Of a DNA stretch of 64,000 nucleotides, positions 1 through 64,000 are shown piece by piece. The stretch comes from Klebsormidium nitens (taxonomy: Eukaryota > Plantae > Klebsormidiophyceae). The notes beneath the pieces were generated by a model, which was not told the DNA's origin, made no database searches, and saw nothing but the letters and a program-made list of their open reading frames with translations. Position 1 is the first letter of the stretch; each line of letters starts with the position of its first letter. The stretch covers positions 1-64,000 of the forward strand of contig DF237313.1 in assembly GCA_000708835.1 (NCBI GenBank). The letters run 5' to 3'. The position numbers were made by a program, and so were the translations under genes.

Positions 1-620
1 GGGTTTCGAACAAATCGTTCGTATTCTCGCAGCGCCGTTCGAAGAAAAGGTTCGAATTACTGGAAGCCCCGGGCACACACTAAAACTAAAAGGACTTGCT
101 CGGTTGTCACTCGCAGTGGTGTAACCCTAAAGCGGGAAGGCCCGGTTGCTCTAGGGAAGTGCCCGGTTGTCTCACGGTTGCCCGCGAGACCCTAATGTCA
201 CTGGGAGGGCCCGGTTGCTTCTCGGGTGCCACGGTCCCTAAACTACTAGTCTAGAGGGAAGTGTCCGTGGCACCCGGGAAGTTGCAGCCGCCCGCCACCC
301 CGACAAACCACCCATAGGGGTACCGTCCTTTATGTACCGCGATTCTGGCGGTCCACAGCGACCGATGTTGTGGGTCGCGATGTTCCATCAGATCGACGGC
401 GGAGATACACCCGGAACGATCCACAGATCGCGCAAAAGACCCGGTACCAAATTCGAGTGTTTTGTTCGTATTTCGCGGTTTCGAACAAATTCTTCGAAAC
501 AGCATCGGCAAATTCGAAGGATTCGTTCGAAATGAATGTTCCGTAATCCGAGCGATTTACTCGAAAACTGCCGGTGGTAATTCGAGTGGTTTTCTCGAAT
601 CGGACCGTCGGCGTGAGTCT
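1..620. repeat. TTCGAA-rich imperfect foldback region, possibly a decayed MITE or transposon end, truncated by the window start
   Basis: The reverse complement of 1-60 aligns loosely with ~447-510. There is a 16/17 nt inverted repeat, CTTCTCGGGTGCCACGG (~218-234) versus CCGTGGCACCCGGGAAG (~265-281), plus repeated CCCGGTTG motifs and many TTCGA(A) words. No credible ORF. Confidence 0.35.
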
Positions 621-941
621 GGGTTGGCATTGAAAGAGAAGGGGATCTGATTCTCAGAATGGAAAGGGAGGACAAACTTAAAGTTCGTGAATGCGCACGA
701 CAGGGGGGACATTTGACAAACGCTTGTGCCCAACATTAGCTGTCACTTGTGGAGCATTTCTAATTGTCAGCTCCTCTGTGGTGATCGAGCTTGAGCACAG
801 CTTCCCTTACATGCAAGTGCCATCTGCTTTTAGTGATAACCAAATTCTATCGCAGAAAGTGCAGCTTTCAGTAATAGCTGCCCCGCTTGCAACAAAGTTG
901 AAGCCAGACCATCACATCAAGGTCCTGAGCTTCCATAGAAC

Positions 942-2434
942 ATGATATCGTGGGATATCCTGCTGTGGCTGGCAGGATTTGTGGTTGTCGCAGGTCTTCT
1001 TGGCATTGTGATGTACACGGTGAGTGCAGTGTTGATCAAACGTGGCTCTTTCAGCTGGAGACAGTTGCGAGCATGTTCTTTGAATGTCTCTAGCCAATGA
1101 TTTGTACCTCTTCTTCTTGAAAGATACTCTATTTGCTAAGTCTACGTTGTCATACATTTATTCACCATTCCATCACTTGCTGCAACTCCAAAAGTGCGCT
1201 CATTATTTTCCAGACTTTTCACTCTGGAATAAAATCCTGCTGGTGGTGGTACAAAGTAGCACAGAGAAGGCATCAATTTCTCAGTCATGGAATGCAGAAA
1301 AGCATGTGACTTGTTCAACCAGTGGGCACACCACCATTCCAAATAGAAATCATTCACCATTCAACCACTAATGGAGAAGATATTTTAAGCAACGCCATCC
1401 GTACTCCCTTGCTGGGCGTTATTCTCTGTTTCTCTTGCACAAATTTGATGAGACTGTGCTTTAAACTGCAGCTGATCTGCCTTTCCGACCTCGAAAACGA
1501 CTTCATTAACCCCCACGACTCTGCTGCGCGCATCAACAAGTTTGTCATCCCAGAGTTTGCGGGCCACGCAGGACTCACCGTTCTCTTGCTGCTCACTGGA
1601 CACTGGGTTATGTTCCTCTTCAACCTGCCACTCATGGTGTATCACGCCCGGCAGTAAGTCCAAAAAGCCTGCTTTGTTCCAGCCTTTTAGAACGAGTTTC
1701 TGCCTCTGACGCAATCCGATGGCCATGGCACCCTTTTGTGTAACATTGACCAGATACAACCTTGTTTCATGGTTTTCACCAATGAGTCAGGGGGCTAGCT
1801 TGAGGCCTGTTCGCATGGCCTCAATGTGAGCCCTGAGATCGTCTCAAGCCGACTCCCCTTGATCTTCAGTCTGCCGACATCTTATTATCAAAAGAAGCTC
1901 GTCCGTCAAATCTGTTTCAGTTGATATCTGTGTCCAATAGATCGAGAGACTTTCCTTCTCTGGCGAATCAGCATGGTTTGAAACGCCTCCCATTGTTTGT
2001 TTCAGATATTCTAGAAACTCCCACCTCATGGACGTCACGGAGATCTTCAAAGATCTGGAGGCAGAAAAGCGACTCCGGCTTATAAAACTGGGCTTCTACT
2101 TGAGCCTGTTCATCGTAGTCATCTTCAGGTAAGCCTTCTATGGCAGAAATGATATTCTCAGATCAAGGCAAGTCTGGTGCTCCTAGTGTCCCGTCCGAGA
2201 ACTCTTCCTCTGCTTTCAAGTTTGCCTGGCACATCGTGGAGAAAAAGTCGTTGGAAAGATTGAAAAAGTCGCTGGAAAGGTTGAAGATAGTGAACTACGA
2301 TTTGTCAGGACGTGAATTGCTCAATTCTTCCTATCTCTGGTCTGCTCAGGTTGGTTGAGACGGGAGTCGGCCTGCTCATGGAAGAGCATGGGGACACCAT
2401 AGAAACGAAAGTTTTTGGAAACATGGCTGAGTAA
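942..2434 (+). CDS. CNIH: Cornichon family protein (ER cargo receptor), 4 exons: 942-1019, 1472-1653, 2006-2128, 2350-2434
   Basis: The spliced product MISWDILLWLAGFVVVAGLLGIVMYT-LICLSDLENDFINPHDSAARIN...HLMDVTEIFKDL...RLIKLGFYL has the cornichon LSDLExDxINP signature. All junctions are GT-AG and in frame. Confidence 0.93.
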
Positions 2435-3434
2435 AAGGCAACGGTCTCATGCGAAGCAACTCTCTTGCAGCCTGGTGGGGCACTCCTGACTGATACTCTC
2501 TGAGATGGAAATCCAGTGAGCTTTCAAGAAGTACCCACTCATGCATGCTTCTTACATGATAAGCCGACATCCACCAACATCCAAAGCATCCAAGCTAGCT
2601 CAGGCGCGCTGCCGGCCTGGCTGCATATTTGATCGTGCTGCGAGCTCGATGAGGTGTTTGTTGCGATTGTACATCCTATGCTCGACATGCGAGCCTGACA
2701 GATAATCTAAAATTCTGTTTTTACTTCACGTCCCTTTCATGGAAATTGATAGCACATACGTGCATAATAGAATATGTATCTGATCGACGTGGTGCCACTG
2801 GAGTATGCAATGACATGCTCATTATGGCAATGATGCAGCCGCATGGCCAGCCGCCGCTGGCATGCACCAGTATACAGAATTGGTGCATGCAAGCATGCTC
2901 TTAAATGTCAATTATGTTTTAGTCATGTCACAAGAGGAGATTACCTGGAGTAGGCAGGATGGGGCGCATTGAGCGCATGCGCAAGTACGAACCTTCAACT
3001 CAGACGGCAAGAATCATGCAATATACCGGCCCTATAGCCGATCGTGGCTGACTTACTCGGTCATGGAAGTAGGCCTAAGTCTGCATGTATGCACTTGCAA
3101 TGGCGGACAGACATGCAAGATTCGATACACAGATAGAATCCCAGATCCTGCTGGAATTCCATCTTACACTTATCGTGTCATGGTCGGCCAACATCCCTAT
3201 CAAACAAACCTACTTACTGCTTAATTCTTCACGTTCGCGATGTACATAGTGTTTATGTGATGCTTTGAACTAGATCCTGCTCTGACTGTACATAGTTGCA
3301 ATTTGAAAAGCCACCTTTACAACAATTTCTAGGTTACGTAGCAACCTTGGGATGCACGTTGAGAAAACGACTCTCGACATTCCTACGCTTTATAGCCACA
3401 CCTACAGCTGCAGGAGGAGGCATCGCCGCAGGGG

Positions 3435-5339
3435 TTACAAGCTATGGTACAGAGCTCCCGTGAAAATGACAGCCATCGACGCGGCCAGAATTGTAACGAT
3501 CCCTGCAGGCGCAATCTCCTTTCTGACAACGAACCGTTCCCCTGCACCATGCAAGAGAAGAATCTGATTCAACATCCAAGCATTCGATTCTTCATCTTGC
3601 CCCCCAAAATCCAGTATAGGCACACAATCCTCACATTGTTTGTAGAAACAAGCAAATGCAGCTCCATATCCTTGACAAGAACAAGAAACTTGCAAATTTG
3701 TGCGTAGGACACAGAGGCAATAATTGCGTGCTCCCCCGCATCACTTGCGGCAAGAGGGAATCTGCCCCTCAGATGCTAGACTTACCAGTCCAGACCATCA
3801 CTGCTGTAGAGGCGCCTAGCCCGAGGATGAAGGCATCAATTCCTGTCTGACTGCAAGGCACATGTAAAAGCGCAATTTTAGACGGTAACAAATCAAGCCA
3901 AGCCAACGTCTTGCAAAGCAACCCTCAACGTAAAGCTTTGAACTTTCTATAGAATGCGCCATTGGCACTTCAAGTAATCTGTGCAACCACTTACCACACA
4001 TTCACATTATTCAGGTCAAAGCATGTGGCAACTCAAAAGACGTGTCAAGTGTCCTCCTCCTATGGAGCTTGAATCCTGGCACTCCGTGCTTCACTTTTCC
4101 GCTCTCCTAAATAAAGAAGAAGCATTTCTGACCTTTGACCGACTGGAAAGTTGCCTTGACACATGATGACAGTATTCAAGTGATGAGGAAAAGCAGCAAT
4201 GAAGTTACAACACAATGTCAAAACCCACGTCCAAGCGGACTTTACTACGACAAAGAGCCTTAAGAAGTCAACATGTCTGTCACAATCCAGAGGGCAGAAT
4301 GTTTGATCGCCAAAGGCAGTCCACAGGGCCATGGTCAGAGCGCTGCCAGAAGCCCAATTCCAGTGCATTGCTTCAGAAGCGTCCTCCACATTGAGCATTC
4401 GCTTCCAAAAGTAATAGGACACTCCGAAACTCTCAAACAATGAAAATCGTGGAAGGAGGAGCAAGAAAGATACACAATGTCTTTTAGGGTTGCAAATTCG
4501 ACTTACTTGTTTACCCTGAATGCCGCCAACGCTAATAGTCCAAAGAGGCCGGCGCTCGTACGGAGGAAGTCCATGTTCATGCCCTCCTCTTTCAACCCCA
4601 CCGCAACAGCATAGCCAAGGAAAACGGCCGCAAACACAAGGGTCAGGACGGGAAGTAGGTAAATCGCAGTTTGGCCCTCTCCACCCCCCCCACCTCCGCC
4701 GCCGCCGTCTCCTCTCCCCCGTCCATTGTTCTTCCCCCCCCCTGGAGGGCTGCCTCCGAAATTTTCCTTCAGGTCTCTCTTTCGCTGCAAAAGGTCATGT
4801 CGTCCAAACGTGCTTATGATGCCAGCTCCAAGCTGAGAGCTGTACTTCGATTCAAGGCGCGCTCGAAGGCTTAACTCGGCCATGTCACGCTGAGTTACGG
4901 TAGCGGGGAACGGCTGGTCGTCTTCGAGAAAAGCACGAGGTGTCAAAGAGCCCCTTGACCCCGAGGTGGCCTGCAAACACTGCGCCCGGTGTTCCCTAGG
5001 TAAAACAGGCCTGGGAAGATAAGGACCTGGAAGGTGGAGCATATGTCTGCTGAAACAGGAGTTCATCCCCTGGGGCCAGGGATTTTGCACCAGGCTTGCT
5101 GAACAAACCCCGGAGGCAATGTCCAGTGTCAAGCTCAGGCAACCCAATGTACCCTCTCCGAAGCTGGAAATCAAGGAAGCGCAGCGAGGCCACAAAGGCA
5201 CTGTTCTTTGCAAGCCAGGGGGAACAGAAGGGGTGCCAGGCATGTTCTGCTTTCCTAGCAGAGGGCTGTGAGGACTGTGGCACGAGCATTTTGAAAGATA
5301 GGCGGCCCGCCCAGCCGGAACAGCTACAGTTGCGGCCAT
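3435..5339 (-). CDS. TMEM14 / fatty-acid-export (FAX)-like plastid envelope membrane protein with transit-peptide-like N-terminus and Gly-rich linker
   Basis: Exons ~5339-4508 (possibly with an internal intron), ~3850-3786 and ~3544-3435. The C-terminus ILGLGASTAVMVWTGERFVVRKEIAPAGIVTILAASM resembles the TMEM14 'G.RF...K..PAG+V' motif and follows a poly-Gly stretch, as in plastid FAX proteins. Confidence 0.7.
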
Positions 5340-6377
5340 GGAAGTCCCTCCAAGGCCCTCCACCACGTCTTGCTAGGTACTACACGGGAATAAGCGGTCG
5401 CGCCGCAATCCCCCCACAGGTCCTTCTGCTGAGAATACACCAACTTGCGGCCTGACTGGGCAAGGAAGATTCTCGCTGCCCTACTCACTGGTGAGAGAGT
5501 GGACCTCAGGTTTAGGAGTCAGGTGACACAAACAGTGAAAGAGTCCGACAAACAAACCACCCATGCACACGCAGAATCCAGATGGACTTCAACACTGTCA
5601 AGGGAAATCCTAGATTTTGCTGCACAGAAATTTACCGTCATTTGCTGAACCCGGTCCTAAAACCCAACAGATCCAGGCTCAGTGTAAACTTGAGCTGACT
5701 TAGGTTAGGAGCCGTGGTTTGGCAGAGCACGTGTCCAAACCTTCCGGAAGATAATTCCATGCTTTTTCGGGCGAGGAAGGCGCAGAAGCTCTCAAGTCTG
5801 GCAGTGGTAGTGCCAGTGGACTCCTGTTGCTGCCACTTTTGAGAACCGACCGATGAGCTTGATAGGAATAATTAAGGGCTCAGAGTCTATAAGAGATCCT
5901 CACAAGTCGCTAACTTCATAGACTCTTGGGCAATCCTATCGACGCAAGATAAGCATCTACCACGATCTAGCATCGGGGCAGATTGCTTTTAGGAAGGGCA
6001 AGTCACGTGCCACCGTCTGGTCGGAAGCGAGGTTAGTATATGAACTTCCCGCCATCTGCTTTCAATGTCATTGTCAAGAACATTGCATGGCTTCTCTCAT
6101 TCCCTGCAGGAGAAACGCTGGTCCATTCCGACAAGCTTTTTTCCGGTGAGATAATCCAGGTAGCAATCGCCCTACCTCGTAGCAGCGGAGTCTGTTGGGA
6201 ACGTTGCTTTGAGAACTTACGAAGTAGGTCGCTCTTTCTGCTCTTTAGGGAGGTGACGGACGCTTCGAATCCGGCAAGCTATTAGCATTCAGAGCGCGCA
6301 GTGAGTTTGTTTCATACAAACAATAGGCCAACGTGTTCGGAATTTGTTTGGGTTTTGTTTGTGTTTGCGGAAAAAAC

Positions 6378-8528
6378 ATGGATGGACTTGGCCCGCTTGA
6401 GGAGCTAGACGACGAGGAGTTGGTTGATTACGGTTCGGAATGCGAGGGCGATGAGCCTGAAGCTCAGTTGGGGGAGGACGGCGTGGCTATGGAACTGGAG
6501 CCATCCCCTGTTCGTCCGGGAGGTGAAGAAACGGCAGGGTCTTTCACAAGGAACGCTTTTGAAGAAGGGAAGGTCGAGGGGAGTACAGCTCAATTGCAGG
6601 AGGATGACTTGGCAGGGAGCAGTGGAAAGCCAACTGGTACGTGCCACCGTCACTGCCGGCCATGACTTGGGGCCTTGTGCTGAGAATTGCCCAGTCAGCT
6701 AGCTGGCTTGGCATGCTGCAACCTTGTGTCTTGCTTAACGACATCCAATGCTCCTTTGCTTTTGGACAAGGGGATCAGGCTCAGACTCTGTAAAGTCCTC
6801 TCTGTCTATGCACCAACGGCTAACGTAAATGTATGCAGATGACTTACCGGACGAGCTCTTCGGAGGCTTTTCATTGCATCCGGCTGCTCTCTGCGTGTGT
6901 TCGAATGACACCAAGCTGACCCCCAGCTTTTACTTCATTTGCCCAGTTGATCTTAGGGAGGTGATTGAACATGCAAAGAAGTATCCCAAGCAGAGAGGCG
7001 CCGGTCCTCAGGACTTGGATCAGATGGTTGAGGAAGCCAGGGGCGGCAAAGCGGAGAACAAGGGGCGCAAGCGGCAGAGGGCTGAAAAGCTGGATCCTGC
7101 AATGTGAGGCTCACCTTCTTTGAAGCCGAGCTTGAATGTACCAGGCCCTAGTGTGCTAAATTTCTTTGAATCCTTTGCGCCCTGATTTAGATCGATTCTG
7201 CTCCTATCAACTTGTCGCTACGCTGTCATATTGGAAGCCTGCGCCCCTGTTATCGGCCCAAACGTCTGCTTTTCAGGCTGAACCGCCCTCGTTTGTTCCG
7301 GCAGAAAAAGACAAGGGATATGGATAAACTAAAGACTGCTTTTTTCACAGGTTCATAAAGGCTGCCAGTACGCGGCTGCAAGAGCCCAAGCTGGGTCTGC
7401 TTTGGCGGGCCCTCAAAATCCTAGGAGTGGAACCCATGCAACAGCTGATGGTCGAGGTGAGAAGTAAACAGGGACATTCGTCGCTTCCGCTTCTACTTTC
7501 CAAGCTAGCCTTCATGTTGGACTTACAGTGCACGTTCGTAACTTTAGCAACGTCTTTGCAGAAGTCACAGAGCAGCGACTATCTCAGTGCAATCGCATGC
7601 TTCTCGTCGTTGCTTGGTTTGCCGGCCCAAAACCCAGCAATCGCTATTTGTAATTCCCACCTGGATTTGGCTGGAACCTCCTGCCGCTGATTGGGCCGTC
7701 TGGCTCCATTGCAGATGAAACGCCCACCTCGATTATGCAGGTTTCTTTGTGAGCGCGCCCTCGAAAGCAGAGTACTCATGGGGCATGTCAACCGACGTCC
7801 TTTGCAGGTTGAGGCGATTGAGAGGGCTGGGGGCCAGCTCATCGCGGACGGGTCGAGGAGGCGGTCGCCAGGTGGCGTCTTCTGGAACGTGGTCAAGCAG
7901 AGGGTTAAGCCGGAGGTGTACACTAGTATCTTCGCGGAAGAGCAGGCCAAAAGCGTAAGGCTCCTCTGGGCATAATCCTCATTAAATTCACATTGCGATT
8001 TAGCCTCTGCACAGTGGCTTGGGCAACGGGCGTTGTAGACGGTGCAAGCTCAGGCCCTCTGACTCTGTAGGCACTGGAGAGTAAAAAACTTAGCTTTCCG
8101 ATCATTTTAGAGCCACATTGATGATGCATCCCTAAGAATGATCATTGGGCCTCGTCCTTGACGACTGAGCATCGATACTCGATCAATCGCAGCCTGCTAA
8201 AACCCTGCTTTGTTTTCGAGTGAAGTTCGATCGGTCCTAAGAGAGAGTGGTCTGATTGAGGGTTCTATCAATCGTTCAGCTAAATCTACCGGATCGGAGG
8301 TACTTGCTGTAGCTCTTCATATTACAATCAACCTCTGCAGAGTACTAACTTGCGATTCTTCAATTGCAGAAACAACGGAAAAGGGGAAAGCCGAGCAAAA
8401 AGCGGAAGAAGCAGGAAGCCGGGGCTGTTCTTCTCGAAGGTATTGTCGACCAGCCTGAAGCTCCTCTTGTTGACTTCAAAAGTCTAGTTACCCCGGACCT
8501 GGGAGGTTTGGAAGAAGCGGAGAATTAA
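6378..8528 (+). CDS. PHAX: PHAX RNA-binding domain protein (snRNA export adaptor), exons 6378-6636, 6947-7103, 7351-7456, 7808-7954, 8370-8528
   Basis: Contains EPKLGLLWRALKILG and VEAIERAGGQLIADGSRRRSPGGVFWNVVKQ (PHAX G..RRRxPGGVF motif) after an acidic N-terminus. All exon phases are consistent with GT-AG. Confidence 0.85.
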
Positions 8529-9119
8529 TGACAAACACACATTCGGCATTCGCGCTTTGGAGGGGCAAACGGAACTTATGGTGTGCCACACAGACTGAAC
8601 GAGTGTAGCAAGGATGCAGCCAGTGCAATATGGGCAAATGCAGGCTATCGCATGATGTTTGTATGCCACATTTGTATGCCACATTAACTCTGCATGCTGT
8701 CCTGAAATTCGTCGGCAGGCTGCATGTTCTTGATATCGATGACTGAAACGGCATTAAGACGCGGTGAGCGTCAGTGGCAGGGAGACGCGTCATGTGCCTT
8801 GGTTACTTACATCTCCATGTTGCCAGCGCAACCGTGGCGGGGATCGACCTGAATGTAAGATGGCCGACTATAGCTACACATCTCTTGCCAAGTTGCGCAC
8901 AGAGATTATGGCATGTATATCACGCGTGTGAGCTGAGGCACTACGACGGCCAGGCTATAGCTTGCCTTAGCCAATATAGTCAATTGCATGCTGCACAGAC
9001 CGTGCGATGAAACATGCACGCCCATCCGGGGGCGCATCCGGAGGTCCGCAATAGAAGTGCAGCTTACAGTCAAATGCAAGGCATGGATATAATCGTGAGC
9101 CAGCAGCGCGTTTAGGAAC

Positions 9120-12100
9120 TCAAGATCGCAAGAGGAGCTGGTCACTCCCCTTGGCTGTTTGCAATTGCTTCAACCCAACCAACGAATCCAAATCTCCACC
9201 CTTTGGACTACTCTCCAACCCCTTCCTGTTCTTCCGACCCTTCGCTCCCGCCTGGTACTTAGCAAACGCTTTCAGATCAACCTCGCCCGCCGTGAGAGCC
9301 GCATGCCTCGCCTCCGGCGAAACGTGATCCGAACCCCCTTCATCAATCGCCTCCAGAATCACTCCCGAGCCCGCGCAATACCCATCTGCGTACATCGCCA
9401 CGTACTGACCCGCGGCCAGCCCCTGATCGTCCTCCGCCAGCGTTATAAGCACTCGGTCCCGCACAGCTCCTATCTGTGCCGGTTCGTCCGCTCCAGCGTT
9501 GACACCTGTCCCTGACGTCCCCGGATTTTCTGCATCTTCCCACCGCAAAGTGCACCGATGAAAGCGGGGCCCGTGCCGAACCTTACACAGCAGCTCTCGC
9601 TGGTCGAGGTCAGCGCGGGGTAGCCCTCCCACCCAACTGAAACCCCCTGCGCGGAAGCTTCGCCTCGCCTTGTCCTCGGAGTAGTAGTGCCTTGAGACGA
9701 AGACAACGTTCGTAATCGGGTCCTTTGACACGACGTACCTGTGGTAACAATGGAAGACGAGATTGAATCTTCTTGGCTGTCAGTCAAGGAAATTTTTTGG
9801 GACGATCATAAACAAGACTGGGGCGACAGAAGTGTTCGGAGTGTTTATCATCGTTCAGATCGTTCAGAACCTGTCTGCACAGCGGTCGGACCCTTTCAAA
9901 CGATCCGATTACCTGCTTCACCGGCTCCGCCTTTTCGTAAGTGCAAGCTGCAATCTCTGTTTCAAGCAAGACGCGTGTCTCTGGCCTGAGCGAGAGGAAC
10001 CGCTCAGATTGCGGCTGGCACTTCCGCTGTGAAAGTACTCTCGACTTCAATCAAAAGGAGAACCGCAACACCTCAGTCTACAGTCAGTGACAAGGAGCTC
10101 AAACAACTCTGCAAACGTCATTAAGGACGTTAGCAAAAGCATCGCATGCAACATCCCGCAAGACCGTAAGTAGTCCCCCCAATCACTCCCCAGGCTAGTC
10201 TAAATTTTCTAGAATCCGTTTCGTAGAAGAGTCGAGGCGCCTCTTAGGTCTACAAGGTCTACGAGCCAAACCTATTAAGATCCTACCGCTGCGTAAGGAT
10301 GGTTACTCTCGACAGACGTCGACTTGGGCGGTATACCCAAGCATTGCACTTCATTGCTAAGCCTGCAGCCCACAAATCAACCCCAACACTCTATGAGGGA
10401 CACAGCTTTTTTCTTCAGGGGTGACGGCCAGGTCTCACCAAAGTGCGATCCATAGAATGCGATCCATAGAGTGCGATCCGAGTAGTGCGCCCTTACCAGG
10501 GCCCTCCCGACAGGTGGATGCCTTGCCGCTGGCCGATGGTGTAGAACCAGAAGCCGCGGTGCGTCCCGAGCTTGTCCCCGGACTCCGCCTCCAACAGCCA
10601 CCCGTGCCGCTCGCCCAAGTGCTGTGCAATGAACTCGCTGAATTTCACCTGAGGGGGAGATTTGGTACATGCTCTTAGCGTGGGTTATTAACGAATCCGA
10701 CTGCGAAGTCCCTGTGCATGGGCTGGTCTAACCAGGGATCTGGGTCGAGGTGAAATCCAAAATTCATGTAGAGAACAGGGGCCGGAGAATAGCTGTGTGG
10801 GTGTGCGAGCAGATACGGATACGTATCACGTCTGTGGTTGGCTACCGCTCAAGTTCGAAGATGCTAGACAAAACTTCCTCTTCGCCACCAGGGGTTGACC
10901 ACCTTTGACAGACTGCTTTCGAATGCAGCGGCATCTTTTTCTGTTGTATCATCCCAAACAAAGAGCTCTTGCTCAAGGCAAGACAACAAACTTTTGCTTA
11001 AGGCTTCAGCAGATGGTGCTTTCTGTTCTGCTGATGACTGGAAGGCAGACTGTTTCCAATTAGAAGAAGACGCCATCGAAAAAACTTTGCGAGCGCACCT
11101 TTCCTAAAAAGCAGATCCCCTGGCTGTCCTTGCGGGCCCTGTTGGGCAGCTCGAGGGCTTCGGCGACCTGGCGGACCTCAGCCTTGGGCAGGTTCCCCAG
11201 CGGAAACAGGGCCCTCCGCAGCTGGGCCTGGCTGAGGTGCGAGAGGAAGTACGTCTGGTCCTTCCACTGCAAGAGACCGATATGGCACTCTATCAGACCC
11301 ATTAGCAGAAACAGACTCTGATAAGTTGAGGCAACAGTGGTTCCTTGACGAGCACTTCTGCGGTTGTCAGCGGGATGCGGAAGTCACCGCCAGATGAAGC
11401 CAAACAGACCTCGGGAATGGGCAAAGGGGGCGGCAGCAACATTCCCTTCTGATATCCGTACAGCAGTCTAAGCTGCGGCAATGGAACATTTTGCAACAAG
11501 CAAGCCCTGTAAGAAAAGCCAGATCCGACCTCAGAAAAAACGGACTGGCTTACCTCGTCAGCACAAAGCGCCAACTTCACCTCCCCCTCCCCTCTTTCCA
11601 CACGCGCGTAGTGGCCCGAGGCCACCCGGTCAAACTCCCTGAAATCTATGGAGTCGTAGAACGCCCCAAACTTGACCCTCGAGTTGCAAAGCATGTCCGG
11701 ATTTGGCGTCCGGCCCGCCTGGATTTCGGACACGCAGTGCGAGACCACCCGTGACCAGTATTCGTTCGTCAAGTGAACAACGCGAAGCTCGACGCCTGCC
11801 TGGCGGCACACTGCCTCGGCGTATCCGAGGTCTTCTTCCCAGGGGCATTCGGCCCAGAAGTTGCGGAAGTCTTCCTGCAAACGAGAAGAGGCTTTGATGA
11901 ATAACCAATTTCGCAAATGCCTGTCGGAACAGTGTCGGCGAGAGGTTGGATTTGACATCGACCATCAACCTGATAGCTAGCGGGAGATTTTCTCTGCAGA
12001 ATCATACCCACCCACACTTATCATCAGTACTCTCGCTGTCCACTTCCAAGCAACTGAAACTGGAGGCTTCCGAACAAACCGCTCCTTGGCAATCGCACTT

Positions 12101-12962
12101 GCTGATAAAAATGGAAGCAGGCCGCAGAGCGATGCCCTACCTGAAACCAGATCTTGAGGTAGAATGCCGTGCACTGATGCCCCACCGCTTTCAGCAACCG
12201 CAGCGCCACGCTGCTGTCCACCCCCCCTGACAGCAGCACAGCCACCCTCAACTTCTCCCCCCCCTCCGCGCACTTCAGCAGCTCCGCACGCTCCTGCAGC
12301 CAGCGGGTGCCGTCCGAACCGGGGCTGTCGTCTCGTCCAGAAGTGGATGGTTCCGGCGTGTAAATGACATCGACATCAGCACGACTTGTGGGGGTTGCAG
12401 CGGCGACCTGTGGAGAGCTTTTCTGAAGACTACAAGAGAGAGTTTGTCCATTTCCTGTAGAAGCGGTGGCCCCGGCAAGCTGTTCAGGAAGTGTGGCCGA
12501 TGTGAGGGTGGTGGTACTAAAGGCGCTGCTGGCTGAAAGATCCTTGACTTCAGCCCGCGCTAAAGAAGAGAGACGCAGCTTTGCTACTACAGTGGGTCGC
12601 GGATGAAAAGGCGGGCAGAAAGTGTTTATCAAGGCTCCACTGCAGGCCTGGCCCAACAATCTTGAGCGCGCAACTCCTTGGACTCCTCCAAAGAACGGGG
12701 CGCACTTGTTGAGCGTTTTGGGAATGTTTTCACTTCCTGCCGGCAGCATACCACTGGCAGACAAGCTCCGGATATCGCACAGCTGCCCCCGCCAACATCG
12801 AGATACGTCCATCCTTGAATGGAGCCTATCAAGGAGACCCAGTGCCACTTCCAAGCTTTTCCGGCTTTCCCAGCTCTTTCCACTTTCCCCCAAATTTGGC
12901 TCTATCTGCTCATCCTGCATTGGGCCAGTCTCTGTCAATTTCTTGCTTCCTTCTTTTGACAT
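9120..12962 (-). CDS. mnmA: tRNA-specific 2-thiouridylase MnmA, organelle-targeted; start codon uncertain
   Basis: Motifs [70 protein letters not shown] and [11 protein letters not shown] are spread over GT-AG exons. There is a long N-terminal transit-like extension. Confidence 0.95.
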
Positions 12963-14006
12963 TCCTACTGATTATAATCCCCGCTGCTAACCAAAAGTGC
13001 AAAGTATTGCTCCTGAATATATGCGCAGACACCATGAAAGGGGACTTTAAAATTGGTTGATTCAGGGGCAACTATGCCTGCAGCCATAGCCGCATTCTGC
13101 AAAAGATTATTATTCCAACTGTTACTATTATGTATATATCCACAACACACAACTGTTGGAATATTTAGCTTTTTCCGGGTGGAATGCACACGACCAAACG
13201 GACACTTTTAGCCTCGGGATTCAGAATGAAGCGCCTTGCTTTGCTTTTGAACTTGAACTTGAAGGCGGAGCATTCGTGCCACTATGTCACCTAGCTAAAA
13301 GATCACACACGAGCTCGGTATAAAATGGTAGCGAAGCTCTGTTGCTTTGAGGAAAGGCTCCTCGGATTGAAAGAAAAGGGAGACGCCTGAGCTGACGTCC
13401 TCAATTTGCTGCACCCATCGCTGGGCCGCCGGAGCATGCTTTGACAAGGGATAGGAGTCAACTCCAGCAACGCCTGCATTCCTGCCTTCATATGCTTACA
13501 TATGGGGGAGGCTGGCTTCAAAAGTTGGTGGGAAGAAACCTATTCGCTGCTCGAGTTGTACTGAAAGGAAATTATGTATGCGGACGCGCCGGAGATGATA
13601 TCTGTCTGATCGCTAAGCCTGAGCAAGGTGAGGTGCTTTACAGAAGCTTTGTCTGCCCTGGCTTTGTACTGATTGCCCAATGCACATCTTTCGATCAAGA
13701 CTTGAACTTCTAATGCGAGAAGGAATGCAAAAGGAGCGATCTTATTTTCTGGTGGCAGATACTGGCCCCAGCTCGACAAATAGATTCAATTGGTCCCCAT
13801 CCTGATCAAAGACCTCTCACAGCACACTCTGTTTAGGGGGCTCATTACTTAGCTGCTGCTTGTTTAGACAACTTTTACCCCGTGGTGAACCGGCCTTCCC
13901 TCAGATTTCTCCAATTTGTGTCAATCTTACGCAGTGGGGTTACAAAGCTTCCTCCGAGCAAAGCCATACTGTCCCCCTGCAGAGCAATCCAAGAATATTG
14001 TTTGTC

Positions 14007-15512
14007 ATGGCTGATCGAAGGAGGGAACCGAGTGTTCCAGAACCGAGAGGGTCTGGACGGAAGCGAAGAAAAACGCAAGAGGAGGGGCTTGAGGTACGCC
14101 CGTAGTCTCGGGAGTCATTGAAGTAGACCATGCTCTTGATGAAGTACCACTCAGTATTCTGAAGTACTTGAAAGACCCAGACGCTTCTGAACAAGAAGGA
14201 CGCTTGTGAGCATGGGATTTGATGACATGTCCGACTCCAATGACATCACGTCTCCAAAAGCCCGGCTGACGACCACCGAGTGCCTTTGTCATGGTTCTTC
14301 AATCCTCCAAAGTCTGAAAGTCCTGGCATATAGAGCTCCAATGGGCAAATCCATAGTCTCCTGCACCAGCTTTCTTTACAGTTTCCATTTCCTCCAGAAA
14401 TTAAGCTCAGTCTTTGCCTGCAGGGAGACGCACCCGATGACCGGCCATCAACATCCGGTCAGGCCGCCACCTTAGACCCTGAGCTCTTTCTCCCCACTAC
14501 CCTGCCCTTCAAGCTCGTCCAAACTGCGGAACGCTACCCCAAGGGCGCCTTGCGGCACTGGAAGCGCCTGAAGCAGATTGTTCAAGGGGAGAACTACCAC
14601 CTCCTACCAGCCGACGAACCGACTTGTATCCTCCTCACTTTGATTGGTCTGAGTTGGATTCTGCTGACCAAAGAACTGGTTGTCAAACGGACAAAAGGTG
14701 ACATGTTGAGAAGCAGAATCTCGTCATGAGCTTTTAGGCTAGAATGCTTCGCTTTTTGAATGAACGCTGAGTTTAATTCGTCAGGTGGAAAGAGGTTTGC
14801 TTTCTCATAGCGATTCTGGAAGGTATGTAGATTTTGTCTACGAGGTGGTAAGAAGATCAGGTATGCAAGACCTCACAATGCAGTCAGATGCATGCCCTTC
14901 TTGTGGAAGAGTCGAAATAGCAAAGAGTCCTTCAAGAGAACTTGTATCGTGTGATGTCCTTGACACGTTTTACAGACGCCAACATAGAAGCGCCGCCGTC
15001 GATGTATCCAGCCAAAAAGTACTGTGACATGACAGGCTTCGAGGTAAGCACAAAGGTCCTCCTCGAGCTTCCTTATGCTCCTGCTCATGTTAAAGGACTC
15101 CTGGGCGTTAGTTCAATCTTTCCCGTTCGTATGCTACTTATATATCGGGCTTTGAGTGGACTTGATCACCTTTCCGTCTATTTTTAAGACTTTGATCTTT
15201 GATCTTTGATCTTTGATCTGTTGCTGGCCGTTGCTCGCTCGTCAAATCAGTTGTTGGGGATAGTGTAGGTCCTCTCTTCGCAAGGACTCCTAAGCACGTG
15301 TCATGCGCAGGCTTTGTCTCTCTTATTGTCATCTCAACACTCTCAACACCTTACGAAGACATCCGCATTTCTGCCTGCAGGCGAAGTATACGGACCCACG
15401 GACGAAAATGCGCTATGCAGACGCAGAGGCCTTTAAGTTTGTTCGAGCATTGCCAGACGCGACAGTGCAGGCCTACCTGACCCTTCGAAACGCAGCAGTC
15501 GTCCTGAGATAG
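14007..15512 (+). CDS. IES6: INO80 complex subunit C / IES6 (YL1-C domain), exons 14007-14093, 14463-14625, 14976-15043, 15381-15512
   Basis: Motifs WKRLKQIV, Y-ANIEAPPSMYPAKKYCDMTGFE and AKYTDPRTKMRY...YLTLRNAAVVLR. Exon phases are consistent. Confidence 0.9.
14626..14975 (+). other. Probable U12-type (minor spliceosome) GT-AG intron in IES6
   Basis: The donor GTATCCTCC is close to the U12 consensus RTATCCTTT. The branch site TCCTTGAC at 14957-14964 ends 11 nt before the 3' end, and there is no long polypyrimidine tract. Confidence 0.7.
15190..15217. repeat. Heptanucleotide microsatellite (CTTTGAT)x4
   Basis: Read directly in the last IES6 intron. Confidence 0.9.
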
Positions 15513-17102
15513 ATCTCGTCAGCTCAAGGCTCTGTTGAGATTGCCTGGTCGAGTCGAATCTTGGACTGGGGACTTCCCTACTTACAGCCGAACGACCGGT
15601 CAAACGGCCTACTAAGTGCAGCATTTGATACAGACGGTTCAATCCAAGTTTAGCAGTAGATTTGTAAAGCGACAGAGCTATTGCGTTCAGTACATGATTT
15701 AGAAACTAGTTGGACATCATACTGAGCCTCGTGAAGTCATGCGATCAGCTGTAATGAACCATTTTCTCTTGAGCTTTGAAAGTGTACGTTGGCGCCTGCA
15801 ATCATGTCAATTCTAGCTTGCAGTGGAGACTATGGTTTACTACAGCCTGATGTTCAAGCGCGCTCCAATACGGATGTGCAGCTGGCTTACTTGATTAATC
15901 CTAGAACTGACTTGTGCCTACCTGCATGATCATGAGCATGAGCTGCCGCCACGACCGCACTTATGTGCACCCCGCATCGTAGCGCATCGGGCGGGCCTGC
16001 TGAAGACATATGTCGATGGTCATCGATCATGTAACCAAATATCATGACGCCAGGCCCGGGCTCCTTGATATACTTGTATTGACCGCAGCCAATCAAGCCG
16101 CGGCCTTGTCGAAGATCTGTTACGATAGCTCATGTGGATCTCCTTCCTTGACTATTTGCATGATATAATGGCTTTTTGTGCAGCCTACGGACTTACTACA
16201 CGCATGCCAGCTAGGGGCAACAAAACCATGCTTGCCGACCAGTCAACAGCCAATCGAAGGGAACCCGCTAGCATGTCATTAAATGACGCTTGTTTTGAGA
16301 GAAATCTTCTCGTCCATCAGGCATGCTTGACAGTAAAACGAGCTCTTGGTTGGTTTGTCAGACCGATGCCGTGTAATCCCAGCCTGAGAGTGACATTGAC
16401 TTAAAGGGTTTGCAACAAACCGCCTTGCAGCGGCAGCAGCTTTCACATCGCAAACCTCGCTATTTGTAGATTTAACTATTCTGATACGCACTGTTACTGA
16501 AGACCTATGTCAGATATGTCAACACGTTTCTTGATAGAGCAGACACCATTCGCTTATAGTTTTAAGCGGCCGGGTATCAAGGCTCAGCTCGTCTGCGTGC
16601 CCCGATCACAGGAATACTAAACGGAGGTCACGTGTTTGACCTTTTGGCAGACGCAACGGCTCCGATAAGCTAGAAATCTTCAATCTCTGCCTCATCGTCT
16701 GTGGCTGGGTACTCGTTGTTTCCGGCCATCTCGTCCTCTGAACCGTCTGAGAAGTCCCTTTCGTCGTCCGTTTTCTGCAAGGTTGGGATTTTTGTTCAGC
16801 TTTGTGTGAGCTGGTATCAGCAAGACTGATCCTGCAGCATTGGTGGCCCGAGAGCAGCCTTCGGCTTTCACCTGATTGTAACAAAGCTCGCTGCACTCAA
16901 AAGCTCCCGGGAATCAGCAGCCCGGCACCTCCTGACTCCCGCGACCCATACTCCATTCAGTATGCTGGAAGCTCGCTATGTCTCGACTGTCACCTGCCAT
17001 CAGCATCAGGCCAAGGCCCAGTCGGGGTCAAGGCATTGACTCCAAAAATAGCGTCGCAACAGCCTCATTGAATATGCACGTTACGATCCGCAAGTCAAGA
17101 CG

Positions 17103-19061
17103 TCACCTTTTTGCTGCCGCCCTCACCTCGTCGCTCTCGCCGCTGCTCGCACTTGGCAGCGCCACCGGGGTGAGGCGTGCGCTCCTGCGAGCGGGCCCCT
17201 TGGCGTCCGACTTGGCGCTAGCTGGCGTCCGCAGATTGGTGCCCGAGCGAGTCTGAGCGGACGTGCGAGATTTGGGAGTCGCAATGACTGCGCTCTTACG
17301 CAGCTGGCGGGTCCGGCTGCTGCCGGCTGGTTTAGCGGGCGCTGGCCCTGGAATAAAAGCACAATTTGTCAATGGTTAAGATGATTTGTTGGACTAACCT
17401 GCCCCGTTCAGAATGGTTTCTGTGCAGGAACCGACGGCTCGCTTGTGTATGGATTCCTGGTGTCTAGTCTGGTGACTTAACTGGACAACAATTCGGAGCC
17501 CCTGTAGAACGAAAGCAGAGCCCTTCTTCAGATAGCACACAGGCTGAGCCTGACAGGAAGTTCTAGTTTTTCGAAAGTACTCAGAATCTACAGTGATTGG
17601 TGCGAAGTGGATATTGCAAAGAGAAAGGAATATTTCTGGAGGGCTACATTATCAGTCGTTCAACAGTAAAATGGTGGGGTTGCAACAGATTTGACCACAG
17701 GGCAGTCCAGAACTGCCGGTGGGCCATTAGTCAGCATGGTCTTCTCCACATTTCATCAAAGGAAAGACTCGTCCTCAGGGGTGTTCTAGACCAAAGCAGT
17801 ACCTGAGGACTCCGCCTTGGTGCTCTCATCCCGCCGGCCCTCCACGTCCGGGTACTGCAGCACCTTCCGCACACGCTCCTTGGCCTTCTTGGAGCCGCTG
17901 CGCGTCCGGGACCGTATGTGGCTCGGCTTATCCTCCTCCTCTTCCTCCTCCAGCGCTTCTTCTCCCTCCTCATGAGCTTCTAAATCTCCTCCCTCCTCGT
18001 CACTCTCCTCTTCCTCTTCCTCGCCTTCGCTCTCTTCCTCTTGGCTCTCGTCCTCCTCCTCTAGTTGTTTGAGGACCCGCTCGTCCTCTGCGTCGCTGTC
18101 CGGGTCCTGCCGCCGCCGCTTGGCGGACGACTTCTTGGCGCTGCTGGAGGACCGCTTTTTTTGCTCCTGCAAATTGTGAGACAAAGGCGTTGTCAGCTCT
18201 TCTTCAGGATGTTGACGGAAGCATTTTGGTTCATTCTGACAGCGTAACTGCAGTGTTTTGGATTGCCGGTTGAGCAATTCTTTATCAAGAACCAAGCAAG
18301 AGTTGATTGGATGGAATTCAGATCACAGACAACAAACATCGAGTGACACTGCTATCCGCTCGAGCCTAGGCTTTTCAGGTTCACAAAGGGAAGCGGTCTA
18401 CCCTTGAGCTCCTTTGAGCCTGGATCAAGAAGGTCAAAGTAAAAGCCAAATCTTGCAAAAAGTGGGTTAGACGGCGGGTTCTTCAAAACCTGATTGCTCA
18501 AAGAACGAACCACCACATACGTGATATCAACCCAGATCAATGGAGCTTACAGACTTTCTCTAATCAGTGGCTAAAGCAATCAAGAACTCGGTTGATGCAT
18601 CAACCGCTTCAGCAGCTGCAATTACTGTCCAGAAAAAACCTTGCCACGTTAAAAAGAACGTCTACCTGTGCAAGCCTACAGTATCACTAACCGTCATCGT
18701 CAATCAGATGCATTGATTCGTCCAATTCCCAAAAGGGGGCTCTGAGAGTTGACTCAGGACAGGAGGATGAGATCAAAACAGTCCTGACTAAACTTATCCC
18801 ACCCACCTTATCCAGTTTGTCCAGCTTCCCCTCTATCTTTCCTTGCAGCTTCTTTCTCGTCACATTCAGTCCCCCCATGTTCCAGTGTGCCTCCGCAGCC
18901 CATTCTAGCAAAGCTCCATTCACGGTGCCTGGAGGATCAACTCGCGACTTGGCTGGGTCATCTGGGAAGTACCTGTATGGCCGGGGAAGGCCAGAGCCAT
19001 AGAACTTGGAGAAGAGCGTTGGGAAGGTGAATTTGGTCGGGTGCTCCATAGTCATGGCCAT
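17103..19061 (-). CDS. Uncharacterised protein: conserved-looking N-terminal domain, poly-Glu acidic tract and basic Ser/Thr/Arg-rich tail; 3 exons (~19061-18808, ~18240-17808, ~17360-17103)
   Basis: The N-terminus MEHPTKFTFPTLFSKFYGSGLPRP...RVDPP...LLEWAAEAHWNMGGL...KLQGKIEG resembles, from memory, a plant family of unknown function. Junctions are GT-AG and in frame. Confidence 0.72.
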
Positions 19062-19884
19062 GTTCGGCTGGAGAAACCTTCGAATGTGTGGGAGTCTGCA
19101 GAGGATAGGTGGCGCTTTGCTGGGTTTGAAACCCTGCCTCAAGGTTCTATCCGCCAAGGTTTTTGTGGCTGCGCCGCTTAGCACTTGTGAACAAGAAATC
19201 GCCTTGCAGCTTTCAGCGCTAGCACACCAAGTGATGCAGAACGACGTAGCACAGCAATGAATGCAAGAAGACGTTTGCAATGTCGAGCTAGAGGTCGTGC
19301 TCAAACTTCAAAGAGACTTGAATCTTGAAGAGGGCCAAAACTCAGGAGACATGCTCTTCGACTCTTGAGTGGTGAGTCCTACAATTTGTTGGATGCATTG
19401 CGAAGTACCTACCTAGAAGAGCAATTTGAGAAATTTGGCGCGAAAAGAAACGAGTTTCCCGGCAGATCGTGCGGATAGTGACGCTAGCGCGACGCGTGGC
19501 AAGGCTTCTACTTTCAACCGTTGCCGGTGTTGCATCGGACGGCGGCCGCTTCACCGATGGATCGGCACGCAACTTTCAAATTCGTTTGCTGAATTACCGT
19601 ATGTTTCTGACTCGATTTGACTGGACAGTCTACTGCTGCTGCGATCAGATTGTGCAGCTCCTTGATACCTATGGCATTGGTAGCATGTAGCGGATGCAGG
19701 CACAGCCGCCTGCAGCAAGGGATGCGCATACAAGCCTGCGTCTCCTTATTGGACAGGTACCATACCACGCCTGAACTGGGACGCTGCGTTGAAGGGTCTG
19801 ATTTGAATTGCCAGCTTCCAACAACCTGATTTGCTTCTCAGCAGTTGCAGTAGGATGTCAACGTCTGCGCCCAGTCTGTGAGGC

Positions 19885-22800
19885 ATGTCGTCCTTGAGGG
19901 CTTTGTTGCGAGCTCCCTCTCGGCACTTCTTTGGGTCCCCAGCGGGGCAAGCTCCGGGAATGGAGTCCCTCCTCACCGACGAGAATGCTTCTGCGGACGG
20001 GGATAATGTAAGCGTGTCCAAAAGCGCGATCACACGGTCATCCCGGCAGCCCCTGGCCCCATCCTCCGAGAACTCTCAGTGTCCGACCTCTCCTAAGCCT
20101 GAAAGCATTGAGAGCGGGTGCGTCGAGACTGGGAGTATCGCACCAAAATCTGGTCCCCATTCAATCCCAGCCAGGCTTTCCACCCCGCCAAAGTCCCCGG
20201 GCAAAGCTAGCAAGGCAATCAAGCCTGAAGGCCTGGACGTATATGAGGAGCCGCCTTCCACTCCGACACAGGAGATTAGCCCTCATGCTTCCCCTCAAAA
20301 GGGGCCCACTCCTACTTGGGCCAAGAAGAGGGACGCCCCTCCTACCGAGGAGCCGGTCAGAGAGTCTCCTGAGCACTCTGAGAGGCGGGCCAAGAGCCCG
20401 TGGGGCCGGCGCGGGGGAACGGCCCGGGCGCTAGTGCTGGAGGACTCTTCTGCAACAGCTGGCAGTGACACTCCTAGGAGTTTGACAGCTGGCGTGGACA
20501 CTCCTAGAACGCCTGCCAGGGCCAAGACTCCGGGCAGAGGGTATCCCAGGCTTGGGCTGGGGCCGGGGCACTCAAAACACGAGGGGCATAGCTATATGAG
20601 CCCCACGCTGCAGGCGCTGGCGGAGAGCCTGCAGGAGGAGGAGTCAGAAGGAGCGATTGAGGACCAGAGCGTGCAGGTGAAACCCTGAAAAAAGGAACCG
20701 ACTAAGAATCTGAATTGTTGTGTTCTGTCTTAGTTACCTTGCATGACTGCATGGCAGAAAGAGCGGGAAGAGCCAGCTACATGGGATAGATGAGCTTGGA
20801 GCTACAAGGTGCTTTTCGTTGTGGGCCTGCATGCTGTTCAGACCGTGTCTTGTGTTTTGCCAATCCGTTGACAATTGAGACGCCAAAGGCTAAGATGCTT
20901 TAGCTGGCTTTATTTTATGCACCACGGTCAAAAAGGTCAAAGGTCTCTCAGATTTACCATTACAACTTCGGGTGTTGGGTAGCCCGTCAAAAATCAAAAA
21001 TCAGTTCTCCACGTCTTGGCCGCCTGCAACAGTCAAAAATAATATTTGCTTGTGCTCAGGTCATCGTACGTTTGCGCCCAATCAACGAGCGCGAAACCAA
21101 TCAGGGCGGCGCCAAGCGGTGCATCCAGCAGGCTGGCCCCCGCTCGCTACTCTGCATGACAATCCCCGAACCGACCCAGTTCACATTCGACCACGTCGTG
21201 GGAGACACGGTCTCGCAGGAGGCACTCTTTGCGCTCGTGGGGCAACCGATGGTGCAAAATTGTATCTACGGCTACAACAGCTCCATGTTTGCATATGGCC
21301 AGGTAGGGAGCTGAACCTTATGGCTCCTCCGCAGGATACAGATCTCCGCTAAAATCTGGGGGTTTACATGTTACCAAGGATAGATAGAGCTATTGTCTTG
21401 GCAGCAGGAATTCCTGCAGCCGTGTCTTACCTCTGGAAAGATGCAAAGTCTTTGTCCACGTTTTATTCAGGCCAGTCCCATGCAACCAGACTATTGTAGA
21501 CTAGCGACAGCTGTCGACGCCCCAGCCTGCAGGACAGTCCCCGAGGGCCGCCAGTGACTTTTCCTCTCCTTTAAAGCTGGGTAAGTGAGCCGCAAAATAT
21601 TGGTCTACTCTGCACATCTGCACCGCACACAATGAACACGGTATGGGGTTATGTGCAGACGGGCAGCGGCAAGACCTTTACAATGCTGGGCGACATTGCG
21701 GGCCTGCCGCTCCACCCCAGCGCCGACCGGGGCATCTCTCCCCGCGTGTTTGAGGAGCTGTTTGTGCGCATTAAGGAGGTAATACCTCCAAAAGCTCGGG
21801 GTCCAGTATGTTGGACTGACCATCTAACGTACCTGACGTATGGTAAAGTTCGTAGCATTTTGTGTCTTCGGCCTTGCTGGCAGGAGGGCTGGATGGGTCT
21901 CGTCTGCGGGGGGTGTCTCAAAAGCATTGGTCCGCTTTTCAGTTGGAGGGCCCCTGTTTTTCCAGAGAGCGGGGTTGTCAGTGCTAGTGATCACTTCCGG
22001 GTAGGTGAAAAAAGACCATGTTTGATTTGAAAAGCTCTGCTTTGATGCATCCGAAGTGCTGACAGCTGGTTGCTGCTGGTGTAACAGGCTGAGGAGGAGA
22101 AGCGGGAGAACCAACTGCAGTATGTGTGCAAGTGCTCGTTCCTGGAGGTAAGAATACTCTGCTTGGGGTCAGGTCTTCATGCCCGAGGATGTTCGTTGAC
22201 CATCAACAAACAAGCATAATCTGCCTTTTTGAAGGGGTACTATACTGGACACAAGCTATAGGTCCCTCGGTTTTGGTCGTATCTTGAAGGGGTTTTTATC
22301 ACCTTTCAAGCATCACACCTTGTCTCTCAGAAATAACAGATGTTCAAAGGTGTAAAGTCTCGCCCCAATGTGCAGATCTACAACGAGCAGATCACGGATT
22401 TGCTGGAGCCCACCTCGACCAACCTGCAGGTAGGTTGCCCTTGAAAGACCGCTTTTCTCAGCACCCTTGTGAATGGCATGACAAAGTATGACGTTTCGCT
22501 TATGTGGACTGCTTGAAAGCATTGTTTGTCTGGTTTCGGATTCCAGCCCTGACGTTTGCATCCCTGAGAAACAATTGTTTAATCCTTGTTCGGTCTGCCG
22601 AAGTGACAATTGTCATGGCTGTTCCTGCCACAACAGTCGGCTACGTCGGCACTTGCGAACTTACATTCAGACCCGATATCGCCCGATACAACGAAGGGGT
22701 TCCACAATATGTTGGATATCCGCCCACTCGTTTTGACAATCCTAAATAATGTTGAAAGCGGACTTAGTCACGGTGTCACCAATCGGAGCGGCATGTGTCA

Positions 22801-25800
22801 AGGTCGGCAATCACAACCGGTCAGGTCACCCTGCAATCAGCAAAAAAACAAACGAATGATTACGGTATCATTCTAGATGAGAATTCGATCGAAGAAGACG
22901 AGGAGCGGATGTGTTTGCAGATTCGCGAGGATGTAAAGCGGGGAGTGTTCGTAGAGGGGCTGTCGGAGGTGGCAGTCCACGGTGTCGAGGACGTCATCCG
23001 CCTCATGGTGCAGGTAAAAACTAGCTTGCTGTAAAAGGCCGGCGTAGGAATGGCTGGACTCGAAGTTCGTAAAGTGGGCCCCCCTCCGTTCAGTGCTCTT
23101 TAGGGAGTGTTAGAGGACGTATCAACTCAGAAGAAAACGGAAGTGTGCATGCCAACTTTTGTCACAGTGACATGTTCAAACTGACTATGGAGAAGCCAGG
23201 TTCTGCACCGTTCCTTAAGGATAGCAAAGGTCGCACTCCGAGACCCAGCAGATAACCCGAGCGCCTTAGAAGTTCCTGTCGACGAGTAAGCAGTCGTTGT
23301 CTGGCGACCTCTGCAGGGCGCCAACAATCGGAAGGTCGCCCAGACGAATATGAATCACGAGAGCAGCCGGTCTCACAGCGTGTTTACGTGCACCGTGGAA
23401 GGCAAGGTAGGGCTGCCGCTCTAGAGAATGGACGGACGAAAAACTTCCTCGTCAGTCCCCGCAACCGACTGATTGTGACTTGAGAGACACATAGCGTGTA
23501 GCCAGAACTTCACTGGTAGATCATTTTGCATGTCTGACGCCCTGGTATCGTTCTTCGCTTTGATACTGGTTTTCGAGTCCGCAGACAAGGCCTCGTCTTA
23601 CGTGCTCTGCAAAAGTGCTTGAGGCTAGAATTGTGGGGCCTTGCGTATACCTGGGTGCCAGATCGAAACGTGACAAGGCGCAAATCTGCATCAATGAGAA
23701 TCCTGCTTCTCGCAACCAGCGCTGGAATCTCGTTCACATTCAGGGCCTAAAAGCCAAAAGCTTTCCGACGTCAACTCTGCATGCACCTTTCTAGTTCTCA
23801 CCGGTGCCTGTTCACACTCCCCGTCTTTCCCACGTTGCAGTACGTGTCTGACAACGTGGTCAATACCCGCTTCTCCCGCCTGAATCTGGTCGATCTCGCG
23901 GGATCGGAGCGGCAGAAGAGCTCCGGCGCGGGCGGGGAACGCCTCAAGGAAGCGTCCAACATCAACCGCTCGCTCTCGGCGCTTGGGTGCGCAGCTTTCC
24001 CAATTACTAAAGTTTTCAAATTTAAGGCGTGTTGCTTCTTCCACGTCGAGCTCTAACACCAGTTGGGATGCTTGACTGTCTCACGGATGTCTATCGCTTT
24101 ATCAGTGCCTTCCGTCGAAGCTTGTCTTGGTTCAAAGGAGGGGGGTAAACGTTCAATTCCGCCTTTTTAAATCTAGCCTTCGACTCTCTCAAGGTTGCGC
24201 ATCGCTTTATCCGTTCCTTCCGTCGAAGCTTGTCTTGGTTCAAAGGAGGGGTACACGATTGATTTCGCCTTTTCAATCTGGCCTTCGACTCTCTCAAGGT
24301 TGCCCGTTGCTTTATTCCTTCCTTCCGTCGAAGCTTGTCTTGGCTCCAAGGAGGGTTAAACAATTGCTTTCGCCTTTTCAACCTGGCCTTCAAATCCTCT
24401 CCACTCCGAGGGTTTGTGCAGGTGTATCTGCCTAGCGATGTACTCTGTGCCTCATCTCAGGCCGTACGTCCTCGTGACGTCAGTCATTGCTGCGGCTCTC
24501 TGAACTCTTTGGTCGCTGGAAGAATACACATGCCCCGACGTTGACTCAAAAGCTATTCTTCGCTCACCCCTCTCCCCTGCAGGCTCGTCATCATGACGCT
24601 TGCTGACGTGGCCGAGGGAAAGCAGCGGCACGTGCCTTACCGGGACTCGCGCCTCACGTTTCTGCTAATGGTGAGCCGTAATATTCTCAGAGTTTCTGGC
24701 AAACCTCGACCGCAAAGCTGCCTTTTCCTGACTTTCTAAGTGGCCGTAGGGGTTTCCAGAGTTGTCAAGAAACGAACCTTCGCTTGGGCGCTGAAAGGGT
24801 TCAAAGACTAGCTTTTGGGATACGCAATCAGGATCGCCCCAGCATTGAATTGATTTTTACTGTAAGTACAATCTACTTATGTCTCTAGAGCTGCGAAAGT
24901 CTTGTGAAAATTAAGGTAACAGCCTTCCGTTTACGTCCTCCCAAGTGCAAATGAGTAGCTAAATCCGACGTAGATGATGTGTATGCAATCTCCCTATGTG
25001 CCATTCTTCTTGGACTTTATTCTGCAAAGCATGAAGCGAAGCTCGTTTCCATGCAGGACTCGCTGGGCGGCAACGCCAAGACCATCATGATCGCCAACGT
25101 CAGCCCCTCCACGGCGTGCTTCAGCGAGACCTTCAGCACGCTCAAGTTCGCGCAGCGGGCCAAGTTCATCCGCAACAAGGTGGGTGCCACGTGGCCTGCT
25201 GTGATTGGCTAAAAGCGAGCAGTTTTTGTTTCCGAATTTGTCCGCACCATACCACCCTCTGACAAGGTCTCGTCCTCGACTTCCCTTCCGCACGCCAACT
25301 ATGGAATTGTTTCTCGTGTTACTCCATCATGTTGACTTTTATGTTCAGCCGGGACAGGGTGCGAGCTGCTGAGAGCGACGGTGCGTTCCGCTGAAGTCGG
25401 CTTATCGGTCAATAATTCGCAAGCTGTGGCAAACGAGTGGTGACGTAACGAGAGCTGCTGCCTGACGTCATTTCTGTGGTTCCCATGCTCCGGGCTGTGG
25501 TGAACGAGGACACGAGCGGTAACGTGATAACAACCACGCCTTTCTGGCTGACGTCATCTTTTCTCTCTTCTCCTGCAGGCCGTGGTGAACGAGGACACGA
25601 GTGGTGACGTGGCGTCCCTCAAGGAGCAGATCAAGAAGCTGAAGGAGGAGCTGTGGCGCATCAAGGGGCCCCGGCACAGCATCTCGCCGCCCTCGGCAAA
25701 GCACCCCGGCGAGTCTCCGGGCACTCAAATGGTGCCCGGGAGGCCGTCCCCGGTTACCAAGTCAAAGGTGGGCCTTGAATCCTACAACATAGTGAGATCC

Positions 25801-28800
25801 TAAATGGTAAAATCTCAACTGGTAAACCCTAAAAGTCGGCACAGCATCTCGCAGCCTAGTGCGAAGCACCCCGGGGATTTCCCAGCACGCAGATGGTGGC
25901 CGGGAGGCCGTCCCCGGTCACCAGATCGAAAACGGGCAAGAGCCGCGAGCGCATTGTCTAGAATACTCTGATTTTTTGCAGTCGAACTTCGAAGGTGATG
26001 TTCATAACTGCCCGGATGATCAGAGGCATCCTTCGATGCTAATTACCCTCCCTTACAGAGAGTCGGCCCTCGTCTTTCTGGCTCTAGCTTCGAAGGATGA
26101 CTTCCAGTACTACATTGACGCTAGCAAACAAGTATGGGGCCTTTTGCGCTCAGCTTGCTACCGTTCACTTTCCGTCCCGTAGCTGGAAAAACTAGAGGCG
26201 GGTCTCGCGGGCGCGGCCAGCGTGAGCTGGCCGCAGACAACACCAGGTCGCTCGCCGCTCGCTCGCTGACCCAATCAACTCAAAACCTTGCACGATGTCC
26301 CAAACCCTCACACCTTACATACCCAAATGCAAACCACAAACCTTCGACGATTCTTACATTCCCTCCCGCAGTTGAAGAAACTAGAGGCGGTCCTCGCGGG
26401 CGCGCTCCGGCGCGAGCTGGCCGCAGACAACAAGGCGCAGCGCCTCGCGGCCGACATCGCGGTGGTGGAGCGGCTTAGCCGACAGCACGAGCACGCCGCG
26501 AGCTGCTCCAAAATGGTGGTCAAGTTTCGGGAAGATCGCATCAAGCGGCTGGAGGCCCTGTCGCGGGACGTGTTGCCGGTCGACGAGTACTACCAGCAGG
26601 TGAGAGCTCCTGGAACAGGGCCTTTGGAAATGTTGGGGAAATTGCTTGGTTCAAAAAGCTGTCGAGAAGTTCTCGATTGCGGCGGCGCCTCTGATGAGCT
26701 GAGAACTGGCGAAGGGTCTGGACGATCGACTTCAAGGAGAGCGATACGGCATTGTTTGCCGGCGTCACTTGCAACTTAGAATACCGGTCGAATTTTATTT
26801 TCGTGAGACGTTTGCGGGGTTCACCTCGATCTGAAGCGACTCAAAAGTTCTATCCGCCGATGATAGAGCCACATTGGGTAGCTAGTGGCGGTGTGTTCGT
26901 TCGGGCAGATTTGAATCTGCCCTTGCGGGGCAATGCTTCTGAATCCCCGACTTCCGTAGGAGGCAGACGCGAGGCAGGCGGAGATCGAGCACTCTTTGTG
27001 CGCCCTTCACTGCTCCGAACCTGCCATTGATCCGTCAAGTCGAACGGAGGCAATAATAGTGTGGCAATGTCCGCTCGGATCAACGGGCGCCCGGGAGGCG
27101 GTGGGGATTTTTCGGTGGTTGGGTGGGTCTGGTTGCGGAGCGCGTACATGTTTGGGTGAGGGTTTCTGGTTTTGTGTGCCTGGGACTCGGATCTTAGTCA
27201 AGCGACTCAGAGTTCAAGCGAACGTTGCCGGTAAAGCAATAATCACCTCTTCAGGTTTCGCTCTGTAGGAATAGTACTCGAAGCAGGCGGGAACTCCAAC
27301 TTGATATTACTCGCCGAGTATCATCCCTTCAATTCGACGAGTCGTGATCAAACAATACCGGTCACTGAGCCCGGCCCTCGGTTTCGCAGGAGGTGGACGC
27401 CCGGCAGGCGGAGATCGAGCACTGGAAGGAGCGCATGGACCGGCACCCCGAGGTCACGCGCTTTGCGCTCGACAACCTGCGCCTCCAGGACCAGCTGCGC
27501 ACGTAAGTCCTCGGAAGCGTTTAAGCTGACTCGGCTTTTGTACTTCAACATTTTGCCGCAAGCTGGAGGAAGTCGACTCGAAGGGAAGGGCTCGGCGCGA
27601 GCCCTTACTGGAAGAAGTGGTTACGGTGCGTTGATACCCAAACATTCTGAACTCGTAAAGGAAAGCTCTGCAGAATTTTGGGAGTCGTAAAAGCCTTTTT
27701 GACGACTCGTGGGTTTGGGTCTCCACGGGTGCTTTTGAGGTGCACAGAGGACAATAAGGCGCAACTTGCCTGATGCGAAACGCAGTTGCTTTCGAGCGAT
27801 TGCTTGAGGGCCTTGTCCAGTTGTACGCAGGATGCGATTCTATGCGCTGGTCATTCCTTTTCAAAGCCCACAGACCAGAGTAAGCGTCGTAACTCGAAGT
27901 TCGAGACTGTGACGACTAAATTCCACCTGGACCTGCGGAGATTATGGGATCAGTGCGAGGGCAAGACGCAAAACATGAGCTTGAGACCTTGGAAGTCATT
28001 AAGTATAGCTACTCTTACAATCAGACGGACGACAATCAAGAAATGAGTAACTAGTGCACAAAAGTCGGCCTCCTCTAATCTCCCCGCTTTCCTCCGTGTA
28101 GGCTACAGAACTTCTATAAAAGGCGGAGAATGTGTATTGAAGGGACCTCAAAATACTTGGAAAGACTCTACTTGGAAATAGATCTAAGTTGCTCCTTCCA
28201 TTTTGTGCAGGCTGCAGGACTACTGCGAGGGCGGGGAGCGCGAGCATTTGCTGGAGGAGATTGCGACGTTGCGCGACCAACTGATCGAGGTGCTGGACGC
28301 CAAAGCGCGTAACGACCCCGACATCAGGAGCTCCATCAGCAGGGTAAGCGGCGCGTGCGCGGTGCGTAGGGTCCGTTTCCTCTTATATCATTTGAGTAAT
28401 ACAGAGCTGATCGACAATGTTTGCAATAGCAATCATGAAGGCAGAGGATGATGCAATCTCGTCAAGACTGTGTAACTGTGAAAGGGCTGGTATCTGCACG
28501 TTTTAAAGGCACTCTGTTTATACAAAACCGCACTCCTACAGAAAGTGCTAGAAGGTCGACCCTAGACTGACTCCCTCTCGGTACAACTAAGTAGTGGTCC
28601 TCTTTAGCAACCCGAGATCTGACTCCTGTGTCCCGCCGTGCTCTCGTCTAGGCCAGCTTGGGAGGGGACGCTCGGGCGGCTGTCATGGCCCATCAGCTGG
28701 AGTCCGTTCGTCATGAGGTAAGGCGGTTTGACAGAATCAAGAAATCCTGTCAAGCCATTGTTCCTTTTTATTTCGAAAGTGCGCCAGAGCGAGGACATCC

Positions 28801-31800
28801 AAGAGGATTGCAACCGTTGCTCCTGGGTGTTAGCCTAAACGCCATTGCGCATCACTGAGTCTGCGGTTCCGCAAATCATGGGAGGACTCTCAGCAGATGA
28901 TTCGCTCACGTCTAGCGATGCCTATTGGGCCACCTTTCCGAATGGCGCTGCCTTTCCATTCCCGAGCACTATTCTTGCTGTCACCCATACTGTTGCAACC
29001 GCCCACTTTCATGAAGCTTCAATTTTGCAGAAGTTAGCTTAGTAAAGTAAGCTGACCAGCCCGAAACGGGTGGGGTTAGTTTGGGGGTTTAGGGTGGGTA
29101 CGGGTGTGGAGCAGGTGATTTTGTCGGTTAGATTTCTGTGTTAATGTCAGAGCTTACTTCTGCTAGAGCGTACTTTTGCTAAACTGAAGAGACATCTCTT
29201 TTCGCCCGCCCCAGCTGGACCAGTGCCGGCGCGAGGCCGCCCAGAAGCACCTGGATCTTAACGCGGCGCTCGAGAACAACGGCGCGCTCGGCGCGCGCAA
29301 CGAGGAACTAGAGCGGGAGCTCGCGCAGCTGCGCGCGGACGCGCTCCTGAAGCCGCTCGAAGCCGCGGAGGGCGACGTGGCGCGGCGCGAGGGGGCGGGG
29401 CTCAGTGTGAAGGAGCTCGAGGAGGAGCTGCAGGAGGTGCGTGGGATGATGACACGTGGCGACATGGGCGAGCTATGTGAAATGGTTTTGAGAACTTTGG
29501 CTTGACGAAAAGCGGGTGTTAGGCGGAAAAATAGGCTGAAGATTTTGTGCCGAAGAAACGGGGATAGGCGAATGCTTCTGCCGATTCGTTTGACGTTGTT
29601 ACGCTTCTGAACCTACGGGGAATTGTGAGGTGGATCCTCGCACTTTTTGAAGGGACGGTAAAAGGCAGTAAATTCTGTTCTTCTTTGCTGCAGGCGAACA
29701 AGCGGATTGAAGAGGAGACGACTCAGCGGCGCGCCGTTGAGAAGGACCTCTTCAACGCCCTCAACGACGTCTTCGACCTGCAAACGCAGCTCGAGGTGAG
29801 TCTTCCGAGAATGGCAGAATGTGACAATCTGGAAGTCCTACCATTTCGCTATATCGCGCTTTCGTTTCGGTTGCAACTTTACTGTTTTCCTGTGCAAGGA
29901 AGATCACCCTTTCTACATGCAGCGAATAATTTGCAAGTTTTATAGAGGGGATCTCGATCCCCCACAGGGAAGAAAGATGGCATTATGCGGTTGTTCTCAA
30001 ATCATGCAACTTTATGCGGGTGTTCTCAAATCATGCAACTTTATGCGGGTGTTCTCAAATCATGCAACCCATGTAGGGACTGAACGAGTCGTGTCATGTT
30101 GCAGAAAGAGAAGGAGGCTTCCCAGGACCTGGAGGTCGTGCGCGCCCACGTGGCAGACTTGGAGGAGGCCGTCAAAGCCGCAGAGGTGGGTAGATTCTCG
30201 AGATCGAAGGCCATCCTTGACGGGACACGCTGATTGACGGACAAAGACCTGCTGTATGAGATCAGCTCACTCAGCACACGCAAGCCTACCTTGTCTTCCG
30301 TTGCTCTAGCGAGTGAACTGCACCAATTCAGACTGGGTGCCGATTGGGCATGCTCCGCGAATATGCAATTTGACGTCCTGCGAAGACGCGTTTGGGAGCG
30401 GCCTCAAAATGCTGACGTGTGCCTGACGTGCAGGCGGCCGCGACGGAGGCGCGTGCGGAGTGCGAGGCGCTGCAGCAAAAGATGGCCATCGCAGAAGAGG
30501 CCCACGTGGATGCCCTGCGGGAACTGGCGGAGGCGGCGGACTGCCAAGAGCAAGGCTGGAGGAGCAAGGTGCGTCATTGGTAGCCTGATCTAGTGCGGAC
30601 GCATTTCGACCGAAAGCGGCTCTTGCAGTCCTACGGCATTCATCGCGAGAGTTTTGGGACGGGCTCAGACGAAGCTGTACATTGTGTGCCTTGAAGTGGG
30701 CATCGAACTGAAAGGACGGCAATACGCACTTTGTAACCCTGAAAGTTTACCTCCTCAATGGACGAACGATTTGAGGCGGTACGATGAAGGAGGCGCAAAT
30801 TATATAGGCATGGTCACCGCACACTCTGATATCGCGTCGCTTCTGATTGTAGGGGTACTGTTTCCTGTGCTGCCAAGCAACCAACAGTAGACAGACAGAG
30901 ACAGCCGCTCTGAGTTTCTGAAAGAAGTCGTCGTATATTCGAACGTCTCTCCTCCTTGTATCAGTCCGTAACAACAACTGTAAAGCTTCCCGCTCTCTTG
31001 CTTAAGATGCTTATCACCTCCGAAGCTTACAACCTTCGGCACGCCCACCTTCCACCATTTCAAGCCCTTCTCCGACTTTTTCACGTTCGCAAACTTCGCT
31101 TGTCTTGTTTGACAGGAAGCGGACTGGGTAGGCGACATGAAGAGCCTGAGCGGCCGCCTTCTGGACGCCCAAACTGCCCGGGAGACCGCAGAAGAGCAGC
31201 TTGAGGGGCTCACGCGGGACCTGGAGACGGCGGTCACGGCGGCAGAGGAGCATCAGAGCAACGCCGAGAAACTAGAGGTGAGAGGAGGTTACGCCGTGAG
31301 GCCCGCGTACTTTTCATGCTGTGCGGAGCTTTGCGTGGCGACATCTGCGTTCTTCACTCTTTGGTTTCATATTGCCTTCATTATAGAATACAGTGGAGAC
31401 TGTTCCGGCGCACGCCATCCGTTGCTTTCATCAGTAGACTCAGGGATATCAAGCGACAAACACCGGGTACTTATTTCTCAAACGTAGCAAGCTCTTCACC
31501 TATCCTACTCATCTCGCATCTCGACACCTTGATTTTTCCATAAAAGCAAGGGGAACAAAAGAGGCCACAAAGATCTCAACCACCGTCATCGCCCTCTTGA
31601 CTAGGCCCGCCTCTTGGCTCGGACGTCCGACTTCCAGCGCCAGCTGTCCGCCCTGGAGGAGCGCCTTTTGGCGCGCGACGAAGAAGTCGAAATTCTACAA
31701 GAGGACCTGGAGCGCGAGGAGGGTTTGAGGGCTTTAGAGGGCGACGCGGCCGTCGACCTGGCGGTGCGGCGCGTGAAGAGCGCGGCCAAGGCGCAGATGC

Positions 31801-34800
31801 GCCAGCTGGCGCGGCAACTAGAGGCGGCGATGAAGGAGGCCGCGGAGAGCCAGTGGCTCAAGCAGCAGCTGCAGGAGGGCTTCCAGGACACGTGGCAGAA
31901 GCTGCAGGTGGGGTCCTCTGCCGTTTTCGTGTCGATAATACGTAATCCTAACCCATTGATCAAACTTTTATGAATCAACCATTGGTCTAATGCAGAGGTC
32001 GCTTCGAGGTTCACTAGTTTCATGTGAAGTTTGCTTTCCGCACGTTGAGTGATTGGATTGTCGATGATTTGAGTCTGCATCTCATCCACTAAATGTCTCG
32101 GCTCTGCTTCTCGTCTGTCATCGACCACCATTCGCTAGGACCAACATCGCGCAATGGGTTCCATCCTAGCTTTCAGAAATCTTGTCATCGTTATTATCTC
32201 CTCAAAGATACGTTTTGTGTCGAGACTGTTCAATATGATTTCAAACGCAATAGCAGAATCGCGGCAAACGAGTCAACTTTGCTGGCCGAGGACCTACACT
32301 GTCTGAAACATTTCAGCATGTTGCTATCAGGAGCGCGAGGCCGAGATGGACGCCCATCGCTCAGAGGCCGAGACCGCGGCCGCGCTCACGATCCAAACCC
32401 TGGCGGCCGATGCCGACGCCGCCTTCGAGGAGGGCCGCAAGATCCGCCTCGAGATGGACCGCACCCTCAAGCAGCTGCAAACCCTGGCCTGCCACGTGGC
32501 AGCCGCCGAGGCCGGCCGCGACGCCTCGGCCGAGCGCTGCCGCGCGCTCGGGGTGGCGCTCGCTGTGCTCGTGCAGTCGCGCGAGGTAACGTCATCGCGG
32601 GGACACGTGGCAGCACGGGACGGCGAGAACGAGGCGTGGGAGGAAGCTTTAAAAGCGGCGTTGGCGGATCGGGATAAGGCGCTGGGTCTGGTGGAAGAAG
32701 CGAGGAGAAAGGAAGCGGCGGCGGTGGCTGTGGCGAGGAGAGAGGCGGAAGCGCGCGCGCGCGCGCTGGAGGCGGCGAATGCGCACGTGGAGGAGATGAG
32801 GGTGGCGCTGGCAGAGGCGGAGGAGATGGCGGACGCAGCGGAGGTAAGGTCGAAATTTCTCGACATTCACTGCGGTATGTTATGGAAGTTGAAAGATTGG
32901 AATCTATCCGAACAGGCCTTAAGATTCCAGGTGCCACTTGGGCAATCGACGGCTTTGGCCAAAGCCCTGAAAGCGATTGAGGCTTTTTAGACGAGAGCGC
33001 GGTCTATGAACAATCTAGGTATCCGGTCATTCGTCAACGTCCTGAGATCGACCAGCCGTCCAATCTCTTCCATCTCTTCCTCTTTGGTAAATATCCTAAC
33101 AACCCCGACACTTCATCATTTTATCAGCTCGCTAGCCTGCTTCGTATTCCTTACCAAGGTTTGGTTACATGTTATTGACCGTTCTTAAATACTGTGGTCT
33201 TTCGGTAAAAGGTTCACTTTGCACTGGTATCGGCTGTTATTGAAATTCGTCGTCCTCTTGGCGCAGTTGAGCAAGCAGCGCGTGTTAGAAGAGGCCGGCC
33301 GCGACATCGAGGAACAGAAGGCGCTGATCGCGGCCGCGGAGTCGGCTGTGCGGGACGCCCAAGAAGAGAGAGAAGAGGTCGAAGAAGTGCTTTGGGGAAG
33401 CCTCGAAGCAGAACGCGCAAAGCTCGCGCACAAAGAAGCGGAGCTCCAAAGTTTGATGCGCGACACGAACGAGGAAGTCGAGAGCGCGCGGAGCGAGGTC
33501 GCCAAGATGCGCGAGAAGCTGGGTTCCGCCCGTTCCGCGGCAGAACGGGCGGAGGAGGAAAGGGCGGAACTGGCGGCCGCGGTGGAAAAGATGCGCGGCC
33601 GCGAGCGCGCGCTGCGGGAGAAGGAGAAAGAGTTGGCGGAGAAGGAAAGGGGGTTAACGGAGCGGGTTAAGGAGATGGCGGAGGAGTTAAGGGAGAAAGA
33701 GGAGGCCCTGTCGGCGGCACAGCGGCAGGTGGAGGCCCAGAAAAAGGGCGTCTCCGGCCCGAACAGGGCCCCCGTGCTGCGGGAGATCAGTAATGCGACG
33801 CCCAACCACCGGTACTGCGACGCCGTCAGCGAGACGTCGATGTTTTCGGACGCGGAAAACGTGCCGTGGGGAGGAGAGGAGACCCGGGTTAACGACCAGG
33901 AGGGGGACAGTTTGCGGGCGGTGAACGCGGAATTAGAGGAGGTTAACCAGGAAATGGAGCAGCGGGTTAGTCAGATGGAGGAGGACTTAACCGCGCTGCG
34001 GGCTGAGCTGGCGGCGGCGCACGCGCAGATTGCGGACGTCCGAACGGAGAAGACATACGCGGCGCAGGATCGCCACATCGCCGCGTCCCTCGTGTCCGAA
34101 AAGCGCCACGCGTGGCTGTTCGGCCAGGTGTCCGAAAGCGCTCAGAAGGGACACGTGTCCGCAAGCGAGTCCGAACTGAGGCGCGAGCTCGAGCAGGCGC
34201 GCGCGGAGCTGCGGCGGCTGGAGGCGCTCCGGTCGCCGGGCGGAACGGACACTCCGCCGGCGGAATTCCGGCTGCACCGCGGGCGCGCTCGGACGTCTCC
34301 CGACGGGCATTCCGTGGTGATGACGGATGACGAGACGCTGTGTCAATTTGAGGGGGAGGGCTTCCCTGGCTTCGACGTGGCGGCTCATGAACAGACCATG
34401 GCGGATCAGCTCAGCGAGGTGAGTTTGAACGGTCCGAAAAGCATAGGATATCGGGATGTCAGCATAGGCTATCGGGGCGTCCGGTCACCTAGTTCAAATC
34501 TCTCTTCGTAATGACGCTTTGTAACCTGGTCGGTTGCATCAAGAGCGTTGATTGGAGCTTTTATTCGTTGACATCACTTTCTGGTTGGTGCACATCGTAA
34601 CCTGCAGCTTGACATTTCTCGACTTTCGTCCCTTTCTCGCTCTCAGCTTGATGTTCCGCTTTTGAAACTTTCAACCTGTTTCAATTCCCCGAGTGCTTGG
34701 GCGAGAATGGAAGTTTGCGAAAATGCATTTTCAATGGTTGAAGCAAAGCTCCTAACGCTCAGTGGCTGACGTAGTGCTGACGTCACCTGCAGGTGACGAA

Positions 34801-37800
34801 GCAGCTGCTTCAGACCATGGCGGAGCACGCGGCCCGAGAGGCTGAGGTGCAGGGGACGCTGGACCGGTTGGCGACGGCAGAGAAGGAGAAGCAGGCCGGG
34901 GAGCGCATCATGCAGTCGCTCGAGCAGAGGTGCGGGCCAAATCTCGCCTCACTTTTAGCCGGGGAGGTTGAAGTGTACCGATTAGTGTTCATGCTTGATA
35001 ATTATGCAGAGGGCTTTGCAAAGCAGGCCGGGGAGCACATCATGCAATCACTCGAGCAGAGGTGACCGCGAAATCTCTTTCTTCTACTCCTAGCAGAGAG
35101 GATTGGAGTGCACCGATCATTATGATTCAGCGCTTATGTTTGAGAAGTATGCTGGGAGCTTCACAAACAGGCCGGGGATACAATTCATGCAGTCGCTCGA
35201 GCGGAGGTGCGGCTCAAAGTCGTGGGATATGCAGACGACAAGCTCACGGAGGAAAGCTTTTGGAGGACGGAGGATTCTGCCCTCTGTCGGACCGATGATG
35301 CTATGCGTTGCTTTCTCGCGGGCTCACCGACTCTCCATTTTCCCTCTCTGTTGTGGCTTGGACGTTCTACCGATCCGCATTTACATAGACGTTCCATTGA
35401 CTCACACTCAAAAAGACGTATATTAGTCCCCTCTAGTGCCAGGGTGTAGATTTGTTGCTGTTGTCGCCAGATTAAAATCACACAGCAGGAGATGGACAGG
35501 AAGAAATGTGTTTTGTGCAGGCGGGACCGCATCCGATGTTCTGGACCACAACTTTACTCAACAGTTGGTTCTGAACTCTAGTCCCCCTCTCGCTTTCTCA
35601 GATGTTTGCCCTCCGAGGCGGGCCAAGACTCGTGTATCATGTAATATTCAACCGGACACAACGTTCGTCGACTCGCACGTTGCGAAAGCTCGTTGAGCGG
35701 TATACCAAAGATTCGTACAAGCGGAGATCCATCTCTTAGCGGTTTCCCGCACTCTACTCAGGCTGGGCGACGCGACTGAGGAGCTGCAGCGGCTGGTGGA
35801 CGCCCAGAAGCACAAGGAGGCGGAGGTGCGCGAGCTGCGCGCGCGCCTGTCCAACCTCGAGTCCGAGCACGACGCCGCGCAGGCCGAGATCCAGTGCCTC
35901 GAGGAGCGGCTGCTGGCGGCCACCGAGGGGATCGCCTGTGAGTGTTCTACGCTTCTGGAGGAACGCCCCGATCGGGAATCGTTCACTGACAGGGCTGACG
36001 ATCTGAGCTTCATTTTTCCTGAATTCTGCGGCACGTCCGGCAGCTGGCCGGACGATGGGGTGGCTCCATGCATTTTGAAAGTTTAGACAAAAACCGTACA
36101 TTCCTGAACAATGTACTTGGTAGCCGATAAAGTGAACCCTAACTCTGCAGCGTCCGACGGTCAAGTTCGGCGGATGTACCGACGACAAAAATGGCTCCAT
36201 GCACCCTCTAGTCTTATATTAAACCCCTAAACATGAGACCCATATACTCCCTGAAACCTTGGTAAGCCAACAACTTGACTTTTGAACTTTTCCCGCGTCT
36301 GAAGGCAAGTCCGGCGGGTGGCCAAACGAAGGGACGGTTTTTTTCGCACCAACGACGAGATGGCTTTTTTCGCACCCTGGGGGAATATAATAAGATCTTC
36401 TAAAACATAACCAACAGCTGACAACCGGTTTTCGAATCTGCAGCGTCCGGCGACAAGTTAGGTGGTTGGCCAGACGACGAGGTCGCCGCGGACGAGGCGA
36501 AGCTGGACTGCATGGAGGAGGCGCAGGAGCACCGCGACCGCGAGATCGCGGCGCTGCGCGCGCGGCTGGAGGCGGCCGAGAAGGAGCACGAGCGGGGGGG
36601 GCTGCACCTCGAGGAGTTCCTGGAGGAGAACGTGGCGCAACCGAAAGCGCAGATGCAACAGGTGAGTTGGGTATCAATTTTGTTTTGAACGATTATTTTC
36701 AGCTTTACTAGGAGTCAGGGCAGGAGCAGCGAATAAAATCATGGAGGAGAACGTGGCCCCTTTGCGAAGTGCGGTTTCCCCATTTTCCCAATCCACTTGG
36801 TAATCTCACACCCTAAGCGAGAAAACCTCGTCCAAACTTTTCCACCTGCTGCATCTGCGCCCCAAAGATGCAGGCGGATTTGCGTGTTATTGGGCGGAAG
36901 CTTTACTCAGCCGTTTGGAAAGGTGTGTTTCTCCATGTCGCTACATGGCCTTCTTGCTCGTGCTTGAATGAGGGAGAACGACCGATCCTAGGGGATCGAA
37001 TCCTGTTTGACAACAGGATACGTCGAGAGAAGTCGGCACAAAGTGCTATGCTTGCCGTCGATTGATTACTGTCTTTCCTTACTCTTATCATCCGAAAGTA
37101 GGACCTAATGTCGTCTTCAATCCCCTTTTGCCAGGTGTCCACCGAGCAGCACGAGAAAGCCCAGGCTGTGGCGGCGCTGCAGGCCCGGTTGAATGCCGCG
37201 CAGGAGAGCGAGTCCGCGCTGGAGGGCCGCGTGAAAGAACTAGAGGCGGCGATCGAGGAGAAGACGCGCGAGGTGGAGCAGGCGGTGCAGGACAAGGGGG
37301 GGGTCGCGGCGGAGGAGCTCGTGGCGGTGAGTTGAACGAGCCTTGGAGGTCTTTGTGACCTTTGCGAAGCTTGTGACACCTTATCGGCACTCGGATTTGT
37401 GTTTGTCAGGATTCTCTACCATAGAAGATGGTGTCTCCAAGCCGCGCGAAGAAAGAAGTCTTCCGCTGGTTCTTGGATGTTGTTTGCGTCCTTTTCCAGT
37501 CGCGTTAGCCTGCGTGGAGATAACGGTTTGGTAAATCAGAACTGCCTGCAGATGAGAAAAGAGAAATGCAGTTTGGAAGGAAAGCGAGGTCGAGATTGGT
37601 CAGACATCCAAGACGAGCAGGGTTAGAAGAAAAATACAAGTGGAACGAGAAACGAAAGAAGCCACAATACGTTTTTGTAGATGCTGCAAGAGCGCCTCGA
37701 GGAGGCGTCCGCCCAGCTGCGCGCGACCGCGGCCGCGCTGCAGCAGAAAGAGCGCGAGCAGGCCGCGCTCGCGGACCAGCTCGTGGGGGCGGAGCGGCAG

Positions 37801-40800
37801 CACAAGCGGGACCACGACAGCCTGACACGTGTCCAAAAAGCGGCGGGCAAGGGGGAAGAGGAGAGGGCGGCTCTCGGAGTGCAGTTGGACGAGGCCAAGC
37901 GGAAGAGCGAGAGCGATGAGAGGAGGTTGAAGGAACTAGAGGGGGAGCTGGAGAAGTTGCAACTAGAGGTGGGGGAGAAGAGGGAGGAGGTGGCGAGGCT
38001 GGAAGAGCGGCTCGCCGAGGTGAGGAGAGACGTGGTTTTCTGTAGTTTCATTTTCGGCAATGGGTCGAAACCGTTGGCCAAGCATCTGTTGCTTGATTTG
38101 GAATTGATGAGCCAGTGACTGTGTGGACGTCGCTTTCCACGAAAAGAAATTACATGCTTTTCAACCGACGGCGGTCACGTGTTTTCTAACCCGAGACCCA
38201 TTCAAATTGTGTGGAAAGGTCGTAAGGCAGAGACGGAACGGGGATATAAGTTGGGGTTGACCAGCCCGTAAATCAACCTAGTCATGGTTCCGGTCAAGAG
38301 GCCGAAGAAGGAGATTCTCCTGATCGATACGTTAAGAGCCAATCTAGTACATCAAGAGGTTCTCGACGACTTCCAATGATCTGGACACAAGTTGGTTTCT
38401 TGCGGGCTCACAAGGCAAAGAAATAGTGTACATGTTGTGACGGACGAACTTATCTACGGGTACTCACCTAACAGTCAAGCGTGCAATTCCTAGCAATGTT
38501 AACAGCGTCAACCCTTCGACTCTTCTCCTATCAACTTCTTTAGTTGCAGCATCTCAATGTAATTATGAGTTTGTACTGCTAAGAAATTTCACTATTGTCG
38601 TGTCAACGGGAGGGCAGGTAGGGGTACCGAAGCATTGAATTAGCAATTTAACAAGCTTATGTGCGTGTCTCTTCTCCGCAGTTGGAAGAGAGCGCGGCGG
38701 CCGCCGAGGAAGCCGCCAGCGAACACGTGGCGTCTCTGGAGGGCAGTCTTGCCGCGGCCGCCCGGGAGCGGAGCAGCCTGCTCGCGCAGTTGGCGTGTGC
38801 GCAGCGTCAGGTGGAGGAGAAGGAACTAGTGGAGCGGGAAGCGCGGCAAATGGCGGAGAGCACCAAGGAGTATTTGGAGGAGCAGGAAGCAGAGGTGGGC
38901 ATTGACCAAACCTCTTGATGCTCTTTCTTTTCATATCAACCAATCAATAAACGGATCGGTAATTTGCAAATTTCCTTTCGATCCGTTCGGGATGGACGTA
39001 CACGCGTACACGTGTTGCTTGGTGGATTGGCTCAAGATTGATATTCGCTCCTGCTGAGTGAGAGACCGATTGCAATCAACATGCTTCACAGCTTTATCGT
39101 TCTTGGGAGAATGTTTTTTTCAACCTAACAACCCCTGGCGTTGAGCCATGTCTACATAACCTTTCAAAGCACGACTCGGAGAAATTTTCGCTGCCACAGA
39201 CTTTCTTTTGCTGCCTCGTTGAGCTCTCTTGCAAGGGGGCAAAATGCCAAGCGGAGGATCTCTGTTACAGATGGACAGAAATTCTGAAATCCATTGAATG
39301 CGGGTTTTGATGCTATCCCCTCTTGCAGACGGAGGAGCTGAAAGCGAAGCTCGCCGAGACGGAGCGTCACGCCGCGAGCCTCCAGTCCCAGATCGCCCAC
39401 GCGCTCGAGCAGGCCGAGCAGCAGAAAAGCGCGCGCGCCGAAGCGGAGCGCGCGCTCGCGCGCGCCCGCGCGCAGCTGGCGAGCGTGCGCGAGGTCGCGG
39501 AGGGGAAAGGCAGCGAGATCGCGACCGTTCTGCGCGAGCTGGGCGAGGTGCGCGCGAAGCTGAGCAAGCTGGAGAGCGCGCACGACGGGAAGGAGCGCGA
39601 GCTCGCGCGCGCGCGCGAGGCGGGCGAGCGGCTGAAGGCGGCGCTGGAGGCGAAGGAGAGGGAGCTGGCGGGGATGCGCGCGCGCGCGGTGGGCGCGGCG
39701 AGGGAGGCGGAGCACCAGCAGATCGTGCAGGGTTTGGGCGCGAGCATCAAACGACTGCAGGGGCAGGTCAGGGACGACACTGTGAGCCGGTCTGGGCGGG
39801 GGCGAAAGTTCTGGAGGCTTTCCGAATATGTTGTTGAGTGGATGTCCTCTGTGAAAATCAAGAGAAGGGGTCTTGCAACGAGTTCAACGTTGCTCGCTAT
39901 CCCTCACCGCAGCACAAGAGCTTGCACAGTTCAGGTTGATTTGAGAATTTGACATTCCTCTTAGTTAAGCAAGTGAGGTTCTGGATCGTTCAATACTGCC
40001 GTGCTTAAGGTACTCACTAGCAAAATGCATGGTGTCGTCTTATTAAGGACTGTCTGTCTTCATTATTTGAAATCTTATGTCCCTTTGATATTTTAGGTCG
40101 CCGAGATTGCTTCCCCGACTCGCCGCACACCCGCTCCCGCCGCCACACCCGGCGCACTCTCCCACCGTCGTTCCGCTGCACCCGCAGCCGAATCCGGCTC
40201 GCCAAACGGAAGTCCGTCCAGGGAGGCCGACGGAATCGCCTCCAAGTTGAACGGCTCACCCGCGATCAAGGGCGCTGTCCGGAGTCTGGAGGAGCAGTTG
40301 CGGATCCAACGGAACAGGGTGGCGGAACTGGAGCAACTGGCGGACAGCAGAGAAAAGCAGGTCAGCAGTCGAAAACCTGAGTTACGGGCTTGAGGGTTTG
40401 TGAGTAGCGCGCCGAGATACAATAAGTCCGCAAGTAAGGGCAAGTCAGCCCGTTGCCCGTGGAGATACTTCTGTGATAATCTGAAACGAGCACAAGAGTC
40501 TCTTTGTATTCAAGCTTTTTAGGAAGCAAGTGAGATGTTGGGACCAAAAAAAATGGCGGAGCTTCCTTGCGCACCCGTCTGCATGAGGACGTCTTTTTCG
40601 GTGCAGCCGAAAAAGGACCCAAATCAAGTCACCGTTAAGGACCCTTTCCTTTCCGCGAAGAGCCTCCCGTTCGGTCCTGCCTTCATACGTCCAATGTTAA
40701 GAATCTTCGAAGCTGAGAGCGGAAGCAGAACTCCTAGCAAAGGCATATGCCCAAGCTTTCTTCAACCCGTTTGCAGCTGTTCGCTCTGAACGTCCTTTCG

Positions 40801-43800
40801 GTGGATCTGTTGCAAGTTTGAGCCACTGTTAGGGACCTCCTCATTTTGATGGATCTAAACCTCCTCTAGACCCTCCCTTCCGTCCTTTCTTCGAAGCGAT
40901 GCACGAAAGCAGAAGTCCTAGTAGAAGTGTATTTCTAAGCCCCCTCCTCCGCTTGTTTGCAGCTCTTCGCCCTGAACGCGCGCCTCGCGGCCGCGGAGGG
41001 CCGCACGCACGACATGGTGCGCGACATGGTCGGCCTCAAGATCACGCACGCATCCCAAACCCCGCCGCGGCCCCAAACCTCGCCGAATCCCGTCGTGACG
41101 CCCACCGAGGCCGCGTCGCTCTCGTCGTCGCGCCAGAGCGGCCGCGCGTCCCTGGCTGGGGGGATCCCCCGGGTGCTCTTCGGGCCGGGTTCCACGCGGA
41201 ACAGTCTGCCCGGGGGGCCGGCCCAGGCGCTGAGGGCCAAGGAACACGAGCTACAGGAGCTGCGGCGGCAGATGGATGCCTTCCTGGCGGAGCGAGAAGA
41301 GTGAGGGGGCGAAAGTTTCTGATGACTGGATCGAACCGATTGCAAAAGATCTCAACCAGTTGAAGCACTTTGCGAGAGTTGTAGCGCTGTAAACGTATGA
41401 GCTCGTCTGCGAAATCTGTTGAATGTGCCCTTGCCCTCTTCAACTCTTGACCTTCAAAATGGATAAAGGAGACCAAAGTGACGGAATTCTGCTCTCTTCC
41501 AAAGGCCCATAGCTTCGAGTGCGACCATCCTATCAACCCTCGACTCAACTTTCTTCGATGAAGCCGAGAAGACGAGTGAAGGCCGATCTCCCCTCTCCTT
41601 GAGAATTCGGTAAGCTTAAGCTTCCATTCCTCAGTACTTCAATTCTTCGCTTGCCAGGTGGCTCGAGGAAATGAACCGGCGGCAGGCCGAGGCCCTGGCC
41701 GCGCGCGTCGCGACCGAGAAACTAAAGCGCAGCCACGAGGCGATGAGTGGCGAGAACGAGCAGCTGAGGGAGCGCAACGGGGGGCTGACGAAGAAGGTGA
41801 CGTCACTCGAGGCGGAGGTGAAGAAGCTGTCGGGGCAGCAGAACCTGAGCCAGAGGATACACCACCACGCCAAAATCAAGGTGGGCCCCGCTCCCCCGGA
41901 TTAGGGGCCGGGCGCTGTTGGCCAGCTACAGTGACACGGGCCTTGAAAACGATTTGTTTTCACCTTCAGGTTCTTCTGTCAGAGAACGATCGAAGGGCCT
42001 TAAACCACACACGGGTCAATTCCTCCATTCTTCTGTTGAACTAAACCGCTTGTATCAGGCCTTGATATAAGCAGATTTTGGGCCATCTATTTTCTGGATG
42101 ATAACAGGGGGCATGAAAGTAGGTACCGTAACCTTAGGTATGTAAGGTGCCGGAAGCAACGGTGAGGGTTGGGAGATGCGAAGCGGTAGAGTTGTTTCAG
42201 ATATCGCTTCCCGGGTTTCTGCGGTGCAAACCACATTTCACACGCTTTTTAGCAGTCAAATCAGGAATACGACGAGGTTAAAGGGGCTCAACTTTTCTCT
42301 CCCGCTGACGTCACCCCTGCCACGTGGCGCAGGAGGAGAACGTGCTGCTGCGGCAGAAGGTGGAGGCCCTCGAGGCGCGCGCGCGCAAGGACGCGTACCA
42401 CCACCAGCGGCTCGCCGAGGAGGTGGCGCGCTTCCGCTCCGAGCGCGGCCTTCCGCCGGACATCAACGTGGACGAGGAGCGGAGACTGCGCAAGAAGCTG
42501 GAGGTGAGGGCGACACCGAGGCTTGGGAGCTGCGGGCATGGTCGCTGAGAAGGAATGGCTGCCACTTTGAGCGTGTATTTGAAGAGTCATTTGGGAGAGT
42601 CGCGAGTGGTCCGAGGTGCGAGGCTCTCGCTGACTGCGCAACGTTCAGAGGCGGAGCAGAAGGAGGAATGGTGCAATTTTTCGCAGACCATCCGAGATGA
42701 TAAGGGCTCTGCTTATACTTCGAACGTGTCGCTCACCGATACAAAGTGGGCCTGCGGGTCACAGTCTACAAAGCCGTTTACAGCATCTCGAACTTCTGAG
42801 TGGACAATGGTTTTTGCCCTCAAAATTTTCCCTGACACCAACCCTCTGACCCAGTTGCGCTCAGGAATGAGAGCCATCCGCCGGCCGCCCAGCAGGACTC
42901 TTTAGAAGCTTTTTTTTCGCCGTAAGAGACCTTCAGTTGTCTCCGCTCGTCTCTTCACCCTTGTCCCAAGCCGTACTTATTCCGGTTTCTCAGGAGGAGA
43001 CCCTCCAGCAGATCTTTCTCATTGTGTTCCGCGCAGTTAGAAATCTCAACTAAGTTTGAACCTCTCGTAACCCTTGTTTAACCTTGAGCCTTAACCCGGT
43101 CTTGCAGGAAGCTCAAGAAGAGACCCTCCAGCTGGCGGCCCAGCTGGCGGAGCTTTGCAAGAGCGTTTCCCGGGCGGCCGTCGGCATGCCCGTCGGCGCA
43201 GACGTGCCCAGCGCAAAGGCTGCCATGGACGCGGTCAACCGGCTGGTGGCACGTGCCGAGGCGTCCGAACGGGAGCTCGCGGACCTCAAGCTCAAGGTAC
43301 GTACCGGGGTCCGAATCTGCTTACTTCTCTCGAAGTGGGTGTTTGATTCCTGTTTGTGCTGTTGTTAGGGCAGAGATTTTCTGGCTAAGTCTCGAACTCA
43401 GGGTTCGTATGTTGGTCCAAAATCCGGTTTGCGTCCCATCCCTCAACATCTGTAATCAATTGTTTGTTTTTGTCTGACTTCTTAGGGCAGGCTTTCTGTG
43501 GCAACAATTGTGATTGATTCCTTGTTTTGTGTAATGTCTTAGGGCAGAGTATCTGTGCAAAAGAGTGTGTGGCGAGGCGCCCGGAAGGGGGCTAGCGGAC
43601 CTTAAGGTGTAGGCCTGTAGGACCTTCCAGGACTTTTAGTAGCATGGAATTCGTGCCTGCTCTTTCTTTGCTTTGGAGCATTGGGTGACTTTCGTCGCTG
43701 CCCAAATGGCGCTGTCTCGTCCTTGTCAGCCTCTCCGCCTTACTGTGTTGTCAGGTCAGGAGCGTTTGTGATGTGTTTTCTTGCTTTCCGACGCGGCTGC

Positions 43801-44262
43801 GGGACGATGGTGAATTGCTCTCCTTGAGGAAACATGAAGCAAGCGGCCCGAATTGTGATAAAGGCATGAATTTCACATTTCGTTCGAAGCTACTGTTTAC
43901 TTTCTTGGTAACAAGCGTGGTCAAGAGAGTGGCCGACTGGACTGGCTCCTTTTGTCCTCTTTCGCCAAATCATTGAAGGGCTTGGATACTATCGAGTGGA
44001 TAAAGAGTTCGGAGTCAGGTAAGGGGATCGTACTTCAAGATTTTGGATATGCTAGGGACATCAGTATGAACACAGCAAACATCTGGTCCGAGACATTGGA
44101 CCCGCCGTTAGCTGCAACGATTGAATCGCTTTTCTCTCTTTCTTGCAGGCTAGGATCACGACGGAGAAGAGGCGAATTGACGAGCTCCGGACAATCACGA
44201 CCCCTCAAAGGAGCGCGGTCTTTGCGCCATCGCCCGATCGATCCCCAAGAACACTCCGTTAG
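19885..44262 (+). CDS. POK: Kinesin-12 of the POK1/POK2 (phragmoplast-orienting kinesin) type; N-terminal extension, motor domain and very long coiled coil; many exons
   Basis: Motor motifs [56 protein letters not shown] and DSLGGNAKT. Kinesin-12 stalk motif [17 protein letters not shown]-type C-terminus [21 protein letters not shown] and [18 protein letters not shown]. Stop TAG at 44260-44262. Confidence 0.93.
24091..24395. repeat. Intronic minisatellite, ~3 copies of a 105-108 bp unit
   Basis: The anchor CCTTCCGTCGAAGCTTGTCTTGG recurs at 24108, 24216 and 24321. Confidence 0.9.
29983..30069. repeat. Intronic tandem repeat, 3 x 29 bp
   Basis: TTATGCGGGTGTTCTCAAATCATGCAACT at 29983, 30012 and 30041, near-identical. 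Confidence 0.95.
34889..35215 (+). repeat. Decayed tandem triplication of a kinesin exon end plus 5' splice site (units of 132 and 145 bp)
   Basis: The exon end AAGCAGGCCGGGGAGCGCATCATGCAGTCGCTCGAGCAGAG|GT is echoed at 35021-35063 and 35166-35208. Confidence 0.88.
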
Positions 44263-45673
44263 GAAATTAGACAGTTTGCTAGAAAACCGACTTAAAAGCT
44301 GACAAGAAGGTCGATAGAAAAGGAAAAGTTGCCAGTAACGTCGTTTTCCAATCCGTCAAGTGGAGTAAGGGGCAGCTTGACAGCTGTTACTGTTGTTCGT
44401 TTCTGCACACAGTTTTCGTGTGCGTGCAAGTGTCGTGCTTTGATGGGCACTCTGTTGACCACACAAGCTGCTCAAGCTTCTTGAAACGAAGGTTATCCTC
44501 GCGCGTGTCTCCCTGAGCGAAGGCTATAGACATAGACTTGATGCACCCGCGCCGTGCAATGTGTCACGCCCCACGCACGCGTCACTGCGAGTGGGTTATG
44601 CACACCTGATGCTTGTCATGTTTTCAAAGACATTGAGTACGAGGGACTGGAGTGCAATCAAGTCAACGACAATCGCTAGATCTGCGTCGGCACGGCATGC
44701 ACACCTACAGCAACCTATAATCACATGAAGGCCGTAATAGATGAGAGTGTAAGCCTCGTGTATACACACTGACTAATACGGTTATATAGACTCTTGAAAG
44801 ACGATCTGCTGATTTGAAGCGCTTGCACGTCCATAGCGCCAGCCTGCTAGGAAGATTCTGCAAGAAAGCTTTGTCGATACGATCGTAGGGGCCAGTCAAA
44901 GTGCAGCAAATGCGTTCAAATTACCAGTGCAAGTCAATCGGCGGACATGCTTATATTGAGGCCGGAACGGGCTGGCAAGCTAGTGCGTCTGCTAACACCA
45001 GAAGCAATGCACGCAGCTTCAGGCTTTCAGCATTTTTTGCTTGATTCAATCCATCGACTCTGACCGACACTTGGGCTGCATATGTCTCGCTTTGCTTTCC
45101 GTATGGGCCCGAGCGAAAGAAGCTTGAACTTTTGGAAGGCAGCTCGAGTGGATGAAGCTGCACGTGCCCTTAGTTGCTACATCTGCTCATGTTAGAATGT
45201 GTAAAAGCATCTGCGGAAGAGTCGCTTCTCCTGAAACGAGTGGCGGTAATGAAGATATTGACAATCGAGCGCAGATATCGCGGCCTCGATCTCAGCCGCA
45301 TGCTCTACCGTGTTTTAAGGTTGGAAGTTCCGACCACTTTTTGAACAAACACAGTCCTCACTGTCGGCGTAGAGCATTCTGTTCTCCCGTATAAGAGCTA
45401 CACGCACCTTGCCGAGCAACACGTTAGCAAATTGCTTCTTTCGAGACTGCAGATCTAATGGCTTTACTGCTCCTATTATACATGTTGCAAGAAGTTTTGA
45501 ACACTTCAATACATTGAGCGAAATAATCCGACCTTGTCTGAGGTTCAGGCAGGACCTACCATGAACCCAATTCTACAGCCCGCTTCCTCCAAAACCATCT
45601 GGAGCAATCTGGAGTTGCCTGATTATTATATTCTTTTGTAAGTGGCCGATATAATGCGCTTCGAGAATATAAT

Positions 45674-45748
45674 GTATCCACGACACGAAGGCTAAGCGCC
45701 TGGCCCCAAACCAAACAAACAAGGGTTCGAGTCATGGGGAGGACTCCA
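45674..45748 (+). pseudogene. Degenerate tRNA-like sequence (tRNA pseudogene or tRNA-derived SINE head)
   Basis: A 75 nt stretch with GGCTAAGCGCC (D-arm/A-box-like), a TGG-CCCCAAA-CCA anticodon-like hairpin and GGTTCGAGTC (B-box), followed by T5 and T7 runs. The acceptor and T stems pair poorly. Confidence 0.3.
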
Positions 45749-46266
45749 CCCTTTTTGCCACCTTTTTTTGCCTAGGCTTTTCGGTCCCATGCACTCGATA
45801 GGCACATGGCATTCAAGCATTCAACTCTCCATTTCGATCGGGTCGCGTGTCATATAAGAGAGGGTTTCAGATTTCAGTAGAACCTACAAGGTATATGACG
45901 TCAGAATCATCATATTTTCATCATATACTACTCCGCGCTTATAATGACCGCTCCGTTAAAATGCAAAAATGGACTAATTGGCTGCTGGGGATACTAATTA
46001 GTTGCTTGCAAAGCTTTTGTGCAATGCTTGTAAGGGTGCGAACTTCGTCCGGTAGTATTGCGGTTGATGGTACGGTGTTCAGAGGCATTGAGGCACTTTT
46101 AAAAATTCTCTCATTAAGCTGCCAAAGCAAGCCAGACTGACGGGGTAACTCGATGGCTGAACAACACATCAGACTTGTTTCATGCAAAAGGGTATATCCA
46201 CATGGGACGAAAATGGAATGATCTTAAAATTCTGAAGAGGATAGTTGGTTTAAATGAGTGTTTATG

Positions 46267-46617
46267 GGAAGACGGCAGAGGAGTGGTTCCTAAGCCTCTG
46301 GGGCGTTGCCCCGGCCAGAGAGAGCTCCCGAAGGAGCCCCCCCTGCCAGACGGAGGCCCTCGGCCTCAACGTCGGGGGATCACCCCCAGCGAGCAGACAC
46401 CCCCCGGGAGGGGCTCACGGCGGAAGGGTAGAAAATTCTACGCGACTTCTTGCTATCTGATGCGACACGCCAGCATCCGTCGAGCTTTATACGGTTGCAA
46501 GAAACGAAGCTTTTGTGGGCTACATGGACCCGGTAACGTCACCTGCCGTCCAATCTGTCAAGTGGCAGGATCGGACGGCAACGAAGAGGTTTCCCTCGAC
46601 ACACGACCGCTGTCCGC
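46267..46617 (+). repeat. Unidentified structured dispersed element, copy 1 (158 bp conserved hairpin core at 46267-46424 plus a diverged tail)
   Basis: The core is 155/158 identical to 56213-56370. The tail aligns with 56371-56560 and with the reverse complement of 52425-52548. Strand is arbitrary. Confidence 0.92.
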
Positions 46618-47903
46618 GGTAGATCGACGCTGCGAATTAGCACGATCCGAGCAACTTCATGGAGGCCGAAGGCAAAACAAGGCTACAACAAGGGTTTCCT
46701 TTTGCTATACAAGACTGCAGAGTAGGATTCCTTACGAGAATGATGAGACATCTAACATAGAATTAGACGAGACCTGTAGTGTGAGACCTGACCGTTCCGG
46801 CTTGAGTAATTTTTGTGGCGTAGTTGAGTGGATGCTAAAGCATCGCAGAAGCAACGTGGTAAAAGTACGTTTCTCTACTGAAATCGAGTTACTGCCCGGC
46901 ATGCGACCATAAACTGAATTCCTTACTTGAGCAACGTCGTGGCACCACGAGAGTTGCAAATGTGCTCATTGTTTCATTGAGTTGCCAACAAGAATTACCA
47001 GACGGTGGAAGTTTCAAAGCACAAGGCTACTTTAGTCACTCTCAAAATCAACGCTCTCTCACCATTTTTAGTACTGCAGTAGGCTCAATTGAAGCAGTTT
47101 AAAGAGCGCAGAAAACCAGAGCAAGGAAATCTACGAAATTAACCTCTTAAGATCCACGTCAAAGTAGCCCTGCTGGGCTATTGTCATGCCATCGTTCAGC
47201 AGCTCAACCATCATGTTGAAGTGGTACGGATTGGCGCGTTGAAGACTACAATGAAGTGGATCTCGCCCCCAGTCTTCAAAGTTGGCCTGCCAGGCAACAT
47301 GAGAACAAGCTTCAGCACAAGCATTCTTGAAAGCACGCTTCTATCATTTTTAAAGTCGTCGTGAAGGCGGACCCCAGCTTGTGCACTTCGAACCTCGCGG
47401 GAGCTGATCACAAAGATGATCATAACGGTAATCATTGTGTGCGCGTGACATACGAGCAATACATGCCATGACAAAACCCATTACGGGAAGCTTTGTACGC
47501 TTCAACGCTCTATGTTAGATCGAACACCGTTGGCAGCGTGGCTCGGCTGAGATTTTCGAACAATTGATGATCTATTTCTACATCGTTTTGGTTGTTCTTC
47601 ATGAGGCCACGTCTAGCATTGAAGTGCATCGAGTCGGAAGCACTCTGAATCACTGCCAATGCTTTGCTAGGGCATCGATGTTGTTCTGCTTTCAAGTGGA
47701 GAGCAAAGTGTACTTTGACCACCATTTCGACTGCCAAGCGGGGCCGGGTGACAACAGATGGGAATCGGTCGATTCTTCACCTGCCCAAGAAAACCCGAGC
47801 TCATTCTTAACCCTTGCACGATCAACTGATAGGAAGTAACTCAACGAGAGTTTCAAGGAAACTGAGTGCTCTTAAGTGTCCGACTTCCACCAGCCTGAAA
47901 CTC

Positions 47904-50900
47904 CTAACACCAAGCCGCTTGAATTGCAACAACAGGCACCCGCTGGGCGACGGCCTGCCACGCGTCGACGGTTTGCCACGTGTCCCCAGTCGCTTCCTCC
48001 TTCTCGAAATGGTCAACAAACTTCCTGGCTCCACGAACCGACACAACGTACCCATCGAAGCAGTCATTTGTCAGCGTCCCTTCGACCAGACTCTTGCTGA
48101 CGTCCTCCACCGCGCAAGGGTACACCCTCTGTGCCAGGTCACACTCCGTCCGCGCGCGCACAAAGTTGCTCCACCCCCCTACCAGGAGGAGATCGTAGTT
48201 ATCCATGTCAACCAGCATGTTGCACTGATTGAGGCGGTTAAGATCCATAAGATCGGTAGACAGGGCTTCCTTAGCCCCAAGCACTAACCCGGCTTCGAAC
48301 CCGTCGAGAAGACCGGGGTCGCTCAAACTAGAGGCGCCGGAAGTAACTTGTTCTGCAGAATCGGCAGAGCTTGATGGCTCCCCATTAACGACCCTCTGAG
48401 CTTCATTACTAGCGGCTTCCGTATCAGCTAAATTTTGCGGCTGCGCTCCTTCAGAACTGGGCCGCAAGAGAATCTTGTACGCGGCCACTCGCGCATTGCC
48501 CGAGTCATGGGTCGTCAGCCCGAGGCTCTCCAGACGTTTCACGGCGCCTGTCCTTTCTCCACTGGAGCTCCGCCCTCTGCTTCTATCTCTTTCTTCCACT
48601 TTGAATTCGTTGCCGGATGCGCGCACTTCGTCATCGCTATCCTTCTCAACCGTTTCGGTGCCACCAAACCGGCCCTTGTCTTGTTTCTCTGATCCGTTGT
48701 CGTACGCTAAGAGAGCAAGGAGTCGGTCCTGCGCCCTGAATTTCGCCATTCCTGGCCGTTTCTCCACTTTATACCGCACCAATCCTTGGAGGCCGCGTAG
48801 CACCCCCGTCGTATACGCTTTCATCCCGTTCAGATCCGGACCCAACACTTCGTCCGCATACGCATGCATCCGGTTGACCATAGCGTCCGCCTCCTCTCCG
48901 TTCGCCAGAACCCACTCAATCGCCGCCGTCAGATTGCTCAGGTTGTAATCGACGGGCACGAAATGCTCCCACGGCCGCAGTCCCAGCTCATAATACTCCC
49001 AGCACGGAGTCCGCTGTTTCAGCAAAACCGTCCCCATGTGCAATTCGTGCTTCAACCGGTTGGCCCACCCACAGTTGCCCTCCACATGGATCACTGCCCG
49101 GTACGCCTCCTGCTCCGCCCGGGACAACCGCGGCCGTCCACGTGTCACCATCCCCGCGGCCCACTCCCGAAATCCCCCTACCTGGTCCGTGTCGGACAGC
49201 ATGACGTCATACAGCTCCGGCCGCGACCCCGCGCGCACTAGAAAAACCAGCCGCTCGCGGCCGCAGCGCTGCCACGTGTCCTCGCTGACCGCCACCTTGT
49301 CTCCACCCCACCCCCGGTCGTCTGCGTCTAGGAAACAGCCCCGGCCGCCGCCCCCCCGGAAGACCGCCTTGCGGATGCGCAGCGCGGGCGAGTGCGCGGC
49401 GCGCGCGGCGCGCGCGTCCTCGAACGCGGCGGCCCATCGGCGCGGGGGCCCGTCCACGTGCTCGAAGTAGGGGAAGGGAATGTCAGCGGAGCCGTCGCAG
49501 GAAACGACGTTCAGGATCGGAAGGCTGACGTCAGCAGCGTCAGACACTCTGGCGGGGTGATGCTGTCTCTGAGTCACGATGCAGTCCTGGGCGTGGAGAA
49601 GCGATCATTATGAGAAGAAAATGGAACTCCTGCGTTCTACATCTCAGCCGAAAATGTTCAACGGTTACCACAGCTGAAGATCGACAGACGAGAATGCACC
49701 AACCCAGCGTCTGCAAGAAAGGGGGTTAGTCAGCAGCTTCGAACGGACATTGAGGTCATTTTTCCAGCCGTTTGTACCTCGTATTATCAGTGCATCGTTG
49801 CTGCAAAACCACGTCACTCTTCTGGCCCACCAAAAGCCCTCCGCGTCTACCGTTAATGTCAAGTCGCACTTGAACCATCTACGAGATCTTTCACCCGAGT
49901 GTCTCTCCAGGGCTTTTTTCCGTGACCTGCAGTGCTTTCAAAACAGTATACGCCTATCTTCGAACGTCATAGTATTACCCCTCGGAGGGCGAAAAAATGG
50001 ACAAAATGGTTCCTGACCGCCACAGGTTACGAATGAAAGCTTGACTATCAACCGGTGCCATTCCATTGTCATGAATACGGTGGATTGAACTACGACACAC
50101 CCCTACGGAGGATACGATTATAGAGAAACAGAGAGACACTTTGAAACGGGAAGTATTCCTCGTTTCGACGCACAGTCATTTGAGAAGCTTCTCACGTCGT
50201 GTAGAGAACAGATCCTGCCAGGCTTTGATTCTGTTTAGAGGACTTCTGATAACAGCGCCATGAAGCGAATCTGTTTCGAACATTCTTTTGAGGGATTGCT
50301 GAATAACGTGACAGATGCCCGCTGTAATTCGGGTTCAGATAGTGGTTCAGATGAATTAGATCTCAAAGTAAATCTCATAACAAGCTGCAACTCCATCTCA
50401 GATAGATATATCGAGTTAGGGATGACTGGAAACATACTTTGAAGCGGGTAGGGTCCGGCCAACAGTCAAGTGCGCGCGCGCGCGCTGGCACCCACCTCTT
50501 GGCACAACAGGAACTCCACGTCACCTCCATCTTCAATGTCCCGCATTATTTCGCTGATCAGTTCCAGTCGCATGTTGTACCGGAAATGCATAAATTCCCA
50601 AGGAAACCTCCCTCCCCTGTGCTCGTAATACAGCTTGCCTTCAATAATCTGTACGTCCCGGCACGATTCCCGGTCCCCCGATCGAAGCCCACTTGCGTTG
50701 TGGGAGCGGAAACTGGGTCTAGTGAGTACTCCTCAAGAGCCTGTGTGACCATTTGTTGGATCAGGGGAGAAAGGGGAGTGAGACTCCCCAGAGCGATTCG
50801 CTTGTCAAGGCTCGGACGAAAGTGGGTTCCAGCTGGCAACCTTGCGATTGATACCTCTCTCAGACGGGCATTCAGTGGATTCATAATTGAGGTGAGCGTT

Positions 50901-50998
50901 GTGAAATAGCTCCTGGAGATGAGGGACAGCACTGTAATAGCGGCCACCCAGACTAGCCAACTGCAGACATAGCGCGCGGGCTTGGCAGCCAGAGCCAT
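47904..50998 (-). CDS. Type II membrane glycosyltransferase family 90 (CAP10/KDELC/POGLUT-like) with an additional C-terminal GT25-like region
   Basis: N-terminal anchor YVCSWLVWVAAITVLSLI. GT90 motifs VQIIEGKLY, DVEFLL, DIPFP, KAVFRG, YRAVIHVEGNCGWANRLKHEL and LRPWEHFVPVDYNLSNL. The main exon is 49589-47904. The 5' part needs a 44 nt intron or a frameshift near 50650-50690. An alternative start lies at 51073. Confidence 0.8.
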
Positions 50999-52400
50999 GG
51001 CGCCACCTAATGAAGTATACGACCGACTGGCCCGAATGAGCCCGATCGGTTCGCTTAAGGGTCTCTCAGACATATGCCAGATCTAGGCACAACTGCATCA
51101 TCGCCTCGTCGTTTTCAGACTACGTCAAATCAGCGGCCTGCGTTCCGCTCTGGGCAACGTTTGAACGGAGCTCGCACTGGATCTTAGTTGAGGGAAGCGC
51201 CAGATTCGTCAGAAAGGAGCGTTGGTCGGCAGTAAAAGGGGTCGAGAAAGGACTATGCTACTGTTCGCCGGAATGATTGTCGCTATGCCTACGTGATGCT
51301 GTCGTTTCCAAATGATTCCGTTCCGTTTGTGCCTGGAAGATACGTACGGCCAGCATGGGTCAGCTGAGCGTTATTCGGAAGAGCTGGCAGCGGAAGAGTA
51401 GACGATTCAAACTCTACGAGCTGCTTCGTGCACTTGAGAGGCCCTGCTTAGCTGAAGTCACCTGTCTTTTCTAACAAAGCCAGGAGATTCTTCAAACAAG
51501 AAAGCTATCATGTTTGTTCTTGCTCGCTCGCACGTTGTCAGAAGGTCACTTGTCGAGTCTCTCTGTTTCTCAGTGCACTCCCGTCTAAGGGGGTGAAAGA
51601 CGACGTGATTGGCCGGCGGTCGCTGTCAAATTGATTGTACGGATATGCAGAAAGAATCAAACATGATCAAACATGAATTGTGGCTGGTTATACATGGCCT
51701 TCTGATGTAAAGCACAGTTCAAAGTCTGATTGATTGCACTATGTTTGAGTGTGGTCCTATAGCTACTTGCTATTTTCTAAGATTCCATATAATGATTCAA
51801 GAGTGGCCCAAAAGACACAGATGATGTGATTGGGGATCTCGAAGGCCGGAACGCATCACAACTGCCCTTCACCTTTGCCCGGGGGTATGATTCATTGTGT
51901 TGATGTCATGATTGGGTGATCGAGGCATACGAACATCCAAGATTTTTCCCGCATCTCGGGCAATGGTTCACGGTCCCTGAAGTGCTTCAGCAACTGGTCC
52001 CGTCGGACCGAGCTGTGAAAGTTTCGTGCCGGTGACAATCCCACCTTGGTAATGCCGAGCTTCTTTCCTTTCTTCTAATCTATAAATTCGATTCCAACAC
52101 CTTCTCCGGCTGTTCTGGAGAGAAAAACATCAGTAGATTACCATGGGAGCGATCAATCCCCTCTGATTTCCATTTATTACAGCCCGTTAACGGCCAGCTG
52201 GCAGGTTAGGACAGCACCTAGCACATGCATTTGCATCTTTCTCGGTGCAGGTTGGACCTAAACAACGTTCAGTGCTTAGTATGTTCGTGCTAGCGAGGGA
52301 CTGTACGCCTGTTTTAGAGTACTGCATTTGAACAAGACTGTTGAGGTAGCCTTATCCGGTCCTCCATTTGCACCAAAGGCTCGCACAGACATGCCGAGTC

Positions 52401-52548
52401 TCTCCGTCGCTTTCTTCATCGAGGTCAGCGGTCGCATATCGAGGAAACCTTTTCGTGGCCGTCAGATCTAGCCACGTGACAATTTGGACGGCAGGTGACG
52501 TTACCGGTTCGTTTCGCCCACAAGACCTTCGATTCTTGCAATCATATA
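52401..52548 (-). repeat. Unidentified structured dispersed element, copy 3 (inverted; only the tail is visible before the assembly gap)
   Basis: The reverse complement TATATGATTGCAAGAATCGAAGGTCTTGTGGGC...GGTAACGTCACCTGCCGTCC...GACGGC...CGACCGCTG aligns with the tails of copies 1 and 2. Confidence 0.85.
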
Positions 52549-53221
52549 NNNNNNNNNNNNNNNNNNNNNNNNNNNNNNNNNNNNNNNNNNNNNNNNNNNN
52601 NNNNNNNNNNNNNNNNNNNNNNNNNNNNNNNNNNNNNNNNNNNNNNNNNNNNNNNNNNNNNNNNNNNNNNNNNNNNNNNNNNNNNNNNNNNNNNNNNNNN
52701 NNNNNNNNNNNNNNNNNNNNNNNNNNNNNNNNNNNNNNNNNNNNNNNNNNNNNNNNNNNNNNNNNNNNNNNNNNNNNNNNNNNNNNNNNNNNNNNNNNNN
52801 NNNNNNNNNNNNNNNNNNNNNNNNNNNNNNNNNNNNNNNNNNNNNNNNNNNNNNNNNNNNNNNNNNNNNNNNNNNNNNNNNNNNNNNNNNNNNNNNNNNN
52901 NNNNNNNNNNNNNNNNNNNNNNNNNNNNNNNNNNNNNNNNNNNNNNNNNNNNNNNNNNNNNNNNNNNNNNNNNNNNNNNNNNNNNNNNNNNNNNNNNNNN
53001 NNNNNNNNNNNNNNNNNNNNNNNNNNNNNNNNNNNNNNNNNNNNNNNNNNNNNNNNNNNNNNNNNNNNNNNNNNNNNNNNNNNNNNNNNNNNNNNNNNNN
53101 NNNNNNNNNNNNNNNNNNNNNNNNNNNNNNNNNNNNNNNNNNNNNNNNNNNNNNNNNNNNNNNNNNNNNNNNNNNNNNNNNNNNNNNNNNNNNNNNNNNN
53201 NNNNNNNNNNNNNNNNNNNNN
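52549..53221. other. Assembly gap (673 N)
   Basis: Run of N read directly. Confidence 0.99.
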
Positions 53222-53235
53222 AGAGATGACTCATA

Positions 53236-53287
53236 ACCGGTCATGACCGGTAGCATCATATCATATGATGGTCCGGGACCAGGTCCC
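53236..53287. repeat. Cluster of short palindromes at the gap edge
   Basis: ACCGGTCATGACCGGT (16 bp, perfect), CATCATAT-C-ATATGATG, GGTCC-G-GGACC and GGGACC-A-GGTCCC, back to back. Confidence 0.85.
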
Positions 53288-54078
53288 ATAGAAAGCTTGC
53301 TGATGAGAAACTTGACATCTCATATTACAGTCATGTTAACTGGCCTGGAACATTACTGAAGGTTTGAGCATGACATCACATTCGACATGAAGCAGAAACT
53401 TTCAATCTGCGACGCTTCAAACTTGCGAAAGAGAAGGCTGCAGGAGATGAGCATACTCCTCCGCTCTTCGTGTGTGCGCGAAGGAAGCTCGATGGGACTG
53501 TGTAATTGAAGCCCGTACTATTGACTGTCTCATATTATTTGTAGAAATACTCGTATCTTCCTAAACCTTGCTTTGGTCAGTGGCGGTGTTGACAAACGCG
53601 CACGACCACGGCAAAAAATGCGTCTGATTGAGCAGCCTTCCGACAAATTCTTTGCCATGTTTTGCCAGTGGAACTTGCGATGCATGTTTGAACAAAGAGC
53701 TCTCGATCTTGTTTGAAATCATGCAAATCATGCGACTTACAGTCTTACACTCCTGTGCCTTATCGAGCAAAATGTCTGGATCATGCTTATAAGTAGTGGT
53801 TGGTTGTTGGTCCTGCCTCTTCCCTGCTCTCCGGCAAGCGCGACTCGCGGCGCGCTCGCGCCTGCTGGTGGCATCCACCGCTTCTACAAAAGCCTCGAAT
53901 TTGTAAAAGCTCCAAACCCGCCAATATTTATCGGCCGAAGTGCGGCCGCGTAGGCCGGTGCACCAGGCCCAGGGTGGCGGCCATTCTACCGAGGGCGCTC
54001 GATGTAGCAGGACGCATTCCAATTAGCAGCGTTCTTTGCAGAGTCCGCGAACAGAAGAAGCGCTGCTGAGGCGCCGCA

Positions 54079-55108
54079 ATGGCGACCCGCAGTCTCTTGA
54101 GGTCCTGCGCGTTTTCAGCTCTATCGCTTGTCCTCATCTTTGCGGTGTTTGTTCAGGAAGGGGCTTCGCTGACGCTTGAAGTCACTGTTCACGTGGATGG
54201 CAGCACCAGCTTGCCTGACCCGAGTCTCCTGAACGCCTTCCTGCGGAACCAAAGTGGTTTGCTCAACCCGCTGCTCCCTGACCGCCCTCCAATCCAGCTG
54301 CAGCTCTGCAACTCCAGCGTTTATTCCCAACCCTTTTATTTTTACACGCTGCAACACCCGGGAAGTTGCGCTAGCGCTCCAGGGTTGATAAGGAGCAAAC
54401 CGAAAGCTGCAAGGACGCTTGAGGCAATCTGGCTAGCATCAGCGGCAGTCATCTTGGTTGCGCTAGCTCTTGCGTGCCTGATCAGCCGTCGGTCAAACTT
54501 GTCAGCTGAAGATCTGGCAGACGGCGCGTTGCGCTGGTGCTATAAGCTGGTGCCCGGCGAACCTGACCGCAGAATGACCGCAGACGACCTTAGTACTTGG
54601 ATGATTTTCACCTCTTTGCCGGTGCCTTTTGTGCTAGGCCCCCTCTGCTTTGCGTACGTCGCCGTTGACAAACTCCTCCCAGCCCCGTTACCCGTCCAGC
54701 GGCCACAACGTTACGCTCAGCCTTTGCAACATCAGGAACGCCTTTCAGGTCTACATAGGCTTCTCAGACAGTTGTGACCAAGTGTCGGACTCTCTCTATC
54801 CAGGAGTCAGCCTCCCGCAGGTCGAAACGATTGTTTACAGCGATGACCACACTTTTAGCCAAGGCTGGGCACTGACCATTGTCCTATACTGTGCGGGCGT
54901 GGTCACTTGCGCCTTCTGGCTGCTCATCGCCGTAGGGGCGCTTCTTTACCTTGCGAGAGTCGTGAACTTTCTCTGCCAATGGAAACGGCCTCAGGCCAAA
55001 GTGCACGATGTTGAGATGCAGGACGCCACCAGCTTGTCAGACTCAGATGATGACGTAACGGGTGACGCAATCGGTAGTGGGTCGAATGTGGAAGGTCGGA
55101 CGGGTTAG
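54079..55108 (+). CDS. Intronless secretory-pathway membrane protein (signal peptide plus ~3 TM segments) of unknown function, interrupted by a 1-nt frameshift (sequence error or pseudogene)
   Basis: ORF 54079-54777 joins ORF 54650-55108 if one A is removed from AAA at 54670-54672. This gives a coherent topology with N-glycosylation sequons NQS, NSS and NVT. Confidence 0.6.
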
Positions 55109-56212
55109 CGCGGCTGCTCGTTGATCTTGGGCTTGAAGCAGGCTTGACGCTGGTAGATGATAAGCGATTGAGCTCAGCGAAGGCAGAGAACCACGTCAGT
55201 GATAGGTCGATAAGAGGGGAGTAGGATCACCTGTAAGCAAGCGGTAGATTTAAGATCCAAAACTAGAGGTCTTCATGGGCGGGCGATACAGAGAAGCGAG
55301 AAAAAGAGGGGCAAACTTACGTCTCTACGCGGTCACGCGAAACATATTTTAACGTGAAGGCGCGGTTCTTGACCTTTATTGCTTCTGAGGAATTTTAGTA
55401 CCTTGGCTCTGACTTTTGATGACCTTCAACTAGTTATAAGAGGCCTAGAAACCGTTTCATTGGCGGTTATATCTTGGCCCTCTAGCCGTCAACTTTCCGT
55501 AGTCTACGTGAAACCGTTGACGATCAACATGATGCTGCTTCTGTCCTTTGCTCACGTCCCCGACCCATTGAAGCGCATTTGTTTTGACGCCTTTCAGTGC
55601 TTTATGAAATAGGCCGAGTAGCACGATATGGGCGTCACATACATGCACCTTTCATGTACCAGCACTACGTACCAAGAATTTTCGAACAGCCAGCGGCTTC
55701 GTATTGGAATCCATGCGGATAAATAGACTACGGAAGAATCAGCCTCCCAATGACTGGTGCAATAAAAAGTCGATGAAAGCGGGCAATGGTCGAATCGGAA
55801 AAAGTGTCTTCATTGAGCCGCTTCTTGGGTGGATAATCCACCATGTTTAATCCGCTTCTTACGTTACACGTGTTGGATGAACACAGCTATCTATCTCGTT
55901 TTAAAAAATCAATTTAGCAGCTTAAACTCCCAATATGTGATTTGCAGTCCCGACTCGGAGCAACATCTTAGCAGTATGCTTATTGCCTCGCCGCTTCAAA
56001 TATACTTGTCAATGGTCCCCTCCAACATAGCAAATTGTCGCTCTTATTTATATGGATATTGAAGCGCAGCCAATATCTAGTAAGAGGTAAACGCTTGAAC
56101 TTGAGTCCTGGCTGCGAGCAGCCCCTCATATCATTCACGTGTCATTGGAAAGTGAGAGACATAGTGGTCTTGAAAGCTCAATAAGTTGTGGTTGTTCCGA
56201 TAGAGTAGAATA

Positions 56213-56577
56213 GGAAGACGGCAGAGGAGTGGTTCCTAAGCCTCTGGGGCGTTGCCCCGGCCAGAGAGAGCTCCCGAGGGAGCCCCCCCTGCCAGACGGA
56301 GGCCCTTGGCCTCAACGTCGGGGGATCACCCCCAGCGAGCAGACACCCCCCGAGAGGGGCTCACGGCGGAGGGCGTTCCAGCCCTTCAACGCGACGTCTC
56401 GCTATCTGCAGAGCCAGACAGCAGTTGTCGACATTTATATGGTCGCAAGAATCGAGGGTCTTGTGGGCGATGTAGGCCGGTGACATTAGCAGCCGTCCGA
56501 TTCCCAGATGGCAGGATCTGACGGCTACGAAGAGGTCACGCGCGACCGCTGTTCACGGCGTCCAAAGAAAGACGGAG
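56213..56577 (+). repeat. Unidentified structured dispersed element, copy 2
   Basis: The core at 56213-56370 is nearly identical to copy 1. The tail is homologous to copies 1 and 3. Confidence 0.92.
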
Positions 56578-57871
56578 CGCATCAGTGACGAAGCAAATCG
56601 TACAATCCAACAAGACAAGAGAAGATAAAGTTGCTACCCGCCCAACTCGAAGTGTTACATGGCACTGCTAAAGCTTCACAATCCCTTGATACGAATGCAT
56701 GATGTGTGAGTCTGAGCCGGACCAAAGCGGGTCCTGCTCGGAAGATGCCCACCCTCTGCCTCTCGGTCCTCCGGTCTCACTTCAAGGATGCAAGTTCAAT
56801 GAATGACTTTCGATCTCCTGTAAGATGAAAAGTATGAAGCAGACAGGGTTGGTGGAACTTGTACTATCTGCTGCGCATCCGAAGTGCAGTCTGATTACGT
56901 TGACAAGAATGACTTTGGCTGCGGATGAAAGCTGCAGAGAATCTTCGGATGCGCGTTTCAATGCTGCATGGAAGTAAATGAAGTACGACACGAGTCAAAG
57001 TCGTCTCTTTGGAATTACATCCAAGGTGCATTAAATTTGAACAGGCAACTTGGCGCCTTCTCTCGAGACGGGCTCGCCTGAGTGGCCAGTTCCCCGTCGT
57101 ACTCAAAGACGCATTGTCCTCCCACCAAGCGGGCACAGTTCGCTTGCTCTCATTCAGGACGACGTGCACGTACGGGATAGGGCTGCATACGGACTCAAGT
57201 CCTGAGAATTTTGACCAAAATCGACAGTGACGGGCAGCTTCTGCATGCGCATTCACGACGATTGGCATACCATGGCCGGCATTGCCAAATCAAGCATCAC
57301 CGTACTGAGGCCGGCTTTGCATATTGACAGAAGCATAATATCACAGTAGTATCATCACTGCTCCATCACTGCATCTATATACGAGCATGCAGGGTGATTG
57401 TTGAGTGGCCACATCGGCCGGATGCATACGTTACAGCAATTAGCGAGTATGCGCAATTATGTGGCCATCGAGTAATCAGCAGTGCATGCAGTGCACAGCT
57501 ATGTACGTGCTGTGCACAAATTAGTTCTGAACGTCCAAACCAAGCTTCGAAATCGAAAGAGCAGGCCGGTGACCCGCAGATTCCCAGCTTCCGACCGTCA
57601 ATCGGATGCATCTAGCGTTTCGAGCAAAGTTTTCAAAACAGGCCCGCACTCTTGAATATGTACAATTGTTCGCTCCATCTTGCTTCAAAGCCGTCCATCT
57701 CATGCCAAGATACCTTCTCGTCGTTCTGCCCGTCAATAGGCGCCTCACAACTTCGATCACGCCAACTTACTACCCAGCTCTGAACAGTTTTTCGATTAGC
57801 TGCATTTGAGCTTCTGCACAGCCATGTGTCATCGTGACCACAGCTTCGAAGCTTGGCTGCCTGCCTATACA

Positions 57872-60800
57872 TTACAAAGATTCACTGCCAAGGTGAGACG
57901 AGTGAAGCAGCTGGGAGTTCTGGTCGAGCCCCGCCGTCAGCCACATGCGTTCAATCTGCACAACTTGGATAGCGGCGATTCAGAAGGGTGAAGAAGCGAA
58001 GTCCGACCACTTTCGATTCTTTGAATCAATTCAATCGTTGAAATGGAGACAACAGTCTCTGTGACTATGGGTCCGCATTCCAAGCGTAAGAGGACGCCCT
58101 GGTAAGGCAAAGGTTTTCCTCAATTCTAATCTCTCAATCGCGAATGCTGTAAGGGACCATCCTGCCTGACCTTTCCGAACCCATTGGTTGTAACAATTGT
58201 TTGCAGTTGAGGAGACCGTAGAAGCAGGTCAAGAAAGACGCAATGTGTCCGATTCGAGAATCGGTCTTTTGGAAGAAGCCAGTACTTCTCCAGCAATTCG
58301 AGGGGCCAGCTCTTACCTCGTCGTATCTGAGGCGGCTGAGCCGTAACGGCCTGCCCCGCTTCAAGAAAGCGTCCTCCTGGAAAGACACGCGGTACGACTG
58401 GGTTGATAGAGCAGCATCTAAGTTGTACAACGCAGATCAGCAAGCGAACCAAAACGGTTGTGTATGTAATTCGCAGTTTTTCAAGAGAGTAAAGAAACTT
58501 GCTGTACTGGAAATTAACACTTGCACACACCTTACCGAGAAAGTGACCGGATTCTACAGCAAGAGTGTTTGACACCAATGTTCTGCAGGCTCCATATCGT
58601 TCTGCATCATGTCCTTCAGAGATCCGATCGAAAGAACATGGGCACTTTCAACGCTTTGTAGCATCTTTTCAACTTCAAAAATCATCCTTGACAAGACTCG
58701 CCGCCTCTGACACCAAACTAAATGCTTTCCAACGTTTAGCGCAAAGACACGAAGACACGCGCCGCACCCCCTCACCTCGCCGTGGACGTCTAGATAGATG
58801 GACGGCGCCATGCAGGCGCGGTCGCCCCTCAGGATCAGCATCTGGGTCGACCGGAGCAGCAGAAAGATACCGATGCCCATCCCACCTGCAGAAAACCACC
58901 TCTATTAGCGACTGTGCCAGAGTGATTACAGTGAACACAAGCCAACTTTTGACAGCAATTGGACGGGGCCCGACTCGTCACAGGATTTTAGCAGTAAGAA
59001 GAAGGAACGGTGGTCTGTGAAGGAAGCTGCGAAGACTGATGACGAGCAAGCGCTGCACTTGAACGCGCGAAAGAAGGCAGAGCGTCCGAGGGAAGGGGGT
59101 TCGCTGATCCGAGAGTTACTGCAGAATCAGGCAGACTGTCACTTTCACATCGGAACGGATTGCTGTCAGGATGCGCTTCCAGATCAGTCTGGACATGCGA
59201 GAGGGAGACGAAGGATTGTTCTACACGGAATGGATAACGGAGATCGATTCTCACAGATGCCCGCCCTGAGGAGGTAGAGGTTGAAAGGAGGCACTCACAC
59301 TCAGCCGCGTGTCGGGAGCACTCCCCTCGGCCCTCCACGTGGCAGCACTGGCTCTTGCAGCACACCAGCGTGCCGCACAGCAAACACAGCGCCGGCTCCC
59401 TGCACCAGGAGACGTCAGACCCACACGTCAGTTCTGACGACACCTTTGAGCGGCGCGCTTAAGGAGTCCTTTGACAGCCCCCGTACCTCAAAGAAGCCTC
59501 GTTTACGTCGCGGGAGATTGTATACATGCTTGCGGACAGGAGGGACTGATTCGGCTGTCGTAGGAAAATTTGCAGTGGATCTCACCTTGGCACCGTCCCG
59601 CATCGTCCACATTTGCGGTTCATCTCGGCCAGAAGCAGCTCCTGCCAACAACAAAAGTGAGCATCTCAACCAGAGGACCAGAATGAAGCGGAAGATTGCA
59701 GCCTGTTGTGCAAGCACGCCACATTTCTGGCGTCCAATCATTCCCAAAGCATCGGCCTGACTGATCGGGCTGCCTAAGAATCTCCCAGATCCGAAGCCGC
59801 TAGACTGCGCTGAATGTCAATCCTTCTCCTCACATAAGACGATGACGATGAGTCAACCATTCCCATGACTAAGAGGTCTGGGCTTGACAGTTCAACGCTT
59901 GTCTTCTCCATAGCCCATACGTAGGCCTACTTCGCATGCAAGTGCGTTTGTCTGAAGCGAGTACGCACCTGGAAGACGTCCGGCAAGTCGACGAGCTTGA
60001 GCTGCGCACGGCCTGAGAGGAGGAGGTGACGTGGCACGACCGGCGCTGTTGGCGGCATTACTGCAAACAAGCAGGGCAAGTTTTGAGCAGACTGGACTTG
60101 GAGAAATCGGATTGACTTGCAGACGGTGGAAGATCATGGCTTCCAACGAGCCCCGCTGACGGTCAGAGCGGTTGCCTTCTGCCGCCTCTACAGCACCACA
60201 GCCTAATGTCACCTAGCCCAAACACACTTTGGATCGCGGGGAGAAAGATTGGAAAACAGCGTGCCCAGCACTTGGCGACGAGCAGCGTGTTGTTCTCAAC
60301 CCGTCTTTCAGCAAAGAAACAGATCAGCGGCGTCTGCTTAGCTGCAGAACGATTTTAGAGCAACTCAAAAGCCCGTTGTCTCACCTTGTTTCGAAGGTGG
60401 AGCGATCCCCATGGCTTGAAGGACAGATGGAACGGGAGGCAGGCCCAAGTAGCGCTCCCAGTACTGGTAGCTCATAAGGTCACCTGCAACTCAGAAAGAG
60501 CGGCCTTAGAAGAATGCTTGCAAACATGGAACCAGTTCTTCGGTGGTTGTCAGGCTGTCCGACTGGTTTCATACTTTTAAGTGGGAATGGATGCACTGCC
60601 CTTTGAACCGCGGTTGATACAGAACCATAAGGGAGAATTGCGCACTGTGTGGCTGCCTGCTTCGAAAACCCTTGCATTGTGGATGGTCCAGAATTCCGGT
60701 GCTTGCGCTGCAGCAGATGGCCAGGAAAAGCGAATGGGGTCGCAACGACGTGTTCCACTTTACGACTTCCCATGAGCATTTTTGAGGGTGGCAATGTCTA

Positions 60801-63800
60801 GATTCCGCACGGGTTCTGCCTCACTAGAGTGAAAAAGAGAATCCTTGATTAACGTCACCTCATATAGCACGGCCCGTCATTGCGCTGATGAAAAAAGAGA
60901 GGACCCCTTGAATCACACGGGGTGGCCCCCTTGGAATGTCAGTTTCTGAAAGCAATTCCAAAATGATGCACGCGACTGACCGTCCAAAGCGCCCGGCCCA
61001 GAGACTGGCGGCAGGCGTCCGCTGACGACATGCACCTGCATAACATTCGCAAGGAGCGGTAAAAGACTTGCAAGAGCGGTAAGACAATTCGCAAGAGCAA
61101 TGAGAATGGTTTAAGGACGAGATCAGTGGCGGAACTCAGAAAGAGAAGCGGGACGAGAGGCTTGACCGAAAACCGCAGGATTGCATCTCCTCAGATTGAG
61201 TGATCGTCGACTCAGCTCATTGACAAAGACTTGAATCAGAGAGCAAAATCGAAAGAAAAAGGCGAAGTCGATGATAATATTGGCCCCATCTACAATGTCG
61301 CATGCTAGAGAGCAAGAAAACCAGAGCTTTACGTAGAGAGAAGCACCACGTTGGATCTGCAAATCGTTTAGGCGACGTCTTTCGTACCAGTATTGCCGCT
61401 CTCCTGAGAAAAGGCACCAGCGCGGCTTGCACGACGGCCATCAGAGCTAGGTCCACGGGAGCGGGTTCGTCCGCATCGGACCGCCGAAGCGCGGCGGCTG
61501 CGAGGAATGCTTGCGCTGCGGCCGCGTGATATGCGACGTTGACCATCGCGAGGGCGCCGGTGTGAGAGGGGAAGCCCACGTGGGTCTGCAGACGAAAGGG
61601 CGTAGGTTAAGGTAACCAAAGATGGTTAGACGGGAGGGTGTTAAATTCAATGGGAAGGCACACGTGGGTGTCCAGCTGCTGGGTTGGTCGAAGCCGGATG
61701 GTAATGTTCTGACCAACTTTAGCTCACACAACTTGACGCTCCTTACTTTGCAGAAGTCGGCGAGCAAAACAGGCATGACACACGAGACGCTCGGGTACTT
61801 TGACCCTTAGACAAACTGGAAGCAGCTTTTGAAGCGAATCAGTGAACAGAAATTTGCTAGGGCTCGTAGCATTGCAACCCTACAGTGCTCAGACCCCAGA
61901 AAAGTGTCTCCGACTGTCAATTGCTCCTTGAGAGGCTCCCTCAGTAACGGAGGCTTGATTGCCTGCACGTAAATGTTTGTGAGGAAGCTCTCGCCAAGAA
62001 GCCCAGAGGATTTGGAAGCAAGCTTTTCAGTTGCTGGCACAGCCACTCTGGGCAGAATAAGCGCATCGTCTCTACCTGAAAGAGGAACACCAGGATCCAG
62101 AACGGGTCCTGTTCCAGCGGCGACTCGTCCGACGCATCCTCTTCTTCCGTCCCCTCATCTGGTGCCCCCGAGGTCGCATCCATAGCCGCGGGAGAGGGAT
62201 CCCCCGTTACATCCCTTTCTTCGAGTGGTTGTTTGTCTACTTTTTGGGGGCCGTTTGCTCCAGCACGAACTGCCGCTTCGCCATCCGAAAGCGCAGCATC
62301 TTTGCCTTTCCGATCGAGAGGACCTGACGCTTCCTTCGCGCTAGGTTCACTTCCCAGCCTACCCCTGAACTGGGCACCAAACTCTGGGGCTGCGTTCGCT
62401 GTCGAGCTGACCCCACTTGCCGCCGCGACCCTTTCCCCGAGGCTGTCACTTTGACCGTTATCTGGCACCCCCATCGGACCTGTTGCGTCATCCCCATTCC
62501 GACCCTTCGGATTAAGCCCACCGCCACAGACAGGGCCAGCCCCAAGCGCCGCCTGCCAGTCTAGTATACCCATTTCCCTTTGCATAAGGGGTTCCTCGTC
62601 GAAAGTGGTGGAGAGGACCGCTAGCTTGGCCAGCGCGCGCAGCGCCCGCCAGTGCGCGCTCGCGCCCCCCCACAGCTCCAAGAGCTCGCCTTCTACCTGG
62701 TCTGAGGAGGTGCCACGTGGCGCAGCCCCAGAACTGCCACGTGTCTCGACCTCGCAGTGGACGACGTTGGCGGCCAGAATGGACCACAGCTCCTGCAAGA
62801 AATTGAGAAACCAGGTGTCGTGACTGAGTTCAGCGCTTTTCCGCGAAGCTAAACAAAAGTAGGCACACGACCGTACTTTGCAGACTGCCATGTTTGATAT
62901 CAAAGACACACTTGAACCCGCAGCTCAGCAGACACCGGATACTTGAGCGTGGAGTACGATTCTAGATTTGCTTCGTTCCTTCCTTTCATATTGCCCGCTG
63001 TGGTCACTCTGTTCTGTCTCTCCTACTTGCTCCCTTTTAGTAAAACTCTCGTCTAGTAAACTACACTGGAAGTCATGTGATGGTTGCCTAAGGAAACACG
63101 TGTTATAGGCAGCTTGACTGATGGCAAGACTGTGCAAAAATCTCGCAGCGCTGACTTGCACCTACCCGCCATACGAACGGAGGGCTGGCCAAGTCCGGCG
63201 CAGGGACGTCCGGTTGGCTGTCCATACGCAGGATGCGGCACTGCGAGCACAGTGGACAAGAAGAAGGGTCAGCTATAACCGATCAAACACAAGGAAGATA
63301 ATAACAAGCTAAGATAATAAGAAGGTAACCGCACTGGGACGGGTGGGGTTTAGTTAGGGGGTTATGGTGCGTAGGCGTGCGGAGCAGATTCTTTTTTAGT
63401 TTAGGGTTCTCGTATTAGCCGGAGCTTAGAATTGTCAGATTTTTAATACCTGATCGTTACCTATATCGACTCAATGTCGTTGGTCTCTGTTAGAAGTGCC
63501 AATTGAGGATTATTCGTGGCAAAGCTGTTGCGGACTTTGTCACCCTCTTTCCAGCTCCTGGGATCTGGCGATGAGCAACGTGGTTGTTATACAACAGAAC
63601 CTGCGCTAAAAAAGCTTTTACTGACCAGGACGTTCCAGCCCTCCGACTTTGCTGACACGCGGCTCGCGAATGCTGGATGGCGCTTGATCAAGTACTGACC
63701 GGAAGCGTCGAAGTACTCAGCGTGGCACCCTCGAAAGACAGTTGACCTGAGCATCCTGCTTTGAATAGTACGTTGTCCTGACCCGACTCAGCAAATCGTT

Positions 63801-64000
63801 GACCGCTGCTGTTGAAAGGCCACTTTGAGAGACTGTGAAGCACAAGTCGAAGCGCGTACCTGCCCCACAAACAGTTGACACCAGTTTTCGTACTGCCGGA
63901 ACTTTGCGTTCCAGAACTGGTGCAGGGCAGGGTCTGCACTTTGGGACAGTCCCGCTAGAAGCCCAGGGAAATTGGACGCTGGAAGTTGCTCGGACGGTGC
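57872..64000 (-). CDS. PRT6: PRT6 / UBR1-type N-recognin E3 ubiquitin ligase, C-terminal part; the gene continues beyond the window end
   Basis: Motifs LVPFLRRAAIL, EPALCLLCGTLVCCKSQCC..GECSRHAAEC, GIGIFLLLRSTQMLILR..PSIYLDVHGE and EDAFLKRGRPLRLSRLRYDE. The last exon 57955-57872 reads IERMWLTAGLDQNSQLLHSS. These match the UBR C-terminal domain. Confidence 0.9.

Follow-up and report, generated by a model that had tools for sequence, protein, structure and literature searches.

What kind of element is the 158-bp chain of G+C-rich hairpins that occurs twice, almost unchanged, in contig DF237313.1 of Klebsormidium nitens? The original prediction had left three readings side by side, namely a non-coding RNA, a self-processing RNA, or the cis-acting signal of a non-autonomous mobile element. 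Among algae with a sequenced genome, Klebsormidium is one of the closest relatives of land plants; its non-coding RNAs are, to our knowledge, essentially unannotated, and a search of the literature on Klebsormidium non-coding RNA or repeats found nothing relevant. We considered the 64,000-nt stretch of the contig that was analysed (hereafter the window, whose numbering is used for all positions). [quoted passage not shown]

Copies, conservation profile and upstream region

The dataset consisted of two full copies (A and B) and one partial copy (C) from one genome. Pairwise alignment confirmed the near-identity of 46267-46424 and 56213-56370, in which exactly 3 of the 158 positions differ, all three by transitions. 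A repeat finder returned 46264-46427 and 56210-56373 as direct copies with 97% identity, and blastn with sensitive settings extended the match to 46264-46619 and 56210-56558 (82% identity, E 3e-87). The third copy is an inverted tail (52420-52548) that adjoins a gap of N where the core is expected. The window therefore holds at least three clustered copies, A and B on the minus strand and C on the plus strand, and blastn with 7-nt words found no further copies in it beyond these. The coordinates of all the features are collected in Table 1.

Table 1. Coordinates of the features of copies A, B and C in the window, with the identity between copies A and B by segment
Feature	Position	Strand	A vs B identity	Remarks
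Downstream (3') flank			50%	
Copy A core	46267-46424	-	98%	3' ~158 nt of the proposed RNA; chain of 5-6 hairpins; 71.5% G+C
Copy A 5' part of the proposed RNA	46425-46459	-		conserved leader and variable hairpin
Copy A variable hairpin	about 46425-46441	-	44% (short variable segment)	stem sequence unlike that of copy B
Leader block starting CAGATAGC	from 46459 (A), 56408 (B)	-	83%	
Copy A spacer, TATA box to predicted start	46460-46485	-	59% (25-26 nt after TATA)	26 nt
Copy A TATAAA box	46486-46491	-		invariant in A and B
USE-like element to TATA			82%	
Copy A USE-like GCCCACAA	46513-46520	-		21 nt upstream of the TATA box
Copy A further upstream conserved blocks	46521-46645	-	69% (upstream blocks)	three-way alignments
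Copy A CAGCGGTCG	46604-46612	-		within the upstream conserved blocks
Far upstream segment			50%	
Copy B proposed ~196-nt RNA	56213-56408	-		core 56213-56370; variable hairpin and leader 56371-56408
Copy B promoter-like unit	56434-56468	-		GCCCACAA 56461-56468, 21 nt, TATAAA 56434-56439
Copy B upstream conserved blocks	56469-56585	-		palindrome at 56492-56525
Copy C upstream blocks	52420-52548	+		palindrome 52458-52492, GCCCACAA 52516-52523, TATA 52545-52548
Assembly gap	52549-53221	.		673 N; begins immediately past the copy C TATA

The position of the gap is that expected if the assembly broke at a core present in several near-identical copies, and the RNA body of copy C would fall inside it. 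The same gap hints at more copies of the family in the genome. The annotated genes around the copies are a kinesin (to 44262), a GT90 gene (47904-50546) and a UBR-type ligase (from 57872), and by these positions all three copies are intergenic. The GT90 ORF (47904-49577) shares 100% identity with KFL_003640080 and maps to DF237313.1 of assembly GCA_000708835.1 at the coordinates that it has in the window. An assembly duplication, which the original prediction had named among the outcomes that would refute it, does not account for the copies, since both their flanks and their promoter-side sequence differ.

Other repeats are also present in the window. A direct pair of 89 nt (29049-29137 and 63322-63410, 71% identity, 34 kb apart) is rich in GGGTT, in GGGGTTTAGGG-like and in telomere-like G-runs, and tandem or near-tandem repeats with a period of 105-190 nt lie at 24057-24374, 25672-25937, 26167-26404 and 34889-35222.

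Identity between copies A and B was computed by segment, using unrelated 100-mers as the background (45 ± 3%). Outside the core it is lost abruptly, as had been noticed by eye: the next ~15 nt are 44% identical, and the blocks that follow are at 83%, 59%, 82% and 69%, in this order, until both outer flanks are found at background identity (50%). Precisely, conservation restarts 31-32 nt past the first T of the TATA box, at the distance expected for a start directed by TATA, and the conserved stretch is ~195 nt long (~193 nt for copy A, 196 nt for copy B), ending within one base at 46267/56213. As the sequence downstream of the core has no homology between A and B, the element is self-contained. 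The profile matches, at the level of sequence, what a small gene with an external promoter would leave, that is motifs, a spacer, a transcribed region and then nothing. The duplication is old, given the saturation of neutral positions, and selection, gene conversion or the two together have preserved the core.

In the alignment of the three copies in minus orientation, GCCCACAA, 21 nt and TATA(AAA) are invariant in both sequence and spacing, copy C retaining only TATA before the gap cuts the box. The pattern GCCCACAA-21 nt-TATA occurs nowhere else in the 64 kb, where 0.01 matches are expected by chance; its presence in three copies counts as one observation and not as three, because the copies are homologous. 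The tail thus looks like an upstream region resembling the USE+TATA promoters of snRNA type in plants and algae. The USE consensus sequences given for several algae include ACCCAYAW in Micromonas, ACCCATAA in Auxenochlorella and also TCCCAWCATC, and the core of the land-plant USE is CCCACA (Fajkus et al. 2021, PMC8287931). This core is contained in GCCCACAA, which matches 7 of the 8 positions of ACCCAYAW and only 6-7 of the 11 positions of the Arabidopsis USE, all these consensus sequences being those of other lineages and not of Klebsormidium. As for the spacing between USE and TATA, Arabidopsis has 32-34 bp in genes of RNA polymerase (pol) II and 23-24 bp in those of pol III, and a green-algal promoter with a TATA box tends to be a pol III promoter (PMC8287931). 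The 21 nt found here, with a start site placed by conservation, fit neither of the Arabidopsis classes.

About 130 nt upstream of the USE-like element are also partly conserved. They include CAGCGGTCG and an imperfect palindrome, GCCGTC-N22/23-GACGGC, that is present in all three copies (46545-46579 in A, 56492-56525 in B and 52458-52492 in C) ~25-30 nt upstream of the USE-like element and may be either the site of a dimeric factor or a hairpin. This conserved region is possibly an enhancer specific to the family. It may alternatively be transcribed itself. RNAalifold gave, on the upstream region, a long hairpin with two double changes, but the covariation is not significant, since the pair counts were within those of the shuffles (132-162 of 500).

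With the same promoter and on the same strand, the conserved ~195 nt could be the structured 5' end of a longer pol II transcript, such as an unspliced lncRNA or a small-RNA precursor. The lack of a terminator or of a 3' box after the core would agree with it. We consider this reading unlikely, given that conservation stops so sharply at 46267/56213 and that the sequences downstream of it in A and B are unrelated (50%), so that a longer functional transcript would share nothing else between the copies.

Slightly less likely again is a non-autonomous mobile element or dispersed repeat of ~360-380 bp, of which the core would be the cis-acting terminus for a transposase, a Rep or a reverse transcriptase (RT) encoded elsewhere. 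The unit shares with SINEs and MITEs its short length, its dispersed occurrence in either orientation and its tendency to break assemblies. In its favour are also the one sharp boundary at 46267/56213, the occurrence of three copies in both orientations within 10 kb, and the assembly gap at copy C, which suggests a high-copy repeat. Unlike SINEs and MITEs, the unit lacks internal A/B boxes and, in the output of the repeat finder, terminal inverted repeats, and no long terminal repeats or A-tail were seen on reading its ends. For a tRNA-derived SINE we found no A/B box, no tRNA-like structure and no A-rich or simple-repeat tail at the ends of the unit, and for a MITE or another DNA transposon no inverted repeat at these ends and no transposase, RT or Rep nearby; the neighbouring ORFs carry no RT, Rep, TnpB, transposase or recombinase domains. 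Moreover, conservation in blocks with fixed spacings, rather than uniform, and a non-conserved spacer of 25-26 nt are hard to explain as a transposon end, and a core that is 98% identical among saturated neutral positions is not what the uniform decay of a transposon gives. The copies also include the external upstream region, which retroposition would leave out. With neither inverted termini, A/B boxes nor a visible A-tail, and no transposon ORF nearby, the cis-acting signal of a mobile element is one of the initial readings for which we found no support.

Strand and predicted structure

All six hairpins that had been listed for the core (CAGAGG/CCTCTG, GGGGC/GCCCC, GCTCC/GGAGC, GAGGCC/GGCCTC, GGGGG/CCCCC and CCCC/GGGG) are present, and in the consensus fold the three substitutions are all in the hairpin loops to which they had been assigned. 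Hairpin-loop nucleotides represent 16 of the 158 core positions in this fold, so that finding 3 of 3 substitutions there has a P of about 0.001 if they are uniformly placed, a value that is indicative only because the fold was derived from the same sequences. The proposal that selection or conversion acts on the core is supported, and the restriction of the substitutions to loops speaks for selection acting on the stems.

Folding is 8-14 kcal/mol more favourable for the minus strand than for the plus strand. For copy A the values are -95.7 kcal/mol (z -2.0) on the minus strand vs -87.4 (z -1.2) on the plus strand, for copy B -110.1 kcal/mol (z -3.3) vs -95.7 (z -2.1), and for the two-sequence consensus fold (alifold) -91 vs -80 kcal/mol. 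When the 171-nt core was folded alone, the minus strand had a z of -2.0 and the plus strand was at chance level (z -0.07), from which it follows that G+C content explains much of the richness in hairpins. Folding energy alone is unremarkable for the G+C content of the core, and the z-scores are modest.

On the minus strand the GCTCC/GGAGC hairpin extends to 13 bp with a UUCG cap (CUCG in copy B), and three G·U pairs of this hairpin become A·C mismatches on the plus strand. One loop, GGGA/GAGA, is a GNRA only on the plus strand, which counts against the minus-strand reading. In the variable 5' part a hairpin is found at the same site in both copies with unrelated stem sequences; its alignment contains one A-U to G-C exchange, and its P against shuffled sequences is 0.017 in A and 0.16 in B. 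Overall, the predicted structural signals are consistent but modest, with the power of covariation limited to two full sequences.

These data bear on a third alternative, in which there is no RNA and the feature acts at the level of DNA, as a G+C-rich regulatory or cruciform module or as a recent gene-conversion tract of old paralogous intergenic segments. Hairpins being strand-symmetric, substitutions in loops only would fit DNA palindromes as well; the plus-strand fold is at chance for its composition, and conversion can give 98% identity without selection. We hold this alternative as doubtful and a shade less probable than the mobile element. The 98% block has its edges where the geometry derived from the TATA box would place them, the asymmetry between G·U pairs and A·C mismatches favours an RNA on one strand, and the location of 3 of 3 substitutions in loops (P about 0.001) argues against a random scatter after conversion.

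Highly improbable, finally, is the layout implied by the original prediction, that is a plus-strand RNA or SINE-like element starting at 46267, in which the core is the head and the tail the body: it would account for the sharp 5' boundary on that strand, for the GNRA loop that exists only there and for a TTTAAAT ~20 nt upstream in copy A, but its upstream sequence is not conserved between A and B (50%), it has no A/B boxes, its fold is worse and its long hairpin carries the three A·C mismatches. A non-coding RNA is thus the one of the earlier readings that is favoured, with a different strand and anatomy, since it would be read from the minus strand and the tail would be its upstream region and not a decaying body.

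Comparison with known RNA classes and coding sequences

No family of Rfam 15, whose models cover snRNAs, snoRNAs, SRP, MRP/P, 7SK, Y and vault RNAs as well as ribozymes, matched anywhere in the window at gathering thresholds. At E ≤ 10 only chance-level matches were obtained, to unrelated models of miRNAs, sRNAs and snoRNAs, the best of them with 18.6 bits vs cut-offs of 35-90. Motifs were searched for by regular expressions on both strands.

We rejected a spliceosomal snRNA of the Sm class because an Sm site (RAU3-6GR) is absent from both strands of both A and B, and a box C/D or H/ACA snoRNA because the minus strand contains neither box C (RUGAUGA) nor CUGA and there is no terminal ACA. The search by regular expressions found no pol III A/B boxes, and no P/MRP CR-I, ACAGAGA box or plant 3' box on either strand. 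ARAGORN predicted no tRNA. Telomerase RNA, whose template should be complementary to at least 1.1 telomere repeats, was discarded because neither strand contains a template 9-mer from the Klebsormidium repeats (CCCTAAAA / CCTAAAA) or from the plant repeat (CCCTAAA). There is no T-run terminator directly after the RNA. As regards self-processing, no ribozyme family, be it hammerhead, HDV-like, twister, pistol or hatchet, was found at E ≤ 10, and by eye there is no HDV-like P1 partner at the sharp plus-strand boundary, so that nothing was found in favour of this suggestion.

A coding function was also rejected: the three substitutions are all non-synonymous in the only open frame, stops interrupt the tail of copy B, and Pfam returned nothing. 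Neither the translated core (66 aa) nor a 245-aa ORF containing it, with the core taken as the region, had a match in the protein collection over the length ranges searched. This ORF (46175-46912, plus strand, with a TTG start) spans copy A, is absent from copy B, matches nothing in Pfam and is a spurious product of G+C-rich sequence. Exact-pattern scans with three core segments found no homologues in metagenome, GTDB and viral collections, a result that says little since these collections hold little or no streptophyte DNA.

A candidate family of small-RNA genes

With the alternatives weighed, we regard the element as a probable new, lineage-restricted family of small-RNA genes, a reading that we hold with moderate confidence. 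In the proposed mechanism a SNAPc-like factor would bind the USE-like GCCCACAA and TBP the TATAAA box 21 nt downstream, and transcription would start ~31-32 nt past the first T of TATA, at about 46459 in A and about 56408 in B. The predicted product is an RNA of ~193-196 nt, made up of a short conserved leader (which begins with CAGATAGC in A and is 83% identical to its B counterpart), a variable hairpin and a G+C-rich body of several hairpins that hardly varies, with its 3' end at 46267/56213. Purifying selection, possibly together with gene conversion as in snRNA families, would hold the body at 98% identity, while the neutral flanks would have decayed to background and the promoter would retain only its motifs and spacings. 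By analogy with snRNA-type genes, the RNA would most likely serve as the scaffold of a nuclear ribonucleoprotein particle.

Concerning the polymerase, no run of four or more T is found within 500 nt of the start predicted for copy B; copy A has one T4 inside the RNA, and the first one downstream lies 40 nt past the core. The absence of a T-run after copy B points to pol II with 3' processing of the snRNA type, and the short USE-TATA spacing and the TATA box point to pol III. We lean towards pol II with snRNA-type 3' processing.

Within ~25 nt of the proposed 3' end, copies A and B share on the minus strand a weak motif, ACTC-AT-N3-AAC-N-AAC (46240-46263 and 56186-56209). It does not match the plant CA-N3-10-AGTNNAA box, and could be a lineage-specific box for 3'-end processing or a product of chance.

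Among known systems the U-snRNA families of plants can be compared first. Waibel and Filipowicz, in 1990, reportedly described Arabidopsis U2 and U6 genes with external promoters of type 3 (USE + TATA). Like those families, the element consists of small multi-copy genes with a near-identical transcribed region and diverged flanks, a CCCACA-containing upstream element at a fixed distance from TATA, a predicted start ~30 nt after TATA and a promoter that is wholly external. Unlike the Arabidopsis genes, it shares only the CCCACA hexamer of the 11-nt USE and has a spacing of 21 instead of 23-24 or 32-34; moreover, unlike plant U-snRNA genes, it lacks an Sm site, a 3' box, a T-run and a match to the snRNA models of Rfam, and it has ~130 nt of additional conserved upstream sequence with a palindrome.

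The telomerase RNA of Viridiplantae is transcribed by pol III from a type-3 promoter (Fajkus et al. 2021, PMC8287931, a study that also generated total RNA-seq for species of Klebsormidium). The element resembles this RNA (200-300 nt) in being structured, fast-evolving, G+C-rich, missed by sequence searches and recognised mainly through USE+TATA, and differs from it in the lack of both a telomere-complementary 9-mer and a T-run terminator and in the presence of at least three copies. A further comparison is offered by the trans-species miRNA loci of Cuscuta, where U6-like promoters reportedly drive hairpin RNAs that are not snRNAs (bioRxiv 10.1101/2022.07.06.498962). The likeness is that, in the green lineage, hairpin RNAs that are lineage-specific and lie outside the classical snRNA set can be driven by USE+TATA promoters, and the difference is that the hairpins described here (4-13 bp) are too short for a Dicer precursor.

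We also put forward, tentatively, a more specific proposal: a putative, undescribed class of abundant small nuclear RNA restricted to Klebsormidium, ~195 nt long and G+C-rich, without an Sm site or snoRNA boxes, encoded by clustered multi-copy genes under a streptophyte-algal USE+TATA promoter with a palindromic enhancer, and acting as the RNA core of a ribonucleoprotein particle.

If the element were an ordinary repeat, the result would be an entry in a repeat library only. If the small-RNA gene reading is true, a structured RNA that has several gene copies, a promoter of snRNA type and no counterpart in Rfam would constitute a new family. It would, in addition, contribute to the definition of the promoter code of streptophyte algae, that is the sequence of the USE, the USE-TATA spacing and the choice between pol II and pol III, a kind of code that earlier work used to find telomerase RNAs, and the promoter could serve as a cassette for the expression of small RNAs or guide RNAs in Klebsormidium nitens.
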